A stretch of DNA of 64,000 nucleotides, from the NCBI GenBank assembly GCA_018396535.1, contig JAGTQC010000002.1:1-64000 (forward strand). The letters run 5' to 3'. Below are positions 1 to 64,000 of the stretch, one piece after another. Source of the DNA: Candidatus Bathyarchaeota archaeon (GTDB lineage: Archaea > Thermoproteota > CALKCG01 > B24 > DRYS01). Both the position numbers and the translations under genes were made by a program. The notes below the pieces were generated by a model. That model was not told the DNA's origin. It did not search any database and saw nothing but the letters and a program-made list of their open reading frames with translations. Each line of letters begins with the position of its first letter. Within the stretch, counting starts at the first letter, position 1.

Positions 1-484
1 TCCCTGCCCCGAATCCTTTCTCTAAAAGTTTAAGCAATTCTGTTAGTTGGCGCCTCCCCCTTAGTGTCGGCGTATCAGGGAAGAGGGCAGTGCCATCAAC
101 AACATGGGTTACACTCTTAACCTCAAGGTAGAATCTTTTGGAACTAGCTCCGAGCAGAAAGTCGAGCCTGACGCTTGAGCCCTCCGGCTTAACATTCTCC
201 CCCACAATTCTATAGCCAGCCAACTCATCTATCAGCCCCAGCTCAATAACCATCCCAGCTAAATAGTTTGAGAATGTCGAATCTACGATGATTGGAATGT
301 TGTTATCATGAATTGCTGCAAAAATGCTATAGGGGCTCTTCCTAAGATGACTTGTCTCTGGCTCCCTCAAGTATAGTCTGACCCTGGGATACAATACTGT
401 TGTTAGCCTACCGGAGTTTGGAAGGTGCGCATAAACATTTCTACCTTCAACCTCCACTAGAGCTAAGAAGCGAATCAAGCACAT
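1..484 (-). CDS. sfsA: SfsA-family (PD-(D/E)xK) nuclease; runs off the left window edge; native N-terminus appears lost
   Basis: Not in the ORF track. Manual translation of the minus strand from 472 gives RFLALVEVEGRNVYAHLPNSGRL...RLDFLL...YLEVKSVTHVVDGTALFPDTPTLRGRRQLTEL, which are SfsA motifs. The nearest in-frame ATG (484) lies inside mgtA-derived sequence. Confidence 0.85.
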   Translation of the reverse strand, partial: MCLIRFLALVEVEGRNVYAHLPNSGRLTTVLYPRVRLYLREPETSHLRKSPYSIFAAIHDNNIPIIVDSTFSNYLAGMVIELGLIDELAGYRIVGENVKPEGSSVRLDFLLGASSKRFYLEVKSVTHVVDGTALFPDTPTLRGRRQLTELLKLLEKGFGAG

Positions 485-1352
485 TCCGCATATAGAGAGC
501 ATTGATAAAGAATACGAAAATGACGATTAGGAAGGTTACCTGCATTATCATATAACCAAAACCTCTGATCCCCCTCTGAAACTCTGTTTCCGGTCCTCTT
601 TCCGTAAGCTTCTTCGCTATTTTACCATATTCTGTATGACTTCCAGTTTTAACTACGACAGCCATCGCCGTCCCGCTTACAACAGAGGTACCCATAAAGA
701 GGTAGTTACTCCACTCCGTTATCGAAGGATCGTAGGATTTAAGCGGTAAGCTAGTCTTTTCAACAGGGAAGGATTCGCCAGTTAATACAGACTGATTTAC
801 GAACAGGTCTTTTGCATTTATAACCCGCGCATCTGCAGGTACTATATCGCCTGCTGAAAGAAATATGATATCCCCGGGAACTATCTCCGTAAGTCTAACC
901 TCCCTTTTAACACCATCCCTTAAAACGGTAGCTGTAGTCTCCACTCTACGCTTCAGCATCTCAGCAGCTCTCTCAGCCTTATACTCTTGATAAAAGTCTA
1001 GAATTACACTAAACATCACTATAACGAGTATTATAGTTGCATCTGCAACTTCTCTAAGAAAAACTGAAATAAACCCAGCGATAAGAAGTACTATTATCAA
1101 GGGGCTTTTAAAATGCGAGAGGAAATCTAGGATAACGATCCTCTTCTTTCTCATAGCAAGCTCGTTAAAACCGAAAATTTTAAGACGCTTCTCCACCTCT
1201 TCAGAAGAAAGCCCATTCATCGAAGATTTTAAACGTGAAAGAATTTCTTCGATAGGTAGTGTTAAAACTTCTTCAACACTCGGGAGAGCCCAGCTTAGAT
1301 CTTCGCTAACCCCCATCCTCTCTGTATCCTGAACAACCATAGCATCAACCAC
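447..1352 (-). pseudogene. mgtA: Truncated P-type ATPase (MgtA-like Mg2+ transporter), N-terminal ~300 aa only
   Basis: GLSSEE, IVPGDII, VPADAR, LTGESFPVEK and MGTSVVSG motifs are present. The ORF stops just before TM4 (AVGLTPE) and has no DKTGT phosphorylation motif. Confidence 0.85.
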
Positions 1353-1523
1353 CTATATCCTAACTCAATACTCTTCAAGACAACCTCTCCTTCCTACCTA
1401 TAAACATAGTTGAAGCTAGCGAAGCCCGGTTAGATGATACTAGGTATAAAGTTGTTTAACGTATCGATGGATAGAGAATCATAATATATGGAGACTGATA
1501 GGTGGATATTCATGTATCGTGGG

Positions 1524-2615
1524 TTAACAATATTGGGATGGATATCTTAGTAGAGCTAGTATACCACCTAAAGCTATAAGCTTATCATGCGCTTCAGTAT
1601 CGCATCCTATAAACCTTACTTCACCACCCATTCTCTCTACACCTTCTATCACATTATATAATCTACTCCATCCTTCGCTATCCAGTTTATCAAGCATCCT
1701 CTCAGATACTAGCAGTAGCTTAACAGCCCCATACGATGAAAGCTTCTCTACTTCATCAAACCCGTAAGCTGCAAGACCGCTACCCCTACCAACCTCCTTC
1801 AAGACATTTTCTATAAGCATAGATTCCTCTACAGCCCTACACTCGGATATATACCTGGATAAGCTTCCTGAACGTAGAGCTTCAGCTAAACCAGAAATAC
1901 CGCCACTACTAACCGTACAAAGCCTTATACGATCGGAGTATGCAGGATAAACTGATGAGAAGTATTCTACGAATAGGTTCTTGTAATGCCCTGGTCCTAC
2001 CACTATTATCATAGGTTTAACTTCGAGAGAGTTTACCGTATCTATAACCGCTTTAGCTATATCCGAATAGAATTTCAAAACCTCGGCTTCCCTACTCTCT
2101 AAATCAGATTTACCAGGTATCCTAGATTGTATATCTGCACGGATTTCATAACCATAACCCCTTAGTACAGCTATAGAAGCCTCATCCCTATCGATCGATA
2201 CAAGGATTACAGGTGTAAACCTAGATACACATAGCTTTCTAAGCCTATCCAACTCATATCCATATAGCTTCTCCTTTCTCACCGTTATGATAGAACCAGG
2301 TTTAACGTTTATAGTATGATAGCTACCCTTCACTCCTTCAAACCTCTCAGGTGCATCGAGTATTACACCCCTAACCCTAAGTCTCCTACCATACCGATCG
2401 AATTCGACAACCTCAACCTTCAAAGTTATATCCATAGGAAACCTTCTACCCTCCCTAACATCCCCCATCTCCGTCCTGAGTTTAACCATTCTCACAGTCT
2501 TAGCCTCGATCAAATCTCCAGGCTTCACTAGGATTCTGAGATTCCATAGATCTTCTATATCCTCTACACGCAGCTTTACCACACCATTCTCCTCATCCAA
2601 TTCTAGGATCTTCAA
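1524..2615 (-). CDS. pelA: Pelota/Dom34 mRNA surveillance protein
   Basis: EDLWNL, RLRVRG, GSYHTINV, AAYGFDEV and LGGILALLRYP motifs; TTG start. Confidence 0.95.
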   Translation of the reverse strand: MKILELDEENGVVKLRVEDIEDLWNLRILVKPGDLIEAKTVRMVKLRTEMGDVREGRRFPMDITLKVEVVEFDRYGRRLRVRGVILDAPERFEGVKGSYHTINVKPGSIITVRKEKLYGYELDRLRKLCVSRFTPVILVSIDRDEASIAVLRGYGYEIRADIQSRIPGKSDLESREAEVLKFYSDIAKAVIDTVNSLEVKPMIIVVGPGHYKNLFVEYFSSVYPAYSDRIRLCTVSSGGISGLAEALRSGSLSRYISECRAVEESMLIENVLKEVGRGSGLAAYGFDEVEKLSSYGAVKLLLVSERMLDKLDSEGWSRLYNVIEGVERMGGEVRFIGCDTEAHDKLIALGGILALLRYPSQYC

Positions 2616-2882
2616 ACATACAACCTCCTAAGACTAGCTGAGAGACTTATGCTACCATATATGCTACCCTAACCTCTATCATAACTATTACGGTATTAGA
2701 CTAAGCTATGACTATTCATAGCTACGATTACAATTGTACCCTATCTATCCGATATCTATGTACCACACCATCTATATTAGTCGTAACTGCTACTATGGTA
2801 TGCATACCGATACTGGATACAGATATGGCAGCAGATAAAGCTTAATAGCTTGCTAGATAACAGCGTTTTAGTTGTGACCTAG

Positions 2883-4412
2883 ATGAATAGTGGAAGAGGC
2901 ATTGAGACAATGAGAAGTTACGAAGAGATTAACAAGAAGATTAAGCATGGTGATGTAGTAGTCCTAACAGCGGATGAATATGCTAGGCTAGCAGAAGATA
3001 AAGGATGGGAGAAAGCTTCCAAGGAGGTGGATATAGTTACTACAGGTACCTTCGGAGCTATGTGTAGTAGTGGCGCATTCCTTAACTTCGGTCATACAGA
3101 GCCCCCGATGAAGATGTACCGATGCTGGCTTAACGATGTACCAGCCTATAAGGGGTTGGCGGCCGTAGATGCGTATATAGGTGCTACAGCTATGAGCGAA
3201 ACTAGACCGTTTGAGTATGGTGGTGGACATGTTATAGAGGATCTAGTAGCTGGTAGAGAGGTTGAGCTTAGAGCTGAAGCTTATGGAACTGATTGCTATC
3301 CTAGGAGGTATCTCGAAACATCTATAACCATATACGATCTCAACCAAGCTATACTGGTTAACCCTAGGAATGCTTATCAACGCTATAACGCTGCTACCAA
3401 TTCTACCGATAGAGTTCTATACACATATATGGGTACGCTTCTTCCATATTATGGTAACGTAACCTTTAGCGGTTCAGGTGTTTTAAGCCCGCTATACAAG
3501 GACCTATACTTAGAGACTATAGGTATAGGTACACGTATATTCTTAGGTGGAGGAATAGGGTATATCATAGGCGAGGGTACACAACATAATCCTGGTGCAG
3601 CTATGTCCACTATTATGGTTAAAGGTGATCTTAAGAAGATGAATCCAAGGTATCTCAGAGGCGCATCGATCTATAGGTATGGTACTACTATGTATGTTGG
3701 TTTAGGTATAGCTATACCGTTAATAAACGAGAGGGTTGCTAAAACCGCTGCTCTAAAGGATGAGGAGATATACACGGATATAGTGGATTATGGGGTCCCA
3801 TCTAGAAGTAGACCATCTGTACGTAGGGTCAGCTATGCTGAATTAAAAACTGGTCGCGTAGTCATAAACGATAGGACGGTTAGGGTTTCACCCTTATCCA
3901 GCGTGAAGTTGGCTATGGAGATAGCTTATACGCTTAAGAAGTGGATAGAAAACGGAATCTTCTACCTATCTAGACCTATCGAGCTTCTACCACTAGATAC
4001 TGTTTTTAAACCTCTAGAAGTTAGGAGGAGGGAGCCTAGGGTTTTCGAAGTTATGCGTCGAGATATACCGACTATAAGATCTGATGAGGATTTGAGGAAT
4101 ACAGCTAGGATACTCATAGAACGTGGTATCGATCATCTACCAGTGGTGGATGATAGAGGTAGGCTTATAGGTATAGTGACTAGCTGGGATTTAGCTAGAG
4201 CTCTAGCCTATGGCAAGATGAGGTTGGAGGATATCATGACTAGACATGTCATAACAGCTACACCCTACGAGCCTATACACAGTGTGGTTGCTAAGATGGA
4301 GAGGTACAATATATCTGGTCTACCAGTAGTGGATGAAGAGAATAGAGTTCTAGGTCTGGTAACTGCGGATGATATATCCCGTAGATATGTTGTAAGAGGT
4401 GGGATACCTTGA
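2883..4412 (+). CDS. L-aspartate semialdehyde sulfurtransferase (DUF39 + tandem CBS; MA1821-type homocysteine biosynthesis). Likely start is ATG 2910
   Basis: [43 protein letters not shown] and GEGTQHNP motifs; C-terminal CBS pair. Confidence 0.9.
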
Positions 4413-4804
4413 GGTTTAAGCTTACATTCCCTAAGGAGCTTGCTGATAAACCTGTATTCTCCGAAGCTATATTAAGGTTTCATAGACCCTTCAATATAAT
4501 AGAAGCGGATGTAGATGCTGAGAAGGGGGTTATAGTAGCATCTACAGATCTACCCGAAGACGATGTGATGGAGCTTGTAAAATTCTTCGAGGAGAGGGGT
4601 GTTAGGGTAGAACTCCTAGCTAAGCTACTAGAAGTTGATCTAGAGAAGTGTATAAGTTGTGGTGCATGCGTAAGTCTATGCCCGGTGGAGGCTATAAGTA
4701 TAGCTAGGGATTGGAGCGTAGTCTTCGATGAAGAGAAGTGTGTAGCATGCGGTTTATGCGTGAACGCATGCCCTGTACGTGCTTTAAAACTCAGCATACA
4801 TTAA
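4409..4804 (+). CDS. NIL domain + 2x[4Fe-4S] ferredoxin (MA1822-type partner subunit)
   Basis: N-terminal NIL-like domain (FNIIEA) and two CxxCxxCxxxCP motifs; overlaps the stop of the DUF39 gene. Confidence 0.9.
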
Positions 4805-4838
4805 TCCTTATATAATCTAGCCCTATGATAGATATTTT

Positions 4839-5885
4839 ATGTTTCTAAACCTATTCATGCTACCAAGCTATAAGACATGCCGTATGCTATACGCATCGAC
4901 TACGCATCCTATAGATGGGGGTAAGCATAGAGACTGGGTTTCTATACCATCGGGTGAGAAGTATACAGTGCTGGATGTTGATGGATGTGGATATGTAGCG
5001 TCTATATGGTTTACTATAAGCTCGAGGGATAGATACGTTCTACGTAATACTATACTCAATATATACTGGGATGGAGAGTCTAAGCCTAGTGTAGATACCC
5101 CTATAGGCGACTTTGTAGGCGTAGGTTTTGGTGAGTATAAACACCATAACTCCCTACTTACTGGTGAAACTAGTGGTGGATATTATAGCTTCATACCGAT
5201 GCCGTTCTCTAAAAGTTGTAGAGTAGAGTTCATCAATCGAGGTTTTGAACCGATACGTAGCCTATACGTTATGCTAGGATACTACCTATTTGATGAATAT
5301 CATGGATGCGATGTTAGATTTCATGCTAAATGGCGTAGGGAGAATCCCACCGAGGAGGGGAAGCCATACACTATACTTGAAGCTGAGGGGTCAGGCTTCT
5401 ATATAGGTACTAGACTAGATATGAGCCCTATAAATAAGAGTCATGGATTCACCTATCTGGAGGGAAACTTCGAGTTTATAGTCGATGGATGTAGGGATCT
5501 ATCATATGGATCTACAGGAACTGAGGATTATTTTCTGAGCGGATGGTATTTCATACATGGCGTATACGCTGCAGCTACTCACGGATTACTCATTAAGGAT
5601 GAACATAGATACAGGACATCATGCTATAGATATCATGTATTCGATCCTATACCATTCCGTAGAAGTATAACGGTTAGGGTACATCATGGAGAATATGATG
5701 AAGTACCTACAGACTACTCTAGTGTAGCATACTGGTATCAATGCGAGCCGCATAGGGATTTCGGTAAGCTATGCGTAGAGGAGGATCGCATACCTAGAGA
5801 GGAGTTTACAGATATGATGAAAACTGTCTACGGCAAGCCTTCGATAGAGTATGAGCATGTTAAAGGCTTAGAAGAGGTATTATAG
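4839..5885 (+). CDS. DUF2961 / glycoside hydrolase family 172 protein
   Basis: IYWDGESKPSVDTPIGDF, PMPF, FHAKWRRENPT, EG...GTGTEDYF, YRYHVFDPIPF and DYSSVAYWYQ motifs. Confidence 0.9.
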   Translation: MFLNLFMLPSYKTCRMLYASTTHPIDGGKHRDWVSIPSGEKYTVLDVDGCGYVASIWFTISSRDRYVLRNTILNIYWDGESKPSVDTPIGDFVGVGFGEYKHHNSLLTGETSGGYYSFIPMPFSKSCRVEFINRGFEPIRSLYVMLGYYLFDEYHGCDVRFHAKWRRENPTEEGKPYTILEAEGSGFYIGTRLDMSPINKSHGFTYLEGNFEFIVDGCRDLSYGSTGTEDYFLSGWYFIHGVYAAATHGLLIKDEHRYRTSCYRYHVFDPIPFRRSITVRVHHGEYDEVPTDYSSVAYWYQCEPHRDFGKLCVEEDRIPREEFTDMMKTVYGKPSIEYEHVKGLEEVL

Positions 5886-5906
5886 GCTACAAGATTCCGG
5901 ATAATG

Positions 5907-6626
5907 CTATCGTAACCGTCTAGATACGCTTAGTATCTTAGGATTCCATCCTATACAGCCTACATACCCGCCAACTACGATAAAGCATCCCTTAACACCG
6001 GGTATACTATAGGTCTCTCTTAAAGCATATTCGATACTATCCTTAGATACACTATCTACTAGGTTGCATAACCTAGTAGCGGCTGCATCAGCTAGAGCTG
6101 CGTTTTCAGCGAAGACCGTAGCTAGATCAGCTATACCGAAGCTTATTCCTCCACCATGCCTAGCTGAGCTTGAAGCTACACCTAGAGGTGTATCGCATGG
6201 ATCGATTTCGAAATATATATAATCCAATTCATCTGATCCTATATAAGCTTCTAAGACTATAGGTATAGTAGATACTATGGAAGCTTCACCCCCATTCTCA
6301 GCTATAGCTACACTGGCATCTAATTCAAGCATAGATTCGCATATCAGATCGGCTAAAGCACCTGCGACTGAAGCGAGGGGTCCTACACCTGCTATCGATG
6401 AGGCTGATACCATACGTTTGACTACTTCAGGCATACCATCATCTATATCTATAGGGTCTAGAACATACTTTATCCAAGGATTGGATGATACGTAATCCTC
6501 AAGCTCTATCCTCCTAGCTAGGAAAGTCTTGAATCCATAATCTATGGCTGCTATGTTATCGGATCTAAGTCTGAGTATACTCTCCTTATACCTATACCTC
6601 TTCTCGTATATCTTAATGGACTTCAA
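5907..6626 (-). CDS. UPF0280 / ApbE-like protein (MA1715-type, sulfide assimilation)
   Basis: VGPLASVAGALAD, ENGGE, GVASSS, ISFGIAD and ALADAAAT motifs. Confidence 0.85.
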   Translation of the reverse strand: MKSIKIYEKRYRYKESILRLRSDNIAAIDYGFKTFLARRIELEDYVSSNPWIKYVLDPIDIDDGMPEVVKRMVSASSIAGVGPLASVAGALADLICESMLELDASVAIAENGGEASIVSTIPIVLEAYIGSDELDYIYFEIDPCDTPLGVASSSARHGGGISFGIADLATVFAENAALADAAATRLCNLVDSVSKDSIEYALRETYSIPGVKGCFIVVGGYVGCIGWNPKILSVSRRLR

Positions 6627-7945
6627 GGCTCATGCCACGGATAGAACCATACAACTCCTCCAGTCTTCTCCCTACCATACCTCTCTATAGGTTTAGTTAA
6701 ATGTCTAAAAGCTCTAGGTGGTGGTAGATATAGGCCCGGCTTCAGATCTCTATCCATGTAGATCTCTATCTTAGCCGACCCTCTATCTCTGAAACCACAT
6801 CTACCACATCTGAAGCCTTTACCTAAACCCGCACTCTTCATCCTCCTACCACAATACGGACATAGTGGATTCATAATTCTGGTGATAGCCCTAGCTTCTA
6901 AAACCTCTATCTTCTCGATATTGAATGTTAATCCTTTATCGAATGGTTTAACACCCCCATACACTCTAACCCTATCCCCGTCTACAAGTTTCGATGCTAT
7001 AACCCTCAATCTACCTGTAGGTTCGTATACAGCACAATCTATAGTACCAGTACCATCGCTAAGCTTGAATATTACATGCCCTCCAGGTATGATCCTAGGT
7101 CTATCTGAAACTACACCTTCCAATACTGCTGCTACATAGGGTTTCAGAGATGATATCGTACGTTTACTCTTTAGATGAGCATCGGTACACTGATTACTCC
7201 TAAATATAACCCACCTCTCCACTTCTTCGTAGGATTTTATAAACCTATGCGCTCTATAAACCGCTTCAGGCGTCTCTCCTCTTATACCGTAGAGTACTGG
7301 ATCCATCCCTCTAGGTGTTACGAGAATCCTACCAGTCTCAGGATCTATATTCGCATATGTTTCGCCTCTCGTAGCCTCATCCATAGCTATAACAGATCCC
7401 GGATCTATCATTCTAGGCTTACCACGCATAGAAAACGTTCGATAAGCTATAAGCTCATACGTATAGTCTCCTCTAAGATCTTCACCTATAGCTGCTAAAG
7501 CTCCTACCAATCCTCGCGGATTTCTGAATACCCATCTAGCCACTCCTAAGCTATCAGCTAGTTTTAAAGCATACTCTACATCCACAACTTCTGTTTCAGC
7601 TAGATAGGCGAAACGTCTAAGCTCATCGGTTATACAGCCCCTATACACTGCTAGCACCGGATCTACATTCTCATCATCGATCATAGACTCCTTCTCGATA
7701 ACTTTCAAAGCTACATCTACAACGTCATCGATCATAGACTTATCTACCTCGAATCTGAGTGATACAGCTCCATTACCCCTAGTTTTCCACGGTATATTAG
7801 GGTTAAGCCTTACTAGGTTAGGATAATCCATCCATGAAACACCGAGCTTCGAATACTCGTAGACTAGTAGAGCAGCTATATACGTTGTACAACCACCCTT
7901 CATAGAATCTGTATCATCTATCCCTAGATGCAGCTTTACATTCAT
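6623..7945 (-). CDS. tiaS: tRNA(Ile2) agmatidine synthetase
   Basis: GIDDTDS-GGCTTY, LVRLNPNIPWKTRGNG, PVLYGIRG, NQCTDAH, OB-fold GGHV and C-terminal zinc ribbon. Confidence 0.97.
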   Translation of the reverse strand: MNVKLHLGIDDTDSMKGGCTTYIAALLVYEYSKLGVSWMDYPNLVRLNPNIPWKTRGNGAVSLRFEVDKSMIDDVVDVALKVIEKESMIDDENVDPVLAVYRGCITDELRRFAYLAETEVVDVEYALKLADSLGVARWVFRNPRGLVGALAAIGEDLRGDYTYELIAYRTFSMRGKPRMIDPGSVIAMDEATRGETYANIDPETGRILVTPRGMDPVLYGIRGETPEAVYRAHRFIKSYEEVERWVIFRSNQCTDAHLKSKRTISSLKPYVAAVLEGVVSDRPRIIPGGHVIFKLSDGTGTIDCAVYEPTGRLRVIASKLVDGDRVRVYGGVKPFDKGLTFNIEKIEVLEARAITRIMNPLCPYCGRRMKSAGLGKGFRCGRCGFRDRGSAKIEIYMDRDLKPGLYLPPPRAFRHLTKPIERYGREKTGGVVWFYPWHEP

Positions 7946-7955
7946 ATTCTATCCT

Positions 7956-8234
7956 TCAACCTCCATGCACCACAGGTATAAACGTAACCTTACATCCATC
8001 AGTAATCCTTGTACCTAATCCATCTAGGACTCCTATATCCCTTCCATCAACTAGTATGATAACGTTGACTACGGTATCCCCGCGTAGAGTTATATATTCA
8101 TCAATCCCGTGCCATCTATCCTTAACCATAGATATCAGATCTCTAATCGTAGCACCACTCGGTAGATCTACAACTATACTCCTAGTATTAGCTATCCTAG
8201 CTAGAACTCCTAGAAATTCTAGCTCTATCTTCAT
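7956..8234 (-). CDS. MoaD/ThiS/SAMP ubiquitin-like sulfur carrier
   Basis: 92 aa beta-grasp pattern (ILVDGRDI) ending in PVVHGG. Confidence 0.9.
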   Translation of the reverse strand: MKIELEFLGVLARIANTRSIVVDLPSGATIRDLISMVKDRWHGIDEYITLRGDTVVNVIILVDGRDIGVLDGLGTRITDGCKVTFIPVVHGG

Positions 8235-8250
8235 AAAGATCCCTCACACC

Positions 8251-8317
8251 GGATTCAGATGAGATGCATATCGTCATCCCCATCTATAGGGGTCGGTGCA
8301 GGTCAGTATCAACATCC
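8251..8317 (-). ncRNA. Box C/D methylation-guide sRNA
   Basis: Minus strand reads GG-ATGTTGA(C)-TACTGACCTGCA-CCGA(D')-CCCCTATAGATGGGG(hairpin)-ATGACGA(C')-TATGCATCTCAT-CTGA(D)-ATCC. It has two 12-nt guides, complementary ends (GGAT/ATCC) and an intergenic location. Confidence 0.8.
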
Positions 8318-8367
8318 TAGAATAGGTAATAGTAGATTGCTACTAGGTAAATCTTACCTACGGATAC

Positions 8368-8757
8368 TCAACCTAGTATCATTGAAGCTATCTTATTCAC
8401 TATCCTAATATACACTTCAACCTTATACTGGAGTCTAACTAGATCACGTTCAACCTGAGCTTCCTGGAATAGCTTCTCCATCTCGCATATAATGCTTGGA
8501 AGACCTCTAGGTACAACTTCTGAGGATAGGATCCTAGCTACACCCGCTTCTACGAATCTAGGATCACCTAGTAGATAGTATAGGGCAGCCCTTGCCTTCA
8601 CCATACCGTTTATCAACAGGTTTCTCTTAAGCTCTGAATCACTAACCCTAATAGCACACTGATACCTACTCTCTGCTTCACGTATAAATCTACGAAACCA
8701 GCTTTCTCTATAGTAATCGATGTAGAAACCGGTCTCCCTTATAGAATCGCTGAACAT
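8368..8757 (-). CDS. Hypothetical protein
   Basis: 129-aa ORF co-oriented in the aEF-1beta gene run; no family recognised. Confidence 0.7.
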   Translation of the reverse strand: MFSDSIRETGFYIDYYRESWFRRFIREAESRYQCAIRVSDSELKRNLLINGMVKARAALYYLLGDPRFVEAGVARILSSEVVPRGLPSIICEMEKLFQEAQVERDLVRLQYKVEVYIRIVNKIASMILG

Positions 8758-8764
8758 ACCAACT

Positions 8765-9043
8765 CTATACGCGTCTAGTTAGTATAACCTCTACTTCACT
8801 TACACCTTCGATAGATCTTATAGCTTCCTCGACTCTATCCAATACCTCACCCATAGTCTCTTCTGGTACCAGTATATCTAGTATTAGAGCTTCTATACCG
8901 AAAGCTATAGGCTCCCTCCTATAAGTATAGAGTCTAGCATCGCTAGGTAGCTTCTCATTTATGCTTTCTACAAGTATGTTTAGATCCTCATCGATACTCG
9001 ATGGGAATACACGGATAGTAGCCATAACTCTAGCCATACGCAC
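8765..9043 (-). CDS. ef1b: Translation elongation factor aEF-1beta
   Basis: MARV..IRVFP, REPIAFGIEAL and IEGVSEVEV motifs. Confidence 0.95.
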   Translation of the reverse strand: MRMARVMATIRVFPSSIDEDLNILVESINEKLPSDARLYTYRREPIAFGIEALILDILVPEETMGEVLDRVEEAIRSIEGVSEVEVILTRRV

Positions 9044-9124
9044 CCACCCTATAGGTATTATGGCTGCATTTAGAGTTATCAGATATATATAAACAATACC
9101 TTAAAGATAGCATCTAGATTTAAT

Positions 9125-9325
9125 CTACGGCCCCTCGAATCCGCATACAGGACATACATACCTTCTAGCAAGCTTCCTACAAAGCTCACAGCGCCATATA
9201 GTTATCTTACCGCAGTTAGGGCATAGAAAGCTTACAGCATTCTCGTTAGGTGTTATAAGTCTCTCACAGGAGCTACAGCTAGGAGTTCTAACGCCGGTTA
9301 TACGCGATGAAGATGATCGAAGCAT
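9125..9325 (-). CDS. HVO_2753/DUF1610 zinc-finger protein
   Basis: CSSC, FLCPNCG, IWRCELCRK and YVCPVCGFEGP; usual neighbour of aEF-1beta. Confidence 0.92.
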   Translation of the reverse strand: MLRSSSSRITGVRTPSCSSCERLITPNENAVSFLCPNCGKITIWRCELCRKLARRYVCPVCGFEGP

Positions 9326-9357
9326 AACGTGCTTTTAAAAGGTTTGATATCCTAAAT

Positions 9358-10764
9358 TTAAACATTTAGCCCTTGATCATGAATCTTCAAAGCTTCTAGA
9401 AGTTTCCTACCCTTCTCAGATATACGGTAGTATCTCCTACCATCCGATACATAGGAGGTTATCAACCCCTCAAACTCGAGCCTCTCTAGATGCTGATATA
9501 CAGCTTGTAGACTTACGATCCCGCCTAGACTTTTCCATACTTCATATCCGTATCTAGGTTTAGATGATAGAAGCTCTAGTATCCTCGTCTTCATAGGCTT
9601 CCCACCATATAGGATCGTAGCCTTCCTACGCCTACCTGGTACTTCGATTAGAGAAGCTGTTTTAAGACCGCTACTCGTAGCTATACATACGATAACATCG
9701 CCTTTATCTACGATGTTATCCTCTATCAATCTTCTAACAGCTGCTATGCTAGATGCACTAGAGAACTCTGCGAATATGCCTTCACACCTCGCTAACAGTA
9801 TCATGGATTTCATTATCTCAGAATCTGAGACTGTCAACGCCCATCCTCCACTATCCCTCAACGCTTTAACAGCGATATCTATCAGTACTGGCTTAGATAC
9901 TAGCAGAGCTAAAGCTTTAGATAGAGGCCTCCTTTCCCATCTATCCTCACCCCCTCTAAACTTATCTACTATAGGATGTAGACTCTCAGTCTGTACGCAT
10001 ACAAGCCTAGGGATGTCATCTATCAAACCCGCAGCTTCAAGCTCCTTGAACCCCTTCCATAGAGATACGAGTAGGCTTCCACCCCCTACAGGTACTACTA
10101 CGATATCGGGTACACCCATCTCCTCCCATATCTCGAAAGCTATAGTCTTCAAAGCTTCGAATGTCAATGCGTTAAGCTCTGGTGTAGCTTGATACCATCC
10201 GCTACCGTATGTAATCTTAGAGATGTACTCTATAGCTTCATCTACGTACACCCCATACTCTATTATATCTGCTCCGTACGCTATCATCTGCGCTAGCTTC
10301 CCCTCATCTACATATCTAGGTATGACTATATGCGCATGTAGACTTGCTCTCCTAGCGTATGCAGCTAACGATGCACCCATATTACCATTGGAGGCGGCTG
10401 CTACATGTTTAAACCCATAGCGTAGTGCATCGGTAGTTAATATGGATGCACATCTATCTCTAAACGATCCAGTTGGATTCCTCCCCTCATCCTTTATGTA
10501 TAGGTTTCCAACACCTAGAAGCCTCCCTAAACTTTCAGCTTTAATCGTAGGGGTAAATCCCTCGGATAATGTTATAATCCTAGCGTATATCGTAGGTATA
10601 CACGAGGCATACCTCCATATGGAGTGGATATCCTGCTCAACCTTAAACTCGTATACATCCTCCATATCGTATAACAATGTCGATCCGCATCTAACGCATC
10701 TACTCCAAGGCTTAGCATCACCATTCTCCAAACCACATAAGGGGCACTTCAACCTATATTTCAA
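9358..10764 (-). CDS. Threonine-synthase-like fold-type II PLP protein with K->R at the Schiff-base site, fused to a C-terminal PadR-like winged HTH
   Basis: N-terminal Zn ribbon, KDEGRNPTGSFRDR, ASNGNMGAS and VPVGGG; C-terminal YGYEVWK..SLQAVYQHLERLE..GLI..GRRYYRISEKG. Confidence 0.85.
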   Translation of the reverse strand: MKYRLKCPLCGLENGDAKPWSRCVRCGSTLLYDMEDVYEFKVEQDIHSIWRYASCIPTIYARIITLSEGFTPTIKAESLGRLLGVGNLYIKDEGRNPTGSFRDRCASILTTDALRYGFKHVAAASNGNMGASLAAYARRASLHAHIVIPRYVDEGKLAQMIAYGADIIEYGVYVDEAIEYISKITYGSGWYQATPELNALTFEALKTIAFEIWEEMGVPDIVVVPVGGGSLLVSLWKGFKELEAAGLIDDIPRLVCVQTESLHPIVDKFRGGEDRWERRPLSKALALLVSKPVLIDIAVKALRDSGGWALTVSDSEIMKSMILLARCEGIFAEFSSASSIAAVRRLIEDNIVDKGDVIVCIATSSGLKTASLIEVPGRRRKATILYGGKPMKTRILELLSSKPRYGYEVWKSLGGIVSLQAVYQHLERLEFEGLITSYVSDGRRYYRISEKGRKLLEALKIHDQGLNV

Positions 10765-12680
10765 CCGATAATCCTCCTAATCTCATCCTCGATAATCTTA
10801 GCTAGAATAGATGTATCAACCCTACCCCTATACTTCTTCATGATAGATCCAAGTATCATCTTAGCAGCATTCAAACCATGCCTCTCTATAAGACTCCTAC
10901 TCCTAGAAACTTCATCTGATACGATAGCCGAGAGCTCCTCGCTTGTTAAAGGCTTTAGCTTAAGCTCTTCTATAGCCTCAGTTATACTAGCACCACTACC
11001 AGCTATGTATGCGAGGATATCTGGTATAGCTTCCTTAAACAGCCTCCCCTCAGCTATAGATCTGAATAGATCGTATAATCTATCAGATGGTATGCGATCG
11101 ATATTAACACCCCTCCTCTTCAACATAGTCATAGTCTCTGTTAGCGTCGAAGCTACTACTGAAGCTGGTAGTGAAGGGAAGCTTCTACAAACCTCCTTGA
11201 ATAGATTCTCATAGATGGAGTTAACAAGCTCCTCAGCTAGCTTTCTACTCAACCCATACTCTTCGATATACCTTTTAACCCTTATCGATGGGAGTTCAGG
11301 TAGGTTGGATTTCAAACGTTCTACCCTAGCAGGATCGACTACTAGTATAGGTATATCTGTCTCAGGATACATACGTGCAGCTCCAGGTCTGGGACGCATA
11401 TACCTAGTTATACCGGTAGGTTCAGCTCTCCTAGTTTCTTCAGGTACCCCATCGAACGCTACTAGAATCCTATCCAATACCGCTTTCAACCCATCTTCGA
11501 CATTCTCCTTCGGCCCAGCTGCTATGATCACAGCATCCTGCTCATATGCACCTACAGTTCTTCTAAGCTCTTCCACTTCCCTATCCGTTATACCGTAACC
11601 TGGGAGCTCATCTGTATGGAATATACCACCCAGCCTACCCCAGAATATAGCATAATCCGCGAGTTCTGTCCCGAATCTCAACCCCTCGTTTAATCTCCAC
11701 GATAATAATCCTCTAAACCCAGGTAGCTTCAAAGCATAGATGACGCCACCGTTACCTATAGCTTTAGCTAGAATCCTACATCCAGTCTTCCTGAATACAT
11801 CAGTTACATCATAGAATGTAGGATCTATGGAATCCTTAGATAACCCCCTCCTCCTCAACTCCTCCCTAAGTTCTAGTAGCCTAACCTGTCTCTCAACCTC
11901 ATTCTCGACAACCTTAGGTATAAGGCTTAGATGTTGTACACCTTTAACCTCTACTAAAGCCCCCTCTCTAATCGATATATTTATATCCTGTCTTATAGAT
12001 CCAAGCTCACCCTTCACCCTACCTGTCGATAAGACTATCCTACCTATAGCTAAAGCCACCATACCTGCTTCCTCAGGGCTGCGTATATCTGGGCTTGTAG
12101 ATACTTCGACTAGAGGTATCCCCAGCCTATCCAGTCTATAGTAGACTTTATCACCACTCCTCTCAAGTATACGTGCAGCATCCTCTTCTAGACATATACT
12201 TTGTATACCGATCCGTTTACCATCGATATCCGTCCATCCGCCTAGAGCTACTACGCACGTCCTCTGGAACCCTGTAGTATTGGATCCATCGATTACAACC
12301 TTCCTCATAACATGTATCTCATCTACAGGTTTAGCATTCAGCATCAAAGCTATAGTTAACGCTATATCTACAGCCTCCTCGTTTATAGCATGAGGAGGCT
12401 CTTCATCAAGCTCAACTAGACATGAAGAGTTATCATCGGCTTCGTAGACTATAGTTAATCCTTTACGAAACTCGAATAAAGCTGCAGGATCAACCTCGCC
12501 TAACTCGCTTTGAGTAGGTCTAAGTCTTCTTTCAAACTTAAGCTTAGCCTCACCCTCTGATAGAGCTGCGGGGCATCTGCAGAAGAGCTTGTAGCTAGTA
12601 GCTAGCTGGAAGTGTAATTCTAAGCCTACCTTTAAGCCTAGGTCTTCATAGTTGAAGCCGCTCATATCTAGGTATACCAC
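10761..12680 (-). CDS. gatE: Glu-tRNA(Gln) amidotransferase subunit E
   Basis: GLKVGLELH, MRKVVIDGSNTTGFQRT and RPRPGAARMYPETD motifs. Confidence 0.97.
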   Translation of the reverse strand: MVYLDMSGFNYEDLGLKVGLELHFQLATSYKLFCRCPAALSEGEAKLKFERRLRPTQSELGEVDPAALFEFRKGLTIVYEADDNSSCLVELDEEPPHAINEEAVDIALTIALMLNAKPVDEIHVMRKVVIDGSNTTGFQRTCVVALGGWTDIDGKRIGIQSICLEEDAARILERSGDKVYYRLDRLGIPLVEVSTSPDIRSPEEAGMVALAIGRIVLSTGRVKGELGSIRQDINISIREGALVEVKGVQHLSLIPKVVENEVERQVRLLELREELRRRGLSKDSIDPTFYDVTDVFRKTGCRILAKAIGNGGVIYALKLPGFRGLLSWRLNEGLRFGTELADYAIFWGRLGGIFHTDELPGYGITDREVEELRRTVGAYEQDAVIIAAGPKENVEDGLKAVLDRILVAFDGVPEETRRAEPTGITRYMRPRPGAARMYPETDIPILVVDPARVERLKSNLPELPSIRVKRYIEEYGLSRKLAEELVNSIYENLFKEVCRSFPSLPASVVASTLTETMTMLKRRGVNIDRIPSDRLYDLFRSIAEGRLFKEAIPDILAYIAGSGASITEAIEELKLKPLTSEELSAIVSDEVSRSRSLIERHGLNAAKMILGSIMKKYRGRVDTSILAKIIEDEIRRIIG

Positions 12681-14005
12681 CTAAAACTTGTCCTAACAGA
12701 TATCTCTCCAGCTATATTCGTAAGCATAAGGCTTCTAGCTTCATCCATACTGCTTGCTCTAGCTAGAACCCACATAAGCTTAACTAGAGCTGTCTCAGGA
12801 AGCATATCCTCTAGGGGTACTACACCTATTGCTTGAAGCTCACGTCCAGTCCTATATACATTCATATTAACTCTACCCCATATACATTGTGAAGTCATAC
12901 CTACGAATACACCTGAATCTATAGCTCTCTTAATCGAAGGTATACATCTATTAGAAACGTGGCCTAGACCTGTACCCTCGATAATAATACCTCTATAACC
13001 TCTATCTACATACCAATCTATGATACTAGGATCGAAGCCTGGGTAAAACTTAACCAGTGTAACCTTATCTTCGAAATCTGCTTCAATCTTAAACCCTTCG
13101 ATCCCACCTCTTCTCCTATAATCCTCGACTAGCATCCTAATCTCGCAACTATTATAGACTGCTATAGGATCACCGTTAACCGATTTGAAAGCATCCCTCC
13201 TACTAGTATGGCATTTACGTACCCTTGTCCCTCTATGAAAGACTATCTCATCATCTGATAAACCTCTATGCATAGCTACGACCACCTCTGCAAAAGGTGC
13301 TTTAGCAGCAGCCGTCGCAGCGCCTAGGAGGTTTAGAGCAGCATCAGAGCTAGGCCTATCAGGCGATCTCTGTGCTCCTACGAGTACCACAGGTACGGGT
13401 AGGTTCCTCAGAGCAAAACTTAGTGCGGCAGCCGTATACCCCATAGTATCTGTTCCATGAGTTACGACCACACCCTTAACCCCACTCTCTACGTATTCAC
13501 CTATCTTCGATGCAATAGTAGACCAATGTCGAGGTGTCATATCCTCGCTAAATATGTTGAATATCGTTTCGACATCTATCCTAGCTATATCCGCAAGCTC
13601 GGGTGTAAACCCGTATAGATCGTCTGCTGAGAATATAGGTGTAACAGCACCTGTTCTATAATCTACACGGCTAGCTATAGTTCCACCCGTACCTAAGATA
13701 GCTATTCTCGGAAGATCGGCTTTAGCTTCGGGTATGGTTGGAGGCTTATACCTAACCTCCCTCCTAGCTGGAAGTTTTTCTACCTTTACATCACCGCTGG
13801 TTACCCTTATACCTATATTATACCCGCTCCTAAGCTTGATAACTATATATTCATCACCACCGTACTCGACCCTAGGAGCTAGTACGCCTTCGTATATGAT
13901 ACCATCCCTAATTATCCTTACCTCATCTCCAACTCTTACACCAGCTGATAGAAGTAGTTCCCTAGCTCGACCCTTATATCCTTGAAGATCTATACTCTCA
14001 CTCAA
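12668..14005 (-). CDS. gatD: Glu-tRNA(Gln) amidotransferase subunit D
   Basis: GTGGTIASRVDY, HGTDTM and GAQRSPDRPSSD motifs. Confidence 0.97.
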   Translation of the reverse strand: MSESIDLQGYKGRARELLLSAGVRVGDEVRIIRDGIIYEGVLAPRVEYGGDEYIVIKLRSGYNIGIRVTSGDVKVEKLPARREVRYKPPTIPEAKADLPRIAILGTGGTIASRVDYRTGAVTPIFSADDLYGFTPELADIARIDVETIFNIFSEDMTPRHWSTIASKIGEYVESGVKGVVVTHGTDTMGYTAAALSFALRNLPVPVVLVGAQRSPDRPSSDAALNLLGAATAAAKAPFAEVVVAMHRGLSDDEIVFHRGTRVRKCHTSRRDAFKSVNGDPIAVYNSCEIRMLVEDYRRRGGIEGFKIEADFEDKVTLVKFYPGFDPSIIDWYVDRGYRGIIIEGTGLGHVSNRCIPSIKRAIDSGVFVGMTSQCIWGRVNMNVYRTGRELQAIGVVPLEDMLPETALVKLMWVLARASSMDEARSLMLTNIAGEISVRTSFRWYT

Positions 14006-14084
14006 ACTGTATCAGATTCTATGTTTAAACTCCTATAATTTAACCTTAAATCTATGTTTAAACCTCCAACTAGTAGATACCTAT

Positions 14085-14603
14085 ATGTCAATTACGATAT
14101 TTAAGCTAGCTCTAGTATCGCATTGCATACTGAATCAAGCTGTTAGATACTGGCCTCCAGGAGCTAAACTCGAGAGACCAGTCTTCGATATAGAAATCGT
14201 ATCTAAGCTCTACAGGATGGGGTTCTCCCTACTGCAGCTTCCATGCCCTGAATTCACGTTTAAAGGAAATCCTAGATTCCCGTATACGCGTACAGAATAT
14301 GAGAGAATATATGGGTTCATAGATCATTGTAGGAAGCTAGCTTTTGATGTAGCTTCTAGTATAGAGCGTATTGTTAAACTATCCACAGAGCCTAGGATAG
14401 AGCTTGCAGCAGTAGTAGGTATCGAGCGATCGCCTAGCTGTGCTGTATTTAAGGTTCCGGTATTAGTACAGGATAGCCGGGTATACGTGGATGGTAGGGG
14501 TGTATTCATGGATATACTGGAGGAGGAGCTTAGAAGTAGAGGACTCTATCCGAAGTTTATATCAGTGGATTTTAAAACTAAATCTATAGTAGAGGCTCTA
14601 TAG
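14085..14603 (+). CDS. DUF523 / 2-thiouracil desulfurase-related protein
   Basis: SHCILNQ, QLPCPE, SPSC and GRGVFM motifs. Confidence 0.7.
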   Translation: MSITIFKLALVSHCILNQAVRYWPPGAKLERPVFDIEIVSKLYRMGFSLLQLPCPEFTFKGNPRFPYTRTEYERIYGFIDHCRKLAFDVASSIERIVKLSTEPRIELAAVVGIERSPSCAVFKVPVLVQDSRVYVDGRGVFMDILEEELRSRGLYPKFISVDFKTKSIVEAL

Positions 14604-15420
14604 TACCTGAAGCTCTTCTCCGACGTAAACCTATCTCACCTATCTCCAACAGCTTATCTCGATCGAATACAGGTCCATCCCTACATACTAGGTAGGCTCC
14701 TCTCACACAGCTACCACATACCCCCATACCACACTTCATGTATCCTTCGATACTCGCCTCCATAGGTAGATCCTTCTCGACACATAGTACAAGGATTCTT
14801 CTTATCAACTCCTCAGGCCCGCATACGTAAACCATATCGAAGCTTTCATCCAGGATTCTTGAAGCTATATCGTAAGCTGTAGCTTTAAACCCGTAGCTTC
14901 CATCTTCTGTAGCTATACAGAGCTTTATCCTACCTTCTACCGATAGCTTCTCCATCTCCTCCAGGTATATCGTATGAAGCTTATCCCTAAACCCGAATAC
15001 GACATAGGTATCAACGCCTACATCTATAAGCCTATAGATGAGATATCTTAACGGAGCTACACCTACACCTCCACCTACTACTAAGCTTCTACCTTTCACT
15101 ATGGTGAAACCTCTACCTAGGGGTCCTCTAACCCCGATCGTATCCCCTGGTTGGAGGGAGCATAGGATTCTAGTAGCTTCACCTACACCTCTAACAGTTA
15201 CTCCTAGTATACAGCTATCCATATATGATATGCTTAAAGGTATCTCATCAACACCCGGTATCCATATCATAGTGAACTGCCCCGGTATAGGATCAGATGA
15301 AAACGGGTTATGCATATATAGTGAAACAGTATCTAAGCATTCATCCACCCTCCTAACGATCCTAACTATTCTACGTCTATGCCTATCTAGCATCGATCTA
15401 TCTATGTGATAAACCGACAA
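14584..15420 (-). CDS. pyrK: Dihydroorotate dehydrogenase electron transfer subunit
   Basis: PGQF, RGPLGRGF, GGGVGVAP and MKCGMGVCGSC...VCRDGPVF motifs. Confidence 0.95.
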   Translation of the reverse strand: MSVYHIDRSMLDRHRRRIVRIVRRVDECLDTVSLYMHNPFSSDPIPGQFTMIWIPGVDEIPLSISYMDSCILGVTVRGVGEATRILCSLQPGDTIGVRGPLGRGFTIVKGRSLVVGGGVGVAPLRYLIYRLIDVGVDTYVVFGFRDKLHTIYLEEMEKLSVEGRIKLCIATEDGSYGFKATAYDIASRILDESFDMVYVCGPEELIRRILVLCVEKDLPMEASIEGYMKCGMGVCGSCVRGAYLVCRDGPVFDRDKLLEIGEIGLRRRRASGTIEPLL

Positions 15421-16315
15421 TCTCCCTCACACTCCTAAACCCCTTCCTCTCAAGGTAGCTAGATAATCCTTCAGCCAACTCTCTGAATACGCCTACACCC
15501 TTAAACGCTATTACTGAACCTAAAGCTACAGCTGAAGCCCCAGCTAGGATGAATTCGACTACATCTAAGCTATTCGATACACCTCCACACCCTACTATAG
15601 GTATATCGACCTCCTTGTATATCTCGTATACGCATCTAAGAGCTATAGGCTTTAAAGCTGGGCCTGAAAGACCCCCGTATACGCCTGATAGTATGGGTCT
15701 AAACAGCTCTGTATCTATAGCTAGAGCTTTAACCGTATTAATAGCGGTCAACCCGTCTGCTCCAGCTTCAGCAGCCGCTCTAGCTACATCGACTATTAAA
15801 TGAGTATTGGGGCTTAGCTTTACGAATAGAGGCTTATCTATAATTTTCTTCACCTTAGATACTGCTTCAGCTACAAGCTCAGGTTTAAATCCCAATTCAT
15901 ATACGCCAGACACGTGCGGGCATGACACGTTAAGTTCTAGAGCTGATACACGTGGATGCTTAGCTATAATCCTAGCTGTTTCAACTATCTCATCGACGCT
16001 ATACCCGTAGAAGCTCGCTATGAGCGGGGAGCTTAGATCCTCAGCTTCATCCAACTCCTTTAAGAATGCCTCAGCTCCAGGATTTGGTAAACCCATAGAG
16101 TTTATTAATCCATATGGAAGTAGGATTATCGTAGGGTTAGGATACCCGTCTCTAGGCTTTAACCCTATAGATTTAGTAGTAACGGCTCCAACACCCTCAG
16201 CTCTACTTATCTTTGCTAGAAGTCTACCAGATAAACCCAGTATACCTGAAGCTAGTATTAACGGAGTCTTTAGACTTAATCCAGCTATATCGACACTCAG
16301 ATCTAAACTACGCAT
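15398..16315 (-). CDS. pyrD: Dihydroorotate dehydrogenase 1B catalytic subunit. ORF track start 16369; ATG 16315 is more likely
   Basis: ASG, TTKS, NSMGLPNPG, ELNVSCPH, KLSPN and GGLSG motifs. Confidence 0.95.
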   Translation of the reverse strand: MRSLDLSVDIAGLSLKTPLILASGILGLSGRLLAKISRAEGVGAVTTKSIGLKPRDGYPNPTIILLPYGLINSMGLPNPGAEAFLKELDEAEDLSSPLIASFYGYSVDEIVETARIIAKHPRVSALELNVSCPHVSGVYELGFKPELVAEAVSKVKKIIDKPLFVKLSPNTHLIVDVARAAAEAGADGLTAINTVKALAIDTELFRPILSGVYGGLSGPALKPIALRCVYEIYKEVDIPIVGCGGVSNSLDVVEFILAGASAVALGSVIAFKGVGVFRELAEGLSSYLERKGFRSVREIVGLSHR

Positions 16316-16386
16316 ACTTAGATCACGATATTCAAGGTAAATGTTTATTAGGTTTACCTCGCATATCATGAATCTCGGTGGTATAT

Positions 16387-16566
16387 ATGCCTACGCATGG
16401 AAGCTTAACTAAAGCTGGCAAGGTTAGGAGTCAGACACCTAAACTTCCAGCTAGAGAGAAGCATAGCCCTATACCTAAGATTAGGAATGTTAGAAACTAT
16501 ATGAAGAGGATCGTAATGGGTAGAAGTGCGGGTCAGAATATGAATAATCTACCTAGATCTAGGTAG
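16387..16566 (+). CDS. rps30e: 30S ribosomal protein eS30
   Basis: MPTHGSLTKAGKVRSQTPK. Confidence 0.97.
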   Translation: MPTHGSLTKAGKVRSQTPKLPAREKHSPIPKIRNVRNYMKRIVMGRSAGQNMNNLPRSR

Positions 16567-16569
16567 ATT
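16546..16569. repeat. Perfect 24-bp palindrome over the rps30e stop codon
   Basis: AATCTACCTAGA|TCTAGGTAGATT. Confidence 0.7.
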
Positions 16570-16676
16570 TACCCTAGATATACTGCTCCGTATATCGGTA
16601 TCCTTTGTAATGTTGTTGCCTCGTAGGGTAGATGGAAAATAGGAGAGGTTATGATCGGATATTTATCTATTCCGTT

Positions 16677-17855
16677 TCAACGGTTTAGTTTTCCTAGGAG
16701 CTGGTAGATTAGCGATCCTATCCTAGCGTATCCAGTCGAATCTCTCTGATCGAATCCTACCCTCTTCAAACTTCTGAGTTCTGGTGCGAATAGCGATGTC
16801 GGCGATTCCCTACCGACTATGTAGAAGTTACCTTTATACAGCTTCACGTATACCGTTCCATTCACGTATTTCTGCGTGGAGTCTATGAACGCATCTAGAT
16901 CCCTTCTAAGTGGGTGGAACCACATAGCATGGTACACCATATCAGCCCACAGCATATCTACTATACTCTTGAATCTGAGTTGATCCTTTGTTAGAGTAAG
17001 CTGCTCAAGATCTCTATGAGTTTTGAGTAGTATAGTCGCAGCGGGAGCTTCATATAACTCTCTAGATTTCAATCCTATCATCCCATCTTCGAGTATATCT
17101 ATCAATCCTACACCATGCATCCCGCCTACACGATTGAGGTATAGTATGATTTCAACAGGATCTTTAACATCATCAACCCTTACAGGTACACCCTCCCTAA
17201 ACTCTATAGAGATCTCCTGAGGTTTATCTGGTGCTTGCTCTGGTGGTGTAACCCATATGTAGTCTTCAGGATATTGCGAGTATAGATCCTCCACCTGTCC
17301 GCTCCCTATAGAATGCGACCAGAGGTTTATATCGCCTCCAAGCTTACCCTTCCTAGGCTTAGGTGTAATACCATACTTTGCTAGCATTTCCTCTTCTTCC
17401 GTCCTCACTAGGTTAAGCTCTCTTATAGGCGCTACGACTTCTAGGTGTGGTGCTAGATATTTAACGGTGAATTCTATCCTAAACTGGTCGTTACCTTTAC
17501 CTGTACATCCATGAGCTACGGCTTCAGCCCCCTCCTTCAAAGCTATCTCAACGCATTTGGAAGCTATAAACACCCTACTCATAGACGTACCTATAGGGTA
17601 TCCTTCATAGCTTCCGTTAGCCTTTATACATCTATGAACGAAGTTCTCAACAAACTCCCTCTTACCATCTATGAATACTATGTTAAGACCAAGCTTCTCA
17701 GCTCTCTCGAACGCGGTCTCTATCTCCTCCTCTCCCTGACCCACATCTACTAGTACTGGTATAACCTCATCAAACTTGTAGTGTTCTCTTAGAAGTATCG
17801 TTACTAGGGTTGAATCGAGTCCACCCGAATATGCTGATACAACCTTTCTACCCAC
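16677..17855 (-). CDS. argG: Argininosuccinate synthase
   Basis: AYSGGLDS, HGCTGKGNDQFR and GLKSRELYEAP motifs. Confidence 0.97.
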   Translation of the reverse strand: MGRKVVSAYSGGLDSTLVTILLREHYKFDEVIPVLVDVGQGEEEIETAFERAEKLGLNIVFIDGKREFVENFVHRCIKANGSYEGYPIGTSMSRVFIASKCVEIALKEGAEAVAHGCTGKGNDQFRIEFTVKYLAPHLEVVAPIRELNLVRTEEEEMLAKYGITPKPRKGKLGGDINLWSHSIGSGQVEDLYSQYPEDYIWVTPPEQAPDKPQEISIEFREGVPVRVDDVKDPVEIILYLNRVGGMHGVGLIDILEDGMIGLKSRELYEAPAATILLKTHRDLEQLTLTKDQLRFKSIVDMLWADMVYHAMWFHPLRRDLDAFIDSTQKYVNGTVYVKLYKGNFYIVGRESPTSLFAPELRSLKRVGFDQRDSTGYARIGSLIYQLLGKLNR

Positions 17856-18024
17856 TTAACCGACACCCTCAGTTAGGATGAGAGGCCATCTATAAAAACA
17901 TTACTTCCAATACTCTATAGACCCGTATCTAAACTAGCTTTTGAAATCTATCTAAAACCGCTATCGGTTATCGATGTCTTAGTATTAAGCTTTTTATAGA
18001 ATAGTATACGCTTGTCTGTTTCAG

Positions 18025-19101
18025 GTGTATCCGGGTTTGAGGGAGATCGGTGTAGGTGTCGTAGGTTTAGGTAATATAGGCGTTACGCATGTTAGAGCTT
18101 TTATGAATGTTAAGGGTGCTAAACTCGTAGCTGTAGTAGATACTCTACGTGAGAGAGCCGATTCTATAGCTAAGATGTATGGTGTGAAAAGCTATTATAC
18201 GCTAGAGGATCTACTACGAGACCCAGAGGTTGAACTTGTATCGATAGCTACACCTTCATATCTTCACGCTCCCCAAGCTATATACGCTATGGAGTATGGT
18301 AAGCATGTGATAGTCGAGAAGCCTATGGCTGTAACCCTTAGGGGAGCTAAAACTATGATAGATAGAGCTAGGAAGAATGGTGTTAAACTCGGTGTCGTAT
18401 TCCAGCAGAGGTTTGCAGATGATATACAGCGTCTAAAGAAGCTTATAGATGATGGAGCTTTAGGAAAGCTATTCTTCCTATCAGCAGAGATGATGTGGTG
18501 GAGGAGTGAGAGCGACTACTACTTTAAAGATGAGGTTGCAAGATCGTGGCGTGGGTTATGGCTTACAGAAGGTGGGGGTGCTATAACGAATCAGGGTATA
18601 CACTATGTAGATCTACTTATATGGCTTGGAGGAGGTAAGGTTGAAGAGGTTATAGGTTTGATAGATAAGTTAACCCATCCCAATATAGAAGTTGAGGATA
18701 TAGCTCTAGGTATGTTCCGGTACTCTGGCGGACATCTTGGAAGTATAGTCGCAACAGTCTCTGTACAGCCGCAGAATGCTCAGTATACTAAGATTAAGGT
18801 ATTTGGAGATGAAGGATGTGCTGAGATACATGATAGAAACCTCGCTGTACTTAAGACTGTGAAGGGTGTGGAAGCAGAGGCTAGGAAGGTGGAGGAGGGT
18901 GTGAAAGAGACTTTAAGACAGCCTCCAAACCTACATCAGAAGATGTTCCAGAGCTTCATAGATGCTCTACTCGAGGATAGAGATTTCCCGATACCTGGTG
19001 AAGAAGGTATTAAGAGTTTAGAGGTTATAAAGGCGATCTACCTATCATCGAAGCTAGGTCAGAGAATGAAGCTACCTCTAGATATAGATATGGTGATATA
19101 G
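18025..19101 (+). CDS. Gfo/Idh/MocA oxidoreductase
   Basis: GLGNIG, GKHVIVEKP and GGGAITNQGIHYVD motifs. Confidence 0.93.
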   Translation: MYPGLREIGVGVVGLGNIGVTHVRAFMNVKGAKLVAVVDTLRERADSIAKMYGVKSYYTLEDLLRDPEVELVSIATPSYLHAPQAIYAMEYGKHVIVEKPMAVTLRGAKTMIDRARKNGVKLGVVFQQRFADDIQRLKKLIDDGALGKLFFLSAEMMWWRSESDYYFKDEVARSWRGLWLTEGGGAITNQGIHYVDLLIWLGGGKVEEVIGLIDKLTHPNIEVEDIALGMFRYSGGHLGSIVATVSVQPQNAQYTKIKVFGDEGCAEIHDRNLAVLKTVKGVEAEARKVEEGVKETLRQPPNLHQKMFQSFIDALLEDRDFPIPGEEGIKSLEVIKAIYLSSKLGQRMKLPLDIDMVI

Positions 19102-19178
19102 AGATATACTATACAAACCTACACACGCTTTTTTTACATTCAACCAGCTTCTATCCCAGGGTTAGGTAAGGCTTATAT

Positions 19179-19547
19179 ATGTTAGGGATAGATTTAAAGA
19201 TGATCGTTATGACCTTATATGAGGAGGCTAGAAGCCTATTCGAAGGTAAGAAGGATTTTATAAGAAGGGATATAGAGGGGTTCGATAGAGTTTTCCAATT
19301 TATATTTACCGATAAGCCTGAAGAGAACTATTACATAGAATTCTCTAAGGGGAATGTGGTAGTTGGTAAAGGTATCCATAGCAGCCCCCATGTAAAGTTC
19401 TCGATGAAAACGGATACCTATAGGAGGATAACATCGGGTGAACTCGATGGTGAACAAGCATATATGCTCGGTTTAATATCTATAGATGGCTCGATATATG
19501 ATGCTGCTAGATTCGGCTATATACTTCAGAAGTTATTAAGGAGGTAG
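19179..19547 (+). CDS. Stand-alone SCP2 (sterol/lipid carrier) domain protein
   Basis: FQF..YYIEF..G, ITSGELDGEQAYMLGLISIDG. Confidence 0.8.
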   Translation: MLGIDLKMIVMTLYEEARSLFEGKKDFIRRDIEGFDRVFQFIFTDKPEENYYIEFSKGNVVVGKGIHSSPHVKFSMKTDTYRRITSGELDGEQAYMLGLISIDGSIYDAARFGYILQKLLRR

Positions 19548-19640
19548 ACAGCCTATATAGATTAACTATACTATTTCCGACTTCACAACTAATTTTACAA
19601 AAAATTTTTATCCTCCCTTATACATTATCTTTGAATTTGT

Positions 19641-20258
19641 ATGAGCGCGTCACGTGAAGAGAATGTATCTAAAATGTTCGCTACAGCTGTAGCTAAGCTT
19701 ATACTCACGATAGCTTTATTTATAATATTTAGTGCTATAATCCAGTATCTAGCAGTAGATTTCCTTCCAAGATTCGGCATAGATATTTCACCCTATAAGA
19801 TCTATGTGGATATTCCGGTATCCCTCCTATTCGGGTATCTCATAGTTCAGAGGTTCTCTACCGTCATATACTGGTCTCTTAGAGCTAAGTATACTCATCC
19901 CGTAGCTGCATCAGTGAAGAGTATAATCCGTATAATAGGTATAGGTGTTATGGTATCAGTAATATCTGGTGCTTTAACGAATCCTACAGCTGGTGTAGCT
20001 TTAGGAGGGTTTATAGGTATGGTTGTAGGCTTTGCATCTCAGAACGTTCTAAGTCAGGTTTTATCAGGCTTATTTATACTGATAGCTAGACCTATAGCTA
20101 TAGGAGAGGTGGTTGAGCTTGGCGGGGTTAAAGGTGTTGTGGAGGATGTATCTACGTTATTCACATGGATAAGAGCTGATGATGGAAGACTCATATTGAT
20201 ACCGAATAACACCGTGATAGGTCAGAGGATTGTAAAGTATCAGCAGAAATCTTCCTAG
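19641..20258 (+). CDS. mscS: Small-conductance mechanosensitive channel
   Basis: GFASQNVLSQVLSG, RPIAIGE, GVVED and IPNN motifs. Confidence 0.9.
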   Translation: MSASREENVSKMFATAVAKLILTIALFIIFSAIIQYLAVDFLPRFGIDISPYKIYVDIPVSLLFGYLIVQRFSTVIYWSLRAKYTHPVAASVKSIIRIIGIGVMVSVISGALTNPTAGVALGGFIGMVVGFASQNVLSQVLSGLFILIARPIAIGEVVELGGVKGVVEDVSTLFTWIRADDGRLILIPNNTVIGQRIVKYQQKSS

Positions 20259-20277
20259 AGTAGCATGGGGTTAGCTA

Positions 20278-21333
20278 TCATCTCCTTATATGTACTCTAT
20301 TCTCTCCTCTAACCTTCTCTACTCTAAGAAGACCGCTTTTCTCAAGCCTCCTGATCATACGCCACACTGTTGTTTTAGGTAGTTTAAGAGATTCTCTGAG
20401 ATCAGATTCGTATGCTACACCACCCTTCTCCCATAATATCCTTAGTAGATTCCTCTCATCATCGTTGAGCCAAGGATTCTTCTCGAATAGATCATCTAGG
20501 CTTCTATATATTTTCATCCTCCTCGAGAGTATCAGAGCAGCAGCACCTAAGCCTAAACCTAACAGTATATACCAGTAGCTTACAAGTATAAGGTATATTA
20601 TACCGAGTATATTCGTAGGTGGTTTAACAGCCTTCCTTGCAGCTTCCAATGCTTCTAAAGCTTTAGCTTCAGCTTCAAGATACATTTTCCTAGATAATAG
20701 ATTTATAGCTTCAGATAGTAGGCTTCTCGCTTTCTCTAACCCCTCCACCCTACCTTCAGCTTCAGCCTCTTCTATACTCTTTAAAGCTTTAGCTATAGCT
20801 TCTAACACCTTCGAAGCTGGATCATAGAGAGCAGAGATGTATTCTATATACTGTAGTCCTCTAGGCATAACTATAGCTATTCTTCCATCTGGTAGTGTGG
20901 ATACTCGTATGGGTATAGATGATAGGTTAACTATCGTAGAGTTCGGCGGTATAGTTACTGTGAAGTTTACTGGTGCATATACTTTAAATCCCCATAGTAC
21001 ACCGTCTTTATAGGTTAACTCAGCCGTCTCGTATTCTACTGTTAAACTCGTAACTCCTAGAGTCTGTATCGTAAGGTTGGAGTCCTCCAGTGTATAGGAT
21101 AGTAGCTCACCGCTACTTGAAACTACCATCAGGTTATCTGCTGTACTCGATGGAATTCTAATAGTGATAGCAGGGTATATCTCATCTACCGTCAACCTCA
21201 TTCTAACAAATACTACTCCATCACCATACACTATGAAATCTAGACTCTCCACCTTATACTCACAGTTTAACGCTACTGTAAGCATAGCAAGAAGTAATAC
21301 GGCTATAAGCGTAAAGATAATCTTCCTACGCAT
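20278..21333 (-). CDS. Membrane-anchored protein with extracellular domain and C-terminal winged HTH
   Basis: Signal peptide, beta-rich domain, TM helix, then LNDDER..GG..ESDLR..LPKTTVWRMIRRLEK.G. Confidence 0.8.
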   Translation of the reverse strand: MRRKIIFTLIAVLLLAMLTVALNCEYKVESLDFIVYGDGVVFVRMRLTVDEIYPAITIRIPSSTADNLMVVSSSGELLSYTLEDSNLTIQTLGVTSLTVEYETAELTYKDGVLWGFKVYAPVNFTVTIPPNSTIVNLSSIPIRVSTLPDGRIAIVMPRGLQYIEYISALYDPASKVLEAIAKALKSIEEAEAEGRVEGLEKARSLLSEAINLLSRKMYLEAEAKALEALEAARKAVKPPTNILGIIYLILVSYWYILLGLGLGAAALILSRRMKIYRSLDDLFEKNPWLNDDERNLLRILWEKGGVAYESDLRESLKLPKTTVWRMIRRLEKSGLLRVEKVRGENRVHIRR

Positions 21334-21427
21334 ATCCCATACACCTTCACCACATCCCTTTTAGTCTCAAATAGGATACATAATTTCTTGGTATGTTATA
21401 AAAACATATACTATTACTTATTTAGGT

Positions 21428-22957
21428 TTAGGTATCGTCTGAATATGTATTAGATATTATTTCTAGAAACCTTTGATAGGATTCCTCATGTCTACTGGAT
21501 GTATTAGGCGTGTATTCCCGAATATGGAACGAGTTCCTAACTATCCTTCTCAAATCCTTAAGCGAATCTACATAACCTAGACCAGCTGCCTGTATTAGTA
21601 TATTACCTATGGAGGTAGCTTCTTCAGGACCAGCGTATACTGGTATACCGGTATAGTCGGCTGTTAGCTGATCGAGTAGCCAGTTTCTAGATCCTCCACC
21701 GAATATATTTATACGATTAAGCCTCCTTCCTATTAGATGTGAAGCTTGATCGAAGACAAGCCTATACTTAAGTGCTAGACTTTCAAGTATAACTCTCACT
21801 AACTCTCCTATACTCGATGGCTTCTCCTGCTCTGTTTCATCTATGAAGTCGTTGATTTCCTCGATCATATTACCTGGAGCTAGGAATCTCGGATCATCCG
21901 GATCTATGAAGGCTTTAGGCTGCTCAACCCTATACGCCATATCTATAAGCTCCTCGTATCCGTATGTATAGCCCCTCTCAGCTAGATTCCTCCTAACCTC
22001 TTCTAGGATCCACATACCCTGCACATTCCTAAGGAAGGTTATGGTACCGAATGCTCCCCCCTCGTTTGTGAAGTTGTAGTTTAAAGCATCATCGTTTATA
22101 AGCGGTTCATTCAGCTCAACTCCTACGAGGGACCATGTACCTGAGCTTACATAACCAGTCTCCCTATCTACTAGTGGAGCTGCAGCTATAGCAGATGCTG
22201 TATCATGGGTAGCTGGAGCTACTACTTCGATACCATCCACTCCGATATCCTCTGAGATACTATCCAGTAGGGGGCCTAGCCTAGTAGCCGGCTCTACTAT
22301 ACTCGGGAGGATATATGTAGGTATACCTAGATCCTCTAGTATATCTATACACCACTCCTTCCTACGGGGATCTAGGAATTGTGTAGTCGATGCTTCAGTA
22401 TATTCTGCAACCTTAACCCCTGTCAGCCAATAGTTGAAGAGATCTGGTATCATTAGTAGGGTTGATGCTATCTTGAGTTGTGGAGAGCTGTTTCTTACCA
22501 TAGAGTAGAGCTGGTATAACGTATTTATCCTCATGAATTGTATACCAGTCCGTTCGTATATCCTTCTACGAGGTATCCTTTCTAAAACTTCATCCATAAC
22601 ACCTTCAGTCCTAGGATCCCTGTATGTATGCGGATTTCCGATAAGCTCTCCTCTACTATCTAGGAGAGCGAAATCTACACCCCAAGTATCTATACCTACC
22701 GATACTAGTTCGCTACGATACTTCTTAGAAGCAATCTTTAAGCAATCTTTAATCCTCTGCCAGAGGTATAGTACATCCCAGTATAAGCTTCCGTGAAGTT
22801 TAACCATATAGTTTGGGAATCTATCAACCTCCTCGACCACTAGCCTCTCATCCTCGAGTATACCTACGATAGCTTTACCCCCACTAGCACCTAGATCTAT
22901 AGCTAGGAATACTGGCCCTCCCATATCCTCTAGCAATTTATCGTTATAGAGAAGCAT
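21428..22957 (-). CDS. rhaB: Rhamnulokinase-like FGGY carbohydrate kinase. Likely start ~22924
   Basis: AIDLGASGG, GIDTWGVDF, TGIQFMRINTLYQL, HDTASA, SSGTWSLVG and TNEGG motifs. Confidence 0.88.
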   Translation of the reverse strand: MLLYNDKLLEDMGGPVFLAIDLGASGGKAIVGILEDERLVVEEVDRFPNYMVKLHGSLYWDVLYLWQRIKDCLKIASKKYRSELVSVGIDTWGVDFALLDSRGELIGNPHTYRDPRTEGVMDEVLERIPRRRIYERTGIQFMRINTLYQLYSMVRNSSPQLKIASTLLMIPDLFNYWLTGVKVAEYTEASTTQFLDPRRKEWCIDILEDLGIPTYILPSIVEPATRLGPLLDSISEDIGVDGIEVVAPATHDTASAIAAAPLVDRETGYVSSGTWSLVGVELNEPLINDDALNYNFTNEGGAFGTITFLRNVQGMWILEEVRRNLAERGYTYGYEELIDMAYRVEQPKAFIDPDDPRFLAPGNMIEEINDFIDETEQEKPSSIGELVRVILESLALKYRLVFDQASHLIGRRLNRINIFGGGSRNWLLDQLTADYTGIPVYAGPEEATSIGNILIQAAGLGYVDSLKDLRRIVRNSFHIREYTPNTSSRHEESYQRFLEIISNTYSDDT

Positions 22958-22987
22958 AAAAGTTAAGCTTAGAGTCTAGTAGATAGT

Positions 22988-23710
22988 ATGGTTGTAGCAG
23001 TTTTGTTCGCTCTATATACTGCTATAGCGAAGAATCTTAGAGGAGTAGTATTGCTAGATGTAAGCGAGGATTGGGTTGTAGATCTACTTAGATGGCTAGC
23101 TAAGAGGTTTAAGTATAGGGATCTAGGTTTCACGCCTAGGATGGTTGCTAGACTTAAAGCATATGATGAGAAGCTTAGAAGACCGTTTAGAGAGCTTACA
23201 TATCCATCGTCTAGCTTCGAAAATCTAGTAGAGATACTTTCAAGTAGGCTTCGTATACCATCTGAGCTATCCGAGCTGCTAGTCTTCTCCTCCATGTATA
23301 TATCTCCAGCAATCCTGATAGGTGAATCTTATAAGCCTTGCATAGAATCTCTATCGTGTAGTATCGTAAGAACGGGTAGGAGTTTAACAGTTAGGGATTG
23401 GAAGCTGCATTTGAGGATAGCAGGCTATACTATCCTAGATCTCTATGAGGATTCGGTTAGGGAGGCTTTAGAAGCTATGAAAAGAGGTGTATATACATCG
23501 TTGATGGATAGGAGGAGGAAGATAGATAGAGATACTAGGAGGTATTGGAGGATAACTGATACCGAGGGTAGGCCTATAGTATACTATGTAGATAACTTAG
23601 AGCTGGCGTTTAAAGCTGGTATACGGGAGGGGGAGGCTGATTGGGCTGCAGCTTTATCGATCATAACGATAGTAAATCTAAACCATGAGCTTATCCATAA
23701 TAAAGACTAG
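22988..23710 (+). CDS. Hypothetical protein
   Basis: 240-aa ORF with host-like codon usage; no family recognised. Confidence 0.7.
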   Translation: MVVAVLFALYTAIAKNLRGVVLLDVSEDWVVDLLRWLAKRFKYRDLGFTPRMVARLKAYDEKLRRPFRELTYPSSSFENLVEILSSRLRIPSELSELLVFSSMYISPAILIGESYKPCIESLSCSIVRTGRSLTVRDWKLHLRIAGYTILDLYEDSVREALEAMKRGVYTSLMDRRRKIDRDTRRYWRITDTEGRPIVYYVDNLELAFKAGIREGEADWAAALSIITIVNLNHELIHNKD

Positions 23711-23758
23711 TTGAAGCGTTGGTTTACGGATACTTTATTCACTATATTTATGATTCCG

Positions 23759-24652
23759 CTACCCCTCCTCTACCTCACCTATTATATCTAGGTATCTCCT
23801 ATGCATCTCTATGATGCGATTCATAGCCTTATCCATAACGCGATTCCTAATCATACTCCTTACCTCGTTTAGAAGCGACTCGATTTCATTCAGTTTGAGC
23901 CCTATCCTCTCCCTTATAGTATGCGGAATCCCTCTAAGCTTATCGTAGATTCTCGATCTAGCTTCCTCAAACTTATCTATATACTTCTCCATCCTCCTAG
24001 CCATTATACGCTCACTATGCGCTATTATCTTAAGCGTTGCTAAAGCTTCAGCTGCTTTAGCTCTAGCATCACCTAGAAGCTTTGCTGCACCGCTTACGTT
24101 TCCATCAGCTAGTAGAGACTTGATCTCAGCTATAGTATCGTTTACCTCTTTCAGTAGATTTTCTACGCTTGATACATCTACACCGTATGCTTCAAGCGCT
24201 TCTGCACTTTCATTCACCCTCTCTACGAACTCTTCTAATCTATTCACCGCTACTGTTAACCCTATCCACCCCATACTGATGTTAGATTTATCTTCAGCTA
24301 TCATCTTAGTAGAGTTGCGTATACATTCTCTGAAAGCGTTCATAGCTTGAAGAGCATAGCTATAGTTTCCTTCACCTAGAGCTCTATTCATAAGTTGTAG
24401 ACCTAGATTATACATTTCTCGTAACCGCGATATATCGAAGCCTAGGTTTTGCGCTATCTGTAGGGATACGTTTGCTCTAATCCTAGCCTTCTCGGCTAGA
24501 TCTATGATCTGCTCTAGCTTTTCATCACCCTTACCCTGAAGTCTATAAGCTACTCCTCCTTGATACGCATATGTAGCTAGAGGGATGTATGCTAGTATCG
24601 ATAGTACCAGTATGCATGGTATAACCCATGTTACCCTCTCCATATGATTCAC
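23759..24652 (-). CDS. Secreted or membrane-anchored helical (coiled-coil) protein
   Basis: N-terminal hydrophobic signal followed by Ala/Glu/Arg-rich amphipathic helices. Confidence 0.7.
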   Translation of the reverse strand: MNHMERVTWVIPCILVLSILAYIPLATYAYQGGVAYRLQGKGDEKLEQIIDLAEKARIRANVSLQIAQNLGFDISRLREMYNLGLQLMNRALGEGNYSYALQAMNAFRECIRNSTKMIAEDKSNISMGWIGLTVAVNRLEEFVERVNESAEALEAYGVDVSSVENLLKEVNDTIAEIKSLLADGNVSGAAKLLGDARAKAAEALATLKIIAHSERIMARRMEKYIDKFEEARSRIYDKLRGIPHTIRERIGLKLNEIESLLNEVRSMIRNRVMDKAMNRIIEMHRRYLDIIGEVEEG

Positions 24653-24720
24653 CTCGAAACATATATGTCTATACCTGGATGATATATAGGATTCTATGGT
24701 ATTCTACCGAATAGATCGTT

Positions 24721-26022
24721 TCAACCCGTTTCTCTACCCATACCTGTCAGCTCTGAGAGTATCTCTTTAGCTCTATCTATCCTTATCACACCCTCCTCAA
24801 CCATCCTCCTAGCTACCTCATCTATCAGATCTCCTGTAGCTCCAGCAGCTATAGCTATATTCCTAGCGTGTAGCTTCATATGGCCTCTCTGTATACCCTC
24901 GGTAGCTAGAGCTCTCAACGCTGCTAGATTCTGAGCTAACCCTACCGAAGCCATAACCTCTGCCAGCTCTCTAGCAGTCTTCACACCTAGTATCTTTAAA
25001 GCTATCCTAGCTGTAGGATGGCTACGTGTAGCTCCCCCGACTACACCTACCGCTAACGGTAGCTCTATCGTTCCTATAAGATCCCCATCTGGCGTTTTAT
25101 CCCATGTAGTTAAGGGTTTATATCTTCCATCCATAGCTGCGTAGGCGTGCGCACCAGCTTCTATAGCTCTATGATCATTCCCCGTCGCTAAGGCTACAGC
25201 TATCACCCCGTTCATTATACCTTTATTATGCGTTGCACATCTATACGGATCGGCTACGGCGAATGCGTAAGCATCTAGTATACCTTCGATAGCATCCTCC
25301 CCTCCTAGGATATCCTTATCGAATATAGCCCATGCTCTAGCAAGCCTATAGGAGGCTAAATTCGATACTATTCTAAGCCTAACCCTACCACCAGCTATAC
25401 GCTCTACTAGCGGCGCCACGGCTTCAGCCATGGTATTCACAGCATTCATACCAGCTGCATCTCTACAATCTACTAGTAGCTCGACTATAACCATGGATCC
25501 TCTGAACGTCTCTAGGACTTTCACTCTTAGATCCTTCGCTCCCCCTCCAAGCCCGACTAGTACCGGATCTCTACTATTAGCTAGATCTAGTATCTCATCC
25601 TTACGCTGTAGTAGTTCGAGTCTAGCTTTATATGGGTTTGGAGGTCTTACAACCTGTATCTGCCCTATCATTATAGGTTCTGTACTAGAAGCATGGAATC
25701 CACCTTTAACCCTAGCCATCCTAGCTCCATTACTAGCTGCAGCTACTACGCTAGGCTCCTCTATAACCATAGGGATTAGATAGTCTCTACCATTTATGAG
25801 GAAGTTTGTAGCTATAGCGAAGGGCATAGCCATCAATCCTACCACATTCTCTATCATCCTATCGGCTATATCATAGCTTAACCTACCGCTTCTTAAGGTT
25901 TCAACCTCTTCATCTGTTAGATCTGCATACTTTCTAACTATACTAAGCCTCTCTTCTACAGAAAGCTTATAGAACTCAGGTATCCTAGATGATTTCGTAG
26001 ACAAGAATAGTTCACCCGCCAA
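24721..26022 (-). CDS. mvaA: HMG-CoA reductase, class II (bacterial/degradative type)
   Basis: MIENVVG, EEPSVVAAAS, THNKGIMNG, GNDHRA and EGIQRGHMKLHA motifs. Confidence 0.95.
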   Translation of the reverse strand: MAGELFLSTKSSRIPEFYKLSVEERLSIVRKYADLTDEEVETLRSGRLSYDIADRMIENVVGLMAMPFAIATNFLINGRDYLIPMVIEEPSVVAAASNGARMARVKGGFHASSTEPIMIGQIQVVRPPNPYKARLELLQRKDEILDLANSRDPVLVGLGGGAKDLRVKVLETFRGSMVIVELLVDCRDAAGMNAVNTMAEAVAPLVERIAGGRVRLRIVSNLASYRLARAWAIFDKDILGGEDAIEGILDAYAFAVADPYRCATHNKGIMNGVIAVALATGNDHRAIEAGAHAYAAMDGRYKPLTTWDKTPDGDLIGTIELPLAVGVVGGATRSHPTARIALKILGVKTARELAEVMASVGLAQNLAALRALATEGIQRGHMKLHARNIAIAAGATGDLIDEVARRMVEEGVIRIDRAKEILSELTGMGRETG

Positions 26023-26078
26023 TTCACCCTATACTTTTTACGAATTAAACTTTTAGCTAACCTGAGAGTTAAAAATAC

Positions 26079-26954
26079 TTGAATGGAGAGTGCTCTATCG
26101 GGATGGAGGAGGGTGAAACTTACGTTATAGCAGCTTCGACGCATAATGTTAAAAGACCTATATCTGATTGGCTCCGCCTCCTCATACACCTCGGCTTCAG
26201 CTATCTAGATGTGGAATGTATTAGGAGTCCTGATGAGAGGGGTAGCATGATGGATAATAGGGTTAGCTTAGAGGAGGTTCAGATAATAGAGAGAGCGGTG
26301 GAAAAGGGTTCTATAAACGTGGTAAGCGTCGAAGCTGGGGGATTATTCGTCGATACACCTCAGATAGCTAGCAGGTATGAGGAGATTGTTAAGAGGATGC
26401 TTAAGCTTGCAAAACGGTTGAAGGCGAAGATAGTAAGCTTTACACCAGCTTCTATGACTGGGAGGGTTTCATGGAAGAGTCTTGTAGATAGCTGTAAATC
26501 TATATGTAAGGAGGCCGATACCCATAAGCTGACTATAGCCTTCGAGAATGGCGAGGTAGGTTCTAGGAAGATTATACAGAGTGTAGAAGATGTGCGTAGA
26601 CTACTAGAGGATGTCGATCAGGATAACCTAGGCTTATGCCTAGATATCTCTGCTGCAGCAACATACGATTTCGATGTAGCTAGGATAATGAAGAACCTGA
26701 TAGACTCTATAGAGATAATCCATATAAACGATATAACGGCCGATCTATTATTCAAGAATCTACCTGTAGGGGTAGGTGATCTAGATTATGAATCTATAGC
26801 TCTAGTACTATCCAGTGTCAAAGCTCCTATGATACTAGAGCTATACTCGGGTTATGGACCAGTAGAGCTATACCTATGTAAACGTAAACTTGAGCAGCTA
26901 TTATCGAAAGCGGCTAGGATGAAGAGGGATTCCTGGCTAAAGAGTGACGGCTAG
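26079..26954 (+). CDS. Sugar phosphate isomerase/epimerase (xylose-isomerase-like TIM barrel)
   Basis: IAFEN, LGLCLD, IHIND, LPVGVGDLDY and ILE motifs. Confidence 0.8.
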   Translation: MNGECSIGMEEGETYVIAASTHNVKRPISDWLRLLIHLGFSYLDVECIRSPDERGSMMDNRVSLEEVQIIERAVEKGSINVVSVEAGGLFVDTPQIASRYEEIVKRMLKLAKRLKAKIVSFTPASMTGRVSWKSLVDSCKSICKEADTHKLTIAFENGEVGSRKIIQSVEDVRRLLEDVDQDNLGLCLDISAAATYDFDVARIMKNLIDSIEIIHINDITADLLFKNLPVGVGDLDYESIALVLSSVKAPMILELYSGYGPVELYLCKRKLEQLLSKAARMKRDSWLKSDG

Positions 26955-27884
26955 TAGGGTTTGGATGAGGGCTAGAGGCGTTAGTATCAGCCATGCACCC
27001 CTAGCAGCTTGATCTATACGGAATCTAGCTAGTAATGCTCTTACATTAGACATTAAGGCTAGGATTATGATCGATTTCAGTATCAGCCATAGGATGGGGG
27101 GTAATAGGGGTCCGGATCCCCCTCCAAGGTATACACATGCGAGGAGCATACTAGCGACTAGAAGCTCTACATCCATGCTCAATCTTACCAACGCTAGCTT
27201 TCTACCACTAAATTCTGTAGCCCATCCAGCTACGAGCTCTGTTTCAGCATGGGGGATATCGAAGGGTATTCTTTCAAGCTCACCTATGAAGCATAAGAAG
27301 GCTACTATGAATCCTATAGGCTGCATTATTATGAAGGGTAGATTCCTACTCTGCCATAGGACTAGCCCTCCTATAGATAGGGTGCCGGCTTCTATCGATG
27401 GGGTAAGTATAGATATTACGAGAGGTATTTCGAAGCTGAATAGCTGTATAGCTGTACGTATACCGCCTATAGAGCTGAATCTATTAGTCGAAGCCCAAGC
27501 AGCTAGTACGATAGATACGCTATACAACGTTAATAGTAGTAGTACGAATACTAGATCACCTTCGAATGATACGAGACCCCTACCCAATTCTAACATAGGT
27601 ATGTACATGGATGCTGTGAGTGGTAGTGTTAGAAGCGCTATGGGTGTTAATCTGAATATCCATCTATCTGCTACTTCGGGTTCTATATCCTCCTTCGATA
27701 GGAGTTTTATTATATCTGCTAGGGGTTGGAGGATACCTGATGGGCCTGTATATAATGGGCCATACCTATGCTGTAGTCTAGCATAGATCTTCCTATCTAG
27801 CCATTCGTATATTAGCGAGAGTATAGTTACGAAAAGTACCCCTGGGAATATGATCATTTCTAGTATAAATATTATGTAATCCAT
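26937..27884 (-). CDS. nuoH: Complex I-like subunit H
   Basis: DRKIYARLQHRYGP, GILQPLADIIKLLSKED, RIPFDIPHAETELVAG and ARFRIDQ motifs. Confidence 0.95.
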   Translation of the reverse strand: MDYIIFILEMIIFPGVLFVTILSLIYEWLDRKIYARLQHRYGPLYTGPSGILQPLADIIKLLSKEDIEPEVADRWIFRLTPIALLTLPLTASMYIPMLELGRGLVSFEGDLVFVLLLLTLYSVSIVLAAWASTNRFSSIGGIRTAIQLFSFEIPLVISILTPSIEAGTLSIGGLVLWQSRNLPFIIMQPIGFIVAFLCFIGELERIPFDIPHAETELVAGWATEFSGRKLALVRLSMDVELLVASMLLACVYLGGGSGPLLPPILWLILKSIIILALMSNVRALLARFRIDQAARGAWLILTPLALIQTLLAVTL

Positions 27885-27887
27885 AGT

Positions 27888-28229
27888 CTAGCCCCCCGCA
27901 TCCTCTATTCTCAAAGCTATGAATAGTAGAGCTGCGATGGTCGGTGCGATGAATAGAGCTACATAGATTGGGCTAGCTGTTAAAGCTAGTGATAGTATAA
28001 CACCTAGGATATCGAATATCATGAAGTATACTAGGTATACGTAGAATCTCGTCACATCTATATTTAATCTGATACCTGGTAGATCTTCACCGCATGCGTA
28101 TGGTTTAACTTTTCCAGGGCTAGCTGAACCCTTAGCCGATATCCTTCCACCTATCCAGTAGATTATCGATGCGAAGATTAGGGGTATCACGATGCTGAGA
28201 GCTACTTCTATCACAGCTTCAACCCCCAT
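27888..28229 (-). CDS. nuoA: Complex I-like subunit A
   Basis: Three TM helices; K..PYACGE loop; FMIFD. Confidence 0.88.
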   Translation of the reverse strand: MGVEAVIEVALSIVIPLIFASIIYWIGGRISAKGSASPGKVKPYACGEDLPGIRLNIDVTRFYVYLVYFMIFDILGVILSLALTASPIYVALFIAPTIAALLFIALRIEDAGG

Positions 28230-28437
28230 CTATACTTGGATTCAACCTAGCTATGCTTCATCTTAATATACTACTTATTATACAAAAATCTTCACCCATA
28301 AATTAGGTTTGAAGTTGTATTCTAGTCTAAGCCTTGATAGATATATTAACTATACGTAGCTCTACAGACTTTAGCTTTAATAAAAATATCGTACCATACA
28401 GTCTCATGTAAACATCTTAGCAGCGGAGGAATGGATA

Positions 28438-28680
28438 ATGCTATTCGAAGCGATACTAGCAGCTTTACCAGTTATCCTAGCTATACTAGCTTTAGAATTT
28501 GAAGATCTCGTTAAGAGTATAGTATCCTTCGGTGCTATGTGCTTATCTATAGCGGTTATATACTGGATCCTTAATGCTCCATACGTAGCTGTATTCCAAG
28601 CTCTGATATATGGTGGAGCTATACTTGCTCTATTCTTAGCAGCGGTTATAGCTATAGGTAGGGGTGAGGGGGATGGGTAG
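28438..28680 (+). CDS. nuoJ: Complex I-like subunit J, N-terminal half
   Basis: LNAPYVAVFQALIYGGAI. Confidence 0.85.
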   Translation: MLFEAILAALPVILAILALEFEDLVKSIVSFGAMCLSIAVIYWILNAPYVAVFQALIYGGAILALFLAAVIAIGRGEGDG

Positions 28681-28927
28681 GATAGCTAGTCGTATACCTG
28701 CATACATCATGCTTATGCTATCGATCCTCATACTCTCGTATCTAGCTTCTACGTATAAGCCTATCATAGTGAAACGCTTCCCATCACCATATACACCTAT
28801 AGGTGATGCTATAGGACGTGAATCAGCAGCCTTCCTATGGGGTTATAGATGGCTCGATATACTAGTCTTAAGCCTACTTCTACTAGTATCTGCAGTTTCA
28901 TGTATCGCTCTCCTTAGGAGGGGTTAA
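28673..28927 (+). CDS. Complex I-like subunit J, C-terminal half
   Basis: ATG 28673 after GGTGAGG; FLWGYRWLDILVLSLLLLVS TM pattern; lies between nuoJ-N and nuoK. Confidence 0.7.
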   Translation: MGRIASRIPAYIMLMLSILILSYLASTYKPIIVKRFPSPYTPIGDAIGRESAAFLWGYRWLDILVLSLLLLVSAVSCIALLRRG

Positions 28928-28929
28928 CG

Positions 28930-29238
28930 ATGTATGAAGCTATACTAGTGTGTAGCGTAGCTTTAATCGCAGTTGCTCTCTACGGATTCTACTCTAAGAG
29001 GCATATGATTAAGATGGTGATCTCTGTAGAGATCCTGGTTAACGCTGCGAACCTTCTACTCATAGCTTTCGGAGCTTACAGAGCTCCAGGATACGTTGAG
29101 CTTCTACCTCAGAGTCTAGCTATACTCTCTATATCATCCGCTGGAGGTGTGACAGCTGTAGCTTTAGCTCTTATACTAGCGGTTTACAAGGTTTACGGAA
29201 CAGTGGATGTTAGGAAGCTGCGTAGGCTAAGGGGGTGA
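28930..29238 (+). CDS. nuoK: Complex I-like subunit K / MrpC-like
   Basis: IKMVISVEILVNAANL and YGTVDVRKLRRLRG motifs. Confidence 0.9.
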   Translation: MYEAILVCSVALIAVALYGFYSKRHMIKMVISVEILVNAANLLLIAFGAYRAPGYVELLPQSLAILSISSAGGVTAVALALILAVYKVYGTVDVRKLRRLRG

Positions 29239-30732
29239 TTGTATCTGATAGAGTTGGTGATATGGACTTTAGCCTTCGGATGCTGTACTATACCTATAGT
29301 AGGCTGGGTATCGGATAGACTAGGGTTAAGGTATGTTAGGGAGTGGTATTCCTCGCTAGTTATAGCTCTCGCATTCATACCCTATATACTCCTAATCAGA
29401 CTTGTAGCTCGTGTAGGTGTGGTAGTCTACCCTATCCCATCCCTATTTCATTCAATCCTCACAGTCGATATGGTATCAGTATTCTTCATACTACCAATAC
29501 TGATAGTAGGCTTTGCCTCATCGATATACTCTACATCCTATATGAGCCATGATACAGGTCTCAATAGCTACTATACACTCCTCTCAGCTATGATACTAGG
29601 TATGATAGGAGTCGTATCTGCAGGAGATTTCTTCACATTCTTCCTATTCTGGGAGGTTATGAGTATATCCTCCTATGCTCTAGTAGCCTTTCGTAAAGAT
29701 AGATGGGAGCCTGTGGAGGCGGGGTTCAAATACCTTGTTATGAGTAGTGCTGGATCAGCTCTCATGCTATCTGGTATAGCTATAGTGTATGGTATAGCAG
29801 GGACTCTAAACTTTGCAGGTATAGCCTTAGCTATGAGGACTCCTGTACTAGCATCCGATCCATGGTTAATACTAGCTATATCCCTCATCATAGTTGGTCT
29901 TGGTATTAAAGCTGCTATAGCTCCTATGCATACATGGCTTCCAGATGCTCACCCAGCAGCTCCAAGCCCTATAAGCTCACTCCTATCAGGTGTTATGATA
30001 AAAACTGGCGTCTACGGTCTACTTAGATTCTACATACTCTTCCAAACTCTCCACGCATACTGGAGTCTAATCCTATCCATACTAGCTTTCCTCACGATGT
30101 TTATAGGAAATCTCACAGCTATGTTTCAGACAGATATAAAGAGGCTTCTAGCCTATAGCAGTATAGCGCAGATAGGATACATAACCTTCGCTCTATCGAT
30201 AGGAACTATCCAATCGATATCAGCAGCCCTCCTCCATGTATTCAATCACGCTATGATGAAGGGGCTCCTCTTCATGGCTGCAGGCGCCTTCTACCATGCT
30301 ACAGGCTCGCGGGATATATCAGTACTCGAAGGTGTAGGTAGGCGTATGAAGCTAACTGGGGTAATACTCTCGATAGGCCTCTTAGCTATAGCAGGTATGC
30401 CTGGACTAAATGGATTTGTAAGCGAGCTTCTAATAGTATCAGCAGCTATACAACAAGAACTATATCTTCAAGCAGCGTTAACGATAATAAACTTCGTAAT
30501 ATCAGTAGCTTATTATTTAAGACTCTTACAGCGTATAATGCTTAAAGAGCCTAGGAGTGATCTATCGAGGGTTGAGGAGGCTCCTGCTACTATGATAGCC
30601 GGTATGGTTATACTCGCATCGCTATGCGTATTCGTAGGAGTATACCCATCGATGTTTATATCGATATCAGAGCTTGCTGGTAGAGTAGCATTGGATATCG
30701 GTTCATATATAACCTCTATACTAGGGGGTTAG
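29239..30732 (+). CDS. Antiporter-like proton-translocating subunit (MrpD/NuoM/NuoN family)
   Basis: FWEVMSISSY, EAGFKY, HTWLPDAHPAAPSP, DIKRLLAYSS and PGLNGFVSE motifs. Confidence 0.9.
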   Translation: MYLIELVIWTLAFGCCTIPIVGWVSDRLGLRYVREWYSSLVIALAFIPYILLIRLVARVGVVVYPIPSLFHSILTVDMVSVFFILPILIVGFASSIYSTSYMSHDTGLNSYYTLLSAMILGMIGVVSAGDFFTFFLFWEVMSISSYALVAFRKDRWEPVEAGFKYLVMSSAGSALMLSGIAIVYGIAGTLNFAGIALAMRTPVLASDPWLILAISLIIVGLGIKAAIAPMHTWLPDAHPAAPSPISSLLSGVMIKTGVYGLLRFYILFQTLHAYWSLILSILAFLTMFIGNLTAMFQTDIKRLLAYSSIAQIGYITFALSIGTIQSISAALLHVFNHAMMKGLLFMAAGAFYHATGSRDISVLEGVGRRMKLTGVILSIGLLAIAGMPGLNGFVSELLIVSAAIQQELYLQAALTIINFVISVAYYLRLLQRIMLKEPRSDLSRVEEAPATMIAGMVILASLCVFVGVYPSMFISISELAGRVALDIGSYITSILGG

Positions 30733-30738
30733 ACCGCT

Positions 30739-32829
30739 ATGATGGAGGCATGGCTATGCTGGTTGACTCCTATATGCGGTGCACTCCTAACACCTATACT
30801 CGCTAGATTGGGGCATAAGGTTAGAGATTATGGAGCTGTAGTATTCAGCCTCCTAGCTGCACTATTCGCATCTAGGCTTATACCCATAGCGGTTGAGGGG
30901 AAGATTATCTGGGAGAGGTATGGCTGGATGCCTATACCTGGTGCACCCGTATACGTAGGGGTACTCGTCGATCCTCTAAGCGTGATTATGGCTAACGTAG
31001 TATCCTGGATATCCTTCCTCATAATGCTCTACTCCCTAGAGTATATGCATGGCGAGCCTGGACTTACTAGGTATTGGTTCCTTATGAATTTCTTCATAGG
31101 GAATATGCTTCTACTAGTGTTAAGCGATAATCTACTTCAGATGTTCTTCGGATGGGAGGGTGTAGGTCTATGTAGCTATGGTCTTATAGGCTTCTGGTAT
31201 AGGGATGATAGGAAGTACTGGGTTGGCACTCCTCCAGATGAGTATCCACCGAGCCATTCCGGTATGAAGGCTTTCATAACCACTAGGATGGGTGATGTAG
31301 GTATGCTTGTAGCTATGCTAGCTATCTATAGCTATTCTGGTACATTCTCTATACCTGAGCTTCAATCTAATACTATGTGGGCTTCCACCCTGATGGAATC
31401 TGGTCTTCTAACACCTATACTCCTACTTATGCTTCTAGGACCGATAGGTAAATCAGCTCAATTCCCGCTTCACGAATGGCTTCCAGAAGCTATGGCTGGC
31501 CCTACGTCTGTAAGCGCTCTTATACATGCAGCTACAATGGTTAAGGCGGGTGTCTACCTAGTAGCTAGGATAGCGATCATAGCGGCTAGCTTAACGCATA
31601 TAATCGGGTTCGAATCCTTCCATACATTCTTCATAGTCGTAGCTTGGATCGGGGGGTTTACAGCATTCCTAGCGGCTACGCAAGCTATGGTAGCTAGGGA
31701 GTTGAAGAAGGTTCTCGCATACTCTACGATAAGCCAGATAGGGTATATGATGCTAGCTCTCGGAGCGGCAGGTATAACTGCTAACTTCGTAGAGGGTTTG
31801 ACAGCTGGTATATTTCATCTAGTGAGCCACGCTGTCTTCAAAGCTAGCCTATTCCTAGCCTCTGGTGCTGTACTACATGTATGTGAAACTAAGTATATGG
31901 ATGAGATGGGTGGGTTGAGGAAGTATATGCCTGTAACGTTCACCTCTATGCTTATCGCTGCTCTCTCACTATCAGGTGTACCTCCACTCCTAGGATTCTG
32001 GAGTAAGGAAGCTGTGCTTAAAGTATGCTTCGAGACGGGTGATGTGGCTTTATTCGTATTATCGGCTGCTACGGCTGCTATAACATTCTTCTATAGTCTT
32101 AGGATGATTAGTATAACTTTCTTATATCCTAAGAGTAAGCATCTCGAAGAATTGGAGGCTGAAGGTTTGCATATACACGAGGTATCACCGATTATGTGGA
32201 TACCATACTGTCTTCTAGCATTCTCTACGTTGATACTAGGTGTTCTAGGTCGGTTAGTGGAGGAGTTCTTCCATGAATCGTTATCCCATATCATAGCTGC
32301 CGGTCACCTAGAAGCTGTGGTCGAATCTCATGGAGTAGGCTTCGATCCATCTATAGCTTCCCTACTAGCTAGCGTATCTGCTCTAGTAATCGGTGGGCTT
32401 CCCGGGTACTGGTTCTACGTAGCTAGGAGGGGTGACCCCTACTCGATCGTGGAGGGTAGCGTTATCCTTAAAGCTGTATGGAGATTCCTCTGGAATAGAT
32501 GGTATATAAATAGGTTGTACTATATACTATTCGTGAATATACCTATATCGCTAGCTAAGATTATGAATAGATGGATCGAGGTAGGCTTCTTCAATGGCTT
32601 ACAGTATGGTGTATCATTGATCACCCTCCGCCTCGCTATACTCGTAGATAGGTTTATGGAAGTAGGCTTTTTCAATAATCTACAATATGGTGTAGCTGAG
32701 TTGATAGCTCGTATATGTAGATCTTCTAGATATCTTCAGACAGGCTCTCTGAATATCAATATGTATCAGGTTTCGATTATTCTTATCATAATCCTACTCA
32801 TACTACTCGTATCCATGGGGGTGTTATAG
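30739..32829 (+). CDS. nuoL: Complex I-like subunit L
   Basis: GWEGVGLCSY, GKSAQFPLHEWLPEAMAGPTSVSALIHAATMV and lateral helix ending LQTG. Confidence 0.95.
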   Translation: MMEAWLCWLTPICGALLTPILARLGHKVRDYGAVVFSLLAALFASRLIPIAVEGKIIWERYGWMPIPGAPVYVGVLVDPLSVIMANVVSWISFLIMLYSLEYMHGEPGLTRYWFLMNFFIGNMLLLVLSDNLLQMFFGWEGVGLCSYGLIGFWYRDDRKYWVGTPPDEYPPSHSGMKAFITTRMGDVGMLVAMLAIYSYSGTFSIPELQSNTMWASTLMESGLLTPILLLMLLGPIGKSAQFPLHEWLPEAMAGPTSVSALIHAATMVKAGVYLVARIAIIAASLTHIIGFESFHTFFIVVAWIGGFTAFLAATQAMVARELKKVLAYSTISQIGYMMLALGAAGITANFVEGLTAGIFHLVSHAVFKASLFLASGAVLHVCETKYMDEMGGLRKYMPVTFTSMLIAALSLSGVPPLLGFWSKEAVLKVCFETGDVALFVLSAATAAITFFYSLRMISITFLYPKSKHLEELEAEGLHIHEVSPIMWIPYCLLAFSTLILGVLGRLVEEFFHESLSHIIAAGHLEAVVESHGVGFDPSIASLLASVSALVIGGLPGYWFYVARRGDPYSIVEGSVILKAVWRFLWNRWYINRLYYILFVNIPISLAKIMNRWIEVGFFNGLQYGVSLITLRLAILVDRFMEVGFFNNLQYGVAELIARICRSSRYLQTGSLNINMYQVSIILIIILLILLVSMGVL

Positions 32830-34317
32830 ATGAGTCTCCCGATATTGATCCAAGCAGTCCTCACACCTATAGTTTTAGCACCTATAGTATACCTAGCTGG
32901 TAGGAGGCTATCCCATCATGTGGGTTGGCTAGCCTTCGCTATACTCATCCACTCTACAGCTATGATACTCATGGTAGCTGGTTCAGAGTATCTTGAGGTA
33001 TACTCTTGGGTTCCTAGGATGGGGTGGGATATAGGTTTCAAGCTTGATGGATTAAGCCTACCCTTCGCTTTAAATATAGCAGTATTATCGACTGTTATCG
33101 CTGTCTACTCTATACCCTATATGGAGCATAGGATAGGGGATAGGCCTGGGGAGTATGGGAGCTATTATGCTCTATACCTACTCTACGCAGCCGGTATGCT
33201 AGGTGCGGTTTTAGCTACAGATCTAGTTGAATTCTACATATTCTACGAGCTTATGCTGATACCAAGCTATCTATTGATAGCTAGATGGGGGTATGGTGAG
33301 AGGGAGAGGATAGCTTTCATGTACTTCCTATGGACTCATATAGGTGCACTAGCTCTACTAGCATCTATAGTAGCGGTCTACTGGGTTACAGGAGCTACAT
33401 CGATAGAGGTTGTTAAGACTATACTGCGGAATACTAGGATTCCATTCCAATTGGAGGCGGGTATGGCTACAGCTATGCTTGTAGGATTCCTAGTTAAGAT
33501 GGCTGTGCTAGGCTTACACGTATGGCTTCCACACGCTCACGCTGAGGCTCCTACACCTATAAGCGCGTTGCTATCACCTGCTATGATAGGTATAGGTGGG
33601 TATGGTGTTATCAGGATAGCTTTAAGCTTCTTCCCACGATTCTTTACAGCTTATAGTCTTCCGATAGCTCTATGGGCTTTTCTAACTATGCTATACGGTG
33701 GTCTTATGGCTTTAAGCCAGGATGATATAAAGAGGCTTCTAGCCTATAGTAGTATAAGCCAGATGGGCTACCTACTGTTCGGTATATCCTCCGTGAATAT
33801 GCTAGGTGTATCAGGCTCTATCCTACACTATCTATCCCACGGTCTAGGTAAGGGCATCCTCTTCATGATAGCGGGTATACTGATAATGCAGACAGAGCTT
33901 AGGAGTATAAGCCGTATGGGTGGGTTAGCTTCTAAGATGCCTCTAACAGCTTTATCCACCCTCATAGGCTTTCTAACACTGATAGGTCTACCTACGACTA
34001 GCGGCTTCATATCAGAGTGGATGATCTTCGGAGGGGTTATAAGGAGCAGTCTAGCTTCTGGAAGTATGGATAAGCTGATAGTAGCTATACTCGGGTTGCT
34101 AGCTACGATGCTCACAGCAGGGTATGGGCTTTGGACTGTGAGGAGGGTATTCTTCGGCTCTATACCTAAACATCTAGAGGAGGTTAGGGAGGGTTCTGTA
34201 ATAGCTCTTACACCGATAATAGCTCTCGCAATCCTAACTTTCGTTATAGGCGTCTATCCAGCACCTATACTTGATAGGCTAACCCAGACGGTGATGCTAT
34301 CTCTGAATCTAGGTTGA
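32830..34317 (+). CDS. nuoM: Complex I-like subunit M
   Basis: FYELMLIPSY, HVWLPHAHAEAPTP and LPTTSGFISE motifs. Confidence 0.93.
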   Translation: MSLPILIQAVLTPIVLAPIVYLAGRRLSHHVGWLAFAILIHSTAMILMVAGSEYLEVYSWVPRMGWDIGFKLDGLSLPFALNIAVLSTVIAVYSIPYMEHRIGDRPGEYGSYYALYLLYAAGMLGAVLATDLVEFYIFYELMLIPSYLLIARWGYGERERIAFMYFLWTHIGALALLASIVAVYWVTGATSIEVVKTILRNTRIPFQLEAGMATAMLVGFLVKMAVLGLHVWLPHAHAEAPTPISALLSPAMIGIGGYGVIRIALSFFPRFFTAYSLPIALWAFLTMLYGGLMALSQDDIKRLLAYSSISQMGYLLFGISSVNMLGVSGSILHYLSHGLGKGILFMIAGILIMQTELRSISRMGGLASKMPLTALSTLIGFLTLIGLPTTSGFISEWMIFGGVIRSSLASGSMDKLIVAILGLLATMLTAGYGLWTVRRVFFGSIPKHLEEVREGSVIALTPIIALAILTFVIGVYPAPILDRLTQTVMLSLNLG

Positions 34318-34509
34318 CTGTGTCTTTCTCCTCCTTCTCCATACACCTAGGGCTCCTGAATCAGAGTATTCGGTTAGGATTTTATGCCTCTCCTCCCATA
34401 GGCAATGCTCTGTATAGTGTTGTTCACAGAAGTAGCGGTTGCAGTAGGGGCATTTCTTCAATTCGCCTCCACTCTTACCGCATATATAGCATACCTCGCT
34501 TCCACTCAT
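34309..34509 (-). CDS. Small AN1-like zinc-finger protein
   Basis: CYICG...CPYCNRYFCEQH...HC. Confidence 0.75.
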   Translation of the reverse strand: MSGSEVCYICGKSGGELKKCPYCNRYFCEQHYTEHCLWEERHKILTEYSDSGALGVWRRRRKTQST

Positions 34510-34671
34510 AGTGAAAACCCTATACGCTGATACTATCTAGAATATACTCATATACTTTAGCTTTTATACTCGTATAGGTTTAGGATGGTGAAGCATGTAT
34601 TCGGTAGCTATATTACGTGTATCTACATAGTAAAGTTTAAAGAATATGCAGGATCATAGTTGAATCTAGGT

Positions 34672-36435
34672 ATGGAGAGACGTGGAAGGATAGTTAGGAT
34701 CGCCGGACCTGTAGTCGAGGCTGAGGGTGTAGCTGGTGTCAGGATGTATGAGGTTGTTAGGGTTGGGGAGCTCGGGCTTATCGGGGAGGTTATAAGGGTT
34801 GAGGGTGACCGCTGTACGATACAGGTTTATGAGGAGACTACCGGTCTTAGACCTGGGGAGCCTGTAGTAGCTACGGGTGAACCGCTTTCTGTAGAGCTTG
34901 GCCCAGGATTGATAGGTCATATCTTCGACGGTGTTCAGAGACCCCTTACTAGGCTTCAACTTATCGTAGGAGACTTCATAAGTAGAGGGGTATCTATCGA
35001 AGCTCTAGATAGGAGTAGGAGATGGCTCTTTAAGCCTACAGTTAAGGTTGGCGATGTAGTAGGTGAGGGTGATATTATAGGTGTGGTGCAGGAGACGCCT
35101 ATGGTTGAGCATAGGGTGATGGCTCCTATAGGTGTGAGGGGGGTTGTTAGAAGGGTTGAGGAGGGGGAGTTCACAGTCAATGATGTAGTGGTATCTGTGG
35201 AAACTGAGCGTGGAATGGTAGGCTTAACTATGCTACAGAGGTGGCCTGTTAGGAAGCCTAGACCGTATGCTAGGAAGCTCCCGGTTGAGGAGCCTCTTAT
35301 AACCGGGCAGAGGGTTCTCGATACGTTATTCCCGCTAGCTTTAGGCGGTACGGCTGCTATACCTGGAGGCTTCGGTACTGGGAAGACTATAATGCAGCAT
35401 CAGCTAGCTAAATGGGCTAGCGCTGATATAGTGATATACGTTGGATGTGGTGAGAGGGGGAATGAGATGGCTGAGGTTCTAGAGGATTTCCCGAAGCTTA
35501 CAGATCCTAGGACTGGTAGACCGCTTATGGAGAGGACTGTCTTGATAGCTAACGTATCTAATATGCCTATAGCAGCTAGGGAGGCTAGCATATATACTGG
35601 TGTCACTATAGCCGAGTATTTCAGGGATATGGGCTATAACGTAGCTTTGATGGCTGACTCTACTAGTAGATGGGCTGAGGCTTTAAGGGAGATTTCTGGT
35701 AGGCTTGGTGAGATACCTGGGGAGGAGGGTTACCCACCCTACCTAGCTAGCAGGCTTGCAGAATTCTATGAGAGAGCTGGTAAGGTTGAAGCTCTAGGTA
35801 GACCTGTGAGGACTGGTTCTGTATCTATCATAGGAGCGGTATCACCTCCTGGTGGAGATTTCTCAGAACCTGTAACCGTTAATACTCTAAGAATAGTGAG
35901 GGTTTTCTGGGCTTTGGATGAGGAGCTTGCGAGGAGGAGGCATTTCCCAGCTGTTAACTGGCTTAGAAGCTATTCGCTATACCGTGACGAGCTGGAAGCT
36001 TGGTTTAGACGTAAGCTTGATCCTGAGTGGAGTAATATGATACGCGAATGTATGTATATACTTCAGAGGGAGGAGGAGCTTAAGGAGATAGTTCAGCTAG
36101 TAGGCCCTGATGCTCTTTCAGATGAGCAGAGATCTATACTAGAGGTTGCTAGGATGATAAGGGAGGATTTCCTAGCTCAGCATGCATATCATCCGGTAGA
36201 TACGTACTCAGATCTCGAGAAGACTAGGATTATACTCGGTATAATACTAGACTTCTACAGGTTTACTAGCGAATCTGTGAAGAAGGGTGTAGCTCTGCAT
36301 AGGATACTAGATCTACCTATAAGAGGGGAGATAGCTAGACTTAAGATAAGACCCCTCGAGGAGCTTAGGGGTATCGCTGATAGCTTACGTACGGATATGG
36401 AGAGGCAGTTTAGAGAATTGATGAAGGAGGTTTGA
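34672..36435 (+). CDS. atpA: A/V-type ATP synthase subunit A. ORF track start 34660
   Basis: GGFGTGKT Walker [18 protein letters not shown] and PGEEGYP motifs; no intein. Confidence 0.98.
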
Positions 36436-36460
36436 TATATTTGATCGAGGTGGTTTCGAA

Positions 36461-37864
36461 GTGAGTATAGCTCTTAAGAGGTATAGGAGTATATCTAGGA
36501 TTTCAGGTCCGCTACTATTCGTAGAGGCTGTTAGAGGCGTAGCCTATGGTGAACTGGTACGTATAGAAACGCCTAGTGGTGAGGAGAGGCGTGGACAGGT
36601 TCTAGAGGTTACGGATAGGTTTGCTGTGATACAGGTTTTCGAGGGTACTGAAGGGTTAAGCCTAGATAAGACTGCTGTCAAGTTTACGGGTGAGACTATA
36701 AAGCTACCTGTATCCGGTGATCTCCTAGGTAGGATATTCAACGGTAGGGGTGATCCTATAGATGGTGGGCCGCAGATAGTACCTGAGGATTATTGGGATA
36801 TCCACGGTATGCCTATAAACCCATCTTCTAGGGAGCATCCTAGAGAATTCATACAGACAGGTATATCCGCTATCGATGGCTTATATACGCTAGTTAGAGG
36901 GCAGAAGCTACCTATATTCTCGGGTTCAGGCTTACCCCATAATACGCTAGCTGCTCAGATAGCTAGGCAGGCTAAGGTCTTGGGTAAGGAGGAGGAGGCT
37001 GTAGTAGTACTCGCGACTATGGGTATAACCGCTGAGGAGGCAAGGTTCTTCATAGAGGATTTTAGATCGAGAGGTGTGATGGATCATATAGTACTATTCA
37101 TAAACCTAGCTAACGATCCTGCTATAGAGCGTATAATAACGCCTAGACTAGCTCTTACATGCGCTGAGTATCTAGCCTTTCATGAAGGGTATCATGTACT
37201 TACCCTACTCACAGATATGACGAATTATGCTGAAGCTTTGAGAGAGGTAAGCGCTGCTAGGAGGGAGGTTCCAGGTAGGAGGGGTTATCCAGGATACCTG
37301 TATACAGATCTAGCGACGATATACGAGAGGTGTGGACGTATACATGGTGTGAAGGGTAGTCATACAGTATTCCCGATACTAACTATGCCTCACGATGATA
37401 TAACTCATCCTGTACCAGATCTGACAGCGTATATAACTGAGGGGCAGATAATACTTAGTAGAGCTATGCATCGTAAGGGGATATATCCGCCTATAGATAT
37501 ACTACCATCGCTATCTAGGCTTATGAGGACGGGTATAGGAGAGGGTAGGACTAGGTTTGATCATAGAGAAGTCGCCGACTGCTGCTACTACGCCTATGCT
37601 GAAGGTGTATCGCTGAGGGAGCTTATAGCAGTTATAGGTGAAGCTGGGCTTACAGCTAGGGATAGGTTATACCTACAATTCGCAGATGAGTTTGAGAAGA
37701 GGTTTGTAAACCAGGGGGTTTATGAGGAGCGTAGTATAGAAGAGACTCTAGATCTGATGTGGGATGTCCTATCGATACTACCTGAGAGGGAGCTTAAGAG
37801 AGCTGATCCTAAAACGATAGAGTGGGCTAAGCAGCAGGGTAAATACAAGTATAGATCATCTTAG
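36461..37864 (+). CDS. atpB: A/V-type ATP synthase subunit B
   Basis: [28 protein letters not shown] and PSLSRLM motifs. Confidence 0.98.
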
Positions 37865-37895
37865 ATGGATTGTATACGTAGAGTATTCCATCTAA
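37861..37895 (+). terminator. Inverted repeat at the atpB stop (possible terminator or processing stem)
   Basis: TTAGATGGA (37861-37869) ... TCCATCTAA (37887-37895). Confidence 0.35.
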
Positions 37896-37981
37896 ACTCG
37901 GATTAACTCTTCCGATTTACGTAAGTTATAGATCTTACTGGTACTATTCTTATAGCAGGACTCTTTTATGAAACATGATGA

Positions 37982-39241
37982 ATGAAGCCGGTAAAGCTAT
38001 ATAAGGTTCGTATAGATATAGAGGATCAAAGCGTAGTAGAGGATCTGCTACATTTCCTAGAGGATTTCGGTAACTTCCATCTATCCATATTCGTCGAAAC
38101 ACCTACATCTACAGATATGAACCCCTATATCATAGGATGGATACCTCAAGCTATGAAGAATAGGTTCGATTACGAGATAAGGAGTCTATATGGCGGCCGA
38201 TTAGATGTAGAGTATAGCCTCTCTGAGCATGATGATAAACCTCCAAGCCTAGTTTATCGTAGTAGATTCCTAGAGCCGTTTGGGAGGATAGTAGATTCAT
38301 TCGGGTATCCATCATATAACGAGATAGATCCTACCATATTCGTAATGTTCTCCTTCGCACTACTATTTGGGTTTATGTTTGGGGATATGGGTCATGGATT
38401 AATCCTCTTCGCATCTGGATTAATCCTCTACCTAGTTAGGGATAGGATCTATGTAAACTCTGATATGATCCGATACGTGCTTAGCGGATCTACCCTATAC
38501 ATAGTATGCGGTTTATCGAGTATACTCTGTGGTATACTATTCGGTGAGTTCCTAGGGTATAGGATTGGTATACTGAGTTTTAAGCTTACGATACCACCCC
38601 CCTTCAACATATCGTTCCCGTTTAAACCTCTAGATAGCCCGATAGCTATGTTCAAGCTATCCATACTTGTAGGTGCTGTACATGTATTATCTGGTATAAC
38701 GTTGAATCTAGCTAATAAGATCCTGAATAGAGAGTATATGGAGGCTCTGATAGAACCTATACCGTGGATATGCATGTATATAGGAGTTATATACAATCTA
38801 TTCTGCTTTAAGCTAGACTTCGCTGCATGGATAGCCAGCCCTACACTATACATACTAGTGATACTACCAGTATGTGTAATGCTACTAGGTAAGCTGTATA
38901 TGGAGAGGCTGGAGGGGTTGATCCAGTTCTTCGAAGCTATGATATCTACTGTGAGTAATACCGTATCCTACCTAAGGATAATGGCTCTATCGTTATCGCA
39001 TAGTATATTAACGCATATAATCTTAGAGCTAGGAGGGGGGAGTTTAGCAGCAGCGTTAATCGGAGCTATTCTCGTAGTTATCTTAGAGGGTCTTATGATA
39101 TTCATACATACGACACGGCTTATATGGGTTGAATGGTTCTCGAAATTCTATAGAGGTGATGGTATACCGTTTAAACCTTTGAAGATATCAGAGGTGAAAG
39201 CTGTACGTATCGAAGCAGCTAGTATCCCTAGGAGGAGCTAG
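37982..39241 (+). CDS. atpI: A/V-type ATP synthase subunit I paralogue 1, with a very short soluble domain
   Basis: PSYNEIDPT, FGFMFGDMGHG, SYLRIMAL (essential Arg) and RLIWVEWFSKFY motifs. Confidence 0.92.
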   Translation: MKPVKLYKVRIDIEDQSVVEDLLHFLEDFGNFHLSIFVETPTSTDMNPYIIGWIPQAMKNRFDYEIRSLYGGRLDVEYSLSEHDDKPPSLVYRSRFLEPFGRIVDSFGYPSYNEIDPTIFVMFSFALLFGFMFGDMGHGLILFASGLILYLVRDRIYVNSDMIRYVLSGSTLYIVCGLSSILCGILFGEFLGYRIGILSFKLTIPPPFNISFPFKPLDSPIAMFKLSILVGAVHVLSGITLNLANKILNREYMEALIEPIPWICMYIGVIYNLFCFKLDFAAWIASPTLYILVILPVCVMLLGKLYMERLEGLIQFFEAMISTVSNTVSYLRIMALSLSHSILTHIILELGGGSLAAALIGAILVVILEGLMIFIHTTRLIWVEWFSKFYRGDGIPFKPLKISEVKAVRIEAASIPRRS

Positions 39242-39902
39242 ATAATCCTTCGAGAAACTTTATCAGCTGGTATAGATTCTCCACTATGCAATCCGCTGCT
39301 TTAACTATATGCTTCTTAACCACCGTCTCTGTTAGAACTATTATCGTATAGACTCCTGCAGCTTTAGAAGCTTTCAAATCGTTTTCATCTGAACCGATGA
39401 ATACGACTCTATCCCTATCCACACCCATCTCCGATATACATTGGATTATCTGATCTGGGTAGGGTTTAACCCTATTCCTCATACTCCTCCCTACGATCAC
39501 ATCGATGTAATTCTGTAGGTTGAATTTAGAGATAAGCTCTGAAGCTACTCTTCTAGTAGATAGAGTAACTACTCCTACTCTAAGATTCCTCCATCTAACC
39601 CATCTCAACACATCCCATGCATACGATCTAAGCTTGGAATACTGGATAGCGGATAGCTCATACTCTTCGAGTTTAGTAGAGGAGTCCTCCCATAACCCGG
39701 CTGCTCTATGGAATGGTATACCTTCGACTAGCTTATCGAAATTCGAGAGAAACTCATCCCTACTAGCTAGTAGCTTCTCATCTACGGATACACCGTTATA
39801 CTCGAAAATCCTTGTAATATCTATCTTAGCTCTCCTCCAATCTATCGATCTATAGAAGTCTGTGATCGTCCTCTCTAGATCGAATATTACGCTATCGAAC
39901 AT
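39228..39902 (-). CDS. HAD-superfamily hydrolase
   Basis: IFDLERT (variant of DxDGT), KPYPD and IGSDENDL..AAG. Confidence 0.8.
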   Translation of the reverse strand: MFDSVIFDLERTITDFYRSIDWRRAKIDITRIFEYNGVSVDEKLLASRDEFLSNFDKLVEGIPFHRAAGLWEDSSTKLEEYELSAIQYSKLRSYAWDVLRWVRWRNLRVGVVTLSTRRVASELISKFNLQNYIDVIVGRSMRNRVKPYPDQIIQCISEMGVDRDRVVFIGSDENDLKASKAAGVYTIIVLTETVVKKHIVKAADCIVENLYQLIKFLEGLSSSS

Positions 39903-40059
39903 CGATCATACCTAACCTCGTATACCGATATACGAGGATTAAACCTAGTTATCGATCATTTAAATATATCTATGAAGCTAGCGTGCAGCTGGCATACACT
40001 AGGTTCGACATAATGTTTAAACGCTTAGCATACTCTTCTAAGGATATCGGTATCTGGCT

Positions 40060-40476
40060 ATGTCTAGCGAGAGAGCTAGAGAAATGATATCATCGATTAT
40101 AGAAGCTATCGGTATAGAACGATTCCTATCTGAAATGAATGTTTCACGAGAGGATGTGGATGCATGGCTTAAAGGTGAACGCCCCATACCGTTTCATATA
40201 CTTTCGAAAGCGTTGAAGATGAAGGCTGAGCTTTATTATAGAAAGCCTAGGATAGCCAGGGTTGAAGCCTATGCGAGATCTAGGAGTGTAGTCTCTACCG
40301 CTGTATTTAAGAAGATGCTGATCAAAAGTACTATTATCGTACTAGCTATGCTCACCTCTTCTATGATCGGTTATACAGTTGGGAGCTGGTATAGCTCATT
40401 CTACGCTGGTCTAGGTTTATTCCTACCTCTAACCATAGGTTTGGTTTTAATCTTAATCTTAGGGTTGAAGAGCTGA
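40060..40476 (+). CDS. Hypothetical protein, HTH-like N-terminus plus two C-terminal TM helices
   Basis: MNVSREDVDAWLKGERPIP (XRE-like) and a hydrophobic C-terminus. Confidence 0.65.
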   Translation: MSSERAREMISSIIEAIGIERFLSEMNVSREDVDAWLKGERPIPFHILSKALKMKAELYYRKPRIARVEAYARSRSVVSTAVFKKMLIKSTIIVLAMLTSSMIGYTVGSWYSSFYAGLGLFLPLTIGLVLILILGLKS

Positions 40477-40565
40477 ACTACTACGTTTAATCTATACGCT
40501 AATCTTATAATCGTCTCAAACCTAAACGTAGTAGCTTGAAAATAGGTAGCGGATGGGTTAGAGAT

Positions 40566-42176
40566 ATGATTAAACCATTAAAGATGAAGAAGATTAGAGC
40601 TATAACCTATCGACCATACTTCCATAGGGTAGCGGCTGTACTAGCGGAGAGCGGGGTGTTCCACCCATTCATCTCTAGCGAAGCGGAGGATTGGCTTAGG
40701 AAGGGGCTTGTAAGAAGGGTGGATGTATCGAAGGATCTATCTAAGATAGATGCTATACTAGGTAGCATAGACAAAGCTGCTATAGAGCTATCTGAGACTA
40801 GCTCTATAGATCTACCGAGTTTCAAATCTTTAGATGAGGCTATGAAGATGTTAGAGGATATAGAGGATGAGGGGTATCTATGTAGGGTTAAAGATCTACT
40901 AGAGGAATGTAGGAAGAGTATAGCTGAGGGATACATAGATACGGCTAGAAGTAGTTTAGGTAAGCTGAGGGATCTAGTTGGAACCTATAGGTTTTCGCTA
41001 GAATTCATGTCTTCGACATTAGAGGTATGTGATTGTATAGTATTCGAGGGGTGGACTCCAGCAGGATACGTTGAGAAGCTATGTGAAGATATAAAGAGGG
41101 CTTCTGAAGGTTATTCTATAGTAGAGGTAGCTGATCCTGGTGAGGAAGATCATCCTCCTACGGTGATAGAAACGCCTAGGACGCTTAAAGTATTCGAACG
41201 CCTAGCTGTAGCATACGGTCTACCTTCATACCATGAATTCAACCCTGCTATATTCTTCTCGATAACCTTTCCGATCATATTCGGGTTGATGTTCGCAGAT
41301 GTTGGGCATGGACTCCTCCTACTAATACTCGGCTTAGCATGTATAAGAGCTAAGAGGATGGGTGGTGAGTATGGGGAGATAATCGGGTATTTCGTAGATA
41401 ACGGTCTATTCTTCGTATCTCTAGGAGTATCATCTATCATAGGTGGACTCCTCTACGGTGATATATTCGGTTTCCACGGTGTAATCCATCCGATAGGGTT
41501 CAGCATAAGGATAGGGAATACATGGATACCTATAGGAGGCTATAACCCGGTAGCTATGCTTGAGCATGGGAATCTCATGCCTATGTTTAAATTCGCTCTA
41601 TTCGTAGGAGCAATCCATATAACACTAGGGCTTCTGATAAACCTAGCTGTTAAACTGGTTAATAGAGAGTATCTAGAAGCTTTAACAGAGCCTATCCCAT
41701 GGCTCTGGCTGTATGTAGGGTTAATCTATATGGTATTCACACTGAAATACGATATATTCAATATAGTAAACCTATTCTCCCAGCATCTAACTATGGTGAT
41801 AGTAGCATTGGTAATACCATTAGCATTGATGATCCTAGGTAAGGGGTTGCTAGAAGGCTTTATGGAAGCCGCATCCTTCACATTCGAAGCTGTTATATCT
41901 ACTATAGGTAATACGGTATCATATGGACGTGTGATGGCTCTCCTCCTATCCCACGGTATGATGAGTAGTATGTTCATCCAGCTATCCCACGGTATGTCTC
42001 TACCAGTTCAGATAGCTGTGATAGCTCTAGGTACATTCCTAGTAATGTTCATAGAGGGGTTGATAGTATTCGTGCATACTGTACGTCTACACTGGGTTGA
42101 ATGGTTCAGCAAATTTTATAAAGGGGAAGGTATAGAGTTCAAACCGCTGAGGATCGGTAAAGGTGGTTACGTATGA
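40566..42176 (+). CDS. atpI: A/V-type ATP synthase subunit I paralogue 2. ORF track start 40536
   Basis: MIKPLKMKKI, FEGWTP, PSYHEFNP, FGLMFADVGHG, SYGRVMAL and RLHWVEWFSKFY motifs. Confidence 0.94.
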   Translation: MIKPLKMKKIRAITYRPYFHRVAAVLAESGVFHPFISSEAEDWLRKGLVRRVDVSKDLSKIDAILGSIDKAAIELSETSSIDLPSFKSLDEAMKMLEDIEDEGYLCRVKDLLEECRKSIAEGYIDTARSSLGKLRDLVGTYRFSLEFMSSTLEVCDCIVFEGWTPAGYVEKLCEDIKRASEGYSIVEVADPGEEDHPPTVIETPRTLKVFERLAVAYGLPSYHEFNPAIFFSITFPIIFGLMFADVGHGLLLLILGLACIRAKRMGGEYGEIIGYFVDNGLFFVSLGVSSIIGGLLYGDIFGFHGVIHPIGFSIRIGNTWIPIGGYNPVAMLEHGNLMPMFKFALFVGAIHITLGLLINLAVKLVNREYLEALTEPIPWLWLYVGLIYMVFTLKYDIFNIVNLFSQHLTMVIVALVIPLALMILGKGLLEGFMEAASFTFEAVISTIGNTVSYGRVMALLLSHGMMSSMFIQLSHGMSLPVQIAVIALGTFLVMFIEGLIVFVHTVRLHWVEWFSKFYKGEGIEFKPLRIGKGGYV

Positions 42177-42640
42177 TAGAGGATCTACTACCTGTATTAT
42201 CTGTGCTGATAGCTTCTGGAGCTCCATCGATCGGAGCGATCTATGCTATAACTACGGTAGGAACCACTATGGCTGGAGCGGGGACGGAGAAGCCGGAGAT
42301 ACTAACGAAGGCATTGATAGCTGTGGTATTAGCAGAAGCTATAGCTATATATGGGCTACTCACATCCTTCATGCTAGTAACGAAGATCCCTACTATAACA
42401 ACCCTAGCGGATAGCTATAAAGCATTAATAGCTAGCCTTATCATGGGTATAAGCGGCCTATCAGCTGCGATAGGTATAGCTCGTTCAGGATCAGCTATGG
42501 CTGGAGCTATGCTTGAAAGACCTGAAACATTCTCTAAAAACGTAGTTGGAGTAGTATTAGCAGAAGCTATAGCTATATACGGGCTACTCGTAGCATTCAT
42601 GCTGATAGCTCAGATAGGCGTAGCACCTATACCTCATTAA
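42173..42640 (+). CDS. atpK: A/V-type ATP synthase proteolipid (subunit K/c), double hairpin
   Basis: Two hairpins, each with VVLAEAIAIYGLL (two carrier Glu). Confidence 0.95.
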   Translation: MIEDLLPVLSVLIASGAPSIGAIYAITTVGTTMAGAGTEKPEILTKALIAVVLAEAIAIYGLLTSFMLVTKIPTITTLADSYKALIASLIMGISGLSAAIGIARSGSAMAGAMLERPETFSKNVVGVVLAEAIAIYGLLVAFMLIAQIGVAPIPH

Positions 42641-43691
42641 ACACTACAACTTTCTCTAAAACCTCCACAGGTATATTCTCGACTATACCGTAGAGTATTA
42701 TTCTAAGATTCCTCGCTTCAACCCATTTAAGATTTATATATGAAAGCAGCCAGCCTATATGAGATAGGGATGGATACCTTTTAACGATCTCTCTACTAAA
42801 CCTAGCTATAAGCTTCATCATCTCATTATCGATTAGAGATATACTATTTCTAAGCCTATAATCTTCGAATACTTTACTTAGTAGATATCCATAGATACCT
42901 CTTTTAATTATACTAAATACATCATCGATATCTTTAGATCTAAGCATATCAATAAGATCTGCCTCACTGATAGTATAGTATATAGGTATTATAAACTCAC
43001 GTATATCATCAAAACTTAATCCAAGCTTCTTACCTCTAAGTATAGTTCTAATATTTAGAAGATCCGCCTCTAAGCCTAGAAATCCTTCAGCTATTTTTCT
43101 ATCTAAATGTTTAAGTATCCTTTCTTTCATAAACCAAAGTTTTAGATAGACATGCTTATCTAGATCAGAATCTATGAATATATACGAGTCACCCCTATCC
43201 AAATACTTCCTAATTATGTTACTATAATCGATACCGTCCAATAAGCGTAATAACCCTTCTATATCTCTAGATTTCTCGAAAATATTATAATAGTCATCGA
43301 GAGTTAACCCTAAGGGTACTGGTACTATATATCTAACTATCTCCTTAGGATTCATCTTCAAAAATAACCCTTTTATGATAACTTTCATATTCTCAACTTC
43401 AAATCTATCTAAAAAATTAACTATAAAATTATATGCATTTTTAGGAGAATATCTTATAATAACCATTATATCATCAAACAAACTTTTCAAAATGATACCT
43501 TCCATTAATTGTAGATTAACTTCTCTAACATCCTTAATATACTGATTATATACTGTTTTAGATAATATATTAATATATTCATCAATACTCCTAGTTTTAA
43601 TTAGTTTAATGTATATATCTCTTTCTAGTAATCTACTATACATAGCTTTAATTTTAGCTGCTATAAAATTGTAATTTAAATTGATAGACAT
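42627..43691 (-). CDS. atpC: A/V-type ATP synthase subunit C (d/AC39), AT-rich
   Basis: Y..AKIKAMYSRLL, RFEVENMK.IIKG, EADLLNIRTILRGK and E.RNLRII..G motifs. Confidence 0.88.
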   Translation of the reverse strand: MSINLNYNFIAAKIKAMYSRLLERDIYIKLIKTRSIDEYINILSKTVYNQYIKDVREVNLQLMEGIILKSLFDDIMVIIRYSPKNAYNFIVNFLDRFEVENMKVIIKGLFLKMNPKEIVRYIVPVPLGLTLDDYYNIFEKSRDIEGLLRLLDGIDYSNIIRKYLDRGDSYIFIDSDLDKHVYLKLWFMKERILKHLDRKIAEGFLGLEADLLNIRTILRGKKLGLSFDDIREFIIPIYYTISEADLIDMLRSKDIDDVFSIIKRGIYGYLLSKVFEDYRLRNSISLIDNEMMKLIARFSREIVKRYPSLSHIGWLLSYINLKWVEARNLRIILYGIVENIPVEVLEKVVVFNEV

Positions 43692-43708
43692 ATCAAATCC
43701 CTCATAAT

Positions 43709-44215
43709 TTATTTTAAAACTTCCTCTACTATATTGATACCTCTTTTATAAATCCCTACATTCCTTTTAAGTATATCTATTTTTACTAAAATTTTTGATT
43801 CATATTTTTGAGAATTAATTTTCCCCTTTACCATATCTAGCTTTATAAAGAAATCATTACGTATCCTATTATAATATTCTGCATATCTTAATCTACTTCT
43901 TATCTTATTAAAGATGGAGCCTATATAGACGTTAACTTTATCCTGTATCTTCTGTATATTATTTATAGCTTCTTCCTTAACATTTTTAATATCGTTTTCT
44001 GATCTCATTTTAATATCCTCTATTTTTTGAATACTATTTTCTATCTTTATTAAAGAATCCTTTGATTCTACATTAGTAGCTAATCTATTTAATACGAATT
44101 TCATTTTAGCTTTATTCTCATCTAGTTTATCTATATATTTTAGTATTCCTAACGCTTTATTAATCCTGAATATAAATTTCCAATCAGTAATGCCTTCTTC
44201 CTTCGGCATCCACAC
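43709..44215 (-). CDS. AT-rich coiled-coil protein, possibly a divergent stator subunit (H/G-like)
   Basis: K/I/N/E-rich helical ORF directly upstream of atpC; preceded by a BRE/TATA-like GAAAAGCTTTATTTA on the minus strand. Confidence 0.55.
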   Translation of the reverse strand: MWMPKEEGITDWKFIFRINKALGILKYIDKLDENKAKMKFVLNRLATNVESKDSLIKIENSIQKIEDIKMRSENDIKNVKEEAINNIQKIQDKVNVYIGSIFNKIRSRLRYAEYYNRIRNDFFIKLDMVKGKINSQKYESKILVKIDILKRNVGIYKRGINIVEEVLK

Positions 44216-44283
44216 TCTATGGAGAGGATAGAGCTTATATTCGTAAATAAAGCTTTTCTACAAATTTTTAGCCTACCTTGATT

Positions 44284-44904
44284 CTAGCTTTGCTGTTCAC
44301 CTACTATACGTTCTATCCTGAATAAGTGTTCACGCTCCATCTCCTCCAATCTGAATTCTATGAATGCTATATCTCTTCTAAGCCTTGGTATAACTATATG
44401 TTCGAGAGCGTTAACTCTACGTTTAATCTTCTCTAGCTCAGCGGCTAGAGCTTTCACCGTAGCTTCTATCTCAGCTACCTTAACCATAACCTTTAACGTA
44501 TCCTCCATCATTGATACCGCTTCATCTAGATATGTTGTTGTCCCTATAAGACTGTATGATGCTCTCCTCTCCCCTCCAGCTTCCTCTACCAGGTTGAATA
44601 CAGGTGTTTCTACACCCATAATCCTCCTTCTATCTATCTCTATCCTAAATCTTGTAGGTGTCTTTATAGCTAATCCTAGCAGTCCACTACGCCCCATAGT
44701 CGCTTCGGCTAGACTAAAGGATTGGTAGGCTTTCCTAAGTTTAATCTCCATCTCATCTATCAACCCTCTAGCTCTAGATATTGTAGATAGGATCTCCATA
44801 GCTAGGATAGTCCTCTTCTCCTCTAGTAGAGATTTAGCTCTCTCAGCTATACCTAGTAGCCTCTTAAGTCTTAGAAGCTCCATCCTAGTAACGTTTACAC
44901 TCAA
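44284..44904 (-). CDS. atpD: A/V-type ATP synthase subunit D
   Basis: TRMELLRLK, LLEEKR and KRRVNALEHIVIP..LEEMERE motifs. Confidence 0.97.
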   Translation of the reverse strand: MSVNVTRMELLRLKRLLGIAERAKSLLEEKRTILAMEILSTISRARGLIDEMEIKLRKAYQSFSLAEATMGRSGLLGLAIKTPTRFRIEIDRRRIMGVETPVFNLVEEAGGERRASYSLIGTTTYLDEAVSMMEDTLKVMVKVAEIEATVKALAAELEKIKRRVNALEHIVIPRLRRDIAFIEFRLEEMEREHLFRIERIVGEQQS

Positions 44905-44907
44905 ACC

Positions 44908-45228
44908 TTAGATCGCCACCTCGAATCCTATAGCTCTCTTAACAATCTCTCTTAAAGTATCTGTAGCCTTAGCTGGTATACCCCTCCTATCTGGGAATGT
45001 TATAGGTGTAACCATCTTAAGATTTACAGCTAGCTCTTCGAAACCATCTATAGAAGAAGCTATCTTATCCGATATTAAAGCTAATACGTAATCCTCCCCC
45101 TTCTCAAACTGCTCTAGGATCCTCCTAGCTTCGTTTGGATCTACTACACTATATGTTTCGCCTACCCCTGCTAAACGGAATAACGTACATGTCTCTTCAT
45201 CAGCTATCACGATTATCCTACCTGGCAA
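44908..45228 (-). CDS. atpF: A/V-type ATP synthase subunit F
   Basis: IIVIADEET...FRLAGV and VKRAIG motifs. Confidence 0.93.
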   Translation of the reverse strand: MPGRIIVIADEETCTLFRLAGVGETYSVVDPNEARRILEQFEKGEDYVLALISDKIASSIDGFEELAVNLKMVTPITFPDRRGIPAKATDTLREIVKRAIGFEVAI

Positions 45229-45231
45229 ATA

Positions 45232-45858
45232 CTAAACCCCCATAAATAGTATCCTAGCTAGCATAGGTTGAAGCTTAGGCTTCAACCTTTCGAATACAGC
45301 TTCAAGACTCCCATCGATCTCTACACTTCCATCAAGCCTCCTAACTACCACACCCCACCTACTCTTTAATCTACTATCAGAAACTCTTATAGTGGTAGGG
45401 ATGCCTACGGTAGCTTCAACCCTTTCAGCTATTCTATCGATATCTAACTTAAACCCTCTATCATCCTCTGATAATACAACTTCAAGATCTCCTCCACCAG
45501 CTAGAACGCCATACTCGTATATCCTATCCTCGAGGAACCTCCTATACCTATCGTCCCTAGGCATATTCTCCAACCTCCTAGCTGCTTCTCGAAGAACATC
45601 CTCTATCAGCTTATTCTTCTCCACAATCTCCATCCATTTAGCTCTCATCCTAGCATCGACTAATATACGCCGTTTAAGATATGCAGCTTCGACCTCAGCC
45701 TTCATAATTATAGATGAAGCTTCTCTTCTAGCAGCTTCGATAGCCTCCCTCCTCCTAGCTTCGATCATAGCTTTAGCCTCCCTCTCAGCTTCATCTATAA
45801 TCCTCTGAGCTTTAACCCTAGCATCCTCTATTATACGATTAACTAGCGGATCGATCAT
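45232..45858 (-). CDS. atpE: A/V-type ATP synthase subunit E
   Basis: N-terminal right-handed coiled coil; GVVV...DGS.EID.SLEA...ARILF C-terminus. Confidence 0.92.
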   Translation of the reverse strand: MIDPLVNRIIEDARVKAQRIIDEAEREAKAMIEARRREAIEAARREASSIIMKAEVEAAYLKRRILVDARMRAKWMEIVEKNKLIEDVLREAARRLENMPRDDRYRRFLEDRIYEYGVLAGGGDLEVVLSEDDRGFKLDIDRIAERVEATVGIPTTIRVSDSRLKSRWGVVVRRLDGSVEIDGSLEAVFERLKPKLQPMLARILFMGV

Positions 45859-46196
45859 AAACTACCCTCCATAACCTCCTTCAATACGAGCTTCACAGCC
45901 TCCTCAAACCTATCCCTAGCCTTCGCTCTCAATTCATCTAGCATCTCCTCAGCCTTTACTAATATACTAGATGCCTCCCTCTCAGCTTCAACCCTAGCAT
46001 CCTCTATTATCCTAGAAGCCTCCTCCTCCATCCTCTTTACCTCTTCAAGATACGCCTCCCTATAGATTCTATGAGAGCTCGATTGAGCCTCCTCCAATAT
46101 CTTATCAGCTCTATCCTGAGCTTCCTCTATAAGTGCTCGAACATCTTCCTCAACCTCTCTAAGTTTCATAATAATAGCTGCGAAATCCTCCGTCAA
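45855..46196 (-). CDS. atpH: A/V-type ATP synthase subunit H/G
   Basis: 113-aa E/A/R-rich coiled coil ending AVKLVLKEV; first gene of the H-E-F-D run. Confidence 0.85.
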   Translation of the reverse strand: MTEDFAAIIMKLREVEEDVRALIEEAQDRADKILEEAQSSSHRIYREAYLEEVKRMEEEASRIIEDARVEAEREASSILVKAEEMLDELRAKARDRFEEAVKLVLKEVMEGSL

Positions 46197-46456
46197 TCCC
46201 GATACCTAGAAGAGTTAGGTTTGAATACATATAAAGGTTACCTCCATAAGCATAGCGTTACGGTATTCGAATCATGTAATCCTCAGTAGTATAGAGCTTT
46301 ACTTAACAGTTAGCGATTAAATCGATAATCTACCTACGATTCGATAGAGGGATTAAGATATGACCTGGATAGAGGATAACGATAACTATACTATGCAGCG
46401 AGTAACTACCAATAAATCTAATCTAACTATAACGGGTAGAAGATATCTATACTGAA

Positions 46457-46580
46457 TGGTCCCGCGGGCAGGATTTGAACCTGCGACCATCCGGTTTCTG
46501 TCACCTGGAAGGCTGGTATACTCCGCCTAGCTTAGGCGGGGCCTACAGCCGGACGCTCTTCCAGGCTGAGCTACCGCGGG
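46457..46580 (-). tRNA. tRNA-Tyr(GUA) with a 47-nt intron at 37/38 (46496..46542); CCA encoded
   Basis: C1-G72 acceptor CCCGCGG/CCGCGGG, anticodon arm TCCGG-CTGTAG^A-CCGGA, T arm GCAGG-TTCAAAT-CCTGC; splice-motif central helix CUGU/ACAG. Confidence 0.96.
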
Positions 46581-46666
46581 ACCTATCTATAGTTTGCGTA
46601 TCCGGATACTGATAAGCTTTATCCACAACTACTCTATGCTACATTTCGTAGAGGTGGCTCCTAGAT

Positions 46667-47758
46667 ATGTATTTCGATGAGGAGAGTATATCTATACTCA
46701 AATCGCTATGCGACTCATTCGGTCCAGCTGGGTTTGAGAGGGAGACTGCATCGATAGTGAAGAAGGAGGCTTCGAAATATGCTGATAGCGTACTGACTGA
46801 TAAGCTTGGATCTGTAATATTCGTTAAGAGAGGATTATCGGATAAGCCTAGAGTACTCATAGCTGGGCATATAGATGAAGTCGGATTCGTAGTTTCAGGT
46901 ATAGATAAGGATACTGGCTTTCTATCATTCGATCCTCTAGGCGGATGGTTCGATCAAACACTACTATCCCAAAGGGTTGTGGTTAGAACTCGTAAAGGAG
47001 ATCTGATAGGCGTTATAGCTGCTAAACCACCACATATACTTACACCTGAGGAGAGGGATAAGGTTGTCAAGATAAGCGATATGTTCATAGATATAGGCGT
47101 ATCGAGTAGGGAGGAGGCTGAAGCTCTAGGTGTTAGGATAGGGGATCCGATAATTCCATGGTCTCCGTTCACTTTGATAAATGGTGGTAGAGTAGCTATA
47201 GGTAAAGCCTTCGATGATAGGATAGGAGCATTCATAGCTTTAGAAGTAGTTAAAAGATTTAGGATGGGATCCGTCGATCATCCGAATACAATCTATGGAG
47301 CAGCTACAGTCCAAGAGGAGGTTGGGTTAAGGGGTGCTACAACGGTAGCCCACGTCGTTAACCCAGATGTAGCTATAGTAGCAGAGGTAGATATAGCGGG
47401 AGATATACCTGATGTTAAACCATCAGTAGCGCCAGCTAAGCTTGGTAGAGGACCTACCATAGTTACATACGATAACTCCATGATACCCAACCAGCTTTTT
47501 AAAGAATTCGTTATAAACGTAGCTGAGAAATGTGGGATACCCTACCAGCTTAGCCATGCTAGAGGGGGTACGGATGCTGGTAGAATCCATATAAGTAGAG
47601 CTGGATGCCCTAGTATAGTTATAGGAGTCCCTACGAGACATATCCATACACATACATCTATGGTGAACCTCTCAGATCTAGCTAACGCAGTAAAGCTTGT
47701 ATACGAGGTGGTTAGAAGATTAGATCAGAAGATTGTAGATAGTTTCACAAGCTTCTAG
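46667..47758 (+). CDS. M42 (TET) aminopeptidase
   Basis: AGHIDEVG, KAFDDR, QEEVGLRGA, GGTDAG and RHIH motifs. Confidence 0.95.
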   Translation: MYFDEESISILKSLCDSFGPAGFERETASIVKKEASKYADSVLTDKLGSVIFVKRGLSDKPRVLIAGHIDEVGFVVSGIDKDTGFLSFDPLGGWFDQTLLSQRVVVRTRKGDLIGVIAAKPPHILTPEERDKVVKISDMFIDIGVSSREEAEALGVRIGDPIIPWSPFTLINGGRVAIGKAFDDRIGAFIALEVVKRFRMGSVDHPNTIYGAATVQEEVGLRGATTVAHVVNPDVAIVAEVDIAGDIPDVKPSVAPAKLGRGPTIVTYDNSMIPNQLFKEFVINVAEKCGIPYQLSHARGGTDAGRIHISRAGCPSIVIGVPTRHIHTHTSMVNLSDLANAVKLVYEVVRRLDQKIVDSFTSF

Positions 47759-48335
47759 ATCTAACATAGACGTATATGAATCTCTGTATCGATGTAATCG
47801 TAGCTACTACAGCTACCACTATCACAGCTATACCTGGATACCCAAACATCGTTAGAAAGCTTAGGATAAGTATACGTTCAGCTCTCTCACCCAAGCCAAC
47901 CCCTGCAAGATTTATACCGATAGATTCAGCTCTAGCTCTCATATAGCTTGTTAGAAAGCTTCCTATCAAAGCTATAAGACCAGCATGAATACTACATAAA
48001 CCACCTAGCATAATACCACCTAGTATTATAGACTCTTCCACCCGATCCACAGTAGAATCTAGGAAAGCTCCAAATCTAGATACTCTATTAGTTAATCTAG
48101 CTACCGCTCCATCGAGCGCATCCATAAATCCTGATAATAGTATTAGTATACCAGCATAGGGGAGGAGGCTAGATCCATAGATGTATAATATACAGCCTGA
48201 TGCAGAAGCAAAGAGTAGACCTAGTAGACATATAGATCCAGGTGTAAGCTTAAGCTTAACAGCTATCTCCGCTACCGAATCTATATACCCTGCTACTATC
48301 CGTCTTATACGTTCAAGCAATCCTAGATATAACAT
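47745..48335 (-). CDS. CDP-alcohol phosphatidyltransferase (archaetidylinositol phosphate synthase-like)
   Basis: DALDGAVAR...FGAFLDSTVDR, SYMRARAE and ERAER motifs. Confidence 0.92.
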   Translation of the reverse strand: MLYLGLLERIRRIVAGYIDSVAEIAVKLKLTPGSICLLGLLFASASGCILYIYGSSLLPYAGILILLSGFMDALDGAVARLTNRVSRFGAFLDSTVDRVEESIILGGIMLGGLCSIHAGLIALIGSFLTSYMRARAESIGINLAGVGLGERAERILILSFLTMFGYPGIAVIVVAVVATITSIQRFIYVYVRSRSL

Positions 48336-48379
48336 TAATTAAACCCTATAAAGATAGCTAAACCTTACTTAGCTACTAT

Positions 48380-48856
48380 ATGTCTAGAGGCGTCTACACA
48401 CTTATTCTAGCATTATACTCAGGGAAATCTATAAGAGTAGGCAGACTCGGAGTACTAACCTTCGATAAAGGCTTCTACGCTTACACTGGATCCGCTATGG
48501 GTAAAGGAGGATCCAGCTTAGAAAATAGGATTGCTAGATATCTACGTAGAAGTATAGATAAACCATTCTGGCATATAGATTACCTCCTAATGGAGGCTGA
48601 ATCGGAGGCTGTAATCTACGCTGTATGCGAGCAGAGCTTCGAGCATAGGATAGCATCAGAGTTATCTAGAAGAGTAAAACCGATCGACGATTTCGGTTCA
48701 TCAGATTGTAGATATGAGTGTAGAGCTCACCTACACTATCTAGGTTTAGATATATCCCATGCTATGAATACGGTATTATCCATTTATACAAGCTTAAACC
48801 TAGAACCCAGGGTGATATACCCTAACAGAGATATTTTTAAACAGAGGGAGTTATAG
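48380..48856 (+). CDS. DUF123 GIY-YIG family nuclease
   Basis: RGVYTL, GFYAYTGSA, WHIDYL and FGSSDC...AHL motifs. Confidence 0.9.
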   Translation: MSRGVYTLILALYSGKSIRVGRLGVLTFDKGFYAYTGSAMGKGGSSLENRIARYLRRSIDKPFWHIDYLLMEAESEAVIYAVCEQSFEHRIASELSRRVKPIDDFGSSDCRYECRAHLHYLGLDISHAMNTVLSIYTSLNLEPRVIYPNRDIFKQREL

Positions 48857-48881
48857 TATAGCAGTAGTGGAGGGATAGGCT

Positions 48882-49309
48882 ATGAGTAGACCTTCAGATA
48901 TAGGTTCGATTAAACCAGGTATGTATGTAGTTATAGATGGGGAGCCATGCAGAGTTTTATCTGTAGATAAATCTAAACCCGGAAAAGCCTAGTAGGTGCT
49001 CGAAGCCTCTAGGCTCCGAAACATGGAAGCGCGAAAGCAAGGATAGTAGGCATAGGATTATTCGATAATGTTAAGAGATCTATAGTAGCACCAGTAGATG
49101 CAACTATCGATATACCTATAGTAGATAAGAGAGTTGGGCAGGTAATATCGATCATGGGGGATAGTGTTCAACTCATGGATTCAGAAACATACGAAACATT
49201 CGAATTGAATATACCAGAAGACCTTGAAGGAAGAGATAGATTAGCTCCAGGAGTAGAAGTCGAGTATTGGAGGATTATGGGCAGAAATAAGCTCGTGAGA
49301 GTTAAGTAA
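48882..49309 (+). CDS. eif5a: Translation factor aIF5A, join(48882..48985,49021..49309), 130 aa after removal of a 35-nt intron
   Basis: Not in the ORF track. Exon 1 is [35 protein letters not shown]. Exon 2 is [26 protein letters not shown]...[30 protein letters not shown]...[27 protein letters not shown] at 48869 and a TTTTTAAA TATA-like box at ~48834 lie upstream. Confidence 0.95.
48986..49020 (+). other. Putative BHB-type (tRNA-endonuclease-spliced) mRNA intron in aIF5A
   Basis: Central helix CGGA(48980-83)/UCCG(49015-18), AAA bulges (48984-86, 49019-21) and intron helix GCCUAG(48987-92)/CUAGGC(49009-14). Cuts after the second bulge nucleotide regenerate CCC GGA AAA CAT. Confidence 0.85.
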
Positions 49310-49354
49310 ACCCTTTATATCCGCATCATCTATAAAGTTATACCTGATTAAAGT

Positions 49355-49429
49355 GGGCCGGTAGCTCAGCCTGGTCAGAGCGTCCGGCTGATAACCGGAA
49401 GGTCGAGAGTTCGAATCTCTCCCGGCCCA
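49355..49429 (+). tRNA. tRNA-Ile(GAU), no intron, CCA not encoded
   Basis: GGGCCGG/CCGGCCC-A acceptor; TCCGG-CTGATAA-CCGGA anticodon arm; GAGAG-TTCGAAT-CTCTC T arm. Confidence 0.97.
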
Positions 49430-49704
49430 CTCTACCATACTTTTTCCCCGGATACTACCATTGCAATATCATATATTCTTCGAAGCAAGACTTTAACAAC
49501 CTTGTAAATGTATTCATAACCTTTCACATAAAAGTAATTCAACTGGATAGCTAGGATAGTATCGATAATCCCTAAACCTAGGTATCTATAGGAGATTCGA
49601 GATCTCATCGATGACGAAATTTATAGTTGAAGCGGGTAGAAAGAATCTGATGAATAATTTTTAGATCAATAGATTTTTACCACACACTATACTTAACTAA
49701 TGTT

Positions 49705-50256
49705 ATGCTTCGCTATCCTGCTCTACTATTATCCATCATATCGTTATCGATCCCACTCATCTCCATAGCCGTATCCATAGCAGCTTCAGATTGGTTTAGT
49801 ATAGCGGATAATGCCTTAAGCGATCTAGGCCATGCTATACGTAGCCCTGTAGCCCCCATATTCAACTTCGGGTTGAGTTTAGGTGGCCTCCTAGTATCCA
49901 TAGTATCGGTACTACATTTTAACAGAATGCATAAGGTACTATCTATAGGTGGAGCTCTAGTAGGGTATACGTTGATACTAGTCGCCGTCTTTGATGAAGT
50001 CTATCAGAATCTACACTTCACGGTATCTGTAGCATTCTTTCTATCTTTAGCATTCATGCTCTTAATCTACACATACCTATACAGGAACCCGCTATCCTTA
50101 CTCGCTTTAACCCTAGGATTACTATCATGGATGCTACACTTATACTATAGGATACCTAGAGGTGCTGCGATACCTGAGCTCATTTCGATAGCTGTGGTTA
50201 TACCATTCTATATAGATCTAGCTAGGAGAGTGGATCTAGCTATGTATGATCCATAA
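49705..50256 (+). CDS. DUF998 family membrane protein
   Basis: WFS..DNALSDLGH, FNFGL, LHF.VS..FF and GAAIPEL motifs. Confidence 0.85.
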   Translation: MLRYPALLLSIISLSIPLISIAVSIAASDWFSIADNALSDLGHAIRSPVAPIFNFGLSLGGLLVSIVSVLHFNRMHKVLSIGGALVGYTLILVAVFDEVYQNLHFTVSVAFFLSLAFMLLIYTYLYRNPLSLLALTLGLLSWMLHLYYRIPRGAAIPELISIAVVIPFYIDLARRVDLAMYDP

Positions 50257-50270
50257 TTATACCTCTAACA

Positions 50271-50798
50271 TTATCCAGCCCCACTTACCTCCTTCTCTAG
50301 ATTCACTATATCGCTGGGCTTCAATATAGAGATACCCGTCATCGGACCTACGATCTCTATGAGTACTATCTTATCTGGATTCTCTAAATCAACCTTCCTA
50401 TCTATCAATTTAGCAGCCTCGACTATGATTTCCCTACTACCTAGTTGCGTATGCCTCTTCTCGATAGTTATACGGAACTTCTCGTTCTCCTTTATCATAT
50501 CCTTCAGCTCCCTAACAGCATCAACTATAGCTTCAATCCTAGACTGTACATACCTCTGTATAGGTATAATCCTCTTAACAACCCCTACCCTATCAGGGTT
50601 CGCTTTTACATAATCCCTAATCCTCCTAACAGCCTCTATAGGATCAAGTCTAGTTTTAGCTAGTATGAGACCGCTAATATCTGTCTCCCATGCTTCAGCT
50701 TCACTATCCCCTACTTCTGATAAAAGATCCTTTATATTATAGACAGCATCGAATTCCATTCCTCTCGGACAGGTTACTATAAGGTTAAACTCCCTCAT
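50271..50798 (-). CDS. THUMP-domain protein (Tan1-like tRNA modification adaptor)
   Basis: FNLIVT, KFRITIEKR and KVDLENPDKIVLIEIVG motifs. Confidence 0.92.
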   Translation of the reverse strand: MREFNLIVTCPRGMEFDAVYNIKDLLSEVGDSEAEAWETDISGLILAKTRLDPIEAVRRIRDYVKANPDRVGVVKRIIPIQRYVQSRIEAIVDAVRELKDMIKENEKFRITIEKRHTQLGSREIIVEAAKLIDRKVDLENPDKIVLIEIVGPMTGISILKPSDIVNLEKEVSGAG

Positions 50799-50877
50799 AA
50801 CACCAATATTATGTTGATCTATCTAGAATATTAAGGATTAAATCTACATCTATAGAATAGGGAGGTAACCAGTATAG

Positions 50878-51870
50878 ATGCGGAGAGCATCGATCATAGT
50901 ACCTGTCAAAAACTGCGAATCAACTATATCCGATCTACTATCATCCATAGCGAACTTAGATTATCCTAAAGATCTACTTGAAGTTATAGTAGTCGACGGC
51001 GGATCGACCGATAGAACGATCGAAATAGCATCTAGATACCCAGTAGAGATAATAGAGGAGCCAGGATTAGGCCCTGGATATGGTAGGATGATTGGGGTTA
51101 AACATTCTAGAGGCGATATACTAGCATTTACAGATGGAGATTGTATAGTTCCTAGCGGATGGCTGAAGACTATATCTAAAGATCTTGAAGATTCGACAAT
51201 AGGTTGTGTAGGTGGAAGTGTACTACTGGATAGACGTTATAGTATAGGCTTCTCAGCTAGATACTTTGAAGAATCCATCATAAGAGTCATGCCCCTCTCA
51301 CACGAAAGAAGAATATACCATACACTTCTACCATTTAAACATCTTGCTTTCGCAAATCTAGCTACTAGGAGAGATGTTCTCGAAGCTGTAGGAGGCATAG
51401 ATACGGTATTCAAAACATTCGAGGATATGGATCTATTACAACGTATATGCGACCATGGCTATAAGATTCTCTTCGATCCAGACGTCTATGTATGGCATAA
51501 GCATAGACAGACTATTAAAGGATTATTGAAACAGGTCTATAACTATGGAGCTGGTGGCCCCAGATTTAGAAGAAAGCATCCGCGAAGCGTGATAACACGA
51601 TGGTATAGAGCTGGACTCCTCCTATTCTATTCCATGCTATCAATTATAGCTATCAGTACAGCATTATCCCCTATCTATGGACTCGCATCATCGTCACCCA
51701 TAGTCTTAGGATACATTGGCAGTCTCATCCATTATTTTCGAAAAACCAACTCTATGGTGAAATCTATAGTATACCCCGCGATAGATATAGCTGTGATAGT
51801 AGCCTTCTGTATAGGGGATACCGTATCGAATCTGAAAACACTATATAGCAGATCTAAGAATAAGAAATAG
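50878..51870 (+). CDS. Family 2 glycosyltransferase with C-terminal TM helices
   Basis: SIIVP, VVDGGSTDRT, FTDGDC and FEDMD motifs. Confidence 0.92.
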   Translation: MRRASIIVPVKNCESTISDLLSSIANLDYPKDLLEVIVVDGGSTDRTIEIASRYPVEIIEEPGLGPGYGRMIGVKHSRGDILAFTDGDCIVPSGWLKTISKDLEDSTIGCVGGSVLLDRRYSIGFSARYFEESIIRVMPLSHERRIYHTLLPFKHLAFANLATRRDVLEAVGGIDTVFKTFEDMDLLQRICDHGYKILFDPDVYVWHKHRQTIKGLLKQVYNYGAGGPRFRRKHPRSVITRWYRAGLLLFYSMLSIIAISTALSPIYGLASSSPIVLGYIGSLIHYFRKTNSMVKSIVYPAIDIAVIVAFCIGDTVSNLKTLYSRSKNKK

Positions 51871-51878
51871 AATTAAGC

Positions 51879-52769
51879 CTAGATAGATGCATATTCACGA
51901 TAGTACTCCTCTATATCATCCCTAGATAATCTACCCCTATGGAGCATTATCCTATATCTGAACTTAACATTTGACCCCCTATCTATCTTCATACTACCAT
52001 CTACATCTTTTCTCCCTTCAAAATCCCTTAGACCAAAGCAGTTGACCGCGAAGAGCCCATATGCTCTTACATGCCAGTATGTGGGATGCCTAGGATTACT
52101 AGGATGATCGAATATAGTTATACCCACTATCTCTCCATCAACTCTACCCGTATAATCGCACCACCTAGCTCTCTTACCCCAACACTGAGGTTCACCTACA
52201 CCCCCCTCGGAATTCATTATAACTCCACCACCCACAGATTCTCTCATACTATCTACAACCCTCAATGCGACAATACCCCCCTCCTTAGTATCCCCCAAAG
52301 TTACATCCCCGTAACTCGCTCGAAACTCTACCTCATAATCTATAAGCCTAATATCGTTTCGAGTTTTCCAAAATGCTACAACCCTACTTTCATCCATAAG
52401 CCTCCCACCTTCTACAGATAACCAAAGGTTTATGGAATTCAATACGCATACATCACTTCTCAGCGATATAGTTGGGTTATCTGCACATTTTATAAATCCA
52501 GCAGTAGGTTTCTCACTCCATAAATCAACGCCGTTTACATCTCCATGCGCAGTCCATAGAGATCTATGATGTATATGATCTGGCGGCTCATCCCTAGTAA
52601 CCATCATACCTTTAGGAGCATATATTGGGTAGAAATATGGCTTACGAATACCTCCACCATACCTGTATATCGCTATCAGCGTATCATCCTCAAATACCTC
52701 TAAGAAGCCATCCCTGACTAATCGAACCGAGAACACCATTCCATGACACCAATCCTTAATACTCTGCAA
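51879..52769 (-). CDS. Soluble beta-sandwich protein of the Pfam 'PmoA' (PF14100-like) family; not particulate methane monooxygenase
   Basis: KPYFYP, DHIHHRSLW.HGDVNG, WGKRARWCDY and DHPSNPRHPTYWHVR motifs. Confidence 0.75.
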   Translation of the reverse strand: MQSIKDWCHGMVFSVRLVRDGFLEVFEDDTLIAIYRYGGGIRKPYFYPIYAPKGMMVTRDEPPDHIHHRSLWTAHGDVNGVDLWSEKPTAGFIKCADNPTISLRSDVCVLNSINLWLSVEGGRLMDESRVVAFWKTRNDIRLIDYEVEFRASYGDVTLGDTKEGGIVALRVVDSMRESVGGGVIMNSEGGVGEPQCWGKRARWCDYTGRVDGEIVGITIFDHPSNPRHPTYWHVRAYGLFAVNCFGLRDFEGRKDVDGSMKIDRGSNVKFRYRIMLHRGRLSRDDIEEYYREYASI

Positions 52770-53583
52770 AAAACCTCTTAAGATTTTCTATACTAATCTT
52801 AACAGCACCAGCCGGATCCTCCTCTCTCCTTAAAATCTCTACGGATACGTAACCCTTAAATCCGATTTTCCTCAAGCTTCTAACGACTGCCCTATAATCG
52901 GCGGATCCGAAACCAGGCCCACCCATATTATCATCGTTAGCATGAAAATGCATAAGATATCTCCCACCCTTTTCTATCTGTCTATCAATAGGCTCATCCG
53001 CACCAGTCATAGCGTACACATCTAGTATAAGCCTGAAATTAGGATGATTCACATCCTCTATAAGCTTGATAGCTTCATCTACCGTATTTATGAAGTTAGT
53101 CATCCCTTTCCTTAGAGGTTCTATACATATATAGACGTCGTATTGCTCAGCATACATCGAACATCTTCTAAATATATCTGCAGCCCATCTCCATGCATCT
53201 GCATGATTAACTCCCTCAGGTATACTTCTCTGAGCTGGAGAACCGAAGACTATAATCTTACCGTCGAGATCACTACAAAAGTCTATCAACGCCCTTAGAT
53301 AAGATTCCGTTCTCTCTCTCACGTTAGAATAGGGACTCGTTAGATGAACACCTTCGACACCTCTAAGAACCCAGTGTATTCCGACGATCTCTATATCGAA
53401 GCTTTCAGCATCATTTCTTATAGATCTCCTCGTATCTTTATCAACATCTGTAACCCTACTAGCTATGGTGAACGGGGCTATCTCAACACCGTTATACCCA
53501 ATGCTCGATACGTACTCGAAAACACGTCTAAGACTCCATCCTTCAAATACCTCATTACATACAGCAAATCTGGGCATACTCAT
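52756..53583 (-). CDS. Ketose 3-epimerase-like sugar phosphate isomerase/epimerase
   Basis: GYNGVEIAPF, FGSP.QR, IEPL, LDVY, HFHAND, PGFG and SVE motifs. Confidence 0.88.
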   Translation of the reverse strand: MSMPRFAVCNEVFEGWSLRRVFEYVSSIGYNGVEIAPFTIASRVTDVDKDTRRSIRNDAESFDIEIVGIHWVLRGVEGVHLTSPYSNVRERTESYLRALIDFCSDLDGKIIVFGSPAQRSIPEGVNHADAWRWAADIFRRCSMYAEQYDVYICIEPLRKGMTNFINTVDEAIKLIEDVNHPNFRLILDVYAMTGADEPIDRQIEKGGRYLMHFHANDDNMGGPGFGSADYRAVVRSLRKIGFKGYVSVEILRREEDPAGAVKISIENLKRFFAEY

Positions 53584-53749
53584 CGTACTACATCGCTCAT
53601 CGTATTAACTTAATATTTAAAGTTATTCTCGACCAGCCTGTAAACTATAAACTGGAAGCTAGTTAGCCTACAGAGCTTCACTCGCTGCTCAGATTTGGAC
53701 TCTAAATCAGTAAAACTTAACTATGGGTTATTAAAATACTTATAGTTTT

Positions 53750-55180
53750 ATGCATACGCGGGTTATGAGAAAACGTAATAGTTTAGCGGTAAGCCTTGCA
53801 GTATTCCTCATCTGCACAGTAGTAGCTGTAGTAGTAGCAGGTATAGCAGGATACTATATAGGTCATGATGGGGGCTATCGCTCAGGATATAATGCCGGCT
53901 ATAACGAAGGATATGGCAAGGGTCGAGATGAAGGCTTGGTAGCTGGTGCGCAAGCAGCCTACCGTGAAGGCTATAATACAGGTTATAGCACAGGTTATCG
54001 TCACGGCTTCTCCAACGGTACACTTAATGTTGCTAAAGCATTGTATATGGGGCTTAAAGATAGGATATTAAGAGAGATCGTACAAGTATCTGCACCCAAC
54101 CTCCCATCAAAGATAAAGGTCGGGTGTCTAATGGCCTTAACAGGCGAATTAGGGCCTATGGGTGTCGAGATAGCTAAAGGTGCTCAGCTAGCCGTAGCTC
54201 TCGTAAATCGCCTTGGAGGTGTAGCTGGTAGACCTGTAGAGCTTATACTAGAAGATACCGGTACAGATCCTAGTAAAGCTTTAACAGCTTGTAAGAAACT
54301 AGTCGAGGTCGACGGTGTCAAGGTTATAGTAGGCCCTATGGCTAGTGGTGAAGTTATGGCTGTAGGAAGTTATGTTAACGAGAGAAAAGTCGTACTAGTA
54401 TCTCCATCAGCTACATCACCATACATAACTCTAAACTTCCCAGATGACTACGTATTCAGAGTCGTAGGCAGCGATACAGCTCAAGCTAAAGCTCTAGTTA
54501 AGCTAGCTCTGGATGCAGGTTGTAGGAAGATAGCGACTTTAGTTATGGATAACCCATATGGTGTAGGTATAGAGGATGTAGTTTCATCTCTTATAAAAGA
54601 TAAAATAGTACTCAAGGTGAGATACGACCCTAAGAAGATGGATTTCAGAACAGAGTTAACACAGATTAAAGGCGCAGGCGTAGATGGCGTTATATATGTA
54701 GGCTATTATGAAGATGGTCGTGTAATGTTTAGACAAGCCTTAGAGCTAGGTTTAGATAATATAAAGTGGTTTGCAGCAGAAGGTGTATACGGAGAACCAA
54801 TGCTAGTAGTTCCTGAATCCGCTGAATTCATGTATAGAGCCGTATTAGGTACTAGACCTCTACCTCCACTTATATCGTTCTATGATGAATTCTTAGAGGA
54901 ATACGAAGCAGTATTCGGAGCTAAACCAGCAGCCCCATACATAGAGTATTGCTTTGACGCTACACTTATGCTCTTAGAGGCTATAGCTAAAGCAGGGGTA
55001 TATGATGGAGCAGCTATAAAAGAGAAGCTGATGGAAATATCAAGCTCCTTCCTAGGTGCTTCAGGCTATAAAGCCTTTGACAGCGTAGGAGATCAGCTTA
55101 TGCAGATATATTCAACATGGAAAGTTGTCAAAGATGATGGTAAATATAAGATAATAGATGTAGGAGCCATAACACCATAG
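53750..55180 (+). CDS. Branched-chain amino acid ABC substrate-binding protein with N-terminal TM and GYxx-repeat stalk
   Basis: IKVG..ALTG, NRLGGVAGRPVEL..EDT, SPSATSP and FRVV motifs. Confidence 0.92.
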   Translation: MHTRVMRKRNSLAVSLAVFLICTVVAVVVAGIAGYYIGHDGGYRSGYNAGYNEGYGKGRDEGLVAGAQAAYREGYNTGYSTGYRHGFSNGTLNVAKALYMGLKDRILREIVQVSAPNLPSKIKVGCLMALTGELGPMGVEIAKGAQLAVALVNRLGGVAGRPVELILEDTGTDPSKALTACKKLVEVDGVKVIVGPMASGEVMAVGSYVNERKVVLVSPSATSPYITLNFPDDYVFRVVGSDTAQAKALVKLALDAGCRKIATLVMDNPYGVGIEDVVSSLIKDKIVLKVRYDPKKMDFRTELTQIKGAGVDGVIYVGYYEDGRVMFRQALELGLDNIKWFAAEGVYGEPMLVVPESAEFMYRAVLGTRPLPPLISFYDEFLEEYEAVFGAKPAAPYIEYCFDATLMLLEAIAKAGVYDGAAIKEKLMEISSSFLGASGYKAFDSVGDQLMQIYSTWKVVKDDGKYKIIDVGAITP

Positions 55181-55204
55181 ATCAGCTGGGGGATCAAAAT
55201 ATAA

Positions 55205-56104
55205 ATGTATACACTGAATCTCCCTCAAATATTTTTTAATTCTATAATAACTGGGAGCATATTTATGCTTGCAGCTATAGGCTTAAGCCTATCCTATAGC
55301 CTATCTCGTTTCCCGAATTTTGCTCATGCAGAATACATAACCTTAGGAGGGTACATCGGTTTTCTTCTATTTGAACAGTTGAATATGCACCTCTATATAG
55401 CGTTCACAGCTTCTTTCCTAGTATCTGGGCTTCTCTCTCTACTATCCTATACGGTTCTATTCAAGCCTCTCCAAGATAGGGGGGCCCCCATGGTTTATCT
55501 TATGGTTGCATCCATAGGTTTAGGTATAACCATTAGACACATAATTCAACAGATATGGGGTGGATCCCCTTTAACTATAAGAGCCGTATGGCCTAGATGG
55601 GATATAGGACCTCTAACGATCTCGGGTCTCTATCTATACCTAATAGCTACGGTTATCTCAACATCTATAGTACTACACTTACTACTAGCTAGCACTATTA
55701 TAGGTAAATGTATTAGAGCGGTATCTGATAATATAGAGCTAGCTTCCTCAGTAGGTGTGAATGTGGATAATGTATCTAGGTTTGTATGGTTTGTAGGAGG
55801 GGGGTTAGCAGGTTTATCAGGGTTTTTCATGGTAGCTATAGCTAACGCTATACCTCTCTTAGGTTGGAGACTGCTAATACCCGCATTCGCCGTAACGGTT
55901 TTGGGAGGAGTGGGCAGCTTCTATGGAGCTTTAATTGCAGCTTATACTCTCGGCTTTGCTGAGAATATAAGTGTAATAGGTTTAACCGCTCTAGGTCTAC
56001 CTACAGATCTGAAAATGCTCGTTTTCTTCATTACGATAGTCGTCGTATTATTAGCTAAACCTGAAGGTATAATCGCATCGATAAGGAGGGGTTTACGTGT
56101 CTGA
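55205..56104 (+). CDS. livH: ABC permease LivH
   Basis: NFAHAE, IRAVSDN..LA and VLGGVGS..GA motifs. Confidence 0.92.
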   Translation: MYTLNLPQIFFNSIITGSIFMLAAIGLSLSYSLSRFPNFAHAEYITLGGYIGFLLFEQLNMHLYIAFTASFLVSGLLSLLSYTVLFKPLQDRGAPMVYLMVASIGLGITIRHIIQQIWGGSPLTIRAVWPRWDIGPLTISGLYLYLIATVISTSIVLHLLLASTIIGKCIRAVSDNIELASSVGVNVDNVSRFVWFVGGGLAGLSGFFMVAIANAIPLLGWRLLIPAFAVTVLGGVGSFYGALIAAYTLGFAENISVIGLTALGLPTDLKMLVFFITIVVVLLAKPEGIIASIRRGLRV

Positions 56105-57080
56105 TCCAGCGATCTTCATAATGCACATAGCCTACAAGATCGGAGTTTATGGTATAGCAGCTTTAAGTCTCAATATAGAATATGGGTATACAGGTCTATC
56201 CAATTTTGGTAAAGCGGCATTCCTCATGATAGGCGCATACACAGCTGCGATAGCACTCGAGAATGGTCTACATCCCGTCATAGCTATAATCCTATCTGTA
56301 ATTATATCTGGTGTTATAGGTCTACTAGCATCTGCTTTTACATTAAAGTTTAGAGAGGATTATCTAGCTATAACACTACTAGCCTTTGCTGAGATCACTA
56401 GACTTATAATACGGAGCTTCGATGACTCCGCAAAAGCTTTAACCAGATTGATAACCGGTATGGAAAACTACGTTAACATATTCGGCGGGGTTCACGGTAA
56501 AGTAGTAAGAAGCTTCATAAGCATCATAGGCGATTACAGGCTATACAATGTAGCTCAGCTATGTCTAGCCTACGGATTTCTAATATTCTCCTACATATTC
56601 GTAAAACTACTGTTAGACTCACCTTATGGCCGTGTTCTCAGAGCTATCAGGGAGGATGAGCTTGCCTCTCAAACACTAGGTAAGGAGACATGGCGTTATA
56701 AACTACAAGTTATAATCCTAGGCTCCATGCTTGCAGGGTTAGCTGGTGCTTTAATCGCACAGTTTGAAGGATATATAAGTCCTGAAAGCTTCCAACCCCA
56801 TCTAACTTTCGCTATATGGATGATGGTTATACTCGGTGGTGTAGGGAATAACCTGGGAGTTATCCTAGGAGCCGCTCTTGTAGAATCTATAGAAGCAGCT
56901 GCTTTATTCATTAAAGGCTTCCTCGGCTATCTGCCATTAGATCCTATAAATATACAGTGGATATTTGTCGGTATATCTATCATAGTAATCGTAGCATTCA
57001 AACCTAAGGGTCTCGTAGAAGAACGCCCTATCAAAACACCCGCCATGGAGGTGGCTATAGCTGGCTCTACTAGAGATTAG
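56097..57080 (+). CDS. livM: ABC permease LivM
   Basis: GYTGLSNFG, DYLAITLL, SPYGRVLRAIREDE and ILGGVGN motifs. Confidence 0.92.
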   Translation: MSDPAIFIMHIAYKIGVYGIAALSLNIEYGYTGLSNFGKAAFLMIGAYTAAIALENGLHPVIAIILSVIISGVIGLLASAFTLKFREDYLAITLLAFAEITRLIIRSFDDSAKALTRLITGMENYVNIFGGVHGKVVRSFISIIGDYRLYNVAQLCLAYGFLIFSYIFVKLLLDSPYGRVLRAIREDELASQTLGKETWRYKLQVIILGSMLAGLAGALIAQFEGYISPESFQPHLTFAIWMMVILGGVGNNLGVILGAALVESIEAAALFIKGFLGYLPLDPINIQWIFVGISIIVIVAFKPKGLVEERPIKTPAMEVAIAGSTRD

Positions 57081-57831
57081 AAAATTATCGAAAAGTTTCG
57101 GTGGGCTAAAAGCCGTAAACTCAGTCGATCTAGATGTAGAGGAGGAAAGTATAACCGGGCTTATAGGTCCTAACGGCAGCGGGAAAACTACTTTATTCAA
57201 TATGATCTCTGGTGTTGTGCAGAGGGATAGCGGCGAGATATGGTTTATGAAGGAGCGTATAGATGGTCTCCAGCCGTTCAAGATCTATGCGAAGGGTATA
57301 GTTAGAAGCTTCCAAATACCAAGACTATTTTGGAGGCTTACCGTCTTAGACAACATGTTGATAGCAGCTAGAGAATTTATAGGTGAAAGCTTTACAGGAA
57401 CATTATTCAGAAGGGGTAAATGGGTATCAGAAGAGAGGAAGCTTGTAGATAAAGCTCTAGATATACTTAGGTTACTAGGATTGTCTGAGTCGGCTTTCAG
57501 ATTTGCATATCAGCTTTCAGGAGGACAGATGAAGCTTCTAGAGATAGGTAGAGCTCTAATGGCTGATCCCAAGCTTCTTCTTTTAGATGAGCCTACAGCT
57601 GGTGTTCATCCCAAACTTGCACAGGATATATTCAGGAAGATAGAAGAGATACGGAGAATATACGGTACAGCAGTCTTCGTTATAGAGCATAGAGTTGAAA
57701 CATTATTCTCTTATGCAGATTGGGTATACGTTATGGATAATGGTAGCCTCATATATAGTGGTAAACCTAGCGGCGTAGTTCTAGATGCCAGGGTTCAGAA
57801 AGCGTATCTAGGTGATATATATGTTGCTTAG
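57061..57831 (+). CDS. livG: ABC ATPase LivG; true start is upstream of the tracked ATG 57202, probably CTG 57061
   Basis: The frame upstream of 57202 reads LALLEIRKLSKSFGGLKAVNSVDL...GLIGPNGSGKTTLFN (Walker A) and is bounded by TAG 57058-60. SD GGAGGTG at 57047-53. Confidence 0.9.
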   Translation: MALLEIRKLSKSFGGLKAVNSVDLDVEEESITGLIGPNGSGKTTLFNMISGVVQRDSGEIWFMKERIDGLQPFKIYAKGIVRSFQIPRLFWRLTVLDNMLIAAREFIGESFTGTLFRRGKWVSEERKLVDKALDILRLLGLSESAFRFAYQLSGGQMKLLEIGRALMADPKLLLLDEPTAGVHPKLAQDIFRKIEEIRRIYGTAVFVIEHRVETLFSYADWVYVMDNGSLIYSGKPSGVVLDARVQKAYLGDIYVA

Positions 57832-58552
57832 AACAGTTGATCTAAGCGTAGGCTACGGAGATCTAAAAATCGTACAAAACGTATCGGTAGAAGTTAAAGG
57901 TGGGGAGGTTGTAAGCCTGATAGGCCCTAACGGTAGCGGTAAATCAACCTTGATAAAGGGTATAGTAGGTCTAGCTAAGGTATTCAGCGGCAGGGTCCTC
58001 CTTGATGAATTGGATGTAACAGGTTTACCAACGTATAAGCTTATCAGGATGGGTATAGGCTATGTACCCCAGAGACTCAATATATTCCCTAACCTATCGG
58101 TTAAGGAGAATCTTGAAGTTAGTGGAAGCTGGCTTGATAAGAATAGGATGAGGAGGAAAATCCAAGAAGTGATGGATATATTCCCGGAGATTAAACATAA
58201 AATGGACTGTAAAGCTGGACTTTTAAGCGGAGGAGAAAGGCAGATACTAGCTTTGGCTAGAGCTTTAGTAGCAGAGCCTAGGGTACTCTTACTCGATGAG
58301 CCTACAGCCAGTCTTAGCCCTATGATGGCTGATAAGATCTTCAGATATATAAGGGACATAGCATTCACTAATGATATTGCAATCATGATCGCAGAGCAAA
58401 ACGTAGCTAAAGCTTTGAAAAACTCTGACAGGAGTTACGTGTTAGTTTCAGGTAGATGCGTATCTGTAGAATCATCTAAAGCTCATCTATCAGACGATCA
58501 GCTTAAAAGGATATACCTTGAATTTATGAGCATTAAACCCGATAGCTTATGA
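57812..58552 (+). CDS. livF: ABC ATPase LivF
   Basis: GPNGSGKST, LSGGERQ, LLLDEP and AEQN motifs. Confidence 0.92.
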   Translation: MIYMLLRTVDLSVGYGDLKIVQNVSVEVKGGEVVSLIGPNGSGKSTLIKGIVGLAKVFSGRVLLDELDVTGLPTYKLIRMGIGYVPQRLNIFPNLSVKENLEVSGSWLDKNRMRRKIQEVMDIFPEIKHKMDCKAGLLSGGERQILALARALVAEPRVLLLDEPTASLSPMMADKIFRYIRDIAFTNDIAIMIAEQNVAKALKNSDRSYVLVSGRCVSVESSKAHLSDDQLKRIYLEFMSIKPDSL

Positions 58553-58609
58553 TAACTGATTCTAGAAAGATATACTTAAAAACATCGATAATATATATGA
58601 TCTATAGGG

Positions 58610-60928
58610 ATGCAGATAACCTTCTACCCTATAGATATCGATTACAGAGAATCTCCATCATTATCAGTTAGGCTTTGGGGTATAGATAGGGATGGAAAAC
58701 GTATAATGGCTTTTGACGATAGATTTAAACAATATTTCTTCGTCATACCTAAAGAGGGGTGTTCGACTAAGCTTTTTGAAGAATTAAACCTCCTAGGCGT
58801 ATCAGTTGATGAAATAGAAAAAAGATTCTTCGGCAAACCTATCAGGGTATTAAAGGTTGAATCCAGTAATGTCAAGCTTATCAACGAAGCCTTAGCTAAA
58901 ATATCTAGGAGCCGATATGTCGATAAGGTTCTCGAAGACGACCTTAGAGCTTCTACACATTATCTGCTGGAAAAGCAAATTAAACCATGTAATTGGGTTG
59001 AAGTGAGTGCAGAGTACGGGGGTATAGAAGGGGTTAGAGTTGATAAAATATACCGTATCATAGGTGATTTTAGAACGATCGATACAGCTATACCTCGACT
59101 CCGTATATTAGCATTCCATGTATACCCGTTATCGCGCTTCGGATCACCGAATCCAGATATCGATCCTATAGCCGTTATAACGGTAGGGACATCCGATGGA
59201 CATATAGAGCAGTATACGATAGATGATGGAGAGAAAACCATACTTTTGAAATTTATAGATTTCATAGATGAGTATGACCCAGATATAATCGTAGGGTTTG
59301 AATCGAACAGAGTATACTGGCCTTTCATAAATAGGAGAGCTTCCATCAACAATATTAAACTATCTATAGGTAGGGACGGGGGCTCTCCGCATACAAGCGT
59401 GTATGGTCATATATCGATACCTGGTCGTGTAAACCTAGACTTATACGATTTCGTGGAAGATTTGTATGAGGTTAAATCCAAAGATATAGAAGGCTTAGCC
59501 GACTATCTAGGATTGAAGTTTCCACGTAAACTTGTACCTAGCTTTAAGGTTTCGGAACTATGGAGTAGAGGATCGGATGGAAGGATAGATGTTAAGGAAT
59601 CTAGTAGATCGATCGTAGAAGCCATGCTAAAGCTATCTGAGGATATAGTCCCACTTGCACTTCAACTATCCTCGGTAGTGGGTCTACCACCTGACCATGT
59701 ATTCACCGCTGCTGTAGGTTTTAGAGTTGAGTCACATCTGATGTTCGAAGCAGCTAGTAGAGGCGAACTGATACCTAAACGTAGCGAGGTAGAATACGAA
59801 AGGTATGCTGGAGCTATAGTTCTAGAACCTACACCAGGTATACATGAGGATATACTCGTATTAGACTTCAAGTCTCTATACCCATCCCTCATAATAAAGT
59901 ACAATATATCACCGGATACTTATATCGAAGAGGGTGTAGCCTCTGATATAGATTTCTATGAAGCACCCGAGGTTAAGCATAGATTTAGAAAGGAGCCTAA
60001 AGGAATGTATGCAGAAGCATTATCTAAACTCCTTAAGGCTAGGGATGAGGTTAGAGTTAAACTTAAGGAAGTTGAGCCCAACAGTCACTTATACAAACTC
60101 CTCGATGCCAGACAGAAAGCTATAAAGATAGTATCTAACGCTACTTATGGTTATGCTGGCTGGATCGGTGCGCGATGGTATATGAAGCCTGTAGCAGAAT
60201 CTGTAGCAGCCTGGGGTAGAGCTACACTTAAATCAGTACTAGATTATGCATCTAAAATAAGCCTTAAAGTAGTTTATGGAGATACAGATTCCATATTTGT
60301 AGAATATGATGAGGAAAAAATAATGAAGCTTACAGAATTCGTAGAGAAGGAGCTTGGCTTAGAGATAAAACCAGATGTACACTATAAACGTGTATTATTT
60401 ACTGAAGCTAAGAAGCGTTACGTAGGTCTAACATTAGATGGACGTATAGATTTCGTGGGATTCGAAGCTGTAAGAGGGGACTGGAGTATGCTGGCTAAGA
60501 TAGTCCAAGAGGCTGTAGCAGACTCTATATTGAGGGAGGGGTCCGTAGCTAAAGCCATCTCCATATCTAGGGACTATATATCCATGGCTCGTAAAGGTTT
60601 ACTACCCTTAGAATACTTCATAGTATGGAAGACTATATCTAAGCCGCTAGAGGAGTATAAGGTTAGAACACCTCATACAGAAACTGCTAGAAAGCTTGTA
60701 GCTAAAGGTTTCAAGGTAAACCCCGGCGACCGTATAGGCTTTGTTATCGTCAAGAGAGCGGCGCAGAAACTATATGATAAAGTGGAGCCATACCTATACG
60801 CTAAACTGGAAGATATAGATATAGAATACTATATAGATAACCAGGTAATACCCGCTGCTCTAAGGATATTAGAAGTCTTAGGTGTAAGAAAGGAGCAACT
60901 TCTAGGTAGACAGGTAACCCTCTTTTAG
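58610..60928 (+). CDS. polB: Family B DNA polymerase (PolB3-like) with degenerate 3'-5' exonuclease motifs
   Basis: DFKSLYPS, KIVSNATYGY, YGDTDS and KKRY motifs are intact. Confidence 0.95.
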   Translation: MQITFYPIDIDYRESPSLSVRLWGIDRDGKRIMAFDDRFKQYFFVIPKEGCSTKLFEELNLLGVSVDEIEKRFFGKPIRVLKVESSNVKLINEALAKISRSRYVDKVLEDDLRASTHYLLEKQIKPCNWVEVSAEYGGIEGVRVDKIYRIIGDFRTIDTAIPRLRILAFHVYPLSRFGSPNPDIDPIAVITVGTSDGHIEQYTIDDGEKTILLKFIDFIDEYDPDIIVGFESNRVYWPFINRRASINNIKLSIGRDGGSPHTSVYGHISIPGRVNLDLYDFVEDLYEVKSKDIEGLADYLGLKFPRKLVPSFKVSELWSRGSDGRIDVKESSRSIVEAMLKLSEDIVPLALQLSSVVGLPPDHVFTAAVGFRVESHLMFEAASRGELIPKRSEVEYERYAGAIVLEPTPGIHEDILVLDFKSLYPSLIIKYNISPDTYIEEGVASDIDFYEAPEVKHRFRKEPKGMYAEALSKLLKARDEVRVKLKEVEPNSHLYKLLDARQKAIKIVSNATYGYAGWIGARWYMKPVAESVAAWGRATLKSVLDYASKISLKVVYGDTDSIFVEYDEEKIMKLTEFVEKELGLEIKPDVHYKRVLFTEAKKRYVGLTLDGRIDFVGFEAVRGDWSMLAKIVQEAVADSILREGSVAKAISISRDYISMARKGLLPLEYFIVWKTISKPLEEYKVRTPHTETARKLVAKGFKVNPGDRIGFVIVKRAAQKLYDKVEPYLYAKLEDIDIEYYIDNQVIPAALRILEVLGVRKEQLLGRQVTLF

Positions 60929-61022
60929 GAGCATCTGGTCTCATCTCAGAAGCTTATTCCTTGTATAAACTTTAAATAACCTCCCCCTCCATATATATTG
61001 GATGAACTAATTCGCCAAGAAA

Positions 61023-61097
61023 GCGGCCGTGGTCTAGGCTGGTTAGGATGGGGGCCCTCCAAGCCTCCGGTCGCGGGTTCAAATCCCGCCGGCCGCA
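61023..61097 (+). tRNA. tRNA-Gly(UCC) with C at position 33
   Basis: GCGGCCG/CGGCCGC-A acceptor; GGGGC-CCTCCAA-GCCTC anticodon arm; GCGGG-TTCAAAT-CCCGC T arm. Confidence 0.92.
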
Positions 61098-61115
61098 TAG
61101 TAATATTTGATGATA

Positions 61116-61265
61116 CTATACGACTCCAATCCACCTATATATAGGTGGTATCGTATACCCTCTAACATATGCTATAACGACTATTATCGTGAGTATGAGT
61201 ATGGTGACTAAAGCTACGGCTAATATAACTCTATAGAGTATACGTGTAGCGAGGGTATTCGACAT
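61116..61265 (-). CDS. Small single-TM protein (49 aa)
   Basis: Manual translation: MSNTLATRILYRVILAVALVTILILTIIVVIAYVRGYTIPPIYRWIGVV*; purine-rich GGTAGGG upstream. Confidence 0.55.
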   Translation of the reverse strand: MSNTLATRILYRVILAVALVTILILTIIVVIAYVRGYTIPPIYRWIGVV

Positions 61266-61334
61266 AATATACCCTACCTAAATAGAGACTAGTATATTCT
61301 CTAATTAAGCATTATTGTTAACGATTATCTCCCC

Positions 61335-62405
61335 TTACTCTAAATAGTTAAAGCTTGTTAGAGATTGCACCTCCTCGCCTACTACATACATATCCTCATC
61401 TCTAACACCTACCATCCCTGGGATATATATCCCAGGCTCTATCGTTACTACACAGTCTTCTGGGATAGGCTTCTCATAAATTGGGCTTAAATATGGAGGC
61501 TCATGGATATCTAACCCGACTCCATGACCAAGCCCATGAATAAAGTACTCCCCATATCCTAGATCTACTAGAATTTTCCTCGCAGCTTTATCGATTTCTC
61601 TAGCTAACATTCCAGGTCTAAGGAGATTTAACGCTTCGTTCTTAGCTTTATGTACCGCTTCGAGGAGATAACTATACTTATGCTTGAAATCCCCAAGTAG
61701 GAATGTTCTAGTCATATCTGATCTATAAGATTCATATACAGCGCCTAGATCGATCACGACAATATCATTCTCCTCTATACGCCTATACGATGGTTTAGCA
61801 TGTGGTTTAGAAGATGAGGAGGATGAAGCTACTATAGTCTGAAACGCTACGGATTCTGCACCCATTTTACGCATAATATACTCTGCCTCGACCGCCAGCT
61901 CCCATTCAGATATCCCTGGTTCTAATATACTTGATACTTTATCCATAGTTCTCCTAGCTATTTCAGCAGCTCTAGCTATAAGTTTCATCTCATATGAATC
62001 TTTCTTCATTCTCATCTCCCATATAGTATCCATACATTCTCTGAGATTTGATGTTATCTTACCCATAGCTTCATAGTCTCTCACCGATAGCTTATCGAAA
62101 AATATAGTGGATGGCTTCACTTCAGAAAGTATACGAACCACCCTATCCATAAGCCTATCCTCAGGCCCATAGACTTCTAAACTTAGAGTTGATCCAACCT
62201 TAGCCTTAACCTCTTCTTCTTCAAGCTTAGGCAGTATAAGTGTAGCTTCATCACAATCGATTATTAAGCATCCTACGCCTACCCCAGCGAAGTAAAGTAG
62301 ATTTGATGAATCCGTCAGGATTATACAAGAACCCTCCTGCAACTCCAACTTATTTATCAATATATCTCTTCTTCTAACCATCACATCCTCCAATGCATAA
62401 TTCAC
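61335..62405 (-). CDS. pepQ: Xaa-Pro aminopeptidase (M24B)
   Basis: PH, IDLGA..Y.SDMTRT, HGLGHGVGLDIHE, TIEPGIY and GVRDED motifs. Confidence 0.93.
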   Translation of the reverse strand: MNYALEDVMVRRRDILINKLELQEGSCIILTDSSNLLYFAGVGVGCLIIDCDEATLILPKLEEEEVKAKVGSTLSLEVYGPEDRLMDRVVRILSEVKPSTIFFDKLSVRDYEAMGKITSNLRECMDTIWEMRMKKDSYEMKLIARAAEIARRTMDKVSSILEPGISEWELAVEAEYIMRKMGAESVAFQTIVASSSSSSKPHAKPSYRRIEENDIVVIDLGAVYESYRSDMTRTFLLGDFKHKYSYLLEAVHKAKNEALNLLRPGMLAREIDKAARKILVDLGYGEYFIHGLGHGVGLDIHEPPYLSPIYEKPIPEDCVVTIEPGIYIPGMVGVRDEDMYVVGEEVQSLTSFNYLE

Positions 62406-62569
62406 CTCAGAGTATGCTATGGGACATATATCCTTGAAGCTAATATCTAGTTAGTATACAGGTTTTTAACTATTATAGTATATGAGGTTTAATCCTAAGT
62501 ATACTCGAGAATCTCCTAGTTACTAGATGATCGCCTAAAGAAGGTAGGGTAAGGAGATGTAGATGCATC

Positions 62570-64000
62570 ATGGTTTACATAAAGCGTATAGAAATTAAAG
62601 GGTTCAAATCATTCAAAAACCGGACGGTGATAAACCTATGCAAAGGTCTTAACGTTATAACAGGCCCTAACGGATCGGGAAAGAGCAATATAGTCGACGC
62701 TATAAGGTTTGCTTTAGGTGAGCTTAACCCTAGGATGCTAAGGGTTGAAAGATTCTCTGAGCTTATATGCGATAACCTAGATGCAGGATCTAGAAGAGCC
62801 TATGTAAAAATAGTATTAGATAACAGCGATAGAAAAATACCTATAGATAGCGGGGAAGTAGAGATTCAACGTTCGATAGATGAAAAAGGTAGGATGACTT
62901 ACAAGATTAATGGACGTAGATCATCAAGGGAAGCTATCGTAGATATGCTATCTGTTGCAGGTCTATCCCCTTCAGCTATAAACATAATTATGCAGGGTGC
63001 AGTAACCAGGATAGCTGATCTAACACCCAAACGTAGAAGAGAACTCCTGGAAGAGATAATAGGTATATCAATTTATGATGAAAAGAAGGCTAAAGCAGAG
63101 GAGGAGCTAAGGAGAGCTGAGATAAACTTTAGAGTAGCTGAAGCTAAGCTCGAAGCTATGCGGGAGCAGCTGGATAAACTATCTAGAGAAAGGGAGCAGG
63201 CTTTAAAGTATATTGATCTAAAAGCTAAGATCGCAAAGCTGAAGGTTACCCTGCTCTCAGCTAAAATTTTAAGCTTAAGGAGAGAGGTTGCTGAGCTATC
63301 TATAGACTACGAAAATACACGGTCAGAAATCGAAAAACTATTGAGATACCTTGAATCCCTCAAAGCTGAACGTAAGAGTTTAGAAGATGAGCTTGCAAAC
63401 ATACCGATACAACCTATCGAAGCTGATAACTTAACATCTCAGCTTTCACAGCTAAGGGAAGCTAAGGTTAGACTAGAGGAAACTTTAAAATCGATAGATG
63501 ACGAGATCTCATCAATCGAAAAGATACGAGGAAATCTGGCGGAGAGATTATCTAATGTAGAAATAGAGATTAAGTATTTAATCGAAAAGATAGAAGAACT
63601 ATCTAACGAAGAAAATGCATTAGTTAAAGCTTTAGATGAAAAAAGAGCTAAATATCGTTCATTTTTCGATCATATATGTAGTTTAGGATCACATTTCAAA
63701 AATGTAGCGAACGATATTGTTAGACTGCATAACGAGTACGTAGAATCTATTGCTATATACTCTCAGCTACGTAGCTCTATACTAGAATGTAATGCAAAGG
63801 TCTCAGTAATAGAGGAAGCTATTAAAGCTAGAGATGAGATGTTAAAGAAGCTCAATGATGTGGAAATATCTATAGAACAGCAGATGGAATCTATACGTTC
63901 AACTAAACTTCGACTTCGAGAAGTTGCTACTAAACTCCTCGATAAATTACAAACTCTATTATCGAAGATGAAAATGTTAGAGAATGAAACGGAAAAAGCA
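62570..64000 (+). CDS. smc: Chromosome segregation protein SMC; N-terminal part, runs off the right edge
   Basis: Not in the ORF track because there is no stop. MVYIKRIEIKGFKSFK...ITGPNGSGKSNIVDAIRFALGE, Q-loop NIIMQG, IIGISIYDEKK, then coiled coil. Confidence 0.93.
   Translation, partial: MVYIKRIEIKGFKSFKNRTVINLCKGLNVITGPNGSGKSNIVDAIRFALGELNPRMLRVERFSELICDNLDAGSRRAYVKIVLDNSDRKIPIDSGEVEIQRSIDEKGRMTYKINGRRSSREAIVDMLSVAGLSPSAINIIMQGAVTRIADLTPKRRRELLEEIIGISIYDEKKAKAEEELRRAEINFRVAEAKLEAMREQLDKLSREREQALKYIDLKAKIAKLKVTLLSAKILSLRREVAELSIDYENTRSEIEKLLRYLESLKAERKSLEDELANIPIQPIEADNLTSQLSQLREAKVRLEETLKSIDDEISSIEKIRGNLAERLSNVEIEIKYLIEKIEELSNEENALVKALDEKRAKYRSFFDHICSLGSHFKNVANDIVRLHNEYVESIAIYSQLRSSILECNAKVSVIEEAIKARDEMLKKLNDVEISIEQQMESIRSTKLRLREVATKLLDKLQTLLSKMKMLENETEKA

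Follow-up and report, generated by a model that had tools for sequence, protein, structure and literature searches.

The sole aIF5A gene of an uncultured hot-spring archaeon carries a 35-nt insert, at positions 48986-49020 of the window (the whole 64,000-nt stretch of DNA analyzed here), that splits the codon of the hypusine lysine. We regard it as highly probable that this insert is an archaeal bulge-helix-bulge (BHB) intron in the aIF5A pre-mRNA, the splicing of which we infer from DNA, and maturation of the mRNA very probably requires cleavage and ligation by the tRNA-splicing enzymes of the cell. That the gene contains a spliced intron and is not simply broken is argued from the conservation of and covariation within the insert, purifying selection on the exons, the single copy of the gene, and the matching enzymes encoded in the same genome.

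The gene lies in two pieces, located in different reading frames. The open reading frame that starts at 48882 (MSRPSD...SKPGK, then GCC) runs into an in-frame TAG after 36 amino acids, and the second piece (HGSAKAR...LVRVK, 95 amino acids) extends in another frame from 49022 to a stop at 49307-49309. Both pieces had Pfam matches to the expected halves of the protein (Table 1), with E-values of 2.7e-8 for exon 1 and 1.5e-11 for exon 2. Because the exon-2 frame is open just from 49013 and contains no start codon before the ATG at 49154, a normal protein cannot be produced by a simple frameshift or an internal start. Excision of 48986-49020, on the other hand, gives CCC GGA AA/A CAT, that is, KPGK/HGSAK, and a 130-amino-acid protein. 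Specifically, in an alignment to PDB chain 8PUT_E exon 1 reached K36 and exon 2 corresponded to residues 37-131, end to end, and the junction fell at K39/40 in 1BKB and at K40/H41 in 1EIF, so that relative to the solved chains no residue was added or missing at the junction. The predicted spliced mRNA junction reads CCCGGAAAACATGG, and reads from exon-exon joined aIF5A would be marked by CCCGGAAAACATGGAAGC.

Table 1. Features of the interrupted aIF5A gene and its putative intron, in window coordinates.
Feature	Position	Strand	Remarks
TATA-like A/T-rich box, possible expression signal	TTTTTAAA 48834-41	+	read from sequence
GGAGGG, possible expression signal	48869-74, 7 nt 5' of the aIF5A ATG	+	read from sequence
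aIF5A exon 1	48882..48985	+	34 codons + AA of the Lys35 codon; Pfam IF5A-like_N
Central helix H, 5' strand CGGA (exon 1)	48980..48983	+	pairs with 49015-49018; invariant in 4 orthologues
5' bulge AAA	48984..48986	+	predicted cut 48985/48986
Predicted BHB intron, HBh' type, 35 nt	48986..49020	+	fold, motif scan, covariation
Intron hairpin	48987..49014	+	h' GCCUAG (48987-92)/CUAGGC (49009-14)
Intron hairpin, inner part	bulged U 48993; AGGU (48994-97)/GCCU (49005-08); 7-nt loop 48998-49004	+	
In-frame TAG	48990..48992	+	ends unspliced-mRNA translation after 36 residues
Central helix H, 3' strand UCCG (intron)	49015..49018	+	minimum-energy fold, orthologue alignment
3' bulge AAA	49019..49021	+	no adjoining exon helix (relaxed); predicted cut 49020/49021
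aIF5A exon 2	49021..49309	+	third Lys35 base + 95 codons HGSAKAR...VRVK + stop; Pfam eIF-5a

The insert has the geometry of a BHB element, comprising a 4-bp central helix, 3-nt bulges on opposite strands, and a 6-bp intron-side helix. The minimum free energy (MFE) fold of 48966-49040 had an energy of -21.9 kcal/mol (z -2.49), which 4 of 200 shuffled sequences equaled. On the exon side of this fold, UCUA at 48972-75 pairs with UGGA at 49024-27 over a 4x5 internal loop, and, since this helix is set apart from the 3' bulge, the motif is classified as the relaxed HBh' form. The archaeal splicing endonuclease is described as cutting between the second and third bulge residues (Yokobori 2009, PMC2738675), and cuts placed after the second base of each bulge restored the conserved protein uninterrupted. 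Rfam returned no match in the insert. The initial annotation of this DNA, which had proposed the intron's coordinates, helices, bulges, cut positions, and 130-amino-acid product, was thus borne out by the open reading frames, the MFE fold, and the PDB alignment, as was its view of a weak exon-side helix and a relaxed motif, in that the MFE fold places no helix next to the 3' bulge.

When our own BHB scanner was run over the whole genome and the local stretch, 48986-49020 emerged as the excision that restores GKHG. Under a strict motif definition (four Watson-Crick pairs in H and an h' of at least 6 bp), matches occurred in the genome at 4.5e-6 per site-and-length combination, and, as just four equivalent excisions would restore KPGKHG, the probability of a coincidental match is about 2e-5. 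With G-U pairs allowed, counts of the BHB motif in the genome were no higher than in shuffled sequence, and the 744 candidates that join open reading frames genome-wide include many that arise by chance. Because the motif alone is as common in shuffles, what carries the argument is that it falls exactly at the coding junction. A mobile-element origin of the intron was rejected, other matches to it in the genome being at chance level (10-15 nt).

The surroundings of the gene were also inspected. A DUF123 gene (48380-48856) ends 26 nt 5' of the aIF5A start, and the TATA-like box lies within its 3' end. A link between DUF123 and the intron was rejected, given that the DUF123-aIF5A order is also found in the intron-less family f3. 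Downstream, tRNA-Ile(GAU) (49355-49430) starts 46 nt past the aIF5A stop; no T-run lies between the two genes, and TTTTT is present at 49442-46. By this arrangement aIF5A and tRNA-Ile(GAU) may be co-transcribed. The adjacency of the two genes was kept in two congeners and absent from other families, making it a genus-only trait.

We found an insert of 35 or 36 nt at the same spot in two other species of the genus (G001 and G002) and in metagenome contig Ga0272445, and all of the genus inserts, including the 36-nt one, contained in-frame stops. In the resulting four-sequence alignment, 96.9% of the structure cells were paired, compared with 27-52% when the 3' partners were slid by one to three columns. 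Three of the ten intron-hairpin pairs had changed on both sides (C-G/U-A, U-A/A-U, and A-U/G-C), with a covariation score reached by 16 of 500 shuffles in this sample of four related sequences. Compensatory change, albeit in a small sample, was therefore seen in three pairs of the genus, and an A-U to G-C change was seen in the more distant family f56, considered below. Same-site inserts in relatives, with covarying helices, were what the initial annotation had proposed looking for; within the genus these exist, with the central helix invariant.

Contigs assembled from DNA runs of three studies (2017, 2022, and 2023) spanned the insert with no gap, joint, or differences, the 2017 run possibly being the one from which the assembly was built. 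Hot-spring runs X1 and X3-X7 were among those in which this genome is represented. The genome of this organism (G000) measures 1.41 Mb and contains one aIF5A locus at an estimated completeness of 93%, so that a second copy could sit unassembled. Two doubts that had been attached to the initial annotation, an assembly error and a second intact copy of the gene, are countered by these contigs and by the single locus, respectively. Among the four insert-bearing sequences of the genus, dN/dS was 0-0.09 for each exon at dS of 0.13-1.8, and by this measure both exons are under strong purifying selection at the protein level while interrupted. On the RNA side, metatranscriptome run X20 was the sole run to hold part of the surrounding 5-kb stretch (12% of its words); its contigs comprised DUF123 and a 32-nt unrelated piece, and none lay over aIF5A.

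The genes for the proposed splicing pathway were present in the same genome. RtcB was intact, as was deoxyhypusine synthase, for which, to our knowledge, the hypusine-site lysine of aIF5A is the only known substrate. EndA is represented by two paralogues (187 and 189 residues), located at G000:C2:6210-6773 and G000:C1:182214-182783. The best match of the first was 3P1Z_B (E 7e-48), the catalytic subunit of the heterotetrameric Aeropyrum pernix enzyme, to which it aligned gaplessly; it has the Tyr/His/Lys residues together with the crenarchaeal loop region, here GKPRG. The second lacks the His, and its best match was the EndA-like part of 5X89_A. From these features we infer that the two paralogues assemble into a heterotetramer of the alpha2beta2 type. 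The genes that were read hence encode a two-subunit, loop-bearing EndA and an RNA ligase. Two papers report that this EndA type cuts non-canonical motifs (PMC5829648, PMC12397907).

Other genes of this genome appear to be interrupted in a similar manner. The cbf5 gene is split: the family match covers profile positions 5-72 as far as C1:62874 and takes up again with positions 71-321 at C1:62903 (L201, L202). Between the halves, our scan placed a 34-nt BHB candidate that contains an 11-bp hairpin (G000:C1:62867-62900). This cbf5 intron is a separate element, and the insert in aIF5A, which has a different host gene, was thus rejected as an orthologous member of the cbf5 intron family. Additionally, L204 (G000:C8:172213-172247, minus strand), a 35-nt BHB candidate whose hairpin has 12 bp, lies directly 5' of an open frame in which the AdoMet_Synthase match begins at profile position 25 of 395, which suggests that this SAM synthetase gene is split. 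A third candidate, of 21 nt with a GGGGG/CCCCC hairpin (L205, G000:C11:41481-41501), joins frames of 87 and 278 codons, the latter of which matches Radical_SAM. The genome scan for further BHB-split genes that the initial annotation had recommended therefore yielded cbf5 and, for the SAM synthetase and radical-SAM genes, candidates that bear it out in part. Across the whole genome, ARAGORN predicted 37 tRNAs, five of them with introns, one of which was implausible (844 nt, in tRNA-Val); non-canonical tRNA introns were probably missed by this program. Finally, in three related genomes of genus g6 (G007, G010, and G011; L220-L225), RtcB was encoded in a single open frame of approximately 970-1000 residues in which the match to residues 1-53 was separated from the remaining match by approximately 1.3-1.5 kb; judging from this layout, these RtcB proteins look intein-bearing.

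The relatives that we examined are labeled Bathyarchaeota or Bathyarchaeia at NCBI and come from hot springs. Within the class, which comprised 16 genomes in the collection searched, the insert was present in all three genomes of family f1 and, with a length of 30 nt, in both genomes of f4; none was present in the f2 and f3 genomes in which the gene was readable across the junction. When a sample of 400 genomes from the phylum was surveyed together with 151 from another class, same-codon candidate introns came to light in at least three further families (f56, f64, and f17) among the matches listed, a lower bound in that the best 150 were considered. Three f56 genomes have an insert (32 or 35 nt) in which the hBHBh' motif is perfect (CUGG/CCAG plus an 8-11-bp hairpin), and it is here that the additional compensatory change was observed. 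The f64 insert measured 22 nt, and that of f17 (L207, G106:C14) 19 nt, reading GGGU AA/A GCGC ucag GCGC GCCU AG/A, with two G-U pairs in its central helix and the same register as in the window. In nine of the 11 sequences, the cut rule restored GKHG with a full 4-bp helix. For f4, the excision that restores GKHG leaves one of the four central pairs unformed and has an h' of 2 bp, making it a relaxed candidate; an alternative 4-bp register was rejected, as it would add residues to the hypusine loop.

The registers at this codon differ by one base, being AA/A in f1, f4, and f17 and A/AG in f56 and f64, and the intron sequences of f4, f56, f64, and f17 are unrelated. In a single-gene RtcB tree, f4 grouped with the intron-less f2 at moderate support (80-87), a placement under which either intron loss or repeated gain would have occurred and that is compatible with one gain followed by loss as well as with two gains. 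A pattern survey of the 400 genomes mostly gave chance matches, a reversed-pattern control being about half as frequent. Several candidates were discarded: the gene is uninterrupted in G214, the match in G192 is not aIF5A, and the short open frames in G281 and G155 are explained by contig ends. G471 was counted solely in the tally of uninterrupted genes.

Taking the insert as a BHB intron, we propose the following route to the protein. In the pre-mRNA, CGGA of the exon would pair with UCCG of the intron; two AAA bulges would thereby be exposed, and the 6+4-bp hairpin of the intron would stack on one side. EndA, as a two-subunit enzyme of the alpha2beta2 type, would then cut each bulge 3' of its second base. 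Ligation of the exons by RtcB would give AA/A, the Lys35 codon, and deoxyhypusine synthase would modify Lys35 after splicing. Unspliced mRNA would yield a 36-residue peptide and nothing further. As the 3' splice site has no adjoining exon helix, the cut requires EndA of this type to be as relaxed in its specificity as is assumed. Most likely, the intron is a near-neutral passenger that is removed constitutively, one of several mRNA introns in this organism, and not a switch.

Broader readings of the distribution can be contemplated. One, which we hold to be unlikely, is that the hypusine-lysine codon is a recurrent target of BHB introns, with independent insertions in at least three classes that arose by site-selective insertion or by selection for gating, and that several core genes, here including cbf5, together tie translation capacity to the tRNA-splicing enzymes. 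A related reading also accepts the intron as real and treats it as a checkpoint, whereby the supply of aIF5A is tied to EndA/RtcB activity and tRNA maturation is linked to translation capacity. The early termination of the unspliced mRNA, the location of the intron in the one indispensable codon, and the company of a split cbf5 and of BHB candidates abutting the SAM synthetase and radical-SAM genes are all in keeping with such a checkpoint, but the intron is dispensable, as aIF5A is uninterrupted in the close relatives f2 and f3, and its length and sequence drift freely. We accordingly judge the checkpoint improbable, and a coupling of aIF5A supply to EndA/RtcB activity through the intron is speculation.

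The remaining readings dispense with splicing. Ribosomes might bypass the insert, taking off at AAA 48984-86, skipping 35 nt over the hairpin and the UAG, and landing at AAA 49019-21. Bypassing of the phage T4 gene 60 kind requires that the take-off and landing codons match, and the RNA is uncut. The window resembles that system in having a coding gap of tens of nucleotides, matched AAA codons, and, at the start of the gap, a hairpin and a stop two codons on. The pair is AAA/AAA in the window but AAA/AGA in G001, and it is absent from f56 and f64; the BHB cut rule nevertheless gives AA/A in G001 and A/AG in f56 and f64. Bypassing also leaves the conserved 4-bp exon-intron helix and the 3-nt bulges unexplained, and we consider it highly improbable. 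Even less credible is that the locus is a pseudogene in decay or was disrupted by an insertion, its aIF5A function being gone or coming from elsewhere. The reading frame is indeed broken in the DNA and the genome estimate falls short of complete, but both halves are constrained in the insert-bearing species, no second copy was found in the genome, and deoxyhypusine synthase is intact. An artefact of assembly or sequencing, for which nothing speaks beyond the general risk of metagenome-assembled genomes, has a negligible probability in view of the orthologous inserts in other species and of the identical insert in the DNA contigs of three separate studies, each from a different year.

For the cbf5 pre-mRNA of Crenarchaeota, a BHB intron was reportedly described by Watanabe in 2002 and by Yoshinari in 2006. 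Among the papers searched, cbf5 is the one gene family for which such splicing of an archaeal coding region is confirmed (PMC7714728, PMC2738675). Splicing has been confirmed for cbf5, and the introns of other genes were predicted, with their splicing unconfirmed (Yokobori 2009, PMC2738675). The archaeal mRNA cases later given as known were cbf5 and the authors' own example in a Haloferax volcanii 5' UTR (Schwarz 2020, PMC7714728). No paper pairing aIF5A or initiation factor 5A with bulge-helix-bulge was found in a literature search of papers outside subscription journals, in agreement with the initial annotation, which knew of no such description; in the Caldiarchaeum genome paper, the introns mentioned are only those of rRNA and tRNA. 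As far as can be told, this kind of intron is known, and aIF5A would be a new, unpublished host for it.

The spliced-intron reading, if right, would extend tRNA-type mRNA splicing to the core of translation, through the single gene of an essential factor and the codon of its unique modification, and the archaeal class of mRNA introns would be larger than the literature suggests. Genes interrupted in this way in metagenome-assembled genomes are open to mis-annotation by gene callers and pseudogene filters. Moreover, the aIF5A insert offers a short, well-defined substrate for probing an EndA of relaxed specificity, and the occurrence of two registers at one codon in distant lineages provides a test case for the gain, sliding, and loss of BHB introns.

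Several known systems can be set beside the aIF5A intron. In HAC1/XBP1 splicing, the endonuclease IRE1 and a tRNA ligase (RtcB in animals) remove a short mRNA intron. The likeness lies in the pairing of a protein endonuclease with a tRNA ligase and in a frame change that leads to the full-length protein; unlike the aIF5A case, HAC1/XBP1 (mentioned in PMC13149111) is eukaryotic, relies on another endonuclease and other recognition hairpins, and has been demonstrated to act as a switch under stress regulation. The BHB introns of pre-tRNAs and pre-rRNAs share the geometry of a 4-bp helix with a 3-nt bulge at either end, as well as the presumed use of EndA and RtcB, whereas the aIF5A junction must hold a reading frame and the exon strand of its helix consists of Pro-Gly codons rather than an anticodon loop. 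The HVO_1309 BHB is likewise an mRNA substrate of the archaeal splicing endonuclease, there both in vivo and in vitro (Schwarz 2020, PMC7714728), but the Haloferax element is located in a 5' UTR, not in coding sequence, and the host EndA is homodimeric.

The closest parallel is the cbf5 intron. Like the putative aIF5A intron, it measures tens of nucleotides, resides in a coding mRNA, has an unconventional BHB with predicted cuts between the second and third bulge residues, is linked to a hetero-oligomeric EndA, and has a patchy distribution that suggests gain and loss. It also falls within the codon of a functionally critical residue, in that case the catalytic Asp, as the initial annotation had correctly stated (Yokobori 2009, PMC2738675). 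The two differ in their hosts, a pseudouridine synthase versus the translation factor aIF5A, in lineage, Crenarchaeota versus archaea labeled Bathyarchaeia at NCBI, and in the standing of splicing, which is confirmed by cDNA for cbf5 and predicted from DNA for aIF5A.
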